NCBI GenBank assembly: GCA_043825735.1
Contig: JBDRRP010000053.1
Location: 1-63,429, forward strand
Reading direction: 5' to 3'
DNA from: Pseudomonadota bacterium
GTDB lineage: Bacteria > Desulfobacterota > Desulfobacteria > Desulfobacterales > JBDRRP01
DNA: 63,429 bases
Shown: in pieces, positions 1-63,429 of the stretch
How positions within the stretch are numbered: the stretch's first letter is position 1
Layout of the letters: the number at the start of each line of letters is the position of its first letter
The notes under the pieces: model-generated
Database searches by the model: none
What the model was told of the DNA's origin: nothing
The model's input: only the letters and a program-made list of their open reading frames with translations
Translations under genes and position numbers: made by a program

Positions 1-50
1 CGCTCTCTGTGTCCTCTGTGGTGATTTCAGACTTTTTACATTGCCATCAA
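1..50. repeat. Right end of a palindromic MITE/REP-like element, cut by the window edge
   Basis: CTCTGTG units followed by ACTTTTTACATTGCCATCAA, matching the right end of the element at 10723-10859. Confidence 0.7.
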
Positions 51-115
51 CGTTCGTTTTGCGCTGTTACCGTTACTTGCCAGATTGCAATAGCGCCTGA
101 CAAGTTAGCGCATAT

Positions 116-136
116 GGGGATAAACCCCTCCCCTAC
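116..136 (-). repeat. GTAG-type REP hairpin
   Basis: Reverse strand reads GTAG-GGGAGGGGTTTATCCCC: a GTAG tetranucleotide followed by an imperfect palindrome. Confidence 0.5.
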
Positions 137-192
137 GAAACAGCCGGAACCCCGGTTTGAGTATTTTGCAAAACCAGGGTTATCCATCAACT

Positions 193-228
193 TCCCTTCG
201 TGTTCTTCGTGAACTTCGTGGTGATCAA
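193..228. repeat. Triple 9-nt unit repeat arm (CTTCGTG x3)
   Basis: 34/36 identical to the reverse complement of 32785-32820. Confidence 0.75.
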
Positions 229-250
229 TCAAATCATCGGAGCAACAGGT

Positions 251-1819
251 TTACACCAGTGTCAGGCGCTCGCCCGGCTGGGGCACTATGGCGTCGTAAC
301 CATTTTCACGCAGGTGCGCGCCGAAGGAAAGGGCCTGGTCCTCCTCACCGTGGACAACGGCCACTTTCTTCGCCGTGATGCCCGATTCCTTTAAAAACCG
401 CATCATGTCGTCCCGGTCGCCGTGGGCGCTGAAACCGCCGATGCGCTCCACGTACGCTTTCAGAGGGTAGTCCTTGTTGAGCAGGCGAACGATGGGGGCT
501 TCGCCCTTGCGGCCGGAGGCGGCATATTCCTCGCCCTTTTCGAGGATACGCCGGCCCAGGGTGTGCTGGGCCATGAAACCGACCACGAGGATGGTGTGCT
601 TGGGATTGTGAATCTTGTGGCGCAGGTGGTGGAGCACCCGGCCGGCTTCGCACATGCCCGAAGCGCTGATGACGATGTGGGGGCTCTGATCCCGGTTCAG
701 GGCCATGGATTCCTCCACGGAGCCAACGAACTTCACCTGGCGGAAGGAAAACGGGTTCTTCCCCTTGTTGAGGAAGGTCTCGTGGGTTTCCGCGTCATAG
801 ACCTCCGGGTGCTCGCCGAAGACCGTGGTGATGTTGGTCGCCAGGGGGCTGTCCACGTAGACCGGCACCCGTTTGACGCTGCCCTCGTCGTAGAGCTCGT
901 GAAGCACGTACAGCAGCTCCTGGGTGCGCCCATAGGCAAAGGCGGGGATGATGACGGCGCCGCCGCGCTGAAGCGCGGCGTTGAGCACGGTGCGCAGTTG
1001 GCCTTTCATGTCGCCCACCGGATCGTGAAAACGGTTGCCGTAGGTGCTTTCAATGATGAGCAGGTCCACCTCGCGGTCCTCGGGTTCCAGCCGGGTGACC
1101 GGATCCCGGAGGATCGGTTTGCCGAACCGGCCGATGTCGCCGGTGAATGCGATCGAAACCGTTCGCTCGCCGGCGGGGATTTTGACCACGACCATGGCCG
1201 AGCCAAGAATGTGGCCGGCTTCATAAAACCGGCAGGTGGCGTTTTTGCCGATATCGATCAGGTGGCGATAGGGATAGCCTTCGAACTGCTTGAGGGCTTC
1301 TTCGGCGTCCTGCATGCGGTAGAGCGGTTCGATGGTCTCCAGCCGGAGCTTTTTGGCCAGCTCGGTGACGACGCTCTCGTTGATGCGATGCCCGTTGCTT
1401 TTGAGCTGGGCGAGAAAATCCTCGGTCTGGCGCTTGGAGCCCGCGATTTCCGGGTTGTCGCGCAGGGCGTTTCGGACGAGTTTGTAGTTCAGGTAGAGCG
1501 CGTCCGACTCCTGAATGTGGGCCGCGTCCTTGAGCAGGTATTCGCAGGCGTCGGCTGTCACCCGCGTGCTGAAGATGCGACCGGCAAACCCTTTTTGAAC
1601 CAGCAGTGGGATGCGCCCGGAGTGATCGATGTGGGCGTGAGAGAGCAGGACATTGGTGATGGTGGCCGGGTCCACCGGCATCTCGCGGTTCTTGTCGGCG
1701 GACTCTTTTCGGCGCCCCTGGAACATGCCGCAGTCCAGCAGAAAGCGATCCGTGGCATTGGCTATGAGGTGCATGGACCCGGTGACTTCGCGTGCAGCAC
1801 CCAAAAACGTGATTTCCAT
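251..1819 (-). CDS. MBL-fold metallo-hydrolase / beta-CASP ribonuclease (Ysh1/TTHA0252-like)
   Basis: MEITFLGAAREVTGS start; SHAHIDHSG, AGHILGS, ESTYG, GRTQE, SAHGD and VHGEE motifs; AGGAG RBS before ATG 1819. Confidence 0.9.
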   Translation of the reverse strand: MEITFLGAAREVTGSMHLIANATDRFLLDCGMFQGRRKESADKNREMPVDPATITNVLLSHAHIDHSGRIPLLVQKGFAGRIFSTRVTADACEYLLKDAAHIQESDALYLNYKLVRNALRDNPEIAGSKRQTEDFLAQLKSNGHRINESVVTELAKKLRLETIEPLYRMQDAEEALKQFEGYPYRHLIDIGKNATCRFYEAGHILGSAMVVVKIPAGERTVSIAFTGDIGRFGKPILRDPVTRLEPEDREVDLLIIESTYGNRFHDPVGDMKGQLRTVLNAALQRGGAVIIPAFAYGRTQELLYVLHELYDEGSVKRVPVYVDSPLATNITTVFGEHPEVYDAETHETFLNKGKNPFSFRQVKFVGSVEESMALNRDQSPHIVISASGMCEAGRVLHHLRHKIHNPKHTILVVGFMAQHTLGRRILEKGEEYAASGRKGEAPIVRLLNKDYPLKAYVERIGGFSAHGDRDDMMRFLKESGITAKKVAVVHGEEDQALSFGAHLRENGYDAIVPQPGERLTLV

Positions 1820-2172
1820 GGTGAAGGCTCCTGTCGTTAGTGCCCGTACTCTGTGGGCTGGCTCCGGTGGGCAATATGGCACCGCAGGGACCTTATTGAA
1901 ATCACCCCCGCGTGTCAACCGGTGCCGGTCCGACGAGTCTCTTCTCGCACCGGTCTTTAAATGCGGAAAATAGCGCTTACATTCAGACCGCTGTCCGTAA
2001 CCTCAACAGGGGGGCAGTGGACGGTAACCTGGATCGTCCCGCCGGCGATTGCTGGACTGGGGCAGACGGTCCTGATATGCTGGCCCCCATCTGCGGGACC
2101 GGGCGCGGCCGGCGCCGTCATCAAACAGCGTTGCCCGATGAGCGGGCGGCATTCATCACAGAGAGGATTCCA

Positions 2173-2448
2173 ATGATCGCTTACTTCGTATATGACGACA
2201 AAAATGATCGTGATATTGTTGTTCTGCCGGGTGCGGCCTGTAGTGTCCCCGTTGACCGCGCCTGTCTTGAAAATTTCATTTCAGCAACGCCTGATTTTGC
2301 CAATTGGTCGGGCAGCGCCTGCGTGGACCTGACCCCTGAGGATTTCGGAACGGTGGTGGCCACTCGGGAAGATACCGGCGATGTTTGCGTCCTCAAGGCC
2401 GGTCTCTGGCGTGCGCGCATGGATCACTTCCTGAATGCCCTTTCCTGA
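2173..2448 (+). CDS. Hypothetical protein, 91 aa
   Basis: GAGAGGA RBS before ATG 2173; overlaps the start of the downstream kinase ORF. Confidence 0.65.
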   Translation: MIAYFVYDDKNDRDIVVLPGAACSVPVDRACLENFISATPDFANWSGSACVDLTPEDFGTVVATREDTGDVCVLKAGLWRARMDHFLNALS

Positions 2449-4684
2449 TTCGCTAAAGCAGCTCTTTCAACGGAACCGCCCCGCTATGCGCGATGACACC
2501 GTTTCGGTCGAACCTCGTCCCCACGGGATACCGTTGCACCGTATTTTTGTCCTGCTGGTCTTCATGGCTGCGGCATTTTTCGGGCTGACGGTGGTTTCAC
2601 TCGTCTCCGGTATCGAAGGGCGCTTTTTGATCGTCGCAAGCTTCATCGTGGTCGGGTTTCTCATTCTGGTTGCCTTCGTGATTGTCGCCCAGAGCATCCG
2701 CATCGATCGTGAACGGCAGCAGGCCTGGCGGGTACTCAAGGAAAGCGAAGCACGCCATAAGGCGATGCTGGACTCGGCGCCCAACCCCATCGTCATTTAC
2801 GACAGCGAGGGGCTGGCGTTGTATGTCAATCCGGCATTCACCCGGGTGTTCGGATGGTCCATCGGCGAGCTTATCGGCAGGCGGATCGATTTTGTTCCCG
2901 ATGATCAGCGGGAGATCACCGTGCAGGCCATCAGAAACGTCTATGCGCACACCGACAGGGTATGCCGGTTCGACACCCAGCGGTTCACCCAGCGGGGCGA
3001 TCGCCTCGACATCAGCATTACTGCCGCCGTTTTTCTCGATAATGATGGCAACGCGCAGGGCATGGCCGTGAACCTGGAAGACATTACCGAGCGGCGCAAG
3101 ACCGAAGAGGCCCTGCGCGCGACCGAGGCCCAGTATCGCCTCCTGGCCGCAAGCATCACCGACGTCATCTGGACCATGGGTCTGGACATGCGGTTTACTT
3201 ACGTGAGCCCGGCCACGGAAAAACTCCAGGGCTGGCCGGTGGCGGACATCCTTACCATGGGTGCCGCCGATATCATGACCCCGGAATCTTTGGAGCGGGT
3301 GATGGCCGCGTTTGCCGCTGAATTAACCGCCGCTGAGGCCAGCGGCGATTACAACCGGTCTATGACCATTGAACTGGATCTGCTGCGACGGGAGGGGGGG
3401 ACGGTTCCGGCAGAGGTGACCGCCGCCTTCGTGGTTGGTACCGACGGTCAGCCGACGGGCGTTTCCGGGGTGACCCGGGATATCACCGAGCGGCGCCGAA
3501 GCCAGGCGGAAAAGGAGGCGCTGCAGGAGCAACTCAGCCGGCTCAAAAAGATGGAGGCGTTGGGACTGCTGGCCGGCGGTGTGGCCCACGACCTCAATAA
3601 CGTTCTGTCCGGCATCGTCAGTTATCCGGATCTCATTCTCATGGATCTGCCGCCGGACAGCCCCTTTCGCCGACCGGTGGAAACCATGAAGTCTTCCGGG
3701 CAGAAGGCCGCCACCATCGTCCAGGATCTGCTGACGCTGGCCCGACGCGGTGTGGTGACCACGGAAATCGTCAACCTCAACGAAGTACTTGACGATTATC
3801 TTTCCTCGCCCGAGCACTCGAGACTCATGGCCGATCATCCGGCGGTTCGGGTCGAAACGGTCTACGAGCCGACCCTTCCGAATGTGGAGGGATCCACCGT
3901 TCACCTGAGAAAGTCGGTTATGAACCTGGTGGCCAACGCCGCCGAAGCGCTCACCCTCGGAGGTGCGCTGCGTATCCGGACGGAAAGTCGTTTTCTGGAT
4001 CATCCCCTGAAGGGATACGCGCGAGTGGAAACCGGGGAGTACGTCGTTTTACAGGTGGCCGACGACGGCCAGGGCATATCGGACGAGGATCTGCCACACA
4101 TTTTCGAGCCCTTTTACACGCGCAAGGTCATGGGGCGCAGCGGCACGGGGCTCGGGATGGCCGTGGTGTGGGGAACGGTCCAGGATCACCATGGGTACAT
4201 CGATGTGCGCTCAACGGTGGGAGTTGGTACGGTGTTCGAGCTGTATTTCCCCATGAGCCGCAAGGCACGGCCCGAAGCCGTACTGCCGGTGGATCTCGAA
4301 ACGCTTCGCGGCAGCGGCGAGACTATCCTCGTGGTGGATGATGCTCCCAGCCAGCGGGAAATCGCCTCGCGCATGCTTGAAGTACTTGGCTACACTGTTG
4401 TCTCTGCAGATTCCGGTGAAGCGGCGGTGGCCTATCTGAATGCGCACCCGGTGGATCTGATCATACTGGACATGATCATGGCGCCGGGCATTGACGGACT
4501 GGAAACCTATCGCCGTGTCATAGAGACCCACCCTGCCCAGCGGGCCGTTATTGCCAGTGGCTTTGCGGAGACGGACCGGGTCCGGGCCGCCCAGCATATA
4601 GGCGCTGGCGAGTACATCAAAAAACCCTACAGCCTCGAACGGCTGGCCTTGGCCGTCCACCGCGCCCTTCATCCCGGCGATTGA
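2435..4684 (+). CDS. Membrane hybrid sensor histidine kinase (2 TM, 2 PAS, HisKA, HATPase, REC)
   Basis: AGGVAHDLNN H-box, NLVANA, DDGQG, FEPFYT, GTGLG, and a receiver domain (VVDD...LDMIM...KP). Confidence 0.93.
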   Translation: MPFPDSLKQLFQRNRPAMRDDTVSVEPRPHGIPLHRIFVLLVFMAAAFFGLTVVSLVSGIEGRFLIVASFIVVGFLILVAFVIVAQSIRIDRERQQAWRVLKESEARHKAMLDSAPNPIVIYDSEGLALYVNPAFTRVFGWSIGELIGRRIDFVPDDQREITVQAIRNVYAHTDRVCRFDTQRFTQRGDRLDISITAAVFLDNDGNAQGMAVNLEDITERRKTEEALRATEAQYRLLAASITDVIWTMGLDMRFTYVSPATEKLQGWPVADILTMGAADIMTPESLERVMAAFAAELTAAEASGDYNRSMTIELDLLRREGGTVPAEVTAAFVVGTDGQPTGVSGVTRDITERRRSQAEKEALQEQLSRLKKMEALGLLAGGVAHDLNNVLSGIVSYPDLILMDLPPDSPFRRPVETMKSSGQKAATIVQDLLTLARRGVVTTEIVNLNEVLDDYLSSPEHSRLMADHPAVRVETVYEPTLPNVEGSTVHLRKSVMNLVANAAEALTLGGALRIRTESRFLDHPLKGYARVETGEYVVLQVADDGQGISDEDLPHIFEPFYTRKVMGRSGTGLGMAVVWGTVQDHHGYIDVRSTVGVGTVFELYFPMSRKARPEAVLPVDLETLRGSGETILVVDDAPSQREIASRMLEVLGYTVVSADSGEAAVAYLNAHPVDLIILDMIMAPGIDGLETYRRVIETHPAQRAVIASGFAETDRVRAAQHIGAGEYIKKPYSLERLALAVHRALHPGD

Positions 4685-4714
4685 CGTGGTCGACTAAAAG
4701 ATTAAAACCATTTT

Positions 4715-5017
4715 TCGCGCAGAGACGCAGAGAAAAGCATAAGCGATTAAACCACTGAGAACACGGAGGCTTTATACTAGAGTACTTGGCAGAATAATGA
4801 TCCGTTTCATCCCCAAGATCCTATCGGGGTCGGGATCGAAATCGATGTTTTTCAAGGCCGATAGCGATACCGATAGCGATTTCGATGTTCACCAGGCGAT
4901 GTTGTGCAAACGGAACGTATTTATGACAATTGCTATAGACTTGGCCGTGTGAGACCACACTGGCGCTTCATAGATAAGCGTATTTGTTTTTCTCTGCGCC
5001 TCCGCGTCTCTGCGCGA
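4715..5017. repeat. Nested palindromic repeat cluster between convergent genes
   Basis: Outer arms TCGCGCAGAGACGCAGAGA / TCTCTGCGCCTCCGCGTCTCTGCGCGA. Inside are ACCACTGAGAACACGGAG and a hexamer hairpin (ATCGGGGTCGGGATCGAAATCG...CGATAGCGATACCGATAGCGAT). Confidence 0.7.
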
Positions 5018-5048
5018 GTTAACGTTCTCTTGGGTTTTTCTTATCGCA

Positions 5049-5621
5049 CTATGCGGGGGTGATGTGCCAGTGGATGGGGCCGCCGCCGGCATCGGTGACA
5101 GCGGCCAGGTGGCCGTCGAAGAATGCGTGAATCACCGTGAAGCGTCGCCCGCGGAGGGTGAGCACCATTGTGTCGGCGCTGCAAACGGTCAGTACCCGGC
5201 ACTGGGGCAGCTCTAGAAGACCGGTGGCGGTGGCCTTCAATACCGCCTCCTTTGCCGTCCAGAACCGAAACAGGGCGTCGGTGGTGCGTTCCACCATGTC
5301 CCACTCGGTTGGGGTAGCGGTCTTTGCGAAGAGGCCGGGGTGCACCTCGCGGATTTGCTCGATGTCCAGTCCCACAGCGCGGCGGCTCACAACGCCACCG
5401 GCATAGGTGGTTTTGTGGCTGATGGACCAGTGCCACCCGCCAGTCGGCAGGGGGGCGCCGGCGTCATCCTTGTCCAAGGCCCCCAGCCTGGCGCCGGACA
5501 GCTCGGCGGACCGGGTCAGCGCAGATCGGGCCAGCGCGCTGAGGCGCTCTGCCGTTGCTGCGCCGATCCACTGCTGATCGCGGGCCGGCACGGGCAGGAT
5601 GACCGGATGCAGGGCGTCCAT
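5049..5621 (-). CDS. 4'-phosphopantetheinyl transferase superfamily protein
   Basis: WSISH, VGLDIE and FWTAKEAVLKA motifs. Confidence 0.85.
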   Translation of the reverse strand: MDALHPVILPVPARDQQWIGAATAERLSALARSALTRSAELSGARLGALDKDDAGAPLPTGGWHWSISHKTTYAGGVVSRRAVGLDIEQIREVHPGLFAKTATPTEWDMVERTTDALFRFWTAKEAVLKATATGLLELPQCRVLTVCSADTMVLTLRGRRFTVIHAFFDGHLAAVTDAGGGPIHWHITPA

Positions 5622-5626
5622 CGAGG

Positions 5627-7786
5627 TCAGGATGACGGCTTCTGGGGCCTGAGGATGATGCGGCAGTCGGCCACTGTGCTGCCCTGGCCCTTGGCGTGTG
5701 CCAGCAGCGGGTTGATGTCCAGTTCGGTGATTTCCGGATGCGCCACCACCATGTCCGACATGGCCACCACGGCCTTTTCAAGTGCATCCAAATCTGTTTC
5801 GGGGCGTCCTCGAAAGGCTTTCAGCAACTTGATCCCCTGGACGCTACGAATCATCCGCCGAGCGGAATTGCGGCTTACCGGTGCCAGCCGGAACACCACG
5901 TCCTTGTAAACTTCGACGAAAATACCCCCCAGGCCGAACATGAGCAGCGGTCCGAATATCGGGTAGCGGTTCATGCCGACGATGGTCTCCACACCTCCCG
6001 GCGCCAGTTTCTGGACAAGGACGCCCTGGATCTCCGCTTCTGGATCGTAGGCCCGAGCATTGTCCACGATGGCCTGAAACGCGTCCCGGACCGCATCGTT
6101 GCTGACCAGTCCCACCTTGACGCCGCCGGCATCGGATTTGTGGATGATCTGGGGTGAGACGATTTTCATGACCACCGGCAGGCCGATCTCCGTGGCGATG
6201 GCGATCGCCTCGTCTGCGGTGGTGGCCAGACGGGTGGGCAGGGTTTTAAACCCGTAGCACGAGAGCAGCGCGAGGCCTTCCAGTTCACCCAGGTAGTTTT
6301 TCCCCTGTTTGAGGCAGTCGGCGATGATCTCTGAAGCACGCTGGCGGTCGTGGTGCAGGGTTAACGGTGCCAGATCCTGCCGATTGAGCCAGCGGGAATA
6401 GCGGTATAGGGCGCCGAAGGCCTTGGCGGCGTTTTCCGGGAACCGGAACACCGGAATGCCGCTTTCCTGGAGGTATTTTGCCCCGGCAGAGACGTCCACA
6501 ATGCCCATGAAACAGCATAGGACGGGTTTGTGGGAGCGCCGGGCCACTTTGGCGATGGCCTTGGCCGTTTCCAGGGCGTTGGTCATGGACTGGGGCGTTA
6601 GGATGACCAGGGCGCCGTCCACGCCTTCGTCGCGAATGACGGCCGCCAGGGCGTTCTCGTAGCGGTCCTGAGCCGCGTCGCCGATGACGTCCACCGGGTT
6701 GTGCACGTTGGCGGCGGCCGGCAGGTGGCTGATGAGGGCCTCAACGGTCTCTTCGCTGAATTTTGCCAGTTGCAGTCCGGTGGACACCGTCATGTCGGTG
6801 GCAACGATGCCCGGGCCGCCGGCGTTGGTGACGATGGCCACCCGGTTGCCGTCAGGGACCTTGCGCCGCAACTTGCCCAGCGCGCTCTCGTTTTTGTAGG
6901 CAAAAGCGGTGGCAAAGTCGAAAAGCTCGTCGATGGATTCCACGCGGATGATGCCCGACTGTTTGAAAATGGCGTCGTAGACCGCCTCCGTGCCGGCGAG
7001 AGCACCCGTGTGGGAGGCGGCGGCGGCAGCGCCGGCGGTTGTCCGTCCGGACTTGATCACGAGCACCGGTTTCGGGTTGTCCCCGCTGGTGATATCCTTG
7101 ACCGTCTCGATGAATTCATAGCCGCGCCTGAGTTCCTCCAGGTAGATCATGATGACTTCGGTATTCGTGTCACGGTGGAGGTATTTGAGCAGGTCCAATT
7201 CGTCGACGTCCGCCTTGTTGCCGATGGAAATAAATTTGGAGAACCCGAATTCGCGATCGGCGGCGAAATCCAGGACTGCCGTGCACAGGGCGCCGCTCTG
7301 GGAGACAAAGGAGACATTGCCGGGAACGGGCATCCGCGCGGAAAAACTGGCGTTAAGGCGGATGTCTGGGCCGGGGTTGATCACCCCAAGGCAGTTGGGA
7401 CCCACCACCCGCACACCGGCCTCCCGGGCCAGGGCCACGATGCGGTCTTCGATGGCACGGCCCTCCGGCCCCACTTCACGAAATCCGGCCGATACGATCA
7501 CTATCCCCTTGACCCCTTTCTTGATGGCGTCTTCCACGGCTTTGAGCGCCAGGAGCGGGGGCAGGATGATCATGGCCATCTCCACATCGTCGGGGATGTC
7601 CAAAATGGTGGGGTAGGCCCTGACCGAGGCCACCGAACGCGCGGTGGGGTTTACCGGGTAAAGGGTCCCGGTGTAGCCGCCCTTGAGGATGTTGACGAAG
7701 ATATCATGGCCCACCTTGCCCGGCTGGGTGGAGGCGCCCACCACGGCCAGGGATTGAGGGGAAAAAATGGCGTCCAGTTTGTCCAT
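5627..7786 (-). CDS. ADP-forming acyl-CoA synthetase (acetate--CoA ligase family, fused alpha/beta)
   Basis: VVGAS, GPNCLG, SQSGA, ASHTG phospho-His, NAGG, HKSDAGGV and ATP-grasp LDINP motifs; AAAGGA RBS before ATG 7786. Confidence 0.9.
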   Translation of the reverse strand: MDKLDAIFSPQSLAVVGASTQPGKVGHDIFVNILKGGYTGTLYPVNPTARSVASVRAYPTILDIPDDVEMAMIILPPLLALKAVEDAIKKGVKGIVIVSAGFREVGPEGRAIEDRIVALAREAGVRVVGPNCLGVINPGPDIRLNASFSARMPVPGNVSFVSQSGALCTAVLDFAADREFGFSKFISIGNKADVDELDLLKYLHRDTNTEVIMIYLEELRRGYEFIETVKDITSGDNPKPVLVIKSGRTTAGAAAAASHTGALAGTEAVYDAIFKQSGIIRVESIDELFDFATAFAYKNESALGKLRRKVPDGNRVAIVTNAGGPGIVATDMTVSTGLQLAKFSEETVEALISHLPAAANVHNPVDVIGDAAQDRYENALAAVIRDEGVDGALVILTPQSMTNALETAKAIAKVARRSHKPVLCCFMGIVDVSAGAKYLQESGIPVFRFPENAAKAFGALYRYSRWLNRQDLAPLTLHHDRQRASEIIADCLKQGKNYLGELEGLALLSCYGFKTLPTRLATTADEAIAIATEIGLPVVMKIVSPQIIHKSDAGGVKVGLVSNDAVRDAFQAIVDNARAYDPEAEIQGVLVQKLAPGGVETIVGMNRYPIFGPLLMFGLGGIFVEVYKDVVFRLAPVSRNSARRMIRSVQGIKLLKAFRGRPETDLDALEKAVVAMSDMVVAHPEITELDINPLLAHAKGQGSTVADCRIILRPQKPSS

Positions 7787-7878
7787 GGATATTGTCCTTT
7801 CGATATGTTGCTGCAATTAATTACACGCTGAAGCAGACCGCGCCAGTGGTCGTCATGGCGATGGCGTAAAAACACGTC

Positions 7879-8039
7879 TCGCGCAACGCCGCAACGCCGC
7901 AACGAAAACCAAGATCAGGATTTCATCGCACGATCGTGCGAAAACCGGTTCACTCCGACGCCGACAAGAGGCTTTTGGTTTAACCCTGCGAAGCCTTGAT
8001 AATTCATGATTTTCGTTGCGCCGTTGCGTCGTTGCGTGA
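7879..8039. repeat. Palindromic element with triple 8-nt units (CGCAACGC)
   Basis: GCGCAACGCCGCAACGCCGCAACG ... CGTTGCGCCGTTGCGTCGTTGCG, with internal palindrome TCGCACGATCGTGCGA. Confidence 0.75.
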
Positions 8040-8067
8040 TGCAGGGTAATGGCGTTTTGTTATTCGC

Positions 8068-8088
8068 AATAAAGCCCCTTTCAGGGGC
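8068..8088 (-). terminator. Possible intrinsic terminator after rsmI
   Basis: Minus strand GCCCC-TGAAA-GGGGC-TTTATT; short stem and weak U tract. Confidence 0.35.
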
Positions 8089-8121
8089 AACCGAAAGCCT
8101 GGCCCTCAGGGTCAGGAACCT

Positions 8122-9000
8122 TTACTCGCTGGTCTTTGAAATTTGGATGACCCGTTCATAGACGGCCGCTCGTTTCATGCCGGACGCCTTGGCCAGGTCC
8201 CGGGCCACGGCGGACGCCGGCTGACCGTCCGCCAGACGCTGCCGGATGGCGGCATCCAGATCCTCGGCCGGAAGCACGTCCGCACCGGTACGGCCGGCCA
8301 CCAGCAGGGTGCACTCCCCCTTGACGGTGGGGCGCTGGGCGAGAACGTCCGCGATGGTGCGGAGCGTGCCCCGGATGAATTCCTCGTGGCGTTTGGTCAT
8401 TTCGCGACCCAGTACGGCCTGTCGGTCACCGAATGCTTCTGCCAGTGCCGTAAGCACTCCGATCACCCGCCGCGGCGATTCGAAAAACACCAGGGTGGCG
8501 GTTTCTTCGGCCAGTTGCCGCAGCTGCTCGCGTTGGTGGCCGGCTTTTTTTGCCAGGAACCCGACGAAATGGAACCGGTCGGTGGGCAGGCCGGACACGC
8601 TCAGTGCAGTCAGTGCGGCCGATACACCGGGGACCGGAACGATAGGGATACCGGCCGCCCCCGCTGCGCGGATCAGCCGGTAGCCCGGATCGCTGACGGT
8701 GGGGGTGCCGGCGTCCGAGACCAGGGCAATGCTCGCGCCGTCCGCGAGCTGCCTGAGCAGGGCCGGCGTGCGTTTTTCTTCGTTGTGCTCGTGGTAGGCC
8801 TGCTGGGGGGTGTGGATGTCGTGGGCGGCCAGCAGTTTGCCGGTCTCCCGCGTGTCTTCGGCAGCCACACTGTCCACGGCGCGCAAAACGGCCAGCGCCC
8901 TGAGCGTGATGTCCAGGAAGTTGCCGATGGGGGTGGCCACCACATACAGTGTGCCGGGGGCGACGATCGACGGGTCATCCGGGAGTGATGTCGAAGGCAT
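8122..9000 (-). CDS. rsmI: 16S rRNA (cytidine1402-2'-O)-methyltransferase
   Basis: LYVVATPIGN, AAEDTR, LVSDAGTP, FESPRR and REMTKRHEE motifs. Confidence 0.95.
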   Translation of the reverse strand: MPSTSLPDDPSIVAPGTLYVVATPIGNFLDITLRALAVLRAVDSVAAEDTRETGKLLAAHDIHTPQQAYHEHNEEKRTPALLRQLADGASIALVSDAGTPTVSDPGYRLIRAAGAAGIPIVPVPGVSAALTALSVSGLPTDRFHFVGFLAKKAGHQREQLRQLAEETATLVFFESPRRVIGVLTALAEAFGDRQAVLGREMTKRHEEFIRGTLRTIADVLAQRPTVKGECTLLVAGRTGADVLPAEDLDAAIRQRLADGQPASAVARDLAKASGMKRAAVYERVIQISKTSE

Positions 9001-9346
9001 TGCGAATGATTTCCATTTTTCGGTTGGGGCCGATGCCGTCCACCGTGACCACATCGAACCGGGCACTGATGCCAAACTGACCGGTTTCTTTGAGATACAG
9101 CAGGGCGGTGCGGGTCAGGCGGGCCCGTTTTTGATGGGTTACCGCCGTTTTGGCGGCGCCGAACCGGGGGCTGCGCCGGGCTTTGACTTCCACAAACACG
9201 AGCGTCAGGCCCTCCCTGGCGATGATGTCGATTTCACCGATGGCGTTGCGGTAATTGCGCTTCACGATGCGATAGCCGGCATGCTTCAGCAACACTTCGG
9301 CGTCCTTTTCACTGTCTATCCCGAACTGCTGAGAGCGGTTGACCAT
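8975..9346 (-). CDS. yraN: YraN/UPF0102 family endonuclease-like protein
   Basis: GEIDIIA, LVFVEVK and RFDVV motifs; rnhB-yraN-rsmI synteny. Confidence 0.9.
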   Translation of the reverse strand: MVNRSQQFGIDSEKDAEVLLKHAGYRIVKRNYRNAIGEIDIIAREGLTLVFVEVKARRSPRFGAAKTAVTHQKRARLTRTALLYLKETGQFGISARFDVVTVDGIGPNRKMEIIRNAFDITPG

Positions 9347-9379
9347 GGCCCTTATCGGCACTGATTTAAAGAAGATATC

Positions 9380-9464
9380 ACCACGGAGTCACGGAGGACA
9401 CGGAGAAAATCAAAAGCAGTTGATGTTGATCATAAAATCTCCGTGTCCTCCGTGACTCCGTGGT
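9380..9464. repeat. Perfect 27-bp inverted repeat made of CACGGAG x3 with an AT-rich spacer
   Basis: ACCACGGAGTCACGGAGGACACGGAGA (9380-9406) and its exact reverse complement (9438-9464). Confidence 0.9.
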
Positions 9465-10131
9465 TTGATGTTTCAGGTGTTGTTTTTCTGCCGTCAGCCG
9501 ACGCGTCAAACACCGGCCCGAAACCCAGCACTTCGCGCACGCCCCGAAAGGTTCTCCGGTGGATGGGGCAGGGCCCGTGGGTGCGGATCGCCGCCTTGTG
9601 GGCGGCCGTGGGATATCCCTTGTGGCGGTCGAAACCGAACTCGGGGAATTCTTCGTGATAGCGCGCCATGAGGCGGTCCCGGGTGACTTTGGCGACGATG
9701 GAAGCGGCGGCGATGGACAGGCTCCGGGCGTCGCCCTTGGCAATGGCCTCTTGATCCACCGTGCACGGAACGCGGAAAATGCCGTCGATGAGGAGGTAAT
9801 CGGGTGCTGGCGTCAGATTGGCCACGGCAAAGGCCATGGACAGCAGTGATGCCTGGAGAATGTTCACTCGGTCGATTTCTACCGCATCGACGATGCCGAT
9901 GCCGATCGCCGTCGCCTGCTGGTAGATCAACTGGAGCAGGGCGGCGCGTTTTTTTTCGCTGAGGGCCTTTGAGTCGGTTACATCGTCGGAGCGGAAGCCT
10001 TCAGGAAGGATGACGGCGGCAGAAACAACAGGACCGGCCAGGGGACCCCGGCCGGCCTCATCAACGCCGGCGATACGGGTGAAACCGCTGTCGCGGGCGC
10101 TGCGTTCAAATACCAGCAGATCTGATGCCAT
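9430..10131 (-). CDS. rnhB: Ribonuclease HII
   Basis: GVDEAGRGPLAGPV, DSK, LIDG, KGD, IAAASIVAKVTRD and HKGY motifs. Confidence 0.96.
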   Translation of the reverse strand: MASDLLVFERSARDSGFTRIAGVDEAGRGPLAGPVVSAAVILPEGFRSDDVTDSKALSEKKRAALLQLIYQQATAIGIGIVDAVEIDRVNILQASLLSMAFAVANLTPAPDYLLIDGIFRVPCTVDQEAIAKGDARSLSIAAASIVAKVTRDRLMARYHEEFPEFGFDRHKGYPTAAHKAAIRTHGPCPIHRRTFRGVREVLGFGPVFDASADGRKTTPETSNHGVTEDTEIL

Positions 10132-10196
10132 GTGGCCCCGCATAGTCCTGCACCGCCGCAGGCAAAACCGGCGGACTCGGGAATACGGCCGCCGGC

Positions 10197-10544
10197 TTAG
10201 CTGAAACGCTTTTCCTTGATGCGTGCGGCCTTGCCTCTGAGCTTGCGCAGGTAGTAGATTTTGGACCGGCGCACCCTGCCGATGGTGAGGACCTCGATCT
10301 TGTCAAGGGCCGGCGAATGCAGCGGGAATACGCGTTCCACACCAACGCCGTAAGAGACTTTGCGGACCGTGAACGTGGCGTTGTTGGCGCCGTTGTGCCG
10401 ACCGATGACCACGCCCTGAAAGGCCTGGATGCGTTCTTTTTCACCTTCTTTGATTTTTACATGGACTTTGATCGTATCTCCCGGCGAGAAGGCCGGATGG
10501 TCCATGCGCATCATTTCCTGTTCCAGCGTTTTCAACTTTTGCAT
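10197..10544 (-). CDS. rplS: 50S ribosomal protein L19
   Basis: [14 protein letters not shown] and [10 protein letters not shown] motifs. Confidence 0.98.
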
Positions 10545-10722
10545 TCTGTCCCCCGATCAGGATCCCGGCACCCTGATTGGGCGGGATCAAACGGTTGTCA
10601 GGTTATGGGTGCCGTTTATGGACGGACACTAAGTAACATTCCAATCAAACCGAAACTGTATACGCAATCGCGCAGATGAATTCAAGTGATAATTTGCGGA
10701 TTCTTGCGCCGCGGTGATAATT

Positions 10723-10859
10723 TTGATGGCACCGTAAAAAGTGATTTTGAACCACAGAGACCACAGAGAACCGCAGAGAATTTGATGAATAATTAGTGGG
10801 TTATCTCTGAGCTCTCTGCGTCCTCTGTGGTGGATTCGGATTTTTTACAAAGCTATCAA
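10723..10859. mobile_element. MITE-like element with TTGATGGnnnGTAAAAA ends enclosing CACAGAG x3 arms
   Basis: Left end TTGATGGCACCGTAAAAA, right end TTTTTACAAAGCTATCAA; internal ACCACAGAGACCACAGAG ... CTCTGCGTCCTCTGTGGT. Confidence 0.65.
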
Positions 10860-11415
10860 TCAATTGCGGTCTCCCAGCAGGCGATCGAGGATGATGGCCG
10901 CCGCCGCTCTTACCGATAGGTGGTTGTACGGGCCCGGACCCTGGATCGGCGCCAGTACGTGGTCGGCCGTTTCCATGAACGACGGCGACAGCCCCCAGGC
11001 GGTACCGAACACGAGCACATATGGCGTTCCATCGGTGAGCAGCGTCCTGAAAGCGGCATAGTCGATTACAGCTCCGGGCGGTCGGGCGGCCGTTGCCACC
11101 ATTTTGGGCGCCGTGCCGTGGCGGCGGGTCACCGCCGCGCGAACCGCCGCCAGGCTTTCCACAATCTGGACACCTTCCAGCGCTTCCCGGCGCTTGGGGT
11201 TGTAAACCGCGCCGTGTCCGGTCACCCAGTGTGCCACCAGACGGCCGATCAGACGGGCCTGGTCTTCCAGGGGGGTGACCACGAAAACCGTGTCGAGGCC
11301 GTACGTCCGTGCCGCCCGGGCCAGATCGTGGACATCCAGGTTGGTCACCGCGGAGGTGATGGTATCGCCGTTTTTGTTCTGGACCGGGTGGTGGGCAAGG
11401 GCGATGCTCAGATGT

Positions 11416-11435
<20 letters not shown>
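10860..11435 (-). CDS. SPOUT-family RNA methyltransferase (TrmD-associated)
   Basis: TSAVTNLDVHDLAR, FGTAWGL and YNHLSVRAAAAIILDRL SPOUT knot motifs; directly follows trmD. Confidence 0.85.
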
Positions 11436-12189
<754 letters not shown>

Positions 12190-12219
12190 CAGCGGGTTCC
12201 TTTTGGGTGGCTGCGGGGT

Positions 12220-12729
12220 CTACAGCCCCTCGGGCAGATCGACACGCATGATGCCGGCTCCCAGGTCAACGGAGACCACCACCTGTTCCAGGGCGGGCAC
12301 CAATACCTCGTCGGTGCCGTTTTGCACCACGTAGACGTCGTTGCTGCCGGTGGGGAAAATGGCGGTGAGGGTGCCCAAATACTTTTGATCGATGGTGTAG
12401 ACTTTAAGGCCGATGAGGTCGTTCCAATAATACTCCCCATCGTCGAGCGGCGGCAACTCGGTGCGGTCTATGACGATGTCGGCACCAATGAGGGTTTCGG
12501 CCTGGTTGCGATCGGTGACGGTGTCGAGTGCGGCGATGGTGCGGCCCTTGTGCGGCCTGGCGTTGGTGATACGGTAGACGGCGGGAGGTTTGCCTGGTAA
12601 TTGAAGGCGGATCGGGTCGCCTTTTTTCAGGTCCCGATCCGATTCCTCGTGGAAATGAATGACAACTTCGCCGCGAATGCCGTGAGCGCCGACAAGTCGG
12701 CCGATGGCGAGCACATCACTACCCGCCAT
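12220..12729 (-). CDS. rimM: Ribosome maturation factor RimM
   Basis: IGRLVGAHGIRGEV, EYYWNDLIG and TGSNDVY motifs. Confidence 0.95.
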   Translation of the reverse strand: MAGSDVLAIGRLVGAHGIRGEVVIHFHEESDRDLKKGDPIRLQLPGKPPAVYRITNARPHKGRTIAALDTVTDRNQAETLIGADIVIDRTELPPLDDGEYYWNDLIGLKVYTIDQKYLGTLTAIFPTGSNDVYVVQNGTDEVLVPALEQVVVSVDLGAGIMRVDLPEGL

Positions 12730-12732
12730 GGC

Positions 12733-12963
12733 CTACTCGATGATTTCCAGCACAGTGCGTTTTCTCACTTTGGCCGAGGCGGCACTGAGAATCGTGCGCA
12801 TGGCGCGAGCCGTGCGTCCCTGTTTACCGATAACCTTGCCCAAGTCTTCCTTGGCAACCGACAACTCCAGCACAGAGGTCTGGTTGCCCTCGACTTCCGA
12901 GACCTCTACCTGATCCGGATTGTCAACCAATGCCCGTGCGATGTATTTGATCAGCTCTTTCAT
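12733..12963 (-). CDS. khpA: KH-domain RNA-binding protein KhpA/YlqC
   Basis: [17 protein letters not shown]; lies between rpsP and rimM. Confidence 0.93.
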
Positions 12964-13086
12964 AGCACCGTCTCCTTGTGTTGCTCTTTAGCGTCCAAGG
13001 TCCATTATGAGAGTCAGGCGTGACAGAATTCCCAATGGGAGGTGGTCGGTCGTTATGCTGCCTGAATAGAGCTGTGTGCTGTCTTG

Positions 13087-13323
13087 TTACTGCATTCCCT
13101 TGATGAGGTTTCTGACGGTATCCGTCGGTTTGGCCCCCTGGGACAGCCAGTAGCTGAGTCGATCTTGCTTGATCTCGACAGTGTGGGGGTGCTGAACCGG
13201 GTCGTAGGTACCGACGGTTTCGATGAAGCGACCGTCACGGGGGGATTCTGAATCCGCCACGACGATACGGTAAAATGGTTTTTTCTTGGCGCCATGACGG
13301 GCGAGTCTGATTTTAACTGCCAT
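13087..13323 (-). CDS. rpsP: 30S ribosomal protein S16
   Basis: [25 protein letters not shown]...PRDG. Confidence 0.98.
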
Positions 13324-13334
13324 TAATCTCTCCT

Positions 13335-14666
13335 TTAAAACGGCATCATGCCGCGGTTCATGCCGCGCATGCCACCTTTGTTCAGTTTTTTCATCATTTT
13401 CATCACCTGGGTGTAATTCTTTAGCAGGCGATTGATATCTTGTACACTGGTACCACTTCCTTTTGCAATCCTTTTCCTTCGGCTACCGTTGACAATAGCG
13501 TGATTGCGGCGTTCCTCCCTTGTCATTGAGTTGATGATGGCTTCGATGCGGACCAGTTCGTGCTCGTCGACATCGAGGTTCTTCATTTGTTTTGCCTGGC
13601 CGAATCCCGGTATCATCTTCAACAGATCGGTCAGTGAGCCCATGCGCCGTATTTGAACCAGCTGGTCCCGGAAGTCTTCCAGGGTAAACTGGTTTTTCCG
13701 AAGCTTTTTTTCCAGTTCGACGGCTTTTTTTTCGTCGACCATGTCCTGCGCTTTTTCAATGAAACTCAGGACATCTCCCATGCCCAGGATCTGGGAGGCC
13801 ATGCGATCCGGGTGAAACGCGTCAAGATCGCTGAGTTTTTCGCCGACACCCACGAATTTGATGGGTTTGCCGGTGATGCTTTTGATGGAAAGCGCCGCAC
13901 CGCCGCGGGCGTCGCCGTCCACTTTGGTGAGCACGACCCCGCCGATATCGAGGGCAGCGTCGAAGGCAGTGGCGATGTTCACGGCGTCCTGCCCGGTCAT
14001 GGCATCTGCCACCAGCAGGATGTCGGCAGGGGATACCGCGTTGCGGATGCGCACCAGTTCGTCCATCAACTCGGTGTCGATGTGCAGCCGGCCGGCGGTG
14101 TCCAGCAGCAGGACATCACAGCCTTTCTGGACGGCGGCCGTCCGGGCGGCCAGACAGATGTCGACCGGGTCCATGGCCGTTGAAGACGGATGGACGGGCA
14201 CCGATATCTGGGCCCCGAGCGTGGTCAGCTGGTCGATAGCGGCCGGGCGGTAAATGTCGGCGGGAACCAGGTAGGGGTGCTTGCCCAGTTTGCGCAAATG
14301 CAGGGCCAGTTTGCCGGCGGTGGTGGTCTTGCCCGATCCTTGCAGACCCACCAGCATGACCGATACCGGGTGTTGTCCCTTCAGGTTGAGGGCCTGGTGA
14401 GCGGCGCCCATCAGCGCGGTGAGCTCTTCGTTGACGATCTTGATGACCTGCTGCCCCGGCGTGAGGCTGGCCATCACCTCCTGGCCCAGCGAGCGCTCCT
14501 TGATGGCGGCGATAAAGGACTTGACCACTCGGAAATGTACGTCGGCTTCGAGCAGAGCCATGCGCACTTCCTTGAGCCCCTGCTCGATATTTTTTTCAGT
14601 GAGTTTTCCATGCCCCTTGAGCGTCTTGAAAATGCCGTCGAGGCGTTCGCTGAGATTGTCGAACAT
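13335..14666 (-). CDS. ffh: Signal recognition particle protein Ffh
   Basis: [29 protein letters not shown] and a Met-rich M domain. Confidence 0.98.
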
Positions 14667-14867
14667 GTTGACCACCGTTGCTGTTCCGGTTGGCGCCGGC
14701 GCTTCATTTTACGAAGCCGGCATGATACCTGTCAGAAGGCTCCGAACCGGGATATTCGTAAACCCTGCAATTAAAATCGTTGAAATTACCGGGACGACGG
14801 TGGTAAGTCAAGCAAAAATCATCGACCCACGCCATGAACCACTGATCCCTGCCAGGAAACCCCCGGA

Positions 14868-15920
14868 ATGCCGTTTCAGAGACAAGACATCAAAGACCTG
14901 TCCGCCGATCAGCTGGCCCACTGGCTGACCGAGCAGGGCGAGCCGGCCTACCGCGCCGCGCAGATTCGAAAATGGCTCTACACGCACCAGGCCGATGATT
15001 TCGAAGCCATGACCAACCTGTCAAAAGGGCTGCGCCAACGGCTGGCCGAACACTTCAGCTGCGCGCGCCTTCAGGTCGCCGCTGTCGAGCGCTCCGTCGA
15101 CGGTTGCCGTAAATACCTGTTTCAGCTTCAGGACGGAAAATTCATCGAAAGCGTGCTCATGCCTGAGACTGATCGCAGCACCCTGTGCATTTCCAGTCAG
15201 GTGGGGTGCGCCCAGGGATGCCGGTTTTGCCTCACGGCCAAAGGCGGACTGGTAAGAAATCTCAGCGCCGGGGAGATCATCGCCCAGGTCAGAGACATGA
15301 TCCATCTGGAGCCCGAGCCCCGGCTCACCAATATCGTGGTCATGGGAATGGGTGAGCCTTTGGCCAACTACGCGAACATGATTGCGGCCATCGGCGTCAT
15401 CACCGACGCCGATGCCGGCCTCGGCATTTCCAAACGGCGGTTCACCTTGTCGACCGCCGGCATGGTATCGCGTCTGGAGGCGCTCGGGCGCGATACGGAC
15501 ATTAATCTGGCGATCTCTCTCAACGCCGCCGACGACGACACCCGCAGCGCGCTCATGCCCATCAACCGGACCTATCCCCTGGCGGCACTGATGGCGGCTT
15601 GCCGTCGATATCCCCTCACGCCGCGAGGCCGGATTACCTTCGAGTACATTCTCATGGACGGGGTGAACGACGCCGATGCGGATGCCGAGCGGCTGTCCAA
15701 GCTGCTTCACGGCGTGAAAGCCAAAATCAACCTGATCCCCTTCAACGACTACCCGGGCAGCCCCTACCGGCGTCCGAGCGATGCCCGTGTGGCGGCGTTT
15801 CAAGACGCTTTGTCCCGGCGTCAGCACACCGTTATGGTGCGCATGAGCCGGGGCCAGGACATCTCGGCGGCCTGCGGCCAGCTCCGGGCCAATGTACTGG
15901 GAAAAGCCGATACCTCTTAG
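14868..15920 (+). CDS. rlmN: 23S rRNA (adenine2503-C2)-methyltransferase, radical SAM
   Basis: CISSQVGCAQGCRFC, MGMGEP and DISAACGQL motifs. Confidence 0.96.
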   Translation: MPFQRQDIKDLSADQLAHWLTEQGEPAYRAAQIRKWLYTHQADDFEAMTNLSKGLRQRLAEHFSCARLQVAAVERSVDGCRKYLFQLQDGKFIESVLMPETDRSTLCISSQVGCAQGCRFCLTAKGGLVRNLSAGEIIAQVRDMIHLEPEPRLTNIVVMGMGEPLANYANMIAAIGVITDADAGLGISKRRFTLSTAGMVSRLEALGRDTDINLAISLNAADDDTRSALMPINRTYPLAALMAACRRYPLTPRGRITFEYILMDGVNDADADAERLSKLLHGVKAKINLIPFNDYPGSPYRRPSDARVAAFQDALSRRQHTVMVRMSRGQDISAACGQLRANVLGKADTS

Positions 15921-15958
15921 AATACCCAACGCCCCATGATTATCGCGCGGTGATATTT

Positions 15959-16043
15959 AACCACGGAGCCACGGAGAACACGGAGGTTTTATAACAAAAC
16001 CTTGTAGTTTGGTTTTCTCCGTGCTCTCCGTGGCTCCGTGGTT
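15959..16043. repeat. Inverted repeat of CACGGAG x3 between convergent genes
   Basis: AACCACGGAGCCACGGAGAACACGGAG ... CTCCGTGCTCTCCGTGGCTCCGTGGTT. Confidence 0.88.
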
Positions 16044-16061
16044 CATTCGTTTTTTACGGTA

Positions 16062-17057
16062 TCAGATGATCCGGTCCCGGTTTTCCGCGGAAGGGACGGG
16101 GACAACGCTGATGACGGCGGTCCCTGAAGGCGATGACACGGTGACATCGACCGGTTTTCCGGCGGGGGCTTTGCCGTAACCGGCGCAGATGCCGGCGGCC
16201 AGCGGAAGCATGGCCGCATCGCCGCCGCCAGGGATCACGGCCAGGGGGCCGGGGAACTGGCGGGTGTGAAAAATCACGTCCGCCAATGGATCCACCAGTT
16301 GCTGGATCGCATCGTTTTCTGCCTGTTTTCTGCCGACGATGAGTTTGGTTGACGCGTTCAGGCGCAGGTGCCGGCCGTATTTGAGCAGGTTCAGCGCTCG
16401 CACCGTCATGTCCTGAGCCCGGGACATCAGGTCCTTGAGACGCACCGAATACCCCACATCCGTCAACAGACAGCCGCCGGCCGGTGCCGGATAATCGGTC
16501 ACCCCGTAGCGGCGGGCGAGTTCAATCTGCGGTTTTCGAGAGCGGCCGGAAATGTTCAGCAGCCGCTCGCGATCCACCCACCCTTTTTTTTCCGGTTCGG
16601 TTTCAGGCAGCAGCCGTGCCGACAGGGGCCTTATGATATAGCCGTTGCAGCCGGAGTGTTTTTCGACATATCGCAGCGACGGTTTGGTCTGGCTCATGGG
16701 CCGCTGCCCCGCTACCTCCCCGCTGAAGAGAAAGTGAAAATTGCCGCGGTCCATTTCTTCTCCGGCCAGACGGAACATGAGGCTGTGGCAGTCCATGCAC
16801 GGATTCATGTTTTTTCCGAAACCGGCCGGCGGGGCTTTGAGCAGTTCGAGGTAGTCGGGTGTGATGTCCCGGACTTTTAGGGGGATGTCGTAGCGGCTGG
16901 ATGCCCTTCGGGCCTTGTCTGCTGAAAAAAACGGGGTTTCAAACGACACCCACGTTACATCGATGCCCTGGTCTCTGAGGACCAGGGCCGAGAGGATGCT
17001 GTCCAGTCCGCCGGAGCAAAGACCCAGCGCGCGCACTTTTTTTTCGTCGTCGGCCAT
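16062..17057 (-). CDS. PP-loop tRNA sulfurtransferase-like protein (ThiI/MnmA-like, DUF814 type)
   Basis: SGGLDS PP-loop, NPCMDC, GEVAGQRPMSQ and GGCLL motifs. Confidence 0.8.
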   Translation of the reverse strand: MADDEKKVRALGLCSGGLDSILSALVLRDQGIDVTWVSFETPFFSADKARRASSRYDIPLKVRDITPDYLELLKAPPAGFGKNMNPCMDCHSLMFRLAGEEMDRGNFHFLFSGEVAGQRPMSQTKPSLRYVEKHSGCNGYIIRPLSARLLPETEPEKKGWVDRERLLNISGRSRKPQIELARRYGVTDYPAPAGGCLLTDVGYSVRLKDLMSRAQDMTVRALNLLKYGRHLRLNASTKLIVGRKQAENDAIQQLVDPLADVIFHTRQFPGPLAVIPGGGDAAMLPLAAGICAGYGKAPAGKPVDVTVSSPSGTAVISVVPVPSAENRDRII

Positions 17058-17077
17058 GTTATCGGTACTTTCTCCTT

Positions 17078-17262
17078 CAGGCTGTTGAAAAATGGCGCCT
17101 CACGACCTGATCCGTCCCGCAATGGCGGGACTCCGGTCAATCCTCAATCACGCCATGGCGTGACTACGCCTGCGGTTGCCCGATCGGCTGCGGCCTTCAG
17201 TCTTCGCCAAGGCTACGCCGGACAGGTGGCTGAGGCCGCGATGCTTGCTTTTCAGCAGCCTG
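17078..17262. mobile_element. Non-autonomous MITE with IS5/IS1182-like terminal inverted repeats
   Basis: Ends CAGGCTGTTGAAAA / TTTTCAGCAGCCTG (13/14). Internal hairpins GTCCCGC-AATG-GCGGGAC and TCACGCCATGGCGTGA. No transposase ORF. Confidence 0.65.
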
Positions 17263-17313
17263 TTATACTTGCCGCTGTGGCGGAATCCACAAAGCGCACG
17301 GAGATCGAACAGC

Positions 17314-17976
17314 ATGCGGGTAAACCAGATGAACGATACGCGGTCGCGATGCGACAAAATTCGCAAGAAACTAAAGGCAGTCTATCCCGGTGTCAAGACG
17401 CAGCTCGATCACAGCTCTCCTTTTCAGCTCCTTGCGGCAACCATTCTTTCGGCCCAGTGTACCGACCGCCAGGTGAACCAGACCACGCCGGGGCTCTTTG
17501 ACGCCTACCCGACAGCCGGTGCCATGTCCCGGGCGCCTGTTGCGGACATTGAGCGGCTGATCCATGCTACCGGCTTTTACCGCAACAAGGCCAAAAATCT
17601 TTCCAACTGCGCCCGGGCCCTGATGGATCGCCACCGGGGGCTGGTTCCCGATACCATGGATGCCCTGGTAAAGCTTCCCGGGGTGGGCCGAAAGACAGCC
17701 AACGTGGTGCTGGGGGCCGCCTTCGGCATTCCGGGGATGGTGGTGGACACGCACGTGGCCCGGATTTCCAGACGACTGGGACTCACGGCACACACCGATC
17801 CGGTGCACATCGAGAGGGATCTCATGGCCGTGGTTCCCCGGCGGGACTGGAGCGATTTTTCTCTTCGGTTGGTCTACTTCGGCAGGGAGTATTGCCGCGC
17901 CCGGTCACCCCGGTGCCCGGAGTGCCCCGTGACCCGGTGGTGCCCGTGGGAGGGAAAAACGGCAGATGACAGATGA
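17314..17976 (+). CDS. nth: Endonuclease III
   Basis: LSAQCTD, HhH LPGVGRKTANVV, VDTHV and C-x6-C-x2-C-x5-C Fe-S motif; start at 17314 or 17329. Confidence 0.95.
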   Translation: MRVNQMNDTRSRCDKIRKKLKAVYPGVKTQLDHSSPFQLLAATILSAQCTDRQVNQTTPGLFDAYPTAGAMSRAPVADIERLIHATGFYRNKAKNLSNCARALMDRHRGLVPDTMDALVKLPGVGRKTANVVLGAAFGIPGMVVDTHVARISRRLGLTAHTDPVHIERDLMAVVPRRDWSDFSLRLVYFGREYCRARSPRCPECPVTRWCPWEGKTADDR

Positions 17977-18560
17977 CAGATGGCAGAAAAACCGCAGGGG
18001 GATAGATCGGAGTGGGCGTGTATTCAGGGATTCCGAATTCAGGAATTGCGCCAATACGGCTTAAAAAGCGACAGGAATTTGGGGATTGAAAACCAATCGC
18101 TAAATGGCTTTCTGCGCTCGCCAGTGTCCCATTATGCCCTTCGGACATCCCAGGGCGCAAAAAGCAAAAAACATTGAACCGCGAAGGCCGCCAAGGACGC
18201 GAAGTTTTGTCCGAATCGGGTCGCCGGGAAAAAAGCCTCCCGGCTCACGATTCGAACAAAGAGTGTCATGCCCTTCGGGCAGCTCATAGCCCTTGGCCTT
18301 TGGTTCAACACCTCAACAGCCCGTCTGTCCGGCGGAGCTATGTATAGCGAAGGCGGAAGGAGGGTCCGCTGTCATCTGCCCTCCGGCCGTTCCCGGCCGC
18401 AGGCCGTCAATCCCTATCGGCGTTTATCTGCGTTCATCGGCGTCCCATTTCGCAGTTCGCCGTTGCCCTTGCGGCCGCAGGCCGTCCATCAGCGCCATCC
18501 GCGTAATCTGCGGTTAATTCTCTTTGCAGTTGCAGTTGATTTTTGCTTTTGGTTTTCTGT
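17961..18560. repeat. Mosaic of short tandem and palindromic repeats
   Basis: GGCAGATGACAG heptamer arm with its inverse at 18369-18380; CGCGAAG-type triplet at 18177-18204; ATCnGCG triplets at 18416-18514; GGCCGCAGGCCGTC twice. Confidence 0.65.
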
Positions 18561-18607
18561 CCTCGGGCAGTATCCGGCAGAAGAGTGCCCATCCGGAATC
18601 CAACCGG

Positions 18608-20191
18608 TCAGCCCTCTTTGCCTTTGAGCATCCGGCGAACGGTCTTTGCGAGTTTGCCCATATTCACCGGCTTCATGAGGAAGGCGCCGATGCCGATGGC
18701 CCTGGCTTCCTTTTCGGAGAGGACTTCACTGTAGCCGGTACACAGGATGATGCGGACGTCCGAGGCGATTTGCATGAGCTCTTTGGCCAGGCGGGCTCCG
18801 GTCATCTTCGGCATGGTTTGATCGGTGATGACCAGATCGACGTCTTTCAGATGCTCGCGGTAGTATTCCAGGGCCTCCAGAGGGGCGGCAAAGGCCGTGA
18901 CCCGGTAGCCCAGGCGCTGGAGCATCTCAGCTTCCATTTCAAGAAGGCTGGCGTCGTCGTCCACGATGAGGATGGATCCGCTGCCTTTGGGAATGCTCTC
19001 GGCGGTATCGTCGTTGCCGGTGCGTGTTTTCTTGGGCGTCACCAGCGGCAGCAGTACGTGAAACGTGGCCCCCTTATCGGGTTTGCTGTACACCGTGACA
19101 GCGCCGGCGTGGTGGCTGACAATACCGTGAACGACCGACAACCCCATCCCGGTGCCTTCGTTTACGCCTTTGGTGGTGAAAAATGGGTCAAAGATGCGGT
19201 CCATCACTTCCGGCGCGATGCCCTTGCCGGTGTCCATGACGGTGAGCATGGCATAGCGGCCCGGCTTCAGATTGCCGTGCATGGCGGCCTCTTCCTCGTC
19301 CAGCGTCAGGTCGGTGAGTCCGATGTCCAGGACGCCGCCATCTTTGCGCATGGCATGGGCGGCATTGGTGCACAGATTCATCAGCACCTGGGTGATGAGG
19401 GAGATGTCCGCCATGATGGTGAGCGGTTCGGTTGTGATGTGCTGTTGGATGTCGATGGTCGTGGGCAGCGAGGCGCGCAGCAGTTTCAGCGACTCTTTGA
19501 TGAGGCTGTTGATGATGAGCGGGCGCTTTTCCTGGGTGGTCTGGCGGCTGTAGTTGAGGATCTGCATCACGAGGTCTTTTGCCCGGAGGCACGCCCCCTC
19601 GATTTTTTCCAGGTGTTTTCGGATCGGGTTGCCATCGGGTATATCGGATTTGGCCAACTCCGCATTGCCGCTGATGATCCACAGGATGTTGTTGAAGTCG
19701 TGGGCGATGCCGCCGGCCAGGGTGCCCACGGCTTCCAGCTTCTGGGAGAGCATCAGTTGGGCTTCGAATTTTTTGCGTTCCTCCTCGGCATGGATTTCCC
19801 GGGTGATATCCATTGCTGTGATGACGGCGCCGTCTGAGAAGGGGGCGATGTACACCGAGAGGTATTTGCTATGGTAGGGAAGCCGATCAAAGGCGCGGGG
19901 CGTGCCATTTTCGATGCATTCCATGAGTTCTGAGCGCATGTCCACGCTATGTCCGCCGGCATAATCGGCGGTGTACATCCGGTCTCCGATGGCCGGTTTT
20001 CGTCCGGCGGACCGGTTGATGCCGTTGGCGTGGGGGGTGATGTTGAAATCGGTGATCCGGCCGCTGCGGTCCACCACGATGATGTCGAAGGGGTAGGTAT
20101 GAAATATTTCCCGATAGCGATCCACTTGCCGCTGCAGCGACACGGTGTCGTTCTGGGAGATCGACTTCTGGCTGCTGGGTGCCTTGGTCAC
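18608..20191 (-). CDS. Cytoplasmic hybrid sensor histidine kinase (PAS-like, HisKA, HATPase, REC)
   Basis: AGGIAHDFNN, NLCTNA, DTGKG, GTGMGL and receiver TDQTMP. Start uncertain: GTG 20191 chosen, ORF open to 20350. Confidence 0.9.
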   Translation of the reverse strand: MTKAPSSQKSISQNDTVSLQRQVDRYREIFHTYPFDIIVVDRSGRITDFNITPHANGINRSAGRKPAIGDRMYTADYAGGHSVDMRSELMECIENGTPRAFDRLPYHSKYLSVYIAPFSDGAVITAMDITREIHAEEERKKFEAQLMLSQKLEAVGTLAGGIAHDFNNILWIISGNAELAKSDIPDGNPIRKHLEKIEGACLRAKDLVMQILNYSRQTTQEKRPLIINSLIKESLKLLRASLPTTIDIQQHITTEPLTIMADISLITQVLMNLCTNAAHAMRKDGGVLDIGLTDLTLDEEEAAMHGNLKPGRYAMLTVMDTGKGIAPEVMDRIFDPFFTTKGVNEGTGMGLSVVHGIVSHHAGAVTVYSKPDKGATFHVLLPLVTPKKTRTGNDDTAESIPKGSGSILIVDDDASLLEMEAEMLQRLGYRVTAFAAPLEALEYYREHLKDVDLVITDQTMPKMTGARLAKELMQIASDVRIILCTGYSEVLSEKEARAIGIGAFLMKPVNMGKLAKTVRRMLKGKEG

Positions 20192-20381
20192 CGAAAACCG
20201 CCCAATGCTGGGATCATAGCGTGTCCGCGCCTGCCGAAAAGTATCCTTTAAGAATCCTTTTGCCCTGCGACCTGCGCGGTTCAACGGCCGCCGCTGTTCC
20301 TGGTGAGGCGACCGTAGGGGTTTTATATGCGGGTGCCGCTGCGATGTCAAACGATGGTCGGGATGACCGGAGCTTCAGCCG

Positions 20382-21128
20382 TCAACGCGTGCGCGCTGCG
20401 CCAAACACTTTTTTCAGCAGTTCGGTGCTCCGTGCCTGCGGGTTTTCCCGCAGCCGCCGCTCTTCCTGAGCCACCATCAGGAAAATGCCGTCCAAGGCGC
20501 GGGCGGTGACGTAGGCGTCCAGGTCGAACCGCAGCCGGTCAGAAATGAAGGGGATGCGTTGCGCCGCATTGTCCAGATCATGGTAGGCGCGGGTCACGCC
20601 TACGGACGCCATGGATTCATGGACGATGGGCGTGAACAGATCGGTGAGCGGTGCTTGGGTGTTGTCTTTAAAATACCGCGTCGCTTCATCCACGCGGCCG
20701 TTGAGGATGGTGGCGGCATCGGCGAAAGTGACCCGGCTGGCGGCATCCAGGAAGATGGCGGTGGCCTGGGGGGCTGCGGTTTCTGCCGCACGGTTCATGC
20801 TCAGCACAAAGCGATCGAGCTGATCGCCGAGCCCGGTACTGCGCAGCAGGGATTCCAGTTGCTGAACGTTGTCCGGGAGCAGAATCTTGATATCGGCATT
20901 GGTGAAGTACCCGTCCGGGCGCCCCACCGCCGCCACGGCATTGCGGGTGCCCACGGCCAGCGCTTCGCGCAGACCGGCAGCGATATCGGTCTCGCTCGGC
21001 GCAGACGATGTCTGGATGGCGCGGGTGACCTCCGAGAGGACGTCCTGCCATCCGGCGGTGGTTGACGTGGGGGACAAAAGCAGGGTGATGGCCAGCGCTT
21101 GAGTGATAATGTGTCGACAGGGTCGCAT
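20382..21128 (-). CDS. DUF4197 family exported protein
   Basis: Signal peptide; GLREAL..G, MNRAAE, AT.YF, ALDGIF and LLKKVFG motifs. Confidence 0.85.
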   Translation of the reverse strand: MRPCRHIITQALAITLLLSPTSTTAGWQDVLSEVTRAIQTSSAPSETDIAAGLREALAVGTRNAVAAVGRPDGYFTNADIKILLPDNVQQLESLLRSTGLGDQLDRFVLSMNRAAETAAPQATAIFLDAASRVTFADAATILNGRVDEATRYFKDNTQAPLTDLFTPIVHESMASVGVTRAYHDLDNAAQRIPFISDRLRFDLDAYVTARALDGIFLMVAQEERRLRENPQARSTELLKKVFGAARTR

Positions 21129-21258
21129 ATGCTTTGCCTTTTAGCAGGGTGATGTGTCATGGTGATGCGGGTGTCTTTATTGTAGCAATTTACTAAAACA
21201 TGTCACGCGCGCAGACAAGTAAAAACTGCCACCGGCCGGCGATGGCCGGATCACTGCC

Positions 21259-22086
21259 ATGACGGGTTTGGTAAAAATCGCTTTTTTGATTGCGGCAATT
21301 TATCTCGGCTTCGGCATGTTGCTGTTCGCCTTTCAGCGGGTGATGCTGTTTCCGCGCGATGCGGCAGTGACGCTGGCGGCGGCGCCGGTGCCGGAGGGCG
21401 CTCTGGAGCGGATGTGGATCAATGTGGCGGGGCAGCGGGTGGAGGCCTGGTTCATCCCGCCTGAAACCGCTTCAGGGCCGGCTCCCATTGCCCTGCTGGC
21501 CCACGGCAACGCGGAGACCATCGACACGATGGCGCTCGAGTTTTTGCCCCTCAGGCAGTTGGGAATGGCCTTGCTGCTGGTGGAGTACCCGGGCTACGGC
21601 CGCTCCGGCGGGCGGCCGTCCCAGGCGTCGATCGGGACGGTGCTGAAAACGGCCTGTGATCTTGTGGCGGGCCGCCCGGACGTGGATTCCCGAAGATGGG
21701 TATACATCGGCCGGAGTCTGGGGGGCGGGGCTGTCTGCGACCTGGCCGTCCGGCGGCCGCCTGCGGCGATGGTGCTCATCTCCACCTTCACCAGCGTCAA
21801 ATCCTTTGCCCGGCGCTACCTGATGCCCGGCCTCCTCGTGCGGGACCCCTTCGACAATCTGACAGCACTGAGGACGTATCCGGGACCAGCCCTCATCATT
21901 CACGGCAGCCGTGATGAGCTCATCGACTACCGGCATGCACAAAAACTGCATGCCGCCGCTACCGGCAGTCGGCTCATCACCTACGATTGCGGTCACAACG
22001 ACTGCCCCCCGGATCCGGCCCGATTCTGGTCGGATCTCACCGGTTTTCTCACCGAGGCAGGGATCGTCAACAGCCCTGGTATCTAA
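21259..22086 (+). CDS. Alpha/beta hydrolase (Bem46/ABHD-like)
   Basis: HGNAE, EYPGYGRS, GRSLGG nucleophile, HGSRDE and GHND motifs. Confidence 0.88.
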   Translation: MTGLVKIAFLIAAIYLGFGMLLFAFQRVMLFPRDAAVTLAAAPVPEGALERMWINVAGQRVEAWFIPPETASGPAPIALLAHGNAETIDTMALEFLPLRQLGMALLLVEYPGYGRSGGRPSQASIGTVLKTACDLVAGRPDVDSRRWVYIGRSLGGGAVCDLAVRRPPAAMVLISTFTSVKSFARRYLMPGLLVRDPFDNLTALRTYPGPALIIHGSRDELIDYRHAQKLHAAATGSRLITYDCGHNDCPPDPARFWSDLTGFLTEAGIVNSPGI

Positions 22087-22151
22087 TAGAGCATTGAAAA
22101 TGAGCGAGAACGCCGCCAGGGGCCAGAAGATGCCGCTTGTGGACGGACACG

Positions 22152-22559
22152 CTAGTGGATGCCCTTCGCATTCAGATACGGGCCATACTGCCGGTCGGTT
22201 TCCATGATGTGTTTGACCAGCCAGTCCTTGAGGAAATTAGTGATCTGGATGGGATTGCTGATGGTGCCCTCGCGATATTGCTGGTAGAAGGCGCCGACTT
22301 TGGCTGCCATTTTTTCATGTTTCTGGCGGTGGGCGTCAACGTCCGGATAGCCGCCGTCGGCCATGAGTTTTTCCTCATCGGCAAAATGGGTTTTCGTATA
22401 GGATACCAGGCCGTTGAGAACTTTTTCCAACGCGTCTTTCCCATGTCCTGCGCGCATGGCTTCGTACAAGTCATTGAGATACCCTACCAGCTTTTTGTGT
22501 TGCAGGTCGATTTTCTGGATGCCGACGCTGTAATCCTCTTTCCAATCAAAAAATGCCAT
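22152..22559 (-). CDS. Bacteriohemerythrin
   Basis: IDLQH, HFADEE, HRQKH and WLVKHIMETD di-iron ligands. Confidence 0.93.
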   Translation of the reverse strand: MAFFDWKEDYSVGIQKIDLQHKKLVGYLNDLYEAMRAGHGKDALEKVLNGLVSYTKTHFADEEKLMADGGYPDVDAHRQKHEKMAAKVGAFYQQYREGTISNPIQITNFLKDWLVKHIMETDRQYGPYLNAKGIH

Positions 22560-22732
22560 CGGATGCCTCCTTGCGATCCCTGAAATGAATAAGCATGGCG
22601 GGCCTGACCCGCGGTGGGATGATGCGGCCCTTTATGGGGACATATCGGCCGGAGGCGAGGCGACTTGAGCGTTTTTCGCTTGTCTGCCGGTGGCGCCGCC
22701 GGAAAGCGTCGGCGGTGCCGGGCGATTGAAGG

Positions 22733-23968
22733 CTATTCTGCGTCCTGGTAGCGTTTTTGGATGGCCCTGAGGACGTCGAGGCGGCTGAAAAAAATGTCCA
22801 CCAGTTCAGGATCGAACTGTGCACCGGCCTCTTTCTGGATGGTGTCGAGGACGTCCTGCTCACTCCATGCCTGCTTGTAGACCCGGGCCGAAGAGAGGGC
22901 GTCGTAGACATCGGCCAGCGACACGATGCGGCCGAACAGCGGGATGTCTTCTCCTGCTTTGCCCCGTGCGCTGCCGTCGGAGCGACCGCGGCCGGGCAGA
23001 GGGTCGCTGGTTTCTACCGCCACGTGTCCCGGGTACCCGTCGCCGTCCCAGCGTTCGTGGTGGTTCAGGGCCACCTGTAGGGCGGCTTCATCGAAATCCG
23101 ACTGGGGATCGAGAAAGAGCCGTGCCCCGAGTACGGTATGTTGCTTCATGATTTCCCGTTCATCGTTGTTGAAGCGGCCTGGTTTTTTCAGGATCATGTC
23201 AGAGATGGCCACCTTTCCGACATCGTGGAGCATGGCGGCCATGCGCAGTGAATCGCGGTTGCGCTCCATTTCCTTGGAGCCGATGCTGCGGCGCTCCGCC
23301 CATTTCTCATAGATCTCCAGGGAGTACCCGCCCACGCGGTTGACGTGGGCACCGGTTTCCTTGGGGTCTCTCATTTCGGCCATACTGATCATTCGAAGAA
23401 GGATGGCGCGGGTCATTTTGGCCCGCTCCAGGGCCACGGTGGCAATGCTGGCGAAATGGCGCATCAGGTTCTCGTCGTCCAGCGTGAAGGCGATGGTTTT
23501 GCCTTCGGCGTCTCTGCCGTTGATGATCTGCAAGATCCCCAGAATGTCTCCCCGGGTGTTTTTCAGAGGTACGGTCACCACGGATTGGGTCGTGTAGCCT
23601 GCCGAGAGGTCGAACTGTTTGCTGAACTTGTAGGGTACCGTGTTGGAGATCCGGTAAACGTCCGGGATGTTCAGCAGCTCTCCGGTGGTCGCCACGTAGC
23701 CGGCGATGCTGTCGGTGTTGATGGGCAAAAAGAAAGTCGAGTAGATGAGCTTTTCCCCCGGCGGCAGTCGGCGCTGAAGGGTTTCATTCTGGGTATATGA
23801 GAACTTGAGCATCCGTTCATTGCGGATGTAAATGGAGCCCGCGTCGGCATTGACGAACCGCCGGGCGTCGGTCAGGATGCGCTCCATGAGAACGTCCAGA
23901 TCGTTGACCTGGTTCAGTTCGATTCCCAGCGCCATCAGTTTGTCCAGTTTTTCTTTCGATGTCAGCAT
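22733..23968 (-). CDS. GAF + HD-GYP cyclic di-GMP phosphodiesterase
   Basis: N-terminal GAF; HDVGK, HHERWDGDGYP and ADVYDAL motifs; GGAGG RBS before ATG 23968. Confidence 0.9.
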   Translation of the reverse strand: MLTSKEKLDKLMALGIELNQVNDLDVLMERILTDARRFVNADAGSIYIRNERMLKFSYTQNETLQRRLPPGEKLIYSTFFLPINTDSIAGYVATTGELLNIPDVYRISNTVPYKFSKQFDLSAGYTTQSVVTVPLKNTRGDILGILQIINGRDAEGKTIAFTLDDENLMRHFASIATVALERAKMTRAILLRMISMAEMRDPKETGAHVNRVGGYSLEIYEKWAERRSIGSKEMERNRDSLRMAAMLHDVGKVAISDMILKKPGRFNNDEREIMKQHTVLGARLFLDPQSDFDEAALQVALNHHERWDGDGYPGHVAVETSDPLPGRGRSDGSARGKAGEDIPLFGRIVSLADVYDALSSARVYKQAWSEQDVLDTIQKEAGAQFDPELVDIFFSRLDVLRAIQKRYQDAE

Positions 23969-24152
23969 AGCGGCCTCCGCTGTGGAATTATCTACCCATC
24001 GATACCGGCAAAGGCGAGATATTGTCAAGCATCTCCGGTCTCTTGCTGATCGGGGGAGGGCCCCCGTGGCATGTTGCCGGGGGCGGTCGGCATTCAGCCG
24101 ATTTTCCTATAAACCGCGAAGATCGTGCTTTTCTTTGCCGGCCCAAAGAAGG

Positions 24153-24283
24153 TGAGCCGGTAAAAAAGCAATTTTCTCGCTAAGACGCCAAGTTCGCAAA
24201 GAAAAATATCATCAATATTAGTGCATTCGCTTTGCGATCTCTGCGGCTTTGCGAGAGATTCGGATTTTTTGCGGGACCATCAA
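24153..24283. repeat. Palindromic CGCnAAG x3 element with a ...TTTTTGCGGGACCATCAA end
   Basis: TCTCGCTAAGACGCCAAGTTCGCAAAG ... CTTTGCGATCTCTGCGGCTTTGCGAGA; right end is of the same family as 10723-10859. Confidence 0.65.
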
Positions 24284-24315
24284 AGAAAAGCACCAAAAGA
24301 AAGGCCGGGCGCGCG

Positions 24316-24573
24316 CTAAGGCCGAACGTTGAGGCGCCAGTCGTAGGGGGTGAATGAAATGGCGGCCCGCTGCTCCCGGATGAAACGACGGTCTTCCGGT
24401 GATTCGGCAAGGTGTTCCGCGTGCAGGGCAAAAAACTGCTTCAGGGAGGTGATCCCCCGGCTGCCTAACAGGGCGTTCCACTGGGCGTGGCTGTGGTCGA
24501 AATCGGCGGCCCCCAGCGACGCGGCACTCCAAAACGAAAGTGCTGTAAAAATAACGGCGATGATGTTTTTCAT
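24316..24573 (-). pseudogene. Internally deleted DUF547-family gene
   Basis: Signal peptide and FDHSHAQWNALL N-terminus joined almost directly to the YDWRLN C-terminus, only 85 aa; sits downstream of the TVP38-flavoprotein gene as DUF547 genes often do. Confidence 0.65.
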
Positions 24574-24588
24574 GGAGAGCCCTCCTCG

Positions 24589-26730
24589 TCACCCCCTCAT
24601 CCAGCGGTGGTAGCGCTCGACCCAACGCAGCAGTTTTTCCGGCGCATGGGTGCGTTTCCATAGTCCGGCAGCCGCCTTGTTGGCTTCGGCAAGTGTGGGG
24701 TAGATGTGGATGGTGCCCAGGATCTTGTTGAGCCCGAGGTTGTGCTTCATGGCCAGGACGAACTCGGCGATGATGTCGCTGGCATGGGCCCCCATGATGG
24801 TCACCCCGAGAATTTTATCGGTCCCGGGCTGGGTCAACACCCGGACCAGGCCGTGGTCTTCGCTGTCGGCGATGGCCCGGTCCAGGTCATCGATACCGTA
24901 GGTGGTCACCTCGCAGGCGATGCCCTTTTCCCGGGCTTCCAGCGCATTAAGCCCAACCCGGGCCACTTCCGGATCGGTGTACGTGGCCCAGGGGATCACG
25001 CGGTAGTCGACGTCGAAAGTCTTCAGCCGCCCGAAGAGCGCGTTGACCGCGGCATACCAGGCCTGGTGCGCCGCGGTGTGAGTGAACTGGTATGGCCCGG
25101 CCACATCTCCGGCGCAAAAAATATTGGGGAAGTTGGTCTGCAAAAGCCCGTTGGCCGCGACGGTGCCGTTGGGACGGATCGTCACGCCGAGCTTTTCCAG
25201 GCCGAAACCCCGGGCGTTGGCCGCGCGGCCCACGGCCACTATGATTTCATCGAATGGCACCCGAACCGCAGCGCCGTCATGATCGCAGACGAGAACCTTT
25301 TCCCCGTTCTCGGTGAGCACTTCCATGGCCCGGTGTCCGGTGAGCACCCGAACCCCCTCGGCCTCGAACCGCCGCTGCACGCTTTGGGAAATGTCTTCGT
25401 CTTCACGGGCCAGAATCCGGGGCATCATTTCCACCTGGGTGACCTTCGAGCCCAGCCGGGCAAAAGCCTGTGTCAGCTCGCAGCCGATGGGGCCGCCGCC
25501 CAAAACAGCCAGGCGTCCGGGCAGTTTTCTCAGGTTCCAGACCGTATCGGAGGTCAGGTAGCCCACTGCATCGAGACCGGCAATGGGCGGCACGAACGGC
25601 CGCGCGCCCGTGGCCACCACGATGCTTCGCGTGGTGATCGTGCGGCCGTTGACCGTTACCGTAAACGGCGAGGAGACCCGGGCCGCTCCCTGAATGACTT
25701 CCACGCCCAGTTCGGTGTAGCGCGCGATGCTGTCATGAGGCGCTACCTTGGCGATGACGCTGTGGACGCGCGCCATGACATCGGCAAAATCAAAGTCGAT
25801 GCGGCCTTCTTTGAATCCAAATTCCCGGGCGCGCGCAGCATAGCTGACCATTTTGGCCGATCTCAGGAGCGCTTTGCTGGGGACGCACCCGGTGTTCAGG
25901 CAATCGCCGCCCATCTGGTGCTTTTCAATGAGGGCCACTTTGGCTTTCACTGCGGCGGCGATATAGGCGGTGACCAGCCCGGCGGATCCGGCGCCGATGA
26001 CCACCAGATTATAGTCGAAGCGGGCCGGTTTCGGCCAGTCGGCATACACGCGGCGCGCTTTGATCATGGTGATGACTTTTTTGGCCACCAGCGGGAAGAC
26101 CCCCAGCAGGGCAAAGGAGATGATCAGGCCCGGAGAGAGAATGCCGCTCAGGGAGGTGATGCCGGCCAGATGGGTGCCGGCATTCACGTAAACGATTGTT
26201 CCCGGCAGCATGCCGATTTGACTGACCAGATAATAGGCGGTGGTGCGGATGGGCGTCAGGCCCATCACCAGGTTGATGACGAAAAACGGAAACAGCGGCA
26301 CCAGGCGTAAGGTAAAGAGATAAAACGCGCCGTCTGCGGCGATGCCCTCGTTGATGGCTTTGAGCTTGTCGCTGAATTTTCCCTGAACCCAGTCCCGCAG
26401 CACGAACCGGGAGGCCAGAAAGGCCAGGGTGGCGCCGATGGTGCTGGCAAAGCTGATCACCAACACACCGGTCCACAAGCCGAAGAGACCGCCGCCCACC
26501 AATGTCATGACCGTTGCCCCAGGCAGGGACAGGGCGGTGACCAGGATATAGATCGCCATGTAGACGGCGATTGTCAGCGCCGAGTGATCCCGGTAGTAGG
26601 CACCGAGGGCCTCCTGCTGGGTTTTCATGTTTTCCAGCGTCAGGGCATGGTGCAGATCGACCGCGAAAAAGGCAACCGTCAGCACTGCGATGGTGACGAC
26701 TATGGCGATTCTGGCGGTTCTGCTTTCCAT
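24589..26730 (-). CDS. TVP38/DedA membrane domain fused to a pyridine nucleotide-disulfide oxidoreductase
   Basis: LSLPGA and LRLVPLFPF (SNARE-associated domain); GAGSAG, GGDCLNTGCVPSK, GGGPIG and HIYPTLAE. Confidence 0.9.
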   Translation of the reverse strand: MESRTARIAIVVTIAVLTVAFFAVDLHHALTLENMKTQQEALGAYYRDHSALTIAVYMAIYILVTALSLPGATVMTLVGGGLFGLWTGVLVISFASTIGATLAFLASRFVLRDWVQGKFSDKLKAINEGIAADGAFYLFTLRLVPLFPFFVINLVMGLTPIRTTAYYLVSQIGMLPGTIVYVNAGTHLAGITSLSGILSPGLIISFALLGVFPLVAKKVITMIKARRVYADWPKPARFDYNLVVIGAGSAGLVTAYIAAAVKAKVALIEKHQMGGDCLNTGCVPSKALLRSAKMVSYAARAREFGFKEGRIDFDFADVMARVHSVIAKVAPHDSIARYTELGVEVIQGAARVSSPFTVTVNGRTITTRSIVVATGARPFVPPIAGLDAVGYLTSDTVWNLRKLPGRLAVLGGGPIGCELTQAFARLGSKVTQVEMMPRILAREDEDISQSVQRRFEAEGVRVLTGHRAMEVLTENGEKVLVCDHDGAAVRVPFDEIIVAVGRAANARGFGLEKLGVTIRPNGTVAANGLLQTNFPNIFCAGDVAGPYQFTHTAAHQAWYAAVNALFGRLKTFDVDYRVIPWATYTDPEVARVGLNALEAREKGIACEVTTYGIDDLDRAIADSEDHGLVRVLTQPGTDKILGVTIMGAHASDIIAEFVLAMKHNLGLNKILGTIHIYPTLAEANKAAAGLWKRTHAPEKLLRWVERYHRWMRG

Positions 26731-26940
26731 GGTGCATCCTCGGTTTGTCAGTCGTGCCGGCCGATCGCGCAACGGGTGATTGGCCCGTGTCCACACACAA
26801 ACAGCCTCTTTGCGGGACTTTGGAATTGAGTCGCCCGCTGCTGATAATCCTTACAGCGGGACCGACGCGCCATCTTATTCTTCCCCAGGTGCTGGGGCCG
26901 CCGAAGCGGCGTTAGTGATCAACAGCAGCTCAAATAATAG

Positions 26941-26990
26941 TGGTATGAATTTGTCGCTTGTGGTAATTATCGGTAATCAATCGTTGCTTT
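26941..26990. promoter_or_regulatory. Candidate TaoR operator (10-bp periodic YGGT direct repeats)
   Basis: TGGTAATTAT-CGGTAATCAA, plus TGGTATGAAT 20 bp upstream; similar to 28205-28224. Confidence 0.45.
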
Positions 26991-27165
26991 TGGGGTAGCC
27001 GTGGCGCCGACAACGAGGGTTTCGCCTGGAACCAACCGAGAAGCCCAGGGGCCCTCAGATAATTAGGGCATTCTGCATAAGCATGACCCCTTTTTGTATG
27101 TACGGTGCCGCAACGGATACAGCAACGCTGATGCCCGACTCACCTTCATTGGTCAAGGATACCTC

Positions 27166-28071
27166 ATGAACGAGATGATGACCACCAAAGAAGTCGCCCG
27201 GTATCTCAGTGTTAACGAGAAAATGGTATATACCCTCATTTCGGAAAAAGGACTTCCTGCCACCAAGGTTACCGGCAAATGGCTTTTCCCGCAAAATCTG
27301 GTGGAGCAGTGGCTTGAAAATAACGCGATCAATTTTCCCGAAGTCGCTTCCCCCCTGGCGCGCTACCAGGGGCTTCTGGTTCTGGCCGGCAGCAATGACA
27401 TCCTGCTGGATCGTACCATTGGGCTGTTCAACGAGACCCGGGGGGATCATCTGGCCGTGTTCGCCAATCTGGGCAGCATGGGGGGGATCCGCGCCCTGCG
27501 CCGCCAGCAATGCCACATCGCCGCCAGCCACTTGCTTCAGGAAAACGGCGAAGAATACAATTTTGATGCGGCCCAGAAGGAGCTGGAGAAAATGCCGGTG
27601 GTGGTCAATTTTTGCAGCCGCGAGCAGGGCGTGATGCTGGCGCGCGGCAACCCTTTGAAGATTCGCGGAATCCAGGACTTCGGAAAACCGGGGCTGCGGC
27701 TGGCCAACCGTCCGCTGAGTACCGGCACCCGGCTGCTGCTGGACCGGGAACTGGTGCGCTGCGGCATCCGGGGCGAGCAGATTGCCGGGTATGACTCGGC
27801 CCATGCCCGCCATATGGACGCCGGGTTAGAAGTCCTTGCCGGCCGCGCGGACGCGGCGCCGGGCATCCGGCCCGTGGCTTTTCTGCTGGGGCTGGATTTT
27901 CTCCCCCTGCGATGGGAACGTTATGATCTGCTCATCGCAAAGGAACATTTCTTCGAAAAAAGTGTCCAGACCTTTCTCAGCCTCTTTCATGACCCTGCCT
28001 TTCAGGCCATGGCCAACAGTCTCGAAGGATACGATACCCGGTTGAGCGGGCAGATGGTTTTTCAGCGATAA
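27166..28071 (+). CDS. taoR: Excisionase-like HTH + molybdate/tungstate PBP transcriptional regulator (TaoR family)
   Basis: MTTKEVARYL..VY.L...LPATKVTGKW HTH_17; GSND, GSMGG, NRPLSTGTR and ERYDL PBP-like domain; adjacent to tupABC. Confidence 0.8.
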   Translation: MNEMMTTKEVARYLSVNEKMVYTLISEKGLPATKVTGKWLFPQNLVEQWLENNAINFPEVASPLARYQGLLVLAGSNDILLDRTIGLFNETRGDHLAVFANLGSMGGIRALRRQQCHIAASHLLQENGEEYNFDAAQKELEKMPVVVNFCSREQGVMLARGNPLKIRGIQDFGKPGLRLANRPLSTGTRLLLDRELVRCGIRGEQIAGYDSAHARHMDAGLEVLAGRADAAPGIRPVAFLLGLDFLPLRWERYDLLIAKEHFFEKSVQTFLSLFHDPAFQAMANSLEGYDTRLSGQMVFQR

Positions 28072-28204
28072 GGCGGCCGGCCTTCGCCGACACGCCACCA
28101 TTGGCAGCGATAGGCCCACGGCTGGGCGGGGCGCCGGGTGGAAGCGCCCGGTAGCCGACAGGGATATGGACGCCGGCCAGCGCGATGCGACCAATTGTCA
28201 GTAT

Positions 28205-28285
28205 TGGTTGATTATGGTATTTTCTGTCGTCAGGCAGAAATCATAGATTAATGAAATTGACAAAAATAACTCATAATTGTAGTCC
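28205..28285 (+). promoter_or_regulatory. Candidate tupA promoter with TaoR-like direct repeat
   Basis: TGGTTGATTA-TGGTATTTTC, and TTGACA at 28257-28262 in AT-rich DNA. Confidence 0.45.
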
Positions 28286-28294
28286 TCAGGCGAA

Positions 28295-28348
28295 TCGCTG
28301 CTTGCGGTCGCAAGCGAAAGCCGCCGGCTTTGCCGGTGGCCCTTTACT
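28295..28348 (+). mobile_element. IS200/IS605-like end palindrome remnant
   Basis: AAAGCCGCCGGCTTTGCCGGTGGCCCTTTACT, near-identical to the reverse complement of 59719-59750. Confidence 0.5.
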
Positions 28349-28373
28349 ACTTCGTTGATATGGAGGATGGCAG

Positions 28374-29207
28374 ATGACCAAAAGGGTCCGTATTCAGATG
28401 TTGACAGTGATTTTTTGTCTGCTGATGATCATCCCGGCGACGGCACTGGCCGAGGGGAAAACGCTGCTGATGGCGACTACCACCAGCACCGACAACACCG
28501 GTCTGCTGGACGTGTTGGGGCCGCTCTTTACAAAGGACACCGGTATTGCCCTGAAGTGGGTGGCCACAGGGACCGGAAAAGCACTCAAACTGGGGGAAAA
28601 CTGCGACGCGGATATCCTCATGGTGCATGCGCCGGCGTCGGAGAAGGCATTTGTCGACGCCGGTTTCGGTGTTGACCGCCGTCAGGTGATGTACAACGAT
28701 TTCGTCATTATCGGACCGGTTTCCGACCCGGCCGGTATCGAATCCATGCCGGTAGAGACGGCATTGACCACCGTGGTGGATAAGGGCGCAATTTTTGTCA
28801 GCCGGGGCGATAACAGCGGCACCGACAAAAAGGAGAAATCGCTTTGGAAAGCGGCCGGCCTTCCGCTGCCCGACAAGGCTTCCTGGTACGTGCAGACCGG
28901 TCAGGGGATGCTGGCGACCATCAACGTGGCCGCCGAACGAAAAGGCTACACCATGACCGATCGGGGAACCTTCATTAAATACGAGGCCGACCACCAGGGC
29001 AATCCGCCCCTGGTCATCCTCGTTGAAGGCGACGGGACGCTGCTCAACCAGTACAGTGTGATCGCCGTGAATCCGAAGCGGTGCACCAATGTGCAAAATG
29101 CCGAGGCCAAGGTGTTTGCCGATTGGATTACCAGTGCGCCGACCCAGAAGGCCATCGGAGACTTCAAACTGCTGGGTAAGCAACTATTCACGCCCAACGC
29201 TAAGTGA
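28374..29207 (+). CDS. tupA: Tungstate ABC transporter substrate-binding protein
   Basis: ATTTSTDNTGLL tungstate signature, GTGKAL, MYNDF and SRGDNSGT motifs. Confidence 0.93.
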   Translation: MTKRVRIQMLTVIFCLLMIIPATALAEGKTLLMATTTSTDNTGLLDVLGPLFTKDTGIALKWVATGTGKALKLGENCDADILMVHAPASEKAFVDAGFGVDRRQVMYNDFVIIGPVSDPAGIESMPVETALTTVVDKGAIFVSRGDNSGTDKKEKSLWKAAGLPLPDKASWYVQTGQGMLATINVAAERKGYTMTDRGTFIKYEADHQGNPPLVILVEGDGTLLNQYSVIAVNPKRCTNVQNAEAKVFADWITSAPTQKAIGDFKLLGKQLFTPNAK

Positions 29208-29285
29208 CCATCCACAGGCGGCATCTTTGCCTTAGAACCCTTTCGCTTCGCTCAGGGGTCCAGGGGAAAAGACATGGTCCGGCGC

Positions 29286-29310
29286 GGGCGAACACAAGGT
29301 TCGCCCCTAC
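29286..29310 (-). repeat. GTAG-type REP
   Basis: Reverse strand GTAG-GGGCGAAC-CTTGT-GTTCGCCC. Confidence 0.65.
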
Positions 29311-29474
29311 GCTGGACCGGGTTTTCCCGTCAGCCCGAGTGATTCACGAGTTCGCCCGCGCTGCCCTGCGGCCTGCCCTGCCAGCGGCTGGGGTCATTGC
29401 GTTAACTGACAGGGCGGCGCCGGGGCGCGGGTCAGTGTTGTTTAAAACCGGTTTGCAGGTTATTTGGCACCCGC

Positions 29475-30161
29475 ATGGAATTTTTATATAAAGGTCTGAT
29501 CGGCGCTTTTCAGTTGCTGGCGGCGGCCGACGAGGAAACACTGTCGGCTGTCGCCGCCACCTTGAAGGTGTCCCTGGGAGCCATGGGAATCAGTCTGGCC
29601 TTTGGCATTCCTCTTGGGTTTCTGTTGGGGTTCTTCTCTTTTCCCGGGCGCCGCGCTGTCCGGACCGTGGTGGATACCCTTTTGGCATTGCCCACCGTGC
29701 TTATTGGCCTTCTGGTCTATGCTTTTGTGTCCAGCCGAGGGCCGCTCGGCCAGTTCGGCCTGCTGTTCACACTGCCCGGGATTGCCATCGGCCAGACCAT
29801 TCTGGCGCTGCCTATCGTGGCCGCCCTTACCGCTTCTTCGATAGAGGGCGGCGATCCCCGACTGCGGCCCACCCTCATGGCCCTGGGGGCCGGTCGGCGG
29901 CAGGTGCTGCTCAGCACCCTGTGGGAATCGCGCCACGGTCTGCTGGTGGCCGCGGTGACCGCTTACGGGCGGGTGACCACCGAAGTGGGGATCTCCATGA
30001 TGGTGGGGGGCAACATCAAGTGGCACACCCGAACCATGACCACCGCCATCGCCCTGGAGACCAATAAAGGGCAGTTTGCCATGGGGGTGGCGCTCGGCCT
30101 GGTGCTCCTGTCCATAGCCTTTGCCGTCAACCTGTCTTTGGCGGCGTTGAGGAAACGGTAG
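29475..30161 (+). CDS. tupB: Tungstate ABC transporter permease
   Basis: LPTVLIGL, GPLG and EVGISMMVGGNI..TRTMTTAIALET motifs. Confidence 0.92.
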   Translation: MEFLYKGLIGAFQLLAAADEETLSAVAATLKVSLGAMGISLAFGIPLGFLLGFFSFPGRRAVRTVVDTLLALPTVLIGLLVYAFVSSRGPLGQFGLLFTLPGIAIGQTILALPIVAALTASSIEGGDPRLRPTLMALGAGRRQVLLSTLWESRHGLLVAAVTAYGRVTTEVGISMMVGGNIKWHTRTMTTAIALETNKGQFAMGVALGLVLLSIAFAVNLSLAALRKR

Positions 30162-31207
30162 TGGCAGACGCGCCCGTATACCAATTGGAGAACGTGGTTC
30201 AGACCTATGGGCCGCGCACGGTACTGACGGTGCCCGGCCTGAACATTTCCGGAGCCAGCATCACCGGTCTGGCAGGACCCAACGGCAGCGGCAAGAGTAC
30301 CTTGCTGGATCTGCTGGGATTTATCCGCAAACCGGCCGGTGGCGTCATCCGGCTCAATGGGGCCCCGGCAGAGCCATTCAGCGAACCCGTGCGCAGCGCG
30401 GGCATCACGCTGCTCAACCAGAACGTCTATCTGCTCAAGCGCTCGGTCTACAACAATGTGGCCTACGGGTTGAAAGTTCGCGGGGCGCACCGCGGGGCCC
30501 GCGCGCGGATAGCCGACGCCCTCGAGCAGGTGGGCCTTCCCCTGGAAGCCTTCGGCCGGCGTCCGTGGTATGCCTTGTCCGGGGGAGAAGCCCAGCGGGT
30601 GGCCATGGCCGCCCGGTTGGTCCTCCGGCCCCGGGTGCTGCTTCTGGACGAGCCCACTGTCAGTGTGGACGATCACAGCGCGCGTCTGATCAAACAGGCC
30701 GCCCTGGAGGCGCGCCACCGGTGGGGCACCACCCTGGTGATCGCCAGCCACGATATGCATTGGCTTCATGCCGTTTGCGACAACATCGTCCATCTTCACG
30801 GGGGCCGGGTGATGTCCTCCGGCTTTGTCACGGCCATTGACGGTCCCTGGGAACCGGACAGCGCGGGGTGCTGGGTGCACAAACTGGTGGACGGGCAGTG
30901 CATCCGGGCCAAGGGGGGCGATGCCGGCAGGCCGCCGGTGACCGCTCTTGTCGAGTCGGACGCCGTGAGGTTGTCCGTGTCGCCGCCGGTGCCCAGTCTC
31001 GCGGAAAACCAGCTTTCAGGCACGCTCACCCGGCTCATATTCGAGAAACGTTCCGGCGGTCTCATCGCCACCGTGGATGTGGGTCCGCTCTCCTTTACCT
31101 GCCGCCTGCCAGAGGATCTTTCAGACGATGCGCGCGTCAATCCGGGCCGATCCGTCTATCTCCAGTTTCCCAATGACGCGGTGCGCCGGCACACCCCGCC
31201 CCCCTGA
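30161..31207 (+). CDS. tupC: Tungstate ABC transporter ATP-binding protein
   Basis: GPNGSGKS, LSGGE and LLLDEP motifs; TOBE-like C-terminus; GTG start overlaps the tupB stop. Confidence 0.88.
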   Translation: MADAPVYQLENVVQTYGPRTVLTVPGLNISGASITGLAGPNGSGKSTLLDLLGFIRKPAGGVIRLNGAPAEPFSEPVRSAGITLLNQNVYLLKRSVYNNVAYGLKVRGAHRGARARIADALEQVGLPLEAFGRRPWYALSGGEAQRVAMAARLVLRPRVLLLDEPTVSVDDHSARLIKQAALEARHRWGTTLVIASHDMHWLHAVCDNIVHLHGGRVMSSGFVTAIDGPWEPDSAGCWVHKLVDGQCIRAKGGDAGRPPVTALVESDAVRLSVSPPVPSLAENQLSGTLTRLIFEKRSGGLIATVDVGPLSFTCRLPEDLSDDARVNPGRSVYLQFPNDAVRRHTPPP

Positions 31208-31359
31208 AAATACCTAAGTTCTTTTCCGGCCTTCATCGGTTGCGGCGGGTGACGCGGCCCCCTTGCGGCATTGTGCCTTGAAGGCCCTCCGGTTCGATGT
31301 TATGACACCTCCGGCGGCTGCCCATGCCCATATTGCCACTTTTGGAGCAAATAACTGAA

Positions 31360-32760
31360 ATGGACGTTTTTCTTTACAATACGCTGACCCGGACCAAAGA
31401 ACGTTTTGTACCCATCGATAACGGCCACGTGGGGCTCTACACCTGCGGCCCGACGGTGTACAACTTCGCCCACATCGGTAATCTGCGCACCTTTCTTTTC
31501 GAGGACATTCTCAAGCGGGTGCTGATTTACAACGGCCTGGATGTCCGGCACATCATGAACATCACTGACGTGGGGCACCTTACCGGTGACCGGGACATGG
31601 GCGAGGACAAGATGGAAAAGGGCGCCGAGCGGGAAGGCAAAACCGCATGGGACATCGCCGCCTTCTACACCGAGGCTTTTAAGCGGGACATCCGTGCGCT
31701 GAACATCCTGGATCCGACCATCTGGGTGAAGGCCACCGATACCATCCCCGAGCAGATTGAATTGATCCGGATCCTGGAAAAAAAGGGATTTACCTACAAG
31801 ACCTCGGACGGGATCTATTTCGACACGGCCCGGTTGCCGGACTATGCCAAACTCAGCCGCCAGAACCGGGAGGCGCTCCAAGAGGGTGCTCGGGTGGAGA
31901 AAAACCTCGAGAAGCGCAATCCCACCGATTTCGCCTTGTGGAAGTATTCTTTGCCCGGCGTGCAGCGTCAGATGGAGTGGGACTCGCCCTGGGGGGCCGG
32001 ATTTCCGGGTTGGCACATCGAGTGCTCGGCCATGAGCATGAAATATCTGGCCGAGCGGCTCGACATCCACTGCGGCGGCTCCGATCACATCGATGTCCAC
32101 CACACCAATGAAATCGCCCAGTCGGAGGCGGCCACGGGCAAGCCGTTTTTCAATTTCTGGATGCACGGAGAATTTCTCAACATTCAGGGCGGAAAGAAGA
32201 TGGCCAAAAGCGAGGGCAATTTTCTGACCCTGGAAAATGCCTTCACCGCTCAGGACATTGATCCCCTGGTCTTTCGGTATGCCGCCTTTCTCAGTCACTA
32301 CCGCAAGCCCATGGAGTACAGCGACGAATCGGTGACGGCTGCCCGCAACGGACTGCGGCACCTGCGTCAACAGGTGCGCCGTTTGGTGGCATCGGCAGGG
32401 GAAACCGCGGCCGGCGTGGACGAGACCTTTCGCGATAAGTTTCTGGAACCACTCAATGACGATCTCAACATGCCCCGGGCCATGGCCGTAGTGCAGGAGC
32501 TTTTAAAATCGGACCTGCCGGATGCGGTGAAGCTGGCCACGGTGCGCAATTTCGATGCGGCGGTGCTGGCCCTCGATCTGGACCGCCCCGAAGCGGACGT
32601 AGCCATCCCCGAGGCGGTGGCCGCCCTGGTGGCTGCGCGTACCCAGGCGCGCAAGGAGAAGAACTGGGCCCTGTCCGACGAACTGCGGGACCGGCTGACG
32701 GCCATGGGCTGGGTCGTGAAGGACACCCCCGATGGGATGCTGGTGACAAAGCCCGAATAG
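31360..32760 (+). CDS. cysS: Cysteine--tRNA ligase
   Basis: [21 protein letters not shown] and KMAKS motifs. Confidence 0.97.
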
Positions 32761-32784
32761 TCGCCGTTGTATGACAACCACTTC

Positions 32785-32866
32785 TTGATCACCACGAAGT
32801 TCACGAAGCACGCGAAGGGATAAACAGCCCATTGTTGCAACCGTTTTTTTCGTGGCCTTCGTGGTC
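32785..32866. repeat. Palindromic CACGAAG x3 element
   Basis: TTGATCACCACGAAGTTCACGAAGCACGCGAAG ... TTCGTGGCCTTCGTGGT. Confidence 0.78.
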
Positions 32867-32939
32867 ATCCACTCAATGGCTCGGAAAACGTCAACTCGCG
32901 CATTCTGGGCCGGCGTAAACGGCAATTGGCCTGGACGAG

Positions 32940-33485
32940 GTGCTGCCGATGATCAGCCTTCGAATCCCGCATCTTCTGTTGTCCTCTGCGGTGCTGCTGG
33001 CCACGGCCTTCATGGTGCCGGTTCTTGCGGCCGGGCCACTGGTCCCGGCGGCGGTGCCCCTCGACGCGGACGGCACCATGCACATCAGCCCGGCCGACCG
33101 GTGCCCGGTGTGCGCCATGCGTCCGGCGCGCTATCCCAAATCCGCCTGCGCCATCCAGCTCAGTGACGGGCGCACCTTTTACTTCTGTGAGAGCGGCTGC
33201 CTGCTGCGTTCCTGGCTTCATCCGGACGTTCATCTGGGCACAGCGAAAAGTGCGCTCACGCGGGTGGTGGTGCGCGAATACTTTTCAGGGGCGGTTATTG
33301 ATGGGCAGGCGGCCACCTGGGTGGCCGGCTCGGATGTCATCGGCCCGATGGGTCCCATGATCGTCCCCCTGGACGGCGACGACCATCTGGTGACGTTCAA
33401 GCGACGCCATGGGGCCCGTTTCGTGTTCCGGCTATCGGATTTGACCGACGCGCTGTGGCAGCAGATATTTGATCGTCACCCCTGA
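32940..33485 (+). CDS. NosL-family exported metal-binding protein
   Basis: Signal peptide; CPVCAM, YFC..GC and GSDVIGPMG..VP..F...HG motifs. Confidence 0.78.
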   Translation: MLPMISLRIPHLLLSSAVLLATAFMVPVLAAGPLVPAAVPLDADGTMHISPADRCPVCAMRPARYPKSACAIQLSDGRTFYFCESGCLLRSWLHPDVHLGTAKSALTRVVVREYFSGAVIDGQAATWVAGSDVIGPMGPMIVPLDGDDHLVTFKRRHGARFVFRLSDLTDALWQQIFDRHP

Positions 33486-33557
33486 CATGGTAGACAGCGA
33501 AAGACGATGGGGCCGTCCTCGGGGGAAATACCAAGACCGCATTTAAAATTGTGAACA

Positions 33558-33609
33558 TTTTGCAACTCCAACTTGCAAAATGGTCCTAATTGTGTCTATG
33601 CTCCTACTA
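33558..33609 (+). promoter_or_regulatory. Sigma70 promoter with overlapping palindrome; predicted leaderless transcript
   Basis: TTTTGCAA-N7-TTGCAAAA; -35 TTGCAA at 33573, -10 TATGCT at 33597, 6 nt between the -10 and the ATG, no SD. Confidence 0.5.
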
Positions 33610-34781
33610 TGCCGATCGTCTCTCGCACAATTGAAGCAGTTCTGCCTATGTTATCTGCAAAATATCCGGTGCTCACCCTTACCGGACCACGTCAGAGCGG
33701 AAAGACGACGCTGTGCAAAAAGGCCTTCGCGCATAAACCCTACGCCAATTTAGAATCACCCGACGTTCGGCAATTTGCCATCGATGATCCCAGAGGGTTT
33801 CTGGCCCAGTTCCCTGACGGTGCCATTCTTGATGAAATTCAGAGGGCACCCGGGCTGGCTTCCTTTATCCAGCCGATGGTGGACGAAGATCAGCGACCGG
33901 GGCGTTTTATTCTGACCGGCAGCCAGCAATTTGAAGTGAGCAACACCATCAATCAATCCCTGGCAGGGCGAACGGCTCTGGTCAAACTGCTTCCTTTTTC
34001 CATTGATGAGATTCAAGCTGGATTTTCTCTGCCAGCCATCGACAGCCTTCTTTACCATGGGTTCTATCCGCGCATCTGGGATAAGCACCTGAACCCGACC
34101 CAGGCTCTTGGAGATTATTTTGAGACTTACATAGAAAGGGATTTGCGACAGCTGATTACCATTAAGGATTTAAGCACTTTTCAGCGTTTTATGAAGTTGT
34201 GCGCTGGGCGCACCGGTCAGTTGCTGAATATAAACAGCCTGGCCAACGATACCGGTATCTCGCATACAACTGCCGGGAACTGGCTCTCCACTCTGGAAGC
34301 AAGCTATATTATCTTCTTATTGCAGCCTTATCACGCGAACATTTCCAAACGGTTGGTCAAGTCGCCCAAGCTATATTTTTATGATGTCGGCTTGGCCGCC
34401 TACTTGATCAATATCGACGATGAAAGGCAGATTTTCAGAGACCCCCTCAGGGGCAACCTGTTTGAAAACATGGTCATTTTAGAGGCGCTCAAGTATCGGT
34501 TGAATCAAGGCAAAAAGAGCAACCTCTATTTCTATAGGGACAGCAAGGGAAATGAGGTCGATCTGCTGTTGCTTAATGGGCCGGATATTTTCCCAATAGA
34601 GATTAAGGCCGGCATGACCATCACCCGAGACTACTTCAAGGGGTTGTCCTATTTTTCAAAGCTTTTCGCCGGCCATGTTTCCAACGGTGCGGGGATCGTT
34701 TACGGTGGCGGCGAAAGGCAACAAAGAAGCGACGTTTCGATTGTGCCGATTCAACATTTGAATCAACTGTTTTTGAAGTAA
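33609..34781 (+). CDS. AAA_14 ATPase with DUF4143 / PD-(D/E)xK C-terminal domain
   Basis: GPRQSGKTT, ILDEIQ, LTGS, KSPKLYFYDVG, LFEN and EVD...IEIK motifs; lower GC than flanks. Confidence 0.9.
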   Translation: MPIVSRTIEAVLPMLSAKYPVLTLTGPRQSGKTTLCKKAFAHKPYANLESPDVRQFAIDDPRGFLAQFPDGAILDEIQRAPGLASFIQPMVDEDQRPGRFILTGSQQFEVSNTINQSLAGRTALVKLLPFSIDEIQAGFSLPAIDSLLYHGFYPRIWDKHLNPTQALGDYFETYIERDLRQLITIKDLSTFQRFMKLCAGRTGQLLNINSLANDTGISHTTAGNWLSTLEASYIIFLLQPYHANISKRLVKSPKLYFYDVGLAAYLINIDDERQIFRDPLRGNLFENMVILEALKYRLNQGKKSNLYFYRDSKGNEVDLLLLNGPDIFPIEIKAGMTITRDYFKGLSYFSKLFAGHVSNGAGIVYGGGERQQRSDVSIVPIQHLNQLFLK

Positions 34782-34860
34782 TCGAGGGCGCTGTGGGTAT
34801 CTCGCGTCTATCGCCACGCACACAACGCATGGCATTGCGATAGAGAGGACTTCCGTCATC

Positions 34861-36477
34861 ATGAAACCCATTGTGGAATGCGTGCCCAATTTCAGCGAAG
34901 GGCGAGATACGGAAACCATAGACGCCATCGCCGCCGCCATCCGCGATACCGCAGGCTGCACCCTGATCGATGTGGACCCCGGCGCCAGTACGAATCGCAC
35001 CGTTGTCACATTCGTGGGGACACCGGCGGCGGTTATCGACGGCGCGCTCAATGCCGCCAGGGTGGCCAGTCGGCGGATTGACATGGCCCGGCACAGGGGC
35101 GCGCACCCGCGCTTCGGGGCTATGGACGTGTGCCCTTTTGTGCCGGTTTCCGGCGTTACCATGGAAGCGTGCGTGGATATTGCCAACACCTTCGGACGGC
35201 AACTGGCCGAAGAACTTCAGGTGCCGGTGTATCTTTACGAGCACGCAGCCAAAGAAGACTACCGTCGCAAGCTGTCGGACGTGCGTCAGGGGGAATACGA
35301 GGGGCTGGCCGAGCGACTGGCCGATCCCCGCTGGCAGCCCGATTTCGGGCCGGCCCGGCTGGTGCCCGCCTGGGGCGCTACCGCCGTGGGCGCCCGCATG
35401 TTTCTCATCGCCTACAATGTGAACGTTCTGGGTACTGCCAACCAGGCCCACCGGATCGCAATGAACCTGCGAGAGGCCGGCCGGGGACCGGATGAACCCG
35501 GTCGGTTCAAGGCCGTCAAGGCGATGGGGTGGTTTGTGGACGACGCAAACGTGGCCCAGGTGACGGTCAATTTGAACGATTATCGGGAGACCAACATCCA
35601 CACGCTCTATGAGACTGTCAAAGAAGAAGCCGCCGCCCTCAGGCTGGCGGTGACCGGCTCGGAGATCGTGGGCGTCGTGCCGAGGGAAGCGATTCTGATG
35701 GCTGCCGAGCACTACATCGAGAAAGAAAATCTTTTCATACTGGACGAGGATCAGAAGGTGCGCCTGGTTGTCGACCGCCTGGGGCTGAGCGCCGCGGCGC
35801 CGTTCAATCCTAAGGAGAAAATCATCGAATACATCGTGGCCGAGCCCCCGGAAGAGCCTTTGGCCGGCCTCACCCTGCGCGGGTTTGTGGATGCGGTGGC
35901 GGCCCGCACCGGGGCGCCGGGCGGTGGATCGGTATCGGCGGCCCTGGCTGCGCTGGGAACCGGGCTGGGCGCCATGGCAGCCAAACTCACCTTCGGGGTG
36001 CGTAAATTCGAGCACCTGGACGCGCGGATGCGCGAGATCATCCCGCCGCTGCACGAAGCCAGCAAGGCGCTCATTCCCATGGTGGACGCCGACAGCAGCG
36101 CCTTTAACGCCTACATGGCGGGGCTGGCCATGCCCAAAGACACGGACCTTCGCAAGGCGGCGCGCGCGGCAAAGATGCAGGAAGGCCTCAAGAGCGCCAT
36201 CCGCGTGCCGCTGAAAACCATGCAACTGGGCGACGGTGCCTGGGAGGCCATGTGCGCGGTGGCCGAAGTGGGCAATATGGCCTGCAAGTCCGATATCCAG
36301 GTGGGGGCCCGGGCGCTGGAGGCAGGCATCTGGGGCGCGTACCAGAACGTGCTGATCAACATGGCCGGGATCGAGGATGAAGGGTTTAAAGGAGAGATCC
36401 TGGCCGAGGCCGGGGCCATGGCCGAGCGGGCCAAAGTGATGTGCGCCCGGGTGCTGGAAATACTGGAGAAGCGATAA
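34861..36477 (+). CDS. ftcD: Bifunctional glutamate formiminotransferase / formiminotetrahydrofolate cyclodeaminase
   Basis: VECVPNFSEG, HPRFGAMDVCPF, GEYEG, APGGGSV and GAYQNVLIN motifs. Confidence 0.95.
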   Translation: MKPIVECVPNFSEGRDTETIDAIAAAIRDTAGCTLIDVDPGASTNRTVVTFVGTPAAVIDGALNAARVASRRIDMARHRGAHPRFGAMDVCPFVPVSGVTMEACVDIANTFGRQLAEELQVPVYLYEHAAKEDYRRKLSDVRQGEYEGLAERLADPRWQPDFGPARLVPAWGATAVGARMFLIAYNVNVLGTANQAHRIAMNLREAGRGPDEPGRFKAVKAMGWFVDDANVAQVTVNLNDYRETNIHTLYETVKEEAAALRLAVTGSEIVGVVPREAILMAAEHYIEKENLFILDEDQKVRLVVDRLGLSAAAPFNPKEKIIEYIVAEPPEEPLAGLTLRGFVDAVAARTGAPGGGSVSAALAALGTGLGAMAAKLTFGVRKFEHLDARMREIIPPLHEASKALIPMVDADSSAFNAYMAGLAMPKDTDLRKAARAAKMQEGLKSAIRVPLKTMQLGDGAWEAMCAVAEVGNMACKSDIQVGARALEAGIWGAYQNVLINMAGIEDEGFKGEILAEAGAMAERAKVMCARVLEILEKR

Positions 36478-36532
36478 TTTGATGGCGTAGCGAAACAATG
36501 GTCATAAAGGTTACAGCGGCCGCGATGGATAA

Positions 36533-36748
36533 AAGGGTCCAAGGGGCCGAGGGGTCGAGGGGCCAAGGCAAACCCTAAAACCCGAAATCATGGCCCGAGG
36601 GTCGCCACAATTTACAAATCTGACGACCCTCCTGTCGTCGTCGACCACAATCAAAGCGGCTGGCGCTTTATGGTGTTTGGCAGTTACGTTTTTCACTCGA
36701 CCCCTTGAACCCTTGACCCCTCGAACCCTTCTTCAACCCTAAGGGAGA
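36533..36748. repeat. Palindromic element with tandem 8-nt units (AAGGGTCC / GAACCCTT type)
   Basis: AAGGGTCCAAGGGGCCGAGGGGTCGAGGGGCCAAGG ... CACTCGACCCCTTGAACCCTTGACCCCTCGAACCCTT. Confidence 0.8.
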
Positions 36749-36754
36749 ATGCCC

Positions 36755-37291
36755 ATGACCAACGACCTTTCACAACTTTTTCAACACCAGGCCCGCTACA
36801 ACGCGCGGGCCAACCGGGAGATGTTTGCGGTTCTCTCGCAGCTTACCGAAAAGGGGCGCCGGCGGGACGTCGGATCATGGTTCGGGTCCATTCATGGCAT
36901 CCTCAATCATCTGATCGTCACCGACATCAACTGGCTCAGGCGTTTCCGGGCGCTTTCCCCCAATTCCATGGTCTTGTCCGATCCCGGGCTGGACCCGCCG
37001 AACCTGTCCTGGAACCATGATCTTCACGACGATTTCGCCAGCCTTTCCCAAGACCGGGTTTTCGTGGATGAGCGGATCATCGCCTGGTTCGAGGAGTTTC
37101 CGCCCGCGCGGTGCGGGGAAACCTTCGATTATCAGGATTCGGCCGGGTCCTTCCGTAGTGCTGAGGCCGGGGCGGCCTTCGCCTTTCTTTTCACCCACCA
37201 GATCCACCACCGGGGGCAGATCAGCCATGTCCTGGATACACTGGGGCTGCCCAGCAACGTTGCCGACAACATTGCCTATCTTGAGGGATGA
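36755..37291 (+). CDS. DinB/YfiT family protein
   Basis: YN..AN, GSIHGILNH...D..W and HQIHHRGQ His motifs. Confidence 0.88.
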   Translation: MTNDLSQLFQHQARYNARANREMFAVLSQLTEKGRRRDVGSWFGSIHGILNHLIVTDINWLRRFRALSPNSMVLSDPGLDPPNLSWNHDLHDDFASLSQDRVFVDERIIAWFEEFPPARCGETFDYQDSAGSFRSAEAGAAFAFLFTHQIHHRGQISHVLDTLGLPSNVADNIAYLEG

Positions 37292-37329
37292 AAGATGAGT
37301 CCCTACCACGAACCGATTGAGGAGACGCG

Positions 37330-38094
37330 ATGGATCTGGAATGTGTGATTTATGACAAAAAGGATGGGGTGGCCCTGATTCGGCTCAACCGGCCCCAGGT
37401 GCTCAATGCCATGAACAAGCGGCTCTGGCTGGACATGCAGGTCGCCCTGGACGATGCTCGTGAAGATGACGCGATTGCGGTGGTAGTGATCACCGGTGAG
37501 GGGCGCGCCTTTTCAACCGGCGCAGACCTCAAGGAATCGAAGACCCGCACCATCGAAGACTACCGAGATTATCTAAACGCCCTTCAGGAAGCCTCCCGTG
37601 CCGTCATCCGGTTTGAAAAACCAACAATCGCCGCCATCAACGGATACGCCATCGGCTCCGGCTACGAACTGGCCCTGGCCTGCGACATCCGTATCGCTGC
37701 TGAGGAGGCGAAAATCGGCTCTCCCGAAGCCAAGGTCACCTCATCGGTTACCGGCGGTGCTTTCCGTCTGGTCCAGGACCTCGTGGGGCCGGGGAAGGCG
37801 CGCGAGTTGCTGTTCACCGGGGAGTACATCGACGGGATCGAGGCCGCGCGCATCGGTCTGGTCAACCAGGCCGTGCCGGCCGATCAACTGATGGTGACGG
37901 TGATGGCCATGGCTGACACGATTGCCGCCAATTCGGCCTTTTCCCTGAAGATGATCAAAAAGGGGCTCAACATGGCCCGGGGAGAGACGAGCCTCGAAGC
38001 GCTTATGGATTTTGAAGTGGAGGCCTGCCTGGCGTGCGTTTCCACCAAAGAGCGGCAGGGTTCGCTCCAGGAGTTCGAAGACAGAAAGAAATAG
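37330..38094 (+). CDS. Enoyl-CoA hydratase/isomerase family protein
   Basis: LNRP..LNA, AFSTGADL, GSGYELALACD and PE motifs. Confidence 0.92.
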   Translation: MDLECVIYDKKDGVALIRLNRPQVLNAMNKRLWLDMQVALDDAREDDAIAVVVITGEGRAFSTGADLKESKTRTIEDYRDYLNALQEASRAVIRFEKPTIAAINGYAIGSGYELALACDIRIAAEEAKIGSPEAKVTSSVTGGAFRLVQDLVGPGKARELLFTGEYIDGIEAARIGLVNQAVPADQLMVTVMAMADTIAANSAFSLKMIKKGLNMARGETSLEALMDFEVEACLACVSTKERQGSLQEFEDRKK

Positions 38095-38100
38095 CATCAA

Positions 38101-38305
38101 AAGGGTCCAAGGGTTCAAGGGTTCGAGGATTCAAGGATTCAAGGAAACCCTTTCGGCGTGATGATGGCCGCTTTTGCATTTGCCGCCAACTGTTGAACGA
38201 TGGCATTAACGCTTCAGTAAGAGTGCTTCAGGGGTATTGGTTTTTTGGGTTTTGCTTTTCGGTTTATCACTCGAACCCTTGACCCCTCGACCCCTTGGAC
38301 CCTTT
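38101..38305. repeat. Palindromic element with tandem 8-nt units
   Basis: AAGGGTCC-AAGGGTTC-AAGGGTTC-GAGGATTC-AAGGATTC ... CACTCGAACCCTTGACCCCTCGACCCCTTGGACCCTT. Confidence 0.82.
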
Positions 38306-38393
38306 GCGCCGCAATTTGATACCGCTGTAAAGGTTGGAGAGAATTGGTTCGGTAAATCCACACTGACGTTATGCCACCCAACAGGAGGCGCCA

Positions 38394-40562
38394 ATGGGAC
38401 TGGAACATATTTTGAACGCACGATCTGTCGCTGTGGTGGGGGCTTCCAAGGTGCCCACCAAACGGGGCTATCAGACCATCCGCACCCTTTTGGACGAGGG
38501 CTACGAAGGCGCCATCTATCCGGTCAATCCCAAAGAAAAAAGCATCATGGGGCTGCGCTGCCATAGTGCGGTCGCTGATATCCCCGGAGAGGTGGACGTG
38601 GCGCTCATCGCCACCCCGGCGCGATCGATTCCCGGTGTTCTGGAAGACTGCGGGAAAAAGGGCGTTAAGGGTGCCGTCATTCTGGCAACGGGGTTCGGCG
38701 AGACCGGCGCCGCCGGGAAAAGCCTGGAGGGTCAGGTCATGGCAGTGGCCCGGCGACACCAGATCCGTCTCATCGGCCCCAATACTTCCGGTATGATGAA
38801 TCTGAAGGCCAACCTCAACCTCGTGGGGCTCAGGGATGCCCCCCGCGGCGACATCGCGCTGCTGACCCAGAGCGGCAACATGGCGCTGACCCTGATCACC
38901 GAGGCCAAGCTAAAGAGCCGCAAAGGGTTCAGCTACTACGTGGGGGTGGGAAACGAGGCGGACATCCGGTTTCACGAATACCTGGAGTTTTTCAGAGAGG
39001 ACCCGGACACGCGGGCCATCCTCATGTATGTCGAGGGGATGCGCGAGGGGCGGAAATTTCTTCAGCAGGCCCTTCTCACCACCTTGAAAAAGCCGGTGAT
39101 TCTCTTGAAAAGCGGTCGCTCAGACACCGGGAAAAAGTCGGCAGGATCCCACACCGGTGCCTTGGCCGGCATGTCTGTGGTGGCCAAGGGGGCCTTTCAA
39201 CGGGCCGGTATCATCGTTATTGAAAATTCGGACGAGCTTTTTCCGGCGGCAGAAACCCTGTCCAGCATGCCTCCCATCAAAAACAACCAGATCGCCATTT
39301 TAGCCGATGGCGGGGGGCATGCCACCATTGCGGCCGACGCGCTCACCGATCTGGGGGTGGCGATCCCCGAACTGGAAGAAAAAACGCAGCAACGGCTTCG
39401 GGCGATCCTTCCGGGCGGCGCTGCGGTGCGAAATCCCATCGACGTGGCCGGGGGCACCGATGACAACCCGGCGCTCTTTGCCGACTGCGCCCGCATCATT
39501 CTCAACGATCCTCATGTGGGGGGGCTGCTCATTGTGGGGCTCTTCGGCGGCTACGGCATCCGGTTTGCCGAGAGCCTGGCCATGATGGAAGAAGACGCCG
39601 CGCATCAGATGGGTAAAATGGTGCAGCGTCGCGGCAAGCCCATCGTCGTGCACAGCCTTTACAATTCGGAAAAGCCCCATAGTCTGGATCTGCTGCGCTA
39701 CTACGGCGTTCCCGTTTACGGCTCCCTGGACGTGGCCTGCAAGTGTATCGGTGTGCTGGCCGAATACGGGATCAGTCTCAGCAGCTACCACGCCAAGTCG
39801 AGTTTTGTCTTCAATTGGCGGGAAAAGGCCCGGCCCGAAGGTCAAAATATCATCGAAAATGCCTACCGGCAGGGGCGTAGCGCCCTGCTCGAGGCAGAGG
39901 CCAAACAACTGCTCAGACTGCACAAGGCGCCGGTCACCGGCGATATCCTGGCGAAGACACCGGACGAAGCCGCCGAAGCGGTTTCAAAGATAGGCCGCAA
40001 AGCGGTGTTGAAAATCGCTTCGCCGGACATTCTCCACAAAAGCGACGCCGATGGTGTCCGGCTCGACATCTCCACAAAGGAACAGGCGAGAAAGGCCTTC
40101 CGCGAGGTTGTGAAGAGTGCCAAGAAATACAAGGCCGATGCACGGATCGAGGGCGTGCTCATCTCTCCCATGGCCCAAAAAGGTGTCGAGGTCATTATCG
40201 GCACCAAGATCGACGATCAGTTCGGGCCGGTGATCATGTACGGCCTGGGTGGCGTCATGGTGGAGATTTTAAAGGATGTCGCCTTTCGCGTGCTGCCCAT
40301 CAAGCGCTGGTCCGCCCAGAAGATGATCGAGCAGACCAAGTCCTATCCGATTCTGGCAGGGGTGCGTGGCGACAAACCCTACGACAAGAAAGCTCTGGTC
40401 AATCTGCTGCTGTGCTGTTCCGAGATCATCGAAGCCTACCCCGAGATCCAGGAGATGGATCTCAACCCGGTCATCGTCCACCACACCGGCCTGGACATCG
40501 TCGATGCACGGATCCTTCTGAAACCGGCGGCTGAAAACGGCAGGGAAGTGCCGATGCCCTGA
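38394..40562 (+). CDS. ADP-forming acyl-CoA synthetase (acetate--CoA ligase family), second paralog
   Basis: VVGAS, GPNTSG, TQSG, GSHTG, HKSDADGV and MDLNP motifs; AGGAGG RBS. Confidence 0.9.
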   Translation: MGLEHILNARSVAVVGASKVPTKRGYQTIRTLLDEGYEGAIYPVNPKEKSIMGLRCHSAVADIPGEVDVALIATPARSIPGVLEDCGKKGVKGAVILATGFGETGAAGKSLEGQVMAVARRHQIRLIGPNTSGMMNLKANLNLVGLRDAPRGDIALLTQSGNMALTLITEAKLKSRKGFSYYVGVGNEADIRFHEYLEFFREDPDTRAILMYVEGMREGRKFLQQALLTTLKKPVILLKSGRSDTGKKSAGSHTGALAGMSVVAKGAFQRAGIIVIENSDELFPAAETLSSMPPIKNNQIAILADGGGHATIAADALTDLGVAIPELEEKTQQRLRAILPGGAAVRNPIDVAGGTDDNPALFADCARIILNDPHVGGLLIVGLFGGYGIRFAESLAMMEEDAAHQMGKMVQRRGKPIVVHSLYNSEKPHSLDLLRYYGVPVYGSLDVACKCIGVLAEYGISLSSYHAKSSFVFNWREKARPEGQNIIENAYRQGRSALLEAEAKQLLRLHKAPVTGDILAKTPDEAAEAVSKIGRKAVLKIASPDILHKSDADGVRLDISTKEQARKAFREVVKSAKKYKADARIEGVLISPMAQKGVEVIIGTKIDDQFGPVIMYGLGGVMVEILKDVAFRVLPIKRWSAQKMIEQTKSYPILAGVRGDKPYDKKALVNLLLCCSEIIEAYPEIQEMDLNPVIVHHTGLDIVDARILLKPAAENGREVPMP

Positions 40563-40859
40563 TTGATATTGAGTACAATGGCAAAAGAGGTTCAGGCTCG
40601 TGATGCACCCCTTCGGCTTGGGCTACCGTCAACCGTGCTCGGGTTCGATGGGCCCGGATCTCGTAAGCCCCGAGGCATTCCACCCCATCATCGAACTCAT
40701 CCCGGAAAGATCGACAGAACAATTCACCAAGTGCATCCGCTATAGTGCCGGTATCGCCTCGTCTATCGGTGAGGGTGGGCTTGGCGCGCGAAGCGCGCTG
40801 GATCAGATCGCGGTGCGAAAGCGGAACGCGGACGAACCGAATACAAGCAGCGAGGTGAT

Positions 40860-41333
40860 ATGCGAAGAAAAGACAAACAGGTCAGTGAACGCTTGGAGAT
40901 AGACGCCATTATCCGGGGGTGCCAGGTCTGCCATCTGGCGATGGCCGTGGACAATATTCCCTATGTGGTGCCCCTTTGCTTTGGCTATGACGGCACCAAT
41001 TTGTACGTCCACATGGCGGGCTCGGGGAAAAAAGTCGATTGCCTGAAGGCCAATCCCCGGGTCTGCTTTCAAATGGAACGCGGCGTGCGCCTGGTCTCGG
41101 AAGGCGCTGACCCGTGCAACTGGGGCTTTCATTTTGAAAGCGTCATCGGATCGGGCTTGGCCGAAGAACTGAACGGCGACGAAGACAAGGCCGGCGCGCT
41201 TGGCTGGATTGTCAAACAATATGCCGGAAAGGTCGTCGGTCCGGTGCCCCCGTCCGCCGGTCTTCGGGTCTGGCGCATTGCCATTGATGAGATCAGCGCA
41301 AAGCGCTCTCCGCCGGCGCCGGCAGCGCCGTAG
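40860..41333 (+). CDS. Pyridoxamine 5'-phosphate oxidase-like / NimA family flavin-binding protein
   Basis: MRRKDK, PYVVPL.FGY, G.K...L..NP.VCF and ESVIG.G motifs; GAGGTG RBS. Confidence 0.87.
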   Translation: MRRKDKQVSERLEIDAIIRGCQVCHLAMAVDNIPYVVPLCFGYDGTNLYVHMAGSGKKVDCLKANPRVCFQMERGVRLVSEGADPCNWGFHFESVIGSGLAEELNGDEDKAGALGWIVKQYAGKVVGPVPPSAGLRVWRIAIDEISAKRSPPAPAAP

Positions 41334-41380
41334 ACGGATGCCGGCGTGTGCGCGTCAGGTTGCGCTTTTCGCCCAAACGG

Positions 41381-42616
41381 TTACGGGTACACCGGGAACC
41401 GCCGGCACAGGTCCGCCACCTGGGATTTGACCTTCTCCTGCACTGCCGGATCTTCCGGTTGCGACAGGACCGCATCGATCATATCAGCGATCCGGACCAT
41501 TTCAGGCCGCCCCATGCCGCGGGTGGTGATGCCCGCGCTGCCCAGGCGAAGACCGGAGATAGCCCCCGGTGTCAGGGCATCGGCGGGGATCACATTGCGG
41601 TTCAGAACGATCCCGGCAGATTCCAGGGCTGTTTCGGCCGCGGCACCCGTCAGCCCCGTGGCGGTCAGGTCGACCAGCACCTGGTGGTTGTCAGTGCCGC
41701 CGGAGACGATACGGTAGCCCCTTTCTTCGAGTGCTTCGGCCAGAGAAACCGAATTCTCCAAGGTTTTCTTCTGAATATCGACAAACCAGGGCTCCCCGGC
41801 CAATTTGAAAATGAGGGCCTTGGCCGCGATCAGGTTCACGGCGCTGGTACCCTGGCACCCCGGGAATACGGCACTATTAAGGCGCTTACCAAATGTTTCC
41901 TTGGCCAGAATGACACCCCCACGGCCGCCCATCATGGTTTTGTAAGTCGTGAAAGTGACAAAATCGCAGCAGTCAACCGGGCTGGGGATCACCCTGGCGG
42001 CCACCAGTCCGGCCAGGTGCGCCATGTCGGTAAAGGCATAAGCGCCGACGTCTTTGGCGATGGCGGCGATCTTTTCGTAATCGATCAGTCGCGGGTAGGC
42101 GCTGGCCCCGGCGACGATCATCTTTGGCCGGACCCGCTCGGCCAGCACCCTGATTTCATCGTAATCGATGCGCTCGGTTTTCGGGTCCACGCGGTAATGA
42201 GTGAAATCGAAGCATTTGCTGGTGATGGACGCCCTGTCGCCGTGTGACAGGTGGCCGCCGTAGGGAAGGCCCATGGAAAGTATTTTGTCACCCACGGTGA
42301 GCACCGAAAAATAAACGGCCAGGTTGGCCGAGGTTCCGCTGTGGGGCTGTACATTGACGTACTGGGCGCCGAAAAGTGCTTTCCCGCGCCGGACGGCTAT
42401 GTTTTCGATTTCGTCGACAACGGCGCAGCCGGCGTGAAACCGTTTTCCGGGATATCCTTCGATGGTTTTGGTGTTGAGCACCGATCCGAGCGCTTCCATG
42501 ATCGAGCGGGGGCAGTGGCTTTCAGCAGCGATCAGATCCAGGGTGTTTTCAATGCGGGCCGCTTCTTTTTTTACCAGCGCAGCCAGCTGGGGGTCATCTT
42601 TTTCCAGAAATTGCAT
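41381..42616 (-). CDS. glyA: Serine hydroxymethyltransferase-family PLP enzyme with a non-canonical active site
   Basis: NVQPHSG, GGHLSHG, GASAY, DMAH, SGGTDNH and TTRG are conserved. LIAAES, KTIEGYPGKRFH and TTYKT deviate from canonical LIASEN, KYAEGYPGKRYY and TTHKT. The symbol indicates family only. Confidence 0.85.
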   Translation of the reverse strand: MQFLEKDDPQLAALVKKEAARIENTLDLIAAESHCPRSIMEALGSVLNTKTIEGYPGKRFHAGCAVVDEIENIAVRRGKALFGAQYVNVQPHSGTSANLAVYFSVLTVGDKILSMGLPYGGHLSHGDRASITSKCFDFTHYRVDPKTERIDYDEIRVLAERVRPKMIVAGASAYPRLIDYEKIAAIAKDVGAYAFTDMAHLAGLVAARVIPSPVDCCDFVTFTTYKTMMGGRGGVILAKETFGKRLNSAVFPGCQGTSAVNLIAAKALIFKLAGEPWFVDIQKKTLENSVSLAEALEERGYRIVSGGTDNHQVLVDLTATGLTGAAAETALESAGIVLNRNVIPADALTPGAISGLRLGSAGITTRGMGRPEMVRIADMIDAVLSQPEDPAVQEKVKSQVADLCRRFPVYP

Positions 42617-42655
42617 TCTGCTTCCTCCCAGGGGGCTATCCACACCCGCCACGGA

Positions 42656-43360
42656 TCATCCGCCCAGATACGCCTCGCGCACCCGGCTGTCTGAAATGAG
42701 TTGGGCGCCGGTGCCTTCCAGTACCACCGCGCCGACTTCCAGCACATAGGCGTAGCTGGCGATCTTGAGTGACGCGTAGGCGTTTTGCTCCACCAGCAGC
42801 ACGGTTTTGCCCTGCTTGTTGATCGTTTCGATGATCTCGAACACCTCTTTGACCAGCTTGGGAGCCAGGCCCAGGGAGGGCTCGTCGAGCATGATCAGAT
42901 CCGCGGCGCTCATCAGCGCCCGCCCCAGGGACAGCATCTGCTGCTCGCCGCCGGACAGTGTGCCGCCCTTTTGATCCTTACGCTCGCGCAATATGGGGAA
43001 AAGGTCAAATATCCACTGGATGTCCTTGGCGACGCCGGGCGGGTCATTGCGGCTGTAGGCCCCCAGCCTCAGGTTGTCCAGCACCGACAGGTGGGCGAAG
43101 ATTTTGCGGCCCTCCGGTGACATGCTGATACCCGATTTGACCACCGCCACCGGGCCCAGATGGGTGATGTCGTTGCCTTTATAGGTGATTTTGCCGGATT
43201 TGTCCTTTATCAGGCCGGAGATGGCTCTCAGCGTGCTGCTTTTGCCGGCGCCGTTGGCGCCGATCAGGGTGACGATCTTGCCCTGTGGAACGGTGATGGA
43301 CAAGCCCTTCAGGGCGTGGATGCCCTCATAGAAGATGTTGAGGTCCTGAATGCTAAGCAT
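42656..43360 (-). CDS. livF: Branched-chain amino acid-type ABC transporter ATP-binding protein
   Basis: GANGAGKS, PEGR, LSGGEQQM, DEPSLGLAP and VEQN motifs. Confidence 0.9.
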   Translation of the reverse strand: MLSIQDLNIFYEGIHALKGLSITVPQGKIVTLIGANGAGKSSTLRAISGLIKDKSGKITYKGNDITHLGPVAVVKSGISMSPEGRKIFAHLSVLDNLRLGAYSRNDPPGVAKDIQWIFDLFPILRERKDQKGGTLSGGEQQMLSLGRALMSAADLIMLDEPSLGLAPKLVKEVFEIIETINKQGKTVLLVEQNAYASLKIASYAYVLEVGAVVLEGTGAQLISDSRVREAYLGG

Positions 43361-44138
43361 ATTGAACCGCCTCCTCTCCGAGATAGGCCGCGATCACCTT
43401 GGGGTTGGATTTGATCTGATCCGGAGAGCCTTCGGCGATGGTCTCGCCATAATCGAGGACCCAGATGTGCTCGCAGATGCCCATGACCACCTTCATGTCA
43501 TGCTCGATCAGCAGGATGGTGAGCGAGAACTGGTCGCGGATCCGGCGGATAAAATCCATCAGTTTGCGCGTCTCATTGGGATTCATCCCGGCCGCCGGTT
43601 CGTCCAGCAGCAGAAAGGACGGGTCCGTGGCCAGGGCCCGTGCGATTTCCAGTCGGCGCTGAGCCCCGTATGGCAGGCTGGTGGATTTTTCATCGGCCAG
43701 CGCGCGCAGCCCCACCACTTCGAGCAGGCTCAGGGCTTTTTCCTTCAGCGCCTTTTCTTCGCGGATGCTGGCGGGCAGTCCGAAAAGGGCGTGCCACCAG
43801 GTGGTTTTCTGGCGCAGGTGACCGCCGATCATGACATTTTCCAGCACGGTTTCATTCTTGAAAAGGCGGATGTTCTGAAATGTGCGCGCGATGCCGCTCC
43901 TGCACACCCGGTGGGGGGGCTGCCCGGTGATGTCCTGCCCCTGGAAAATCACGCTCCCCTGGGTGGGCATATAAAAACCGGTGATCATGTTGAAGCAGGT
44001 GGTTTTTCCGGCGCCGTTGGGCCCGATCAGGCCGACAATGCTTCCCCGCGTAATCGCGGCGCTGAAATTGCCCACGGCGGTCAGGCCCCCGAAACGCATC
44101 GTCAGCGCTTTTGTTTCCAGAATCGTTTCCGGTGTCAT
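43353..44138 (-). CDS. livG: Branched-chain amino acid-type ABC transporter ATP-binding protein
   Basis: FGGLTAV, GPNGAGKTT, ARTFQNIRLF, LPYG and DEPAAG motifs; ATG 44138 overlaps the livM stop. Confidence 0.9.
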   Translation of the reverse strand: MTPETILETKALTMRFGGLTAVGNFSAAITRGSIVGLIGPNGAGKTTCFNMITGFYMPTQGSVIFQGQDITGQPPHRVCRSGIARTFQNIRLFKNETVLENVMIGGHLRQKTTWWHALFGLPASIREEKALKEKALSLLEVVGLRALADEKSTSLPYGAQRRLEIARALATDPSFLLLDEPAAGMNPNETRKLMDFIRRIRDQFSLTILLIEHDMKVVMGICEHIWVLDYGETIAEGSPDQIKSNPKVIAAYLGEEAVQYA

Positions 44139-45178
44139 TTTGCCGCACCTCGCTTGCCGAGCCGCCGGGCCAGTGCGTCCCAGGTGATCTCTCGTGTTCC
44201 CATCAGCCCCTCCCGGCGGAACAGGATGATAAACAGCAGCGCCAGGGAAAAGACCACCATGCGCATGCCCGGAACCCCTTCGATGTAAACATCGCCGATG
44301 CTGATCGGGTTTTCCACGAACCGAAGCCATTCCAGCAGGATCGTGATGCCGATGCCCGCCAGGACTGATCCGGTGATGGACCCCAGGCCGCCGGTCACCA
44401 CGATCATCAGAATGTTGAAGGTCAGAATGAACAGGAACATTTTTGGGTCGATGGTGGTCAGCAGGCTGCCCAGCAGGGCGCCGCCCACGCCGGCAAAAAA
44501 TGCGCCCATGGCAAAGGATATCAGCTTGTACTTGAAGACGTTGATGCCCATGGCCTTTGCCGCCGTTTCGTCGTCGCGGATCGCCTTTAAGGCGTTGCCG
44601 AAGTTGCTGTTGACGATGCGCATGACAAAATAGAGGGTCAGCAGGCACCACCCGAAATTCCACCAGATATTGGCGTAGTCCGGAATCCCCTTGAAGCCCA
44701 GGGCGCCGTTGGTCAGCCGGGGGATGTTGTTGGCGAACACGCGCACGATTTCGGCAAAGCCGAGGGTGGCGATGCCCAGGTAGTCGTCCCCCAGCCGCAA
44801 CAGCGGGATGCCCACCAGGATACCGGCCACGCCGGCTAAAATCCCGCCCAGCAGTACGGCCACGAAAAAGGGCGCCTGAGCGGCCTGGACCCATGGGTAG
44901 GGCGGGTCGAGGATGAACAGCATTTCCTTCTGGGCCGGGGTCATGATGAGAATGGAGCAGACATAGGCGCCGATGGCCATGAACCCGGCGTGACCGAGGC
45001 TGAACATGCCGGTGAACCCGTAAATCAGGTTCAGGCTCAGCGCCAGGATGATATTGATGGCGATCAGGTTGAGGATCTGGATTTTATAGCCGTCCAGGTG
45101 GCCTTTTGCCAGCCAGAGAAAGAGCCCCAGAACCGCCACCGCCACAAAATTGAGGATTACTTTCGTCTTGCGGTCCAT
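44135..45178 (-). CDS. livM: Branched-chain amino acid-type ABC transporter permease
   Basis: SLGHAGF, DYLGIATLGF, AIRDDE.AA..MG and GGLGS motifs. Confidence 0.88.
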   Translation of the reverse strand: MDRKTKVILNFVAVAVLGLFLWLAKGHLDGYKIQILNLIAINIILALSLNLIYGFTGMFSLGHAGFMAIGAYVCSILIMTPAQKEMLFILDPPYPWVQAAQAPFFVAVLLGGILAGVAGILVGIPLLRLGDDYLGIATLGFAEIVRVFANNIPRLTNGALGFKGIPDYANIWWNFGWCLLTLYFVMRIVNSNFGNALKAIRDDETAAKAMGINVFKYKLISFAMGAFFAGVGGALLGSLLTTIDPKMFLFILTFNILMIVVTGGLGSITGSVLAGIGITILLEWLRFVENPISIGDVYIEGVPGMRMVVFSLALLFIILFRREGLMGTREITWDALARRLGKRGAAK

Positions 45179-46071
45179 CACACCTTGTCCTCCAGTTTCG
45201 CGCCGAACAGCCCAGTGGGTTTGAACAGCAGGATGAAAATCAGCAGGAAAAAGGCAAAGGCATCCCTGTAACCGGCCAGGTCGGGGAAAAAGGCGACCAG
45301 CAGAATCTCGACAAATCCGAGTATCAGGCCGCCGATGACGGCCCCCTGGATCGAGCCGATGCCGCCGAACACCGCCGCGATGAAGGCCTTGAACCCCGGG
45401 ATGACGCCCATGACCGGCTGCAACTGTGGGTAGCGAAGCGCCCACATGATGCCCGAAGCCGCTGCCAGGGCGGACCCGATGCCGAAGGTCAGGGCGATGA
45501 CCCGGTTTACGTCGACCCCCATGATATAGCTCGTCTCGATGTCCTTGGAGATGGCCCGCATGCCCAGCCCCGGTTTTGTACGGTAGACGATATAGATCAG
45601 CCCGAGCATGAGCAGAAACGACAAGACGGGCACGAACAGGGTCAGCGGCAGGATGCGCACCTCACCCACCACGATGATCCGCTCCATCCATTCGGGCCGG
45701 TAAACCGCGCGCGGAATGGCGGAGAAAACGACGATGGCCAGGTTCTGCAGGAAAAAGGAAACACCGATGGAGCTGATCAGCGCCGAAATCCGCGGCGCGT
45801 CCCGCAAGGGGCGATAGGCGACCCGGTCGACGAAGACGCCGACGCTGGCCGTCACTGCGATGGCGCCCACAATCGCCAGGGGCCAGGGAAGGTGAAACAG
45901 GGTGACGGCCCAGAAGACGAAATAGGCCCCCAGCATGAATATCTCGCCGTGGGCGAAATTGATCAGCCGCAGGATGCCGTACACCATGGTGTACCCGATG
46001 GCGATCAGGGCGTAGAGGCTCCCAAGGGTCAATCCGTTCAGCGAGTGCTGTAGGAACATGGCAAAGCTCAT
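45178..46071 (-). CDS. livH: Branched-chain amino acid-type ABC transporter permease
   Basis: YALIAIGYTMVYG..INFAHG and KAFIAAVFGGIGS motifs. Confidence 0.9.
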   Translation of the reverse strand: MSFAMFLQHSLNGLTLGSLYALIAIGYTMVYGILRLINFAHGEIFMLGAYFVFWAVTLFHLPWPLAIVGAIAVTASVGVFVDRVAYRPLRDAPRISALISSIGVSFFLQNLAIVVFSAIPRAVYRPEWMERIIVVGEVRILPLTLFVPVLSFLLMLGLIYIVYRTKPGLGMRAISKDIETSYIMGVDVNRVIALTFGIGSALAAASGIMWALRYPQLQPVMGVIPGFKAFIAAVFGGIGSIQGAVIGGLILGFVEILLVAFFPDLAGYRDAFAFFLLIFILLFKPTGLFGAKLEDKV

Positions 46072-46104
46072 GAAGAGCTCCTATCGTGGGCCGGTCATGA
46101 TGAA

Positions 46105-46128
46105 GGGGGAAGCCCGGGGGCTTCCCCC
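46105..46128 (-). other. Strong intercistronic stem-loop after the binding-protein gene
   Basis: GGGGGAAGCC-loop-GGCTTCCCCC with no U tract; probable mRNA stabiliser. Confidence 0.55.
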
Positions 46129-46157
46129 GCGAAGCAACGGTCGAACCACTGCATTTT

Positions 46158-47291
46158 CTACAGTTCGGGAGTGATGCTGCCGATGTAGGTTTTCTTTCCG
46201 TCCTTGATAATGACCAGACCGACCGGTTTCTCGGCATCGTGGGTCGCGTTGATGGTGGTCGCCCCGGTGACGCCTTCAAAATCCTTGGTGGTGGCCAGCG
46301 CCTTGGTAATGGCTTCGCTGTCGGTCTTGCCGGCTCGTGTGATGGCATCCAGCAAGATCACGTAGGCGTCATATCCCAGGGCCGCGTTCACGTTGGGCTC
46401 CTTGCCAGGATACGCTTTGATCCAGTTGTCGGTGAATTTGCGGGCGACCGGGTTCATCTCCTTCATGGACGGGTCGTAGGGGAAGGTGGTGTGGATGAAG
46501 CCTTCGACGTCCTTGCCGCCGATTTCAACGATCTTGGGGTTGTCCATGGCATCGCCGCCCATGATCTTGAATTTTCCGCCCAGTTCGTTGACCTGCTTCA
46601 TGATGATGGCCCCTTCGGCAAAGTAGGAGGGGATGAACAGCAGGTCGGGTTTCTGGCTGATGATTTCGGTCAGCTGTGCGGTAAAATCCTGGTCACCGGA
46701 CTGGTACTTCAGGTTGGTGACCACCTTGCCGCCCATTTTTTCGAAGGACCGCGTGAAGAAACTGGCAAGACCCACGGAATAGTCATTGGCCACGTCCACC
46801 AGCAGGGCCGCTTTTTTCAGGCCCAGCGTTTTATAGGCGTAGGTGGCGGCGCCGGCGCCCTGGAAGGGATCGATGAAGCACACCCGGAAGACGTAATTTT
46901 TGCCCTGGGTCACCAGCGGGTTGGTGCAGGAGGTGCCGAGCATGGGAACCTTGGCCTTTTCGGCCACTTCGCCGCCGGCCATGGCCAGGGAGCTGCCATA
47001 GGTGCCGATGATGGCGTGGGCCTTTTCCTTGCTGATCAGCCGTTTCACGGCATTGGCCGATTCCACTTTATCGGATTTGTTGTCCACGATGAACAGCTCC
47101 ACCTTTTTGCCCAGAACCGTCGGGAACTCCTTGTGGGCCATCTGAAGGCCCTCGAGCTCGAGCTGGCCGCCATAGGCGTTTCCGCCGGTCAGGGGCAAAA
47201 AGACACCGATCCGGACGGTGTCGCCGGCCGCCATGGCAGTACCGCCGAAAGCGAACAACAGGATCAGACTGACTGCGATGAGCTTTCTCAT
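46158..47291 (-). CDS. Liv-family ABC transporter substrate-binding protein
   Basis: Signal peptide; IGVFLPLTG, TNP.VT, FRVCFIDPFQG and DFTAQL motifs. Confidence 0.92.
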   Translation of the reverse strand: MRKLIAVSLILLFAFGGTAMAAGDTVRIGVFLPLTGGNAYGGQLELEGLQMAHKEFPTVLGKKVELFIVDNKSDKVESANAVKRLISKEKAHAIIGTYGSSLAMAGGEVAEKAKVPMLGTSCTNPLVTQGKNYVFRVCFIDPFQGAGAATYAYKTLGLKKAALLVDVANDYSVGLASFFTRSFEKMGGKVVTNLKYQSGDQDFTAQLTEIISQKPDLLFIPSYFAEGAIIMKQVNELGGKFKIMGGDAMDNPKIVEIGGKDVEGFIHTTFPYDPSMKEMNPVARKFTDNWIKAYPGKEPNVNAALGYDAYVILLDAITRAGKTDSEAITKALATTKDFEGVTGATTINATHDAEKPVGLVIIKDGKKTYIGSITPEL

Positions 47292-47437
47292 TGTGACGCC
47301 TCCCTTGTTTCAGTTTTGAATAAAATGGGTGGCAGGGCGCCTTCGGGGTGGCGTGTCAGGGGGTGACCACCGGAAAGCGGGTTGCCTGCGCGCAGCGCAT
47401 CTCGATGTTCCGAGGGTCGGTGCGTCGGTGGATTTTG

Positions 47438-47453
47438 AGCAATTTCAGTGCCA
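47438..47453 (-). promoter_or_regulatory. Sigma54 (-24/-12) promoter of the liv-SHMT operon
   Basis: Minus strand TGGCAC-TGAAA-TTGCT, an exact match to TGGCAC-N5-TTGCW, about 150 nt upstream of the start codon. Confidence 0.75.
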
Positions 47454-47781
47454 TTGGCATGTGGGGGCAGGGTGATATCGGTTCAACCACTTGCAATCAT
47501 GGTTTAAAATGCGCACGGCCCGCGACGCTGGTGCGCCGTATCGGGCCGCTCAGGAGCGCTGCATGCCTCGGTTGGGGTCACCGCGCCCGGAAGGACCGAT
47601 GAGTCGCGTTTACAGGGGGTAAAAAAACCTGACACTCTCGTAAAGGCTGTGGTGAAATCGCTTTTGCAAAAACGGAAGGGTCACCCACAAATTGACAAAA
47701 TTAAAATGATTGGAAATTTGAACGCATCGGTTTGAAAAGCGTAAAGCTTGTCAATGTAAAGATCTGCCCCTCTTGTCTTTA

Positions 47782-47848
47782 AAAGCCATATATAAAGCCA
47801 TATGAAAATATTGACAAAAATATTTTCGCGCCGTATCATCAACCCAAA
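47782..47848 (+). promoter_or_regulatory. Sigma70 promoter and direct-repeat operator of the TA operon
   Basis: AAAGCCATAT twice (47782, 47794); TTGACA(47811)-17 bp-TATCAT(47834); ATG at 47848. Confidence 0.65.
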
Positions 47849-48141
47849 TGAAAAAGCGATCTGATTTCGAGTGGGATTCCGCTAAAGATTTGATAAACCA
47901 GCAAAAACACGGTGTCTCATTTGCTTTTGCGCAGCTTGCGTTCTTTGATCACCAGCGTATTATCCTCGAAGATCTGGAGCACAGCGAGGATGAAAACCGA
48001 TATTACTGCCTTGGTAGGGTCGCGGATGGAATCCTGACTGTGAGATTCACCCATCGAAAAGGCAAAATCAGAATCATTGGCGCCGGGTATTGGCGTAAAG
48101 GGAAAACGATATATGAAAGGGAAAATAAAATACAAGGATGA
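47848..48141 (+). CDS. brnT: BrnT family toxin
   Basis: FEWD..K...N..KHGVSF, E.RY..LG and T.R...IRII motifs. Confidence 0.9.
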   Translation: MKKRSDFEWDSAKDLINQQKHGVSFAFAQLAFFDHQRIILEDLEHSEDENRYYCLGRVADGILTVRFTHRKGKIRIIGAGYWRKGKTIYERENKIQG

Positions 48142-48340
48142 ACCGATGGGAAAGGTGAAGGTAATTTCCGACTTCCTTCCATCGCCGGAAGAACTTGCCC
48201 TGAAAGATGAGACTGTCAAGGTCACGATTGCCCTCAGCAAGGCGAGTGTTGATTTTTTTAAAAATGAAGCAAAAAAATATAATACGCAGTATCAAAAAAT
48301 GATCCGCAGGTTGCTGGACGAATATGCCGCCCATCAATAG
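48113..48340 (+). CDS. CopG/BrnA-like ribbon-helix-helix antitoxin
   Basis: DFLPSPEEL, KVTIALS..SVDFFK..A and YQKMIR motifs; overlaps the toxin 3' end. Confidence 0.82.
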   Translation: MKGKIKYKDEPMGKVKVISDFLPSPEELALKDETVKVTIALSKASVDFFKNEAKKYNTQYQKMIRRLLDEYAAHQ

Positions 48341-48406
48341 GCAGGCCAGGGCAGCGTCCCCTGAATCCTCTCCCGCCCCACAGCAAAACGTTAACCGCGA
48401 AAAATT

Positions 48407-48679
48407 ATGTTTTTAAAGAAGTCATATAAATCGCTGGACGCGTTTTACAACGCCGTTGCGCAACTGGTCGCATTGTGCCGGATACATGGGTTTGAAACAG
48501 AGGCCAAAGCGGTTGACGGGATTCTTCACGGTGCCTGGACCACCAGCTCGGAACTGATTGGGGAATTGATGCTTTGTTTTGAAACAATCGATGGGAACCT
48601 GCCAAAGGATCTTAAAAAGCTGAAAGATGACTGCCGCTATTTTGCCAGGCATCACCGAAAGATACTGGGCTTGCGGTAG
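48407..48679 (+). CDS. Hypothetical protein, 90 aa
   Basis: AT-rich ORF following the TA pair; appears helical, with WTTSSELIGEL. Confidence 0.55.
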   Translation: MFLKKSYKSLDAFYNAVAQLVALCRIHGFETEAKAVDGILHGAWTTSSELIGELMLCFETIDGNLPKDLKKLKDDCRYFARHHRKILGLR

Positions 48680-48736
48680 CCGTGGTAGACACGTAGGCAG
48701 AGTAGCCACGATAGTTCCGATAGTCTCCCCTATGGC

Positions 48737-49228
48737 TCAACCGCGCACGGCAATCACGTGGAAATCGGCCCGGGGTTTGAATCCGACGCCGAGGGCGCCG
48801 TCCAGCGTATACAGCACCCATGCATAGCGGGGTTCATAAACACTGGTCGTGGATGACCAGTAACCGGATGGGGCGGTATTGAATGGGGCGCCGGAAGCAA
48901 GCGCGGGGCTGTGGCGGGCGTCATCGACGAGACTGTCGAGCTCCCGGATGTTGGGCAGTCGCCAGTCATGGTAGGCAACGCTTTTGCTTTCATTGAGCCG
49001 GCGGATTGAATCGATCGCGGTTTCCCAGGTCGTCTCCTGGTCGGTCAATTGATCGCCGGCGTACCAGTGCCTTTGGGTAGTTTTATCGTAAAACATCTTG
49101 CTGCCGACAGCGAACCGATTGCTCACGCTCATCGGATCTGCCGGTTGGCCTGAAACGGGCCATACCATGTAGGCGGCGTGCTTCATGCCCCGGTAGACTT
49201 TACCGCCGCCCAGGTGGCGTCGTAGCAA
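48737..49228 (-). pseudogene. 5'-truncated tandem DUF1566 (Lcl-like) protein
   Basis: One complete domain (DWRLPNIRELDSL, YWSSTT, YAW, AVR) preceded by only the tail of another (HLGGG...YMVWPV); no RBS or good start. Confidence 0.65.
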
Positions 49229-49279
49229 TCGACTTGATCCGTTTCAATCAGCACGGTGCTTTTCATCGGGTCCCCGCGG

Positions 49280-50128
49280 TCAGGCCGACAGCAGCGCCCT
49301 TAGCGGCGCCGGGTCATAGCGCCGATCCGTCAATGGCCCGTCTTTCAGCTTTTCGATCCGATCCGTGTAGGAGGGCGCCTGCCGGCGGTAGTAGATCCCC
49401 GTCGAAATCCGGTCGTCAGTCCGCAGGGCCAGCCCGAGCGCTGCCATCAGATCGGTTGTGTCGTAGCTTTCCGCGATGGGTTCGACGCGGTCCTTGTACC
49501 ATTTATGCGTGTTGAGCCGGTTGAAAGAGACGCAGGGCTGCAAAATGTCGATGAGGGCGAACCCCTTGTGGCCGATGCCGGCGGCGATCAGCTTCTGCAA
49601 CTGCTCGCCGTCGCCCGAAAACCCCCGGGCCACGAATCCGGCGCCCAGCGACAGGGCCACGGCCAGCGGGTTGAACGCACCGGAAAGAACGCCGCCGGGC
49701 TGCATTTTTGTTTGCATGCCGACCATGGATGTGGGCGATGCCTGGCCCTTGGTGAGACCGTAGACGCCGTTGTTGTGGGCCAGCACCGTAACATCGATGT
49801 TGCGGCGGATGGCATGCATGAAATGATTGCCGCCTTCTCCGTAGCAGTCGCCGTCGCCGGTACTGACGAGGATGGTCATCCGGTGGTTGGCGATCTTGGC
49901 GCCCGTGGCGATGGGCAGCGCCCGCCCGTGAAGGGAGTGAAAACAGTTGCACCTGAGAAAATGGGGCATTTTCGCGGCCTGCCCGATGCCCGAAACCACC
50001 AGAATCTTTTCCGGCGCCAGGGCAAGGCCGGCAAGGGCCCCCTTCAGGGCATCCAGTATCCCGAAATTGCCGCATCCCGGGCACCAGTGATTCGGAAAGT
50101 CAGAATGATATGCATCGGCTGGTATCAT
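49280..50128 (-). CDS. 2-oxoacid:ferredoxin oxidoreductase beta subunit (TPP-binding)
   Basis: WCPGCG, LHGR, GDGD, YGLTKGQ.SPT and QPCVSFN motifs. Confidence 0.93.
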   Translation of the reverse strand: MIPADAYHSDFPNHWCPGCGNFGILDALKGALAGLALAPEKILVVSGIGQAAKMPHFLRCNCFHSLHGRALPIATGAKIANHRMTILVSTGDGDCYGEGGNHFMHAIRRNIDVTVLAHNNGVYGLTKGQASPTSMVGMQTKMQPGGVLSGAFNPLAVALSLGAGFVARGFSGDGEQLQKLIAAGIGHKGFALIDILQPCVSFNRLNTHKWYKDRVEPIAESYDTTDLMAALGLALRTDDRISTGIYYRRQAPSYTDRIEKLKDGPLTDRRYDPAPLRALLSA

Positions 50129-50138
50129 TTTACATGCC

Positions 50139-51848
50139 TCACTGCAGTTGGGTTTTGACGGCGTTGGTAATGTCTTCGGCGGTGATGGGGCGGCCGTTGG
50201 TCTTGAGCACGCTGCCGGTGTAGCGGTGGCCGGTCTGCTGTCGGATGAGTTGCCCTAACTGCGCGGTCTGGTTTTGCTCCACCACGATGAACTTTCCCGC
50301 CTGCTCCAGAATGTCGGTCATTGCGGAATCCGGGAAAGGCCAGAGTTCGGCGACATGCACACCACCGCAGTCAATGCCGCCTGCCCGCAGCAGTGTCACG
50401 GCCTCCCGTATCGCGCCGCGCGTCGATCCCCAACTGACCAGCATCACATCGCTGCCGCCGTGGATGACCTCCGGCGGGCGGATCTTGCGTGCCATGGCTT
50501 CCAGTTTGGCGAAGCGTTTTGCCACCATGGCATCGCGGATGTCGGCCTCTTCGGTGATGTGCCCGCGCTCATCGTGCTCATCGCTGCAGACCGAGACCAG
50601 TGCCCGGCCCTGGCAGGGGAGGGCTCTTGGGGAAATACCGCTGTCGGTCAGGGCGAAGCGGCGGTAGTGCGCCGGGTCGTCGAGGTCGTCGTCGGTGGCG
50701 GTAAAGGCGGTGACCGCTTCGGGCGCCTCGAAGGCTTCTTCGGCGATAAAAAGGGAATCATTGAGGTACTGGTCCATCAGGATGATCGCCGGCACCTGAA
50801 ACCGGTCGGTCAATTCAAAAGCGCGTGCAACCGTTTCATAGGCCTCATACGGGGTGCCCGGGGCGAACACGAAGCGGGGGAATTCATCCTGAGAGGCGTG
50901 GATGACAAACTGCAGATCGGCCTGAGCCGTCCGGGTGGGCAGGCCCGTGGCCGGACCGGGGCGCTGCGCGTTGATGATGACGACGGGGGTTTCCGTGATG
51001 GCGGCCAGGCCCAACCCTTCGGTCATCAGGCAAAAGCCGCCGCCGGAGGTGGCCGTCATGGCCCGCACCCCGGCAAAGGCGGCGCCGATGACCATGTTCA
51101 CCGCGGCGATCTCGTCTTCGGCCTGCTCGACCACCAGCGGCATCGTGGGCGCCAGTTCCACCAGCGCCTGGATGATGCCGGTGGCCGGACTCATGGGATA
51201 AAAGGCACTGAAGCGGCAGTCTCCTGCCAGCGCGCCGAGGGCCGCCGCCCGGGCGCCGTCAATGAGACGCCCCTTGGGCGCGCGCGTTTCCCATTGCCAA
51301 GCCCATTTGAAGGTCTTGTCCGACACGGCGTCGTAGCCGCATCGGGCGGCCAGGACATTCTGCGCAAGCCGGTCTTCGCCCAGAGCGCCGAATGTCGATT
51401 CGAGCTCTTCTTCAAATAGGGCCAGCGGTGCGCCGAGCAGCGCCAAACACGCCCCGGCCGCCACGGTATTGGCCATAATCCGACCACCGGCCGATTTGGC
51501 CAGAGCTTCGAAGTCCACCCAATGGCGCTCATGGTGCGCCGTCGCTTTACCGGCGACGTCTCCGGGTATCAGGGCCAAGCCGCCGTTGGCGAGATCGGCC
51601 CGGTGGCGGCCGTAGGTCTTTTCGTCGAGTGCCACCATCAGGTGGTGCGTCGGGGAGGGGGCGAGCACCGGGCGGTCGCTGATTCGCAGCTGGATAAAGC
51701 TGTGGCCGCCGCGGATCCGCGATTCGAAGTCGTTGACCATCATTATGTACAGCCCTGCCCTGTGGCAGGTGCGGGCCATGAGCAGACCGACCGTCTGAAT
51801 CCCCTGTCCGGCCTCCCCGCCAACCAGTACACCGATATCCGGAGTCAT
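50139..51848 (-). CDS. 2-oxoacid:acceptor oxidoreductase alpha subunit (gamma-alpha fusion)
   Basis: GGEAGQG, SRIRGGH, YPMSP, QAEDEIAA, TATSGGG and QRPGPATGLPT motifs. Confidence 0.93.
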   Translation of the reverse strand: MTPDIGVLVGGEAGQGIQTVGLLMARTCHRAGLYIMMVNDFESRIRGGHSFIQLRISDRPVLAPSPTHHLMVALDEKTYGRHRADLANGGLALIPGDVAGKATAHHERHWVDFEALAKSAGGRIMANTVAAGACLALLGAPLALFEEELESTFGALGEDRLAQNVLAARCGYDAVSDKTFKWAWQWETRAPKGRLIDGARAAALGALAGDCRFSAFYPMSPATGIIQALVELAPTMPLVVEQAEDEIAAVNMVIGAAFAGVRAMTATSGGGFCLMTEGLGLAAITETPVVIINAQRPGPATGLPTRTAQADLQFVIHASQDEFPRFVFAPGTPYEAYETVARAFELTDRFQVPAIILMDQYLNDSLFIAEEAFEAPEAVTAFTATDDDLDDPAHYRRFALTDSGISPRALPCQGRALVSVCSDEHDERGHITEEADIRDAMVAKRFAKLEAMARKIRPPEVIHGGSDVMLVSWGSTRGAIREAVTLLRAGGIDCGGVHVAELWPFPDSAMTDILEQAGKFIVVEQNQTAQLGQLIRQQTGHRYTGSVLKTNGRPITAEDITNAVKTQLQ

Positions 51849-52256
51849 GCGAATTCCTCCTTCGGCCATTTTATCGTGCGTTTAAGAGAACCTGTCCGAC
51901 CGATAGAAACACCCTGGCATCCGTATGGCCATTCCTTCTCATGATGATGGATTTTTGTTCCTGCTGTCAATGTTTCCTTAACCACGTAGCCAGAAAGCAG
52001 CATTAAAAATACAGTGTTTCCCCCATTTCCACCGGTGTCCGTCTTGGTTAATTTGTTTGTGTAAAAATATCCAAACATCGGGAAGGGGAAAAAATAGTGC
52101 GCGTTTTGAAAAAAATCTTCGACACGTTGGAATATGAGCACTTTGTTTTAGTGGTGGGCATTCTTTTGAGTTCGGCGATCATCATCACCGCCAATTAGTG
52201 CCCGTCCACTTTCGCAATGCACTGATCCATTGACCGTGGAAAGGAGGTGATGAGAC

Positions 52257-52430
52257 ATGAAGTTTGGCGATTTCTTTTTGCCGAAAATCAATCGCTCGGA
52301 TCCCAAGGCCCGGATGGAGGCGGTGTTGACGGAAAACCACGTTCCGTTGCTGCAGCAGGTTGCCGAAAAGGATCAATCTCCGGAGGTGCGCGCTGCCGCG
52401 CGCAAGCGTCTGGAGGAAATCACCCAGTAA
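52257..52430 (+). CDS. Small 57-aa hypothetical protein, HEAT-like helical hairpin (absent from the ORF track)
   Basis: AAGGAGGTGA SD at 52241-52250; translates as MKFGDFFLPKINRSDPKARMEAVLTENHVPLLQQVAEKDQSPEVRAAARKRLEEITQ*. Confidence 0.75.
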   Translation: MKFGDFFLPKINRSDPKARMEAVLTENHVPLLQQVAEKDQSPEVRAAARKRLEEITQ

Positions 52431-52836
52431 GCGGCTTGAGACGTGCTGCTTCAGTGGTTCACCCGGCGGCGCCCGGGGTCTATGTGGTGCCGCCGGCCGA
52501 TAGTGGCGCTTTGCGGATTGCCTTTCCCTGAGGCGAGTCCATAGGGATAGTGTTGTCTTCCATAAGCCGTTACGGTGTTTTGCACCGCCGTGTCAACCCA
52601 CCCCCGGCACGGTAACACGTTGACGAGCCGTACCCTTTCCGACCTTCAAATCCGTTTCCCCGCGGCGCGGTCCTGCGGCAGGAGCATTCGTCCGGCGTTT
52701 GTTGAAAAACTGGGCAAAGAGGCGTATTACTGTCATATCCCAGCGTATGAACCGATGATGAACCGCTATGTGAAAACCCGCCGTCTGTCCGCGTTTGGGA
52801 CTTTTTGCGGATTCATCAACTGCGAGTGGCATCGAT

Positions 52837-54171
52837 ATGGCTATACCGTCGACGGACTTAACGTCAGAGACATGCATTCGGCAATTGTCTGAAGAAAAAG
52901 TGCGCCTCCGGGAACGGATCATCGCGTTGGAGCGGCAGTCGGCAAACGATTTAACGGCGTTGAGCAGCCTGTTGGCGGCCGAAAGGGCAACGCTGAGGGC
53001 GGTCATTGAAAACGCGCCCGAGGCCATCGTCGTCACCGATCTCAGGGGCGCAATCATTTTGACCAATTCAGCCGCACGGAAGCTGTATCCGGGATCGGGA
53101 CCCTTCGAAAAACAGGATTTAAATCTAAGCCATTTGGGGCTGTGCCACCCGGATGGCACGCCTATCGAACCGGATGACCTGCCCATGAACGCTACCGCCG
53201 TTGATGGAGAGCCCGTGCTCAAGCGGGAAATGGCGATCGCGCTTCCCGGTGGCGCGCTGTGCCACATCCTGGTCAACACCGCACCCATCATGAGCGCCTC
53301 CCGAAGCGTCGCCGGCGTGGTCACCATCTTTCAGGATATCTCGGCGCGGCGCAACGCTCAGATCGATCTGGAAATGCGGCGCACGGCGCTGGAAGCGCAG
53401 GTTGAGTCGCGCAATGATGCGCTGTCCGCTACGATCTCGGCGCTGAGAATGGAGATACAGGAGCGTGAGCGCATCGAAGAGCAGCTGCGCCAATCCGAAG
53501 CGGAGCTGCGGCGTATCACGCAGCGCACCATGGAAGCGCTGGAGGCGGACCGGCAGGTGATTGCCAAAGAACTGCACGACAGTATCGGTGCGAGTCTGGC
53601 AGCCATCAAGTTTTCCCTTGAAGAGCGTATTGCCCGCGGGCGCAATGGCCGCAACGACCTTGAGCCGGTGGTGCGTTACCTCATCGATGCCATCAAGGAG
53701 ACAAAGCGTATCTCGGCCAATCTGAGACCGGCCATTCTGGATGATCTCGGCCTGTTGTCGACCATGAAGTGGTATTTTCGCGAGTTTGAAACACTGTATC
53801 GTCAGATATCGGTCCGGCAGGAGGTCCTCCTTGATGAAGACGATATCCCGGAGACTCTGAAAATCGTCATCTACCGCATTTTGCAGGAGGCGATGAGCAA
53901 TGCGGCAAAGCACGGCACCCCCGATGTCATCGGCGTCCGACTGGCAAAAGGCGAGGATAATATCATTCTCGATGTAGAAGACGACGGGCACGGTTTTGAC
54001 ACCGCCGATGCGCGGATCATCGAGGACCCCATGCGGGGGCACGGGCTGAGAGGGATGAGGGAGCGGGCGGAGATTTGTGGGGGAACGTTCGATCTGGCCG
54101 CCATACCCGGCGTGGGCACCCGGATTCACGTTACGCTGCCGAGGCGCAAATTCATCGTAGACCATTCATGA
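52837..54171 (+). CDS. PAS sensor histidine kinase, HisKA_3 (NarX/UhpB type)
   Basis: IAKELHDSIG, LRPAILDDLGL, QEAMSNAAKH, DDGHGF and G.GLRGMRER motifs. Confidence 0.92.
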   Translation: MAIPSTDLTSETCIRQLSEEKVRLRERIIALERQSANDLTALSSLLAAERATLRAVIENAPEAIVVTDLRGAIILTNSAARKLYPGSGPFEKQDLNLSHLGLCHPDGTPIEPDDLPMNATAVDGEPVLKREMAIALPGGALCHILVNTAPIMSASRSVAGVVTIFQDISARRNAQIDLEMRRTALEAQVESRNDALSATISALRMEIQERERIEEQLRQSEAELRRITQRTMEALEADRQVIAKELHDSIGASLAAIKFSLEERIARGRNGRNDLEPVVRYLIDAIKETKRISANLRPAILDDLGLLSTMKWYFREFETLYRQISVRQEVLLDEDDIPETLKIVIYRILQEAMSNAAKHGTPDVIGVRLAKGEDNIILDVEDDGHGFDTADARIIEDPMRGHGLRGMRERAEICGGTFDLAAIPGVGTRIHVTLPRRKFIVDHS

Positions 54172-54175
54172 ATGC

Positions 54176-54838
54176 TCAGGCTCTGGAGGTCAGAAGGCCC
54201 TTTTCGATGGCAACCGCCGTCAAGGCCGGCGCATTGTGCAAGTCCAGTTTTTTCATGAGATTGGCCCGGTGTTTTTCAACCGTTTTCGCGCTGATGCTCA
54301 GCAGATCGGCGATTTCTTTGTTCAGATAGCCTTCAGCGATGAGTTTGAGGACTTCTTTTTCCCTCTGGGTGAGGGTATCCCAGGCCGTCTGTTTCTTTAA
54401 TCGTTTTTTCCCCGCGATAAATCCTTCCATGACATTTTCGGCGATGCCCGGGCTGATATACGCTTTTCCTTCCAGAACGCTGCTGATCGCCGCCATCAAT
54501 TCCTCTCTGCTCGCATCCTTGATGCAGTAGCCATCCACGCCGGCCTCGAATGCCTCCAGAACATACTGATCGGCTTCATGAATGGTGAGTGCCAGGATGG
54601 CGACGTCGGGAAACGCCCGCTTGACATCCTTGATGACGCTGATGCCGCTGAGTCTGGGCATCGACAGATCCAGCAGCAGTAAATCCGGAGGGCGCTTTTG
54701 AACGCAACGGATGGCTTCGAGACCGTCCTCGGCTTCATCGATGAGGGTCAGGTCTTTCCGGTCCGAGAGCATTGCCTTGAGCCCCTCCCTGAAGAGCTGA
54801 TGGTCTTCGGCGATGATGACTGTTTTTTTAACGGGCAT
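54176..54838 (-). CDS. NarL/LuxR family response regulator
   Basis: IAEDH, LDLSMP, LTQREKEVL and TVEKHRANLMKKL motifs. Confidence 0.94.
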   Translation of the reverse strand: MPVKKTVIIAEDHQLFREGLKAMLSDRKDLTLIDEAEDGLEAIRCVQKRPPDLLLLDLSMPRLSGISVIKDVKRAFPDVAILALTIHEADQYVLEAFEAGVDGYCIKDASREELMAAISSVLEGKAYISPGIAENVMEGFIAGKKRLKKQTAWDTLTQREKEVLKLIAEGYLNKEIADLLSISAKTVEKHRANLMKKLDLHNAPALTAVAIEKGLLTSRA

Positions 54839-54976
54839 TTGTCGCCCCCCCATTGCGCGCGGAACGCTTGCGAAATTTCAAACCACCGGCGGCTTGACAA
54901 CGGTAGCCTATATGGGTTTTATCCACAGCGCCATCTTTCATTCATCGGCCGTTTGATCGCCAGGATGGCTGGAAAA

Positions 54977-57874
54977 TCATCCTTTTGCATCATCGAGTAC
55001 TTTTCTGACCAATGCTGCCAAGTCAGACTTGATCACCGGTTTCATCAGCACCCCTTTGATGCCGGCCGCTTGGATCCTGTTCTTGTTAATTCTTTCGCTG
55101 AAACCGGTGCAGATAATGACCGGGATATCCGGGCGGATTTGAATCAGCGCTTTAGCGAGATCGTCACCGGTCATGCCCGGCATGGTCATGTCGGAGATAA
55201 CCAGATCATAGGCTCCCGAATTGGATCTGAAGGCTTCCAGCGCCTCGACGCTGCTGCTGCGTGAGGTCACCCGGTAACCCAGGCGTTCAAGCGCTTTCGT
55301 CTGGAGTTGGACAATCGCCTTCTCATCGTCGACAATAAGGATCCGTTCGGTGCCGGTGGGATTGATTTTCACCGGAGCCGCGGTTTCTGCTTCGGAGAAT
55401 TTTTCCAGCAGGGGCAGGTACACGTTAAGTACTGTCCCCTGGCCCATTTCACTGTAAGCCTTGATATCCCCCCTGAGCGCTTTCACGATGCCGTAGACTA
55501 CCGCCAGGCCAAGACCGGTGCCCTTATCTTTGGGTTTGGTCGTAAAATAGGGTTCAAAAATCTTGTCCATTACGGCGGGGTCGATACCGCACCCGGTGTC
55601 GGAAACGGCCAGCAGGGCATATTGACCCGGCTCGAGAAAGCTGCTGAGCCCCCCGTCACTTTCAAGGCGGGTTTCCTTCAGCGTGATGGAAATGGTCCCG
55701 CTGTTGGGTCCGATGGCATGGAAGGCGTTTGTCACCAGGTTCATGGCGATTTGATGCAGTTGTGTGGGGTCGGCCATCACCAGGCCGCAATCGTTCTGAA
55801 TATCTTGCCTGATTTCGATATTGGAGGGCAGGATCGATCGCGCTAGTTTGAGGACTTCCTTTACGATTTGCTGCAGCCGTACCGGTGTCAGCTGATGTTC
55901 AGATTGGCGGCTGAAAGCGAGGATCTGCTTGACGAGCTCGCTGCCCCTGATTGCCGCCTTGAGAATTTCTCCGGCGTTTTCATGCTCGGGGCTGCCTGGC
56001 GGCAGGTCTTCCGTCAGCATTTCAGAAAGACCCACGATCGGAAATAAAATGTTGTTGAAATCATGTGCGATCCCGCCGGCAAGATTGCCGATGGCCTCCA
56101 TTTTCTGGGCCTTTTGAAGACGCGCTTCCATTTCTTTTTGATCGGTGATGTCCTGGAACGTACCTCGCATTTTAATGCATTTGCCGCTTTTAAATTCCGG
56201 GCGGCCAATCGCGTGCCCCCAGAACTGGCGGCCCATGGCCGTGGTACAGCGCAACTCGAGATCGAACGGCTCGCCGTTCTTGATGGCCCGGCGGTAGGCC
56301 TCTTCGAATCTGGTGCGGTCTCCGGAGATAAAGTAATTCAGGATCGCTTCAGGCTCTGGAACCGGCCCTGATTCAACCTCCAAGATTTTATATGTCTCCT
56401 TTGTCCAGCTGACTTGACCAGTAGTCAGATCGTGCTCCCATCCGCCGACTTTGGCGATACTGCCCATCTCGTTGAGCAACTGCTCCCGATAGCGCAGCGT
56501 GTCTTCCGACCGTTTGTGCGCCGTTATGTCGAGTATCGCGCCGATGAGTCCGTTGATGGCGCCAAGACTGTCGGTGAATGCGGCGGTGTGAAGGATGACA
56601 ACGCGAAGTTCACCCTGTGCATTGGTGACCTGAAGCTCGTGGTGCTGATCACCCCCGGTCTTGATCAGTGCTTCATCCTTTTCGCGGCAGACCGCCGCGA
56701 CTTCGGCCGGGAACCGGTCGTATACCGATTTGCCGATCCGCAACTGTTTCGCTTCGCAGAAAAACCGCTCAAAAGCATTGTTGAATCCCAGGCACCGTCC
56801 GAACCTGTCCTGATAAAAGACGGGGATGGGCATCGCATTGAGCAGGGTGTCTAAAAATGCCTCGCTTTCCAATAGCGCCGCTTCGGCCTTTTCCCGCTCC
56901 CTGAGTTCTGTCTCCAGCGCTTGCGTTTTCTGCATCACCTTTCGCTTGAGCGAATTGTTCCAGTAATACACAACGATCACGGGTAAAATGGCGACAGCGA
57001 AAATCGAAAATGCGATGATCCAGAACTGTCTGTTTTCGAAAATGCTCTGTTGCTTGATATTTATCCACTTTTTGAAGATGTGCGACCGCTCCTGTTCGGA
57101 GATGAGCGCCAGCCCTTTTTTCAATATGTTGTTCAGAACCGGCCAGTCTTTCCTTGAAGCCATCGACAGTTTGAAAGACAGCGGGGTTTCCCCGGCAACA
57201 CGGATGTTGGTTATTTTGTTGTCTTCGATCTTGATCGAGGCGATGGTCAGCGCCGTTACCCAGGCATCTGCCTTGCCGGTAATCAGATCGCTTAACGCAG
57301 CATCGGGGTCGATGGCGGGCAGCATGTTCAAATCGGGGTGCTGTTGGCGCAGATAATCGTCAATGATCCAGCCCTTCGTGAAGGTGACGCGCCGGTCCTT
57401 CATGCGATCCAGGCTCATGGCCCCGGGCGTGTCATCTCTAACCAGAATGACCGTCGGAACGACGATGTAGGGTTCGGTGAAAAGCATCCAGGTTTCACGT
57501 TGCGCGTTTTTTGTGAACGCACACAGAACATCCACTTCTTTGTTTTTCGCTTTGCTGAGCGCCTCATCCCATGACTTGAGATGAACGATATCGAATCTGA
57601 AGTTGAGTCTCGACTCGATCAGTTGAACGTAGTCGGCAGCCAATCCCCGGAACACTCCGTTAGTATCGATAAATTCGATGGGCCTGGCATTTGGATCATG
57701 CGCCAGGCGGATTTTGCCGTCATGCGCAGACAGCCATGCCCTTTCCTCCTGCGTCAGCGGGTCAATAGTTGTTGCTTTCAGACACCCGGCCGAAACAACC
57801 GCCATAAACACCAAAATCGCCCATATCCAGGCATGGCGAATAATGTGTTTGGCGAAATCGGTGTGTGTGAGCAC
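54977..57874 (-). CDS. Hybrid sensor kinase with periplasmic solute-binding (BvgS/EvgS-like) domain, PAS domains and REC
   Basis: LTQEERAWL PBPb domain, TM, PAS, AGGIAHDFNN, GTGLGL and SDMTMP. Start uncertain: ORF open to 57961. Confidence 0.9.
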   Translation of the reverse strand: MLTHTDFAKHIIRHAWIWAILVFMAVVSAGCLKATTIDPLTQEERAWLSAHDGKIRLAHDPNARPIEFIDTNGVFRGLAADYVQLIESRLNFRFDIVHLKSWDEALSKAKNKEVDVLCAFTKNAQRETWMLFTEPYIVVPTVILVRDDTPGAMSLDRMKDRRVTFTKGWIIDDYLRQQHPDLNMLPAIDPDAALSDLITGKADAWVTALTIASIKIEDNKITNIRVAGETPLSFKLSMASRKDWPVLNNILKKGLALISEQERSHIFKKWINIKQQSIFENRQFWIIAFSIFAVAILPVIVVYYWNNSLKRKVMQKTQALETELREREKAEAALLESEAFLDTLLNAMPIPVFYQDRFGRCLGFNNAFERFFCEAKQLRIGKSVYDRFPAEVAAVCREKDEALIKTGGDQHHELQVTNAQGELRVVILHTAAFTDSLGAINGLIGAILDITAHKRSEDTLRYREQLLNEMGSIAKVGGWEHDLTTGQVSWTKETYKILEVESGPVPEPEAILNYFISGDRTRFEEAYRRAIKNGEPFDLELRCTTAMGRQFWGHAIGRPEFKSGKCIKMRGTFQDITDQKEMEARLQKAQKMEAIGNLAGGIAHDFNNILFPIVGLSEMLTEDLPPGSPEHENAGEILKAAIRGSELVKQILAFSRQSEHQLTPVRLQQIVKEVLKLARSILPSNIEIRQDIQNDCGLVMADPTQLHQIAMNLVTNAFHAIGPNSGTISITLKETRLESDGGLSSFLEPGQYALLAVSDTGCGIDPAVMDKIFEPYFTTKPKDKGTGLGLAVVYGIVKALRGDIKAYSEMGQGTVLNVYLPLLEKFSEAETAAPVKINPTGTERILIVDDEKAIVQLQTKALERLGYRVTSRSSSVEALEAFRSNSGAYDLVISDMTMPGMTGDDLAKALIQIRPDIPVIICTGFSERINKNRIQAAGIKGVLMKPVIKSDLAALVRKVLDDAKG

Positions 57875-58289
57875 GTTTATTGACCCTTGACCTTCGAATC
57901 TGCGGCAATCGGTTCCCATGACGATGAACCGTTTTGGATGGGGATGCTTTCGGCGACTCAATAGGCGCTCGGCAGGCGGCGCCTCGCGGCCCTATGCTAT
58001 CCATCGGCCAATTTGTTTGGCGCTTTAATTTTTCGGTGACCCGCGAGCGCCGGCGCCGGCCCGGTTCAGATCGGCGGTGATCAATTCAGCACGCGGTTTG
58101 ACAACCGCCGGGCCAATGCCGGAATCGTGAATGGCTGAGGCTTAATCGTTTCCATATGCCAATGGAAGTTCCGGATCAAGCCCGGTCGTCATTTCGCTGG
58201 GCGCATTCAGGATTTTATTGGTGGGCATTCTGCCGATCAGGTAAACGCCGCGTGAAGCCGGAATCTGGCGATGTCGGCAATAGAATGAT

Positions 58290-59696
58290 TTACGGGCGCT
58301 CGTGGGCGCGGGGGCTCTTTCCCGGATCCGTGCCTTCAGGGGCCTCGACGAAGGGATGAAGGGGGCTGCTGAAGCCGTTGGTGGTGTTCAGGCCGCGGAC
58401 GTTTCTCAGCACCCGGATCATCCGCCCCACCGGCACCGCCTCGGGCTCGTTCACCCGGCGCAGCAGCAGCAGACTCAGGATTCGAAGACCGCTTGAGGCC
58501 ACCAAGACCATCTGCAGGGGCGTCCATGACATGGATGACACCGACAGCCGGGCATCTCCCATCCAGGTGATGCAGATGCCGGCTGCGATCGGTGCCAAAG
58601 TCGCCCCGAAACCGGTGGCGATATTGTGCAGCGAGATGCACACGGCGCGTTTTTCTCTAGGGGCGATGCGTAGCATCATGTTGTTGGTGCACAGGTTGAT
58701 TCCGGCCCAAAAACCGCCACCGACGATGTGCAGCAGGGCCGGCAGGAGGACATCGCCCGGACGGGCGAAGGTCCACAGCAGTGGCAGAAAAACCGCTACG
58801 CCGCTGCATGACTGTATGACAGCTTTGTTTCTGATCCGATCGGACACCATGCCCCATACCCGCATGCCGGTAAGGTCTGCCACGCCGGATGCCATGGCCA
58901 TAAGGGCGACGAAAGTATAGCTGAAGTTCAAATCGCGAAGAAAATAGAGCGCGAAAAAGGGGCTGGCGCAGTAGACTGAGAAACTCCACGCCGCGTCGTA
59001 GAGAAGAAACCGCCTGAAGTTGGTCTCCTTGAGCGGCGCCAGCAGATTTCGCAAGTCCACTGTCGCGGTTTTAAGGGCGTGCCTCGGATCGGGGATGCGG
59101 CTCAGGAATACAAGGCTGGTCAGGCCGAAGAGGACCGCTGCCATAAACACCAGCGTGAACGCTGTTGCTGGTGCCTGTGTGCCGTTTTGGATCATCCTTT
59201 CCAGCAGGTACCCGAAACCGACGGCGGTGCCCATACCGGCCATACCGTTGAGCATGTTGCGGGTGCCGAAAAATCGGCCAAGGTGGTTGTCCGGCACCAG
59301 GTCCGAGGTCCACGAAAGCCAGGATACGTAGCTTACGGAAATAAAGGCATGCGCAATGAACACCAGTATCACGACGGCGGCGGTTTTCAGGGCCGGCGGC
59401 ACAGCCTGTGCCACGGCGACGGCAAGGATCGGCAACCACAGCAGCCGGCCGACGGCGGCGCCGGTCAGGGCCAGTCGTTTTCGCCTTCCCTTGCGCGAAA
59501 TATGCACCGACGCCGGTAGCTGAAAGAGCGTCGCGGCGTACGGCATGGCGCCCAGAAGGCCGATGGCCGCTTCGCTCATACCCATGTGCAGCGCCAGCCC
59601 GGTGAGAAAGACCCCACCGGTGAGCGTGGCGAACATGGTGGCGAAAACGCCGTCAGCGTATGAATTGCGAATGATTTTCGGGGCGATGCCTGTCAT
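58290..59696 (-). CDS. MFS transporter
   Basis: About 12 hydrophobic segments; W.SDLVP...GRFFG.R and WG.VSDR..NK loops. Confidence 0.85.
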   Translation of the reverse strand: MTGIAPKIIRNSYADGVFATMFATLTGGVFLTGLALHMGMSEAAIGLLGAMPYAATLFQLPASVHISRKGRRKRLALTGAAVGRLLWLPILAVAVAQAVPPALKTAAVVILVFIAHAFISVSYVSWLSWTSDLVPDNHLGRFFGTRNMLNGMAGMGTAVGFGYLLERMIQNGTQAPATAFTLVFMAAVLFGLTSLVFLSRIPDPRHALKTATVDLRNLLAPLKETNFRRFLLYDAAWSFSVYCASPFFALYFLRDLNFSYTFVALMAMASGVADLTGMRVWGMVSDRIRNKAVIQSCSGVAVFLPLLWTFARPGDVLLPALLHIVGGGFWAGINLCTNNMMLRIAPREKRAVCISLHNIATGFGATLAPIAAGICITWMGDARLSVSSMSWTPLQMVLVASSGLRILSLLLLRRVNEPEAVPVGRMIRVLRNVRGLNTTNGFSSPLHPFVEAPEGTDPGKSPRAHERP

Positions 59697-59718
59697 CAGT
59701 TTCTAAACCGTATACCGG

Positions 59719-59836
59719 AGTAAACCACCACCGGCAAAGCCGGTGGCTTTAAATTGCGGCCGGAGGCCGCGGTTTAAAGTCGTTGCGCCAGCAACGAAGG
59801 TTTTGGCCTGGAACCCTACGCGAAGCGCAGGGTTTC
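59719..59836 (-). mobile_element. IS200/IS605-like end palindrome with stacked hairpins
   Basis: AGTAAACCACCACCGGCAAAGCCGGTGGCTTT followed by GCGGCC-GGA-GGCCGC, GTTGC..GCAAC and AACCCT..AGGGTT hairpins. Confidence 0.5.
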
Positions 59837-59877
59837 TAAGGCAATGAACGCCACTGGCGGACAGAGTGAAAAGATTT

Positions 59878-60153
59878 GGATCATCTCCCAAAGGGTTGGT
59901 CGATGAATAGGGTTCAAGGGTCCGAGGGGTCAAGGGGCCGAGTGAAAAACAACTAAGAAAACAGCTAAATACGTCTGCGAATCGCAAGACTTCGGGTCAA
60001 CTGCATTGAGTGCGCGTTTTAACCTCACCGCTAACATCCTGCTGGGATCGGCTACCAGCCGCAAAAGCACTAAATAACGCCCAATGCCGTTACTTGAACC
60101 CTTGGCCCCTTGAACCCTTGGCCCCTTCTCTTCAACTAAATGGGAGAAGACCC
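59878..60153. mobile_element. 276-bp MITE with TIRs, 8-bp target-site duplication and internal octamer arms
   Basis: TIRs GGATCATCTCCCA / TGGGAGAAGACCC; AAAGATTT directly repeated at 59870-59877 and 60154-60161. Confidence 0.75.
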
Positions 60154-60174
60154 AAAGATTTTAAAAGATAGGTC

Positions 60175-61320
60175 CTACACAAAGATGCGCTGCACCCTGC
60201 TGGTCAGTGCCGATGTCACTTCGTAGTTGATTGTCCCGAGTTGCTCGGCGACCGCTTCGGCTGAGATTTCAGCGCCGTTCTGGCGGCCGAAGATCACCAC
60301 CTCGTCTCCGGTGCGGGCCTCGGGGATATCTCCCACATCGATCATGGTGTGGTCCATACAGACCCGCCCCCGGATGGGCGCGCGGCGGCCGTGGACCAGC
60401 ATTTCGCCGATGTTGCTGAGGCGGCGGCTGAAGCCGTCGGCATAGCCGACAGGCACCGTGGCGATGGCGGTGGGACGTTTCGCGGTCCAGGTCATGCCGT
60501 AGCTGACGGTAAATCCGGCGCCCACGCATTTTAGCTGCACGATCCGTGATTTGAGGGTCATGGCCGGAGTGAGCCGGAGTCTGGACAGGTTCACTTCATT
60601 TGAAGGTCTGAGTCCGTAGAGGGCGATGCCGGCGCGCACCATGTCCAGGTGTGTTTCAGGGTGGTCGATGATTGCCGCGCTGTTGGCGGCGTGCTTGATG
60701 GGGATATGGACGCCGGCTGCGGTGAGGCGGTCGATAAATGCGGTGAAGCGTGTAAATTGGCGGTGGGTGAAATCCTTGTCGGCACTGTCGGCGGCGGCGA
60801 AATGAGTGCTCAGCCCTTCGAGGATGATGCCCGGAAGGGCGGCGATGGTGCGCGCAGCGGCCACGGCCTCTGACGGCACGGGAACCCCCGGGCCGTTGTC
60901 GGGAAAAATTCCCAGACGCCCCATGCCGGTATCCACCTTGAGATGAAGGTGAATGGGCTGCCCCAGGGTCACGGCATGTTGCGAGAAAGCCATGGCGGTC
61001 TCTACATCGAATACGCTCTGGGCCAGGTCGAGACGGACCAATGCTTCCGCATCTTGAGGCGCGGTGTAGCTAAAGATCAGAATGGGGGCCGAGATGCCTG
61101 CCTGGCGAAGCGATATCGCTTCCCCGAGCCGGGCAACGCCTAAGACACTGGCCCCGGCGGCCATGGCGGTGCGGGCCACTTCCGCGGCGCCGTGGCCGTA
61201 GGCATCGGCTTTCACCACTGCCATCAGCCGGGCCTCGGGGCGGGTGATGCGTCTCAACTCGCGGGTATTTTCAGCAATGGCGGAAAGATCGATTTCCGCC
61301 CAGACCAGTGGCTGCGTCAT
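60175..61320 (-). CDS. alr: Alanine racemase
   Basis: AVVKADAYGHG, HLKVDTGMGRLG, VSYG, GYADG and GRVCMD motifs. Confidence 0.96.
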   Translation of the reverse strand: MTQPLVWAEIDLSAIAENTRELRRITRPEARLMAVVKADAYGHGAAEVARTAMAAGASVLGVARLGEAISLRQAGISAPILIFSYTAPQDAEALVRLDLAQSVFDVETAMAFSQHAVTLGQPIHLHLKVDTGMGRLGIFPDNGPGVPVPSEAVAAARTIAALPGIILEGLSTHFAAADSADKDFTHRQFTRFTAFIDRLTAAGVHIPIKHAANSAAIIDHPETHLDMVRAGIALYGLRPSNEVNLSRLRLTPAMTLKSRIVQLKCVGAGFTVSYGMTWTAKRPTAIATVPVGYADGFSRRLSNIGEMLVHGRRAPIRGRVCMDHTMIDVGDIPEARTGDEVVIFGRQNGAEISAEAVAEQLGTINYEVTSALTSRVQRIFV

Positions 61321-61463
61321 GCCTTAATCCTCCTCATGCAGATCGGCGGTTCCGGGCCGGGGCATATTACGCATTAGGGGGAGATAGTGCAAGATGGGAT
61401 ACGGCCGGGCGGCGCCGGCAAAGACTGCCGGCGCCGCGCATTGGCGGTTTTTTCACTGGTGGC

Positions 61464-62576
61464 TTACAGCATGGTCGTCACATCCACGTAATCCAGCCCG
61501 AAGGCCTCGGCCACACCCTTGTAGGTGACCTTGCCGTTGACCACGTTGGCGCCCAGAAGGATTTCCCGATTTTCTTTCATGGCGGTCTTCCAACCCTTGT
61601 TGGCGATCTGCACGGCGTAGGGCAGGGTGGCATTGGTCAGGGCCACTGTCGATGTTCTGGCCACGGCGCCGGGCATGTTGGCAACGCAGTAGTGGAGCAC
61701 GCCGTCCACCTCGTAGACCGGGTCGTCGTGGGTGGTGGCCCTGGAGGTCTCGAAACAGCCGCCCTGGTCGATGGCCACGTCCACCAGGACCGAGCCCTTT
61801 TTCATGGTGGCGAGCATCTCGCGGGTCACCAGGCGCGGGGCCTTGGCGCCGGGGATGAGGACCGCACCGATGACCACGTCGGCTTCCTTCACCAGCTTGC
61901 GGATGGTGGCCGGGGTGCTCATGAGCGTAAAGCAGTTGCTGGGCATGACATCGCTCAGGTACCGGAGCCGGTCCAGATCCATGTCCAGCAGATAGACTTT
62001 GGCGCCCAGGCCGCAGGCCATTTTGGCCGCATTGGTGCCCACCACGCCGCCGCCGATGACCACCACCGTGCCGGGTTCGACACCGGGGACGCCGCCCAGC
62101 AGCAGTCCCTGCCCCCCTTTGGAGATTTCCAGGAACTTGGCGCCCTGCTGAATGGCCATGCGGCCGGCCACTTCGCTCATGGGGGTGAGCAGCGGCAGGC
62201 TGCGGTCTGTCTTCTGGATGGTCTCGTAGGCGATGCAGACGGCGCCGCTCTTGATGAGCGCCTGGGTGAGCGTCTGCGCCGCGGCCAGATGAAGATAGGT
62301 AAAGACGATCTGGCCCTTGCGGATAAGATCGTACTCCGGGGGCATGGGCTCCTTGACGTGCATGACCATGTCGGCCTCTGCGAAGATCTCGGCGGCCGTG
62401 GCCACCATCCGAGCGCCGGCCTGTTTGTATAGCTCGTCTTCAAAGCCGCTGCCCACTCCGGCGGATTTTTCAACCAGCACGGTGTGCCCGTTTTGTTTCA
62501 TGACTTCAGCGCCTGCCGGCGTCATGGACACCCGGTATTCTTCCTTTTTGATTTCCTTGAGAATGCCTACGATCAT
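61464..62576 (-). CDS. ald: Alanine dehydrogenase
   Basis: [32 protein letters not shown] and [10 protein letters not shown] motifs. Confidence 0.97.
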
Positions 62577-62638
62577 GATTGCCTCCTTGGGGTTGCCGGC
62601 CTCACATCACCAGCGGGTCAATGGATGCCGAAAGGGGA

Positions 62639-63142
62639 TTATTCCTCGACGGTCAGATCAATGGATTGGATCTGCTTGCGAATGCCCGGGGGCAGCAGGA
62701 TCCATTTGCGCTTGGATTTCATGACAACGAATGACTCGCTCGATTTGATGCCCCCGACCTTGTAGAGCTTTTCCGACAAGAACCGGTGAAGCCCCGCCAT
62801 GCCGTCGGTGGAGATCACTTCTGCCATGATGTCATATCGCCCGGTCACCACGGCGGCCCAGTGAACCTGATCCAGGTCGGCGATCGCCGACAGTTTTTCT
62901 TCCAACTGGTAGGTGTCCAGCCGGATCCCCACCAGCGCGGTGGTGATGCCGCGGGTGCGAAAGGCATCCACGAGGCCGGCCACGCGGAATACGGCGGCAT
63001 CGCTTAATGCCTTTAGCCGTGTGCGGACCGTGGGAGCGCTCACCTCAAGGCGTTCACCGAGTTGGCCCACGGGCATGCGGCCGTCTTCGGTCAGTTCGCA
63101 GATCAATTCTTTGTCGGTGGCGTCGAGTTTCTGTTTGGCCAT
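62639..63142 (-). CDS. Lrp/AsnC family transcriptional regulator
   Basis: LD.TD...I..L..DGR HTH and VTGRYD RAM domain; upstream of ald. Confidence 0.92.
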   Translation of the reverse strand: MAKQKLDATDKELICELTEDGRMPVGQLGERLEVSAPTVRTRLKALSDAAVFRVAGLVDAFRTRGITTALVGIRLDTYQLEEKLSAIADLDQVHWAAVVTGRYDIMAEVISTDGMAGLHRFLSEKLYKVGGIKSSESFVVMKSKRKWILLPPGIRKQIQSIDLTVEE

Positions 63143-63305
63143 GGGTGCGTTGCGCTGGTGATGGGTGATGGTGTCGATGGATCGGGAGCAGATTTCAGCT
63201 ATGAAAAAATTTCGGGCTTATCTACCAAAAAAAGGTTGCACCGAGTGGTGTCCGCCACATCCCATCGGCGGACAGGCCCGTTGCAACGAGCCGCTTTGCG
63301 ATACT

Positions 63306-63333
63306 TTTCGTGTGTTTTGTGTGTTTCGTGGTT
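63306..63333. repeat. Triple 9-nt unit repeat arm (TTTCGTGTG type)
   Basis: TTTCGTGTG-TTTTGTGTG-TTTCGTGGTT. Confidence 0.6.
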
Positions 63334-63429
63334 GAAAGCAGTTACTGCGGTCAAAAGTGGAGATGGGATAGCGCTTGGTGCGCCCCCACAGCCAGAAACA
63401 GGTTCTTATCTCTTTTTTTTCTGCCAAAA

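Follow-up and report, generated by a model that had tools for sequence, protein, structure and literature searches.

A fully substituted alpha carbon blocks both the transamination and the oxidative deamination of an amino acid. The published cases of breakdown of such amino acids that we found all come from aerobes.

At the sequence level, the Y55T/Y65H pair (E. coli GlyA numbering) is a published signature of serine hydroxymethyltransferases (SHMTs) that act on alpha-substituted amino acids. Thr60 and His70 are the donor-specificity residues of 2-methylserine hydroxymethyltransferases (mSHMTs), and Y55T alone leads to D-Ala and D-Ser use (PMC6411801; PMC4761611). PbzB requires T68 and H78 for making 2-hydroxymethylserine (PMC10098953); because it favors L-Ser over D-Ser and also accepts Gly, the T55/H65 signature leaves the D-amino-acid product unfixed. 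FmoH in vitro mainly converts 2-methylserine to D-Ala (PMC13351049). A further SHMT-annotated enzyme, AibC of Rhodococcus wratislaviensis, is a 2-amino-2-methylmalonate decarboxylase with L-Ala as its product and no hydroxymethyltransferase activity (PMC7782822). As for uptake, the alpha,alpha-disubstituted AIB is carried by the rhizobial Bra (Liv-type) and Aap systems alike (PMC2978685).

The locus compared here with these systems lies on a contig of 63,429 nt (JBDRRP010000053.1, assembly GCA_043825735.1), analyzed whole as the window. It comes from a sulfate reducer of the Desulfobacterales (genome G000), in which dsrA is present over the cut-off.

Organization of the locus

Six co-oriented genes on the minus strand, livKHMGF and an SHMT-like gene, bear out an initial annotation that had placed a Liv-type transporter in the same orientation as an SHMT-fold gene. 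The LivK/BraC-type (HAAT family) substrate-binding protein (377 aa; 46158..47291) matches Pfam PF13458, falls below the LivJ/K NCBIfam cut-off, and has 3td9 as its best solved relative (E 6e-98). It is followed by a LivH-type permease (297 aa; 45178..46071; NCBIfam NF008011, E 4e-66, under the cut-off), a LivM-type permease (347 aa; 44135..45178), a LivG-type ATPase (261 aa; 43353..44138), and a LivF-type ATPase (234 aa; 42656..43360) whose best match is NCBIfam NF008626. LivM and LivG were assigned from their translations and from position in related loci, with 77-93% identity between LivM and the same-position gene of L001, L007, L008, and L009 and 74-90% identity for LivG. The SHMT paralog (411 aa; 41381..42616) scored 501 bits against NF000586, for which the cut-off is 335. 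Its ATG at 42616 has a GGAGGA ribosome site ahead of it, and the GTG at 42652 given by the ORF finder is probably too early, because most homologs are 411 aa long. Gene ends overlap among livH, livM, livG, and livF, and 39 bases lie between livF and the SHMT-like start.

A sigma54 -24/-12 promoter-like box, TGGCAC-N5-TTGCT (47438..47453, minus strand), matches by sequence all 11 consensus positions of TGGCAC-N5-TTGCW, and 162 bases separate it from the livK start. Strict boxes number 25 genome-wide against 6.7 expected from base composition, and the chance of one is ~2e-4 per given 500-base upstream stretch. We found rpoN in the genome and no sigma54 activator among the scanned window proteins; sigma70 and terminator scans gave no signal above shuffles. 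The liv genes and the SHMT paralog are probably co-transcribed from a sigma54 promoter. Among 13 related upstream regions, some with approximate start positions, only that of L001 has the box at an equal distance, and family-wide sigma54 control was rejected on this count. The sigma54 ABC-uptake operon of the initial annotation is compatible with the perfect box and rpoN, the box being a local feature. Two RNA runs from one sample (contigs only) gave only short pieces of 150-260 bases at 97-99%.

Sequence and predicted structure of the SHMT paralog

The predicted structure of the SHMT-like protein (pLDDT 94) has a TM score of 0.97 to SHMT structures. Pairwise alignment to E. coli GlyA gave the changes S35A, N37S, Y55T, Y64F, Y65H, Q100S, H228Y, G263T, P264S, K346R, and F357G, among them every substitution that had been listed in the initial annotation, and showed E57, H126, D200, H203, K229, R235, N347, and R363 to be kept. 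The protein shares with canonical GlyA (EC 2.1.2.1), to which it is 46-49% identical, the fold and the PLP and carboxylate residues, and the PLP lysine, Glu57, Arg363, and folate-site Asn347 are all retained, whereas Y55, Y65, the His before the PLP lysine (H228), and G263-P264 are all replaced, the first three by T55, H65, and Y228. T55, F64, H65, Y228, and T263 occur in all 120 nearest homologs. Among 49 aligned members of the clade described below, H65, Y228, T263, E57, N347, and R363 are invariant and position 55 is Thr or Ala. S35A and N37S did not prove to be family traits, with A35 in 80 and S37 in 6 of the 120 near homologs.

Identity to ordinary GlyA is 42-52%, and that to the TRIS-pathway mSHMT (Pseudomonas hunanensis Teo1, WPE29849.1; EC 2.1.2.7 type) is no higher at 46%, which argues against close orthology to the proteobacterial mSHMTs. 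The TRIS enzyme and the window protein have in common the SHMT fold, T55, F64, H65, a non-His residue before the PLP lysine, and a non-Gly residue at 263. TRIS-type mSHMTs read S35/Q100/T228/S263 where the window protein reads A35/S100/Y228/T263, and clade members in general depart from the mSHMT type at S35 (for the most part Ala in the clade), Q100, 228 (Tyr in place of Thr), and 263. The mSHMT motif given in the initial annotation was correct, as the TRIS enzyme and Paracoccus and Ensifer plasmid proteins carry T55, F64, H65, and a non-His 228; the shift of Y55T enzymes toward D-Ala and D-Ser stated there likewise agrees with the literature (PMC6411801; PMC4761611).

The Thr55/His65 pair is also common to the window protein and to PbzB, FmoH, and AsmD, in which it stands in the motif TAEG..RYH. 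The window protein has TIEG..RFH, matching at the Thr and His and differing at A56 and Y64; the exact published motif occurs in the subclade of L013 and L149. PDB 7qcw, which is probably PbzB (printed as 7QWZ in the paper), retains a His at position 228, unlike the clade with its Tyr.

Distribution and phylogeny

A canonical glyA lies on contig C92 within a fabF-rpiB-glyA-nrdR-ribD block, which makes the window SHMT a paralog. The C92 protein groups with the GlyAs of the order, and the window protein falls in a separate clade (support 97.9/99). Both the search for a separate canonical glyA and the tree, which had been proposed as checks, thus agree with the earlier claim that this is not the housekeeping GlyA, although the protein does not appear to be a close ortholog of the proteobacterial mSHMTs either.

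Of 300 genomes examined from the order, 58 carry a clade gene, and each of the 58 holds another SHMT-like gene of ordinary type. This is bacterial-type in 39 (59-72% to the canonical query), archaeal-type in 12 (intact site read in 9), and GcvT-fused with an intact site in 6; that of G254 also has an intact site. An early suggestion that the clade gene was the only SHMT in 18 of the 58 genomes was overturned.

In the best tree, the clade is joined to NRPS-linked T55/Y228 (PbzB-like) proteins (99.8/100), and the proteobacterial mSHMTs are nested among alphaproteobacterial GlyA, apart from the clade. PbzB, FmoH, and AsmD themselves stand outside the tree, and P0121 and the plasmid proteins L172-L176 served as stand-ins for the assayed Nozaki mSHMTs. 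The first tree split the clade from mSHMT. With the sparse set, joining the clade and mSHMT gave p-AU 0.68 and was 19 log units better than a quick free tree. A denser set, with 28 further T55/H65-type representatives and long branches in many of the added rows, returned the split; exclusive clade-mSHMT sisterhood then had p-AU 0.014 (from an unfinished constrained search), and p-AU was 0.24 when all T55/H65 proteins were given a single origin. With 17 signature columns removed, these three trees, scored again with no fresh search, kept their order. Convergent origin was dropped as a firm claim, given the p-AU of 0.24 for a single origin and the better joined tree in the sparse set.

Gene neighborhoods in relatives

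The liv subfamily adjoins a clade gene in 4 of the 12 genomes carrying that transporter and is not adjacent in 8, and in 6 of the 12 no clade gene was found. A liv-SHMT operon was therefore rejected as a family-wide feature, and the conserved linkage that the initial annotation had asked about is local. At L009, the liv genes lie downstream of the SHMT-like gene rather than upstream, so the pairing either survived rearrangement or arose twice. Across different subclades, at least three unrelated transporter types adjoin the clade gene.

Several relatives carry genes of D-Ser or Ala metabolism next to the clade gene. It is followed directly by dsdA in L132, L135, and L139 (over the TIGR02035 cut-off), by ald in L116, and by alr in L144, where an Aap-like transporter lies ahead whose binding protein is 43% identical to one beside an Ensifer mSHMT-type gene. 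The three dsdA loci belong to one subclade, so their pairing may be a single event; the same pairing is found in the TRIS cluster and on Mesorhizobium and Alisedimentitalea plasmids. A dsdA, DSD1-like, alr, or ald gene lies within 6 kb at 9 of 76 clade loci (absent at 67) versus 0 of 81 canonical loci, and amino-acid ABC parts lie nearby at 12 of 76 versus 1 of 81, with queries picked after the loci had been inspected and control loci mostly from other taxa. The clade's neighbors lean toward D-Ser/Ala catabolism, in keeping with the D-amino-acid catabolic context first proposed. In its second copy near amino-acid transporters, and with dsdA in relatives, the system resembles that of mSHMT, whose hosts are aerobic, unlike the present sulfate reducer, and some of which in proteobacteria have folD/purU neighbors, versus none at the 76 clade loci.

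Most clade copies are orphans, in surroundings unrelated to one another. At 8 of the 76 loci the neighbors include M20 amidohydrolases and a DUF3100 membrane protein, and glycosyltransferases follow the clade gene in L006 and L199-L201. Across genomes, dsdA was over the cut-off in 14 of 301, 5 of them clade-bearing, and no SHMT was found near dsdA in 8 further dsdA regions. Scans for NRPS domains found none among the scanned neighbor proteins (133 + 45) or the scanned window proteins, and the window locus has no dsdA, folD, or purU.

Proposed function and alternatives

We infer the reaction, its direction, and its substrate as follows, with a probability of roughly 0.55: 2-methyl- or 2-hydroxymethylserine, taken up in this genome by Liv, would be cleaved in a THF-dependent reaction to D-Ala or D-Ser and methylene-THF. 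The paralog would be a PLP- and tetrahydrofolate (THF)-dependent hydroxymethyltransferase in which Tyr55 to Thr and Tyr65 to His open the pocket to substrates whose alpha carbon bears a second substituent. Its substrate, an alpha-substituted serine (2-methylserine, 2-hydroxymethylserine, or the like) imported by the Liv/Bra-type ABC system, would lose its hydroxymethyl group, yielding a D-amino acid and 5,10-methylene-THF. Neither dsdA nor purU was found in the genome, and the lack of dsdA leads us to propose that D-Ala would be converted by Alr and then Ald into pyruvate and ammonium. The candidate alanine racemase (60175..61320, minus strand; TIGR00492 over the cut-off) lies 13 kb upstream of livK and is the only clear alr match in the genome; the candidate alanine dehydrogenase for the L-Ala to pyruvate step is at 61464..62576 (minus strand; TIGR00518 over the cut-off). 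The one-carbon unit would enter the folate C1 pathway, for which the genome has two fhs genes and folD.

Another PLP reaction on the imported substrate, be it racemization, retro-aldol cleavage that needs no THF, or decarboxylation of an aminomalonate derivative, seems rather unlikely, although AibC is a precedent (PMC7782822): its catabolic gene is annotated as an SHMT and has an amino-acid transporter on one side and alanine dehydrogenase on the other. By its description, AibC has 452 aa and needs a monooxygenase pathway. An L-Ala product would fit ald without alr at L116 and L132, and the clade changes A35, S100, Y228, and T263, the altered folate loop, and the absence of folD/purU neighbors point the same way; the M20 and DUF3100 neighbors suggest varied upstream substrates. 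Against this stand the dsdA and alr neighbors, which need a D-product, and the retention of E57, the 125-127 GHL loop, an aromatic residue at 64, and N347, residues that presumably have a folate role.

There is a smaller chance that the paralog is a broad-specificity or clean-up isozyme acting on internal Gly, L-/D-Ser, D-Ala, and hydroxymethylated by-products at high methylene-THF flux, with liv upstream by chance. The prevalence of orphan copies, the 8 of 12 genomes in which liv is not adjacent, and the use of Gly and both serines by PbzB fit this role, but every clade genome checked already has an ordinary-type SHMT-like gene, and the unrelated transporter types and the reversed order at L009 also speak against it. 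Least probable in our view is a biosynthetic role, in which the paralog would supply 2-methylserine or 2-hydroxymethylserine for building the cell envelope or a small metabolite, the direction of PbzB, FmoH, and AsmD. The tree joins the clade to presumably biosynthetic NRPS-linked proteins, one subclade has their exact motif, and glycosyltransferases follow some copies; however, PbzB, FmoH, and AsmD supply NRPS building blocks, whereas the window gene sits in an uptake operon, no NRPS domain was found among the scanned neighbors, and uptake systems together with the irreversible D-serine dehydratase indicate catabolism.

The most likely chemistry is thus a known one, in an unstudied lineage of the SHMT paralog that is common among these anaerobes. 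More tentatively, an independently recruited T55/H65/Y228 lineage in ~1/5 of the order might let anaerobes dismantle an unrecognized natural alpha-substituted, transamination-resistant amino acid and pass its carbon, with no disposal through FolD/PurU, directly to the folate C1 pathway. If so, the operon's Liv binding protein would identify that compound. The presence of the signature paralog in 58 of 300 genomes suggests that a substrate or a clean-up reaction of anoxic habitats has been overlooked.

Co-occurrence with ald at the genome level is weak support, since ald, over the cut-off in 53 of the 58 clade genomes, is common across the order anyway (106 of 151 genomes). A full Wood-Ljungdahl pathway was set aside as a claim, the CdhC search having given only two 36-position matches. 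In G000, neither the Aap-like transporter on C121 nor the glycerate kinase on C83 has telling neighbors, and a search for AibC with query P0270 in 401 actinomycete genomes gave 4 matches. The clade enzymes are candidates for producing alpha-tertiary amino acids, an end to which Y55T variants have already been engineered. They are also a source of false glyA calls, and wherever sources give clade proteins a name, it is serine or glycine hydroxymethyltransferase.

Active Site of the SHMT Paralog

The predicted operon, livK-H-M-G-F plus an SHMT-fold gene, comprises six genes, all on the minus strand (47291 to 41381). The last encodes the SHMT paralog, whose start is most likely ATG 42616, giving 411 aa and matching the length of most homologues. 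Compared with E. coli GlyA from the K-12 record, the paralog carries S35A, N37S, Y55T, Y64F, Y65H, Q100S, H228Y, G263T, P264S, and K346R and retains E57, H126, D200, H203, K229, R235, N347, and R363. A structure model with 49 sequences of its altered-site relatives (the clade) as input had a pLDDT of 94 and a TM score of 0.97 to SHMT structures. Thr60 and His70 of alpha-methylserine hydroxymethyltransferases (mSHMTs), as against Tyr55 and Tyr65 of SHMT, are reported to be donor-specificity residues, and Y55T to permit use of D-Ala and D-Ser (PMC6411801; PMC4761611). T55, E57, F64, H65, Y228, T263, N347, and R363 were invariant among the 120 nearest homologues, while A35 occurred in 80 and S37 in 6. 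Because of this conservation and the published signature, the substrate-site reading of the initial annotation holds for Y55T/Y65H, with S35A/N37S relegated to secondary changes.

The TRIS-pathway mSHMT of Pseudomonas hunanensis Teo1, translated from its plasmid, has T55, F64, H65, T228, and S263. Plasmid proteins of Paracoccus, Ensifer, and Ruegeria share all five residues, whereas that of Mesorhizobium has Ser at position 55. Removal of 2-hydroxymethylserine is described for the whole TRIS cluster rather than the purified enzyme (PMC10848231). FmoH, an SHMT homologue of a natural-product cluster, is reported to run mainly in the direction from 2-methylserine to D-Ala (PMC13351049). The residues suggest that the paralog works like an mSHMT.

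Phylogeny and Distribution

In a quick tree of 85 proteins, the clade fell apart from proteobacterial mSHMTs, but when the two were constrained to group together in the same set, the tree improved by 19 log units (p-AU of 0.68). When 1.84 billion representatives were searched with a profile, 57 of the best 150 matches were changed at position 55, 65, or 228. Many of these altered matches were of the T55/H65/Y228/T263 type, including NRPS fusions and proteins of Streptomyces, Kibdelosporangium, and Burkholderia, and two plasmid relatives adjoin NRPS genes. Altered-site SHMT domains are fused to a MeaB GTPase, cytidylyltransferase-kinase, PhyH dioxygenase, NRPS modules, or phosphodiesterase (P0257, P0322, P0365, P0275, P0292, and P0387). 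A denser tree of 86 rows, 28 of them added from the altered-site matches, supported the clade at 97.9/99, joined it to the Y228-type group at 99.8/100, and nested the mSHMTs within alphaproteobacterial GlyA (95.6/99). For this set, an exclusive clade plus mSHMT group had a p-AU of 0.014, from an unfinished constrained search, and a single origin for all T55/H65 proteins had a p-AU of 0.24.

The claim that the paralog is not housekeeping GlyA was borne out. By tblastn, the genome holding the window (G000) has one other SHMT, on contig C92, which is 48.5% identical to the paralog and whose site is fully canonical; with neighbor names read from translations, its block is fabG-fabF-rpiB-glyA-deaminase-nrdR-ribD. 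Clade matches occurred in 57 of 300 other genomes of the order at E values of 1.1e-150 or better (next match, 3e-135); G159, with a match interrupted by a contig end, brings the total to 58. The altered site was confirmed in the 55 of these matches that were read as regions. Of 300 genomes sampled across the phylum, 6 scored in the clade range, all six with the altered site, which also occurs in Anaerolineae and one Myxococcota record. All 58 clade-bearing order genomes carry a second SHMT-like gene: 39 are bacterial-type by identity, that of G254 has an intact site, 12 are archaeal-type (the site was read in 9, and each of the remaining 3 shares 83 to 93% identity with one of those), and 6 are GcvT-fused with an intact site.

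The chemistry and signature of alpha-substituted-amino-acid SHMTs are already known. We found no description of an alpha-methylserine-type SHMT in sulfate reducers in the open-access literature searched. The altered-site clade is a real, widespread lineage of putative alpha-substituted-amino-acid SHMTs in anaerobes, not previously characterized.

The GcvT fusions (L226 to L231, from G085, G223, G010, G227, G258, and G094) join GcvT to an archaeal-like SHMT in a single frame of ~890 to 940 aa, one interrupted by a contig end, and are the only ordinary-site SHMTs found in those genomes. Archaeal-type GlyA proteins (L213 to L220 and L224; 29 to 35% identity to E. coli) have canonical residues and occur in several order families that lack a bacterial-type glyA match. 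Another divergent archaeal-like homologue (L221:3932-5299 and L222:3844-5238) has A55, W64, F65, and Gly preceding the PLP lysine.

Gene Neighborhoods and Transporter

We compared 76 clade loci (2.6 to 21 kb, one duplicate removed) with 81 canonical loci. A dsdA, DSD1-like, alr, or ald gene lay within 6 kb in 9 clade loci versus 0 canonical loci; the corresponding counts were 12 versus 1 for amino acid ABC components, 8 versus 0 for M20 amidohydrolases, and 0 versus 3 for folD or purU. These counts indicate a lean rather than statistical significance, because the queries were chosen after the loci had been seen and the controls came from unmatched taxa. The majority of clade loci are orphans. 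dsdA lies directly downstream of the paralog in three loci of one subclade (L132, L135, and L139); L144 has the order Aap-like transporter, paralog, alr, and L116 has glycerate kinase, paralog, ald.

Two further arrangements recur. A conserved cassette found in three phyla (L013, L014, L015, L021, L125, L149, L158, and L202) combines the paralog with M20 amidohydrolases, one to three per locus, and with a DUF3100 membrane protein, and in L021 it also includes alr; it may free a substrate that is N-acylated, N-carbamoylated, or peptide-bound. In an Ala55 subclade (L131, L142, L143, L146 to L148, L162, L164, and L171), an RraA-like aldolase gene, a cyclase-family (PF04199) gene, or both come after the paralog.

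Conservation of the liv linkage, a check proposed in the initial annotation, did not emerge. The window's liv subfamily, present in 12 of 301 genomes, adjoins the paralog in only 4 (G000, G215, G248, and G271); in the remainder it lies 27 to 31 kb away on the same contig (2 genomes) or occurs without a clade match (6 genomes). The pairing also appears in L001 and, with the order reversed, in L009. Rhizobial Bra and Aap transporters are both reported to carry AIB, an alpha,alpha-disubstituted amino acid (PMC2978685), so a Liv-type system is able to take such a substrate. In a genome without the paralog, an enolase-superfamily racemase/epimerase gene adjoins the same liv subfamily (L188:4359-5666).

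Proposed Reaction and Alternatives

Judging from the cited papers, the paralog would most likely bind an alpha-substituted serine as the PLP aldimine, the extra methyl or hydroxymethyl group sitting in the space vacated by Tyr55; the hydroxymethyl carbon would then pass to THF, releasing D-Ala or D-Ser. A search of G000 found no dsdA, the window has alr and ald 13 to 15 kb upstream of livK, and the genome has two L-serine dehydratase-like genes; for these reasons D-Ala to L-Ala to pyruvate would be the favored route, although ald proves little, being common in the order. G000 also encodes dsrA, two fhs, and folD.

Alternatively, the paralog might run in the biosynthetic direction, as does PbzB, a natural-product SHMT homologue reported to convert L-Ser (preferred), D-Ser, or Gly to 2-hydroxymethylserine and to lose activity upon T68Y/H78Y substitution (PMC10098953). 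It might also be a THF-independent aldolase or a decarboxylase like AibC, the 2-amino-2-methylmalonate decarboxylase described from Rhodococcus wratislaviensis (PMC7782822), or a clean-up isozyme whose transporter neighbor is there by chance.

Operon Surroundings

A perfect sigma54 box was found by sequence match at 47453-47438. Strict boxes number 25 genome-wide versus 6.7 expected, and rpoN is present; among 13 upstream regions of relatives, the box was kept only in L001. A BrnT/BrnA toxin-antitoxin pair (47848-48340, plus strand) lies immediately upstream of the operon in divergent orientation. A pyridoxamine 5'-phosphate oxidase-like (Nim-like) gene (40860-41333, plus strand) is convergent with the paralog, and 5 kb past the paralog lies FtcD, a fused glutamate formiminotransferase-cyclodeaminase (34861-36477, plus strand) and a further folate C1 entry.
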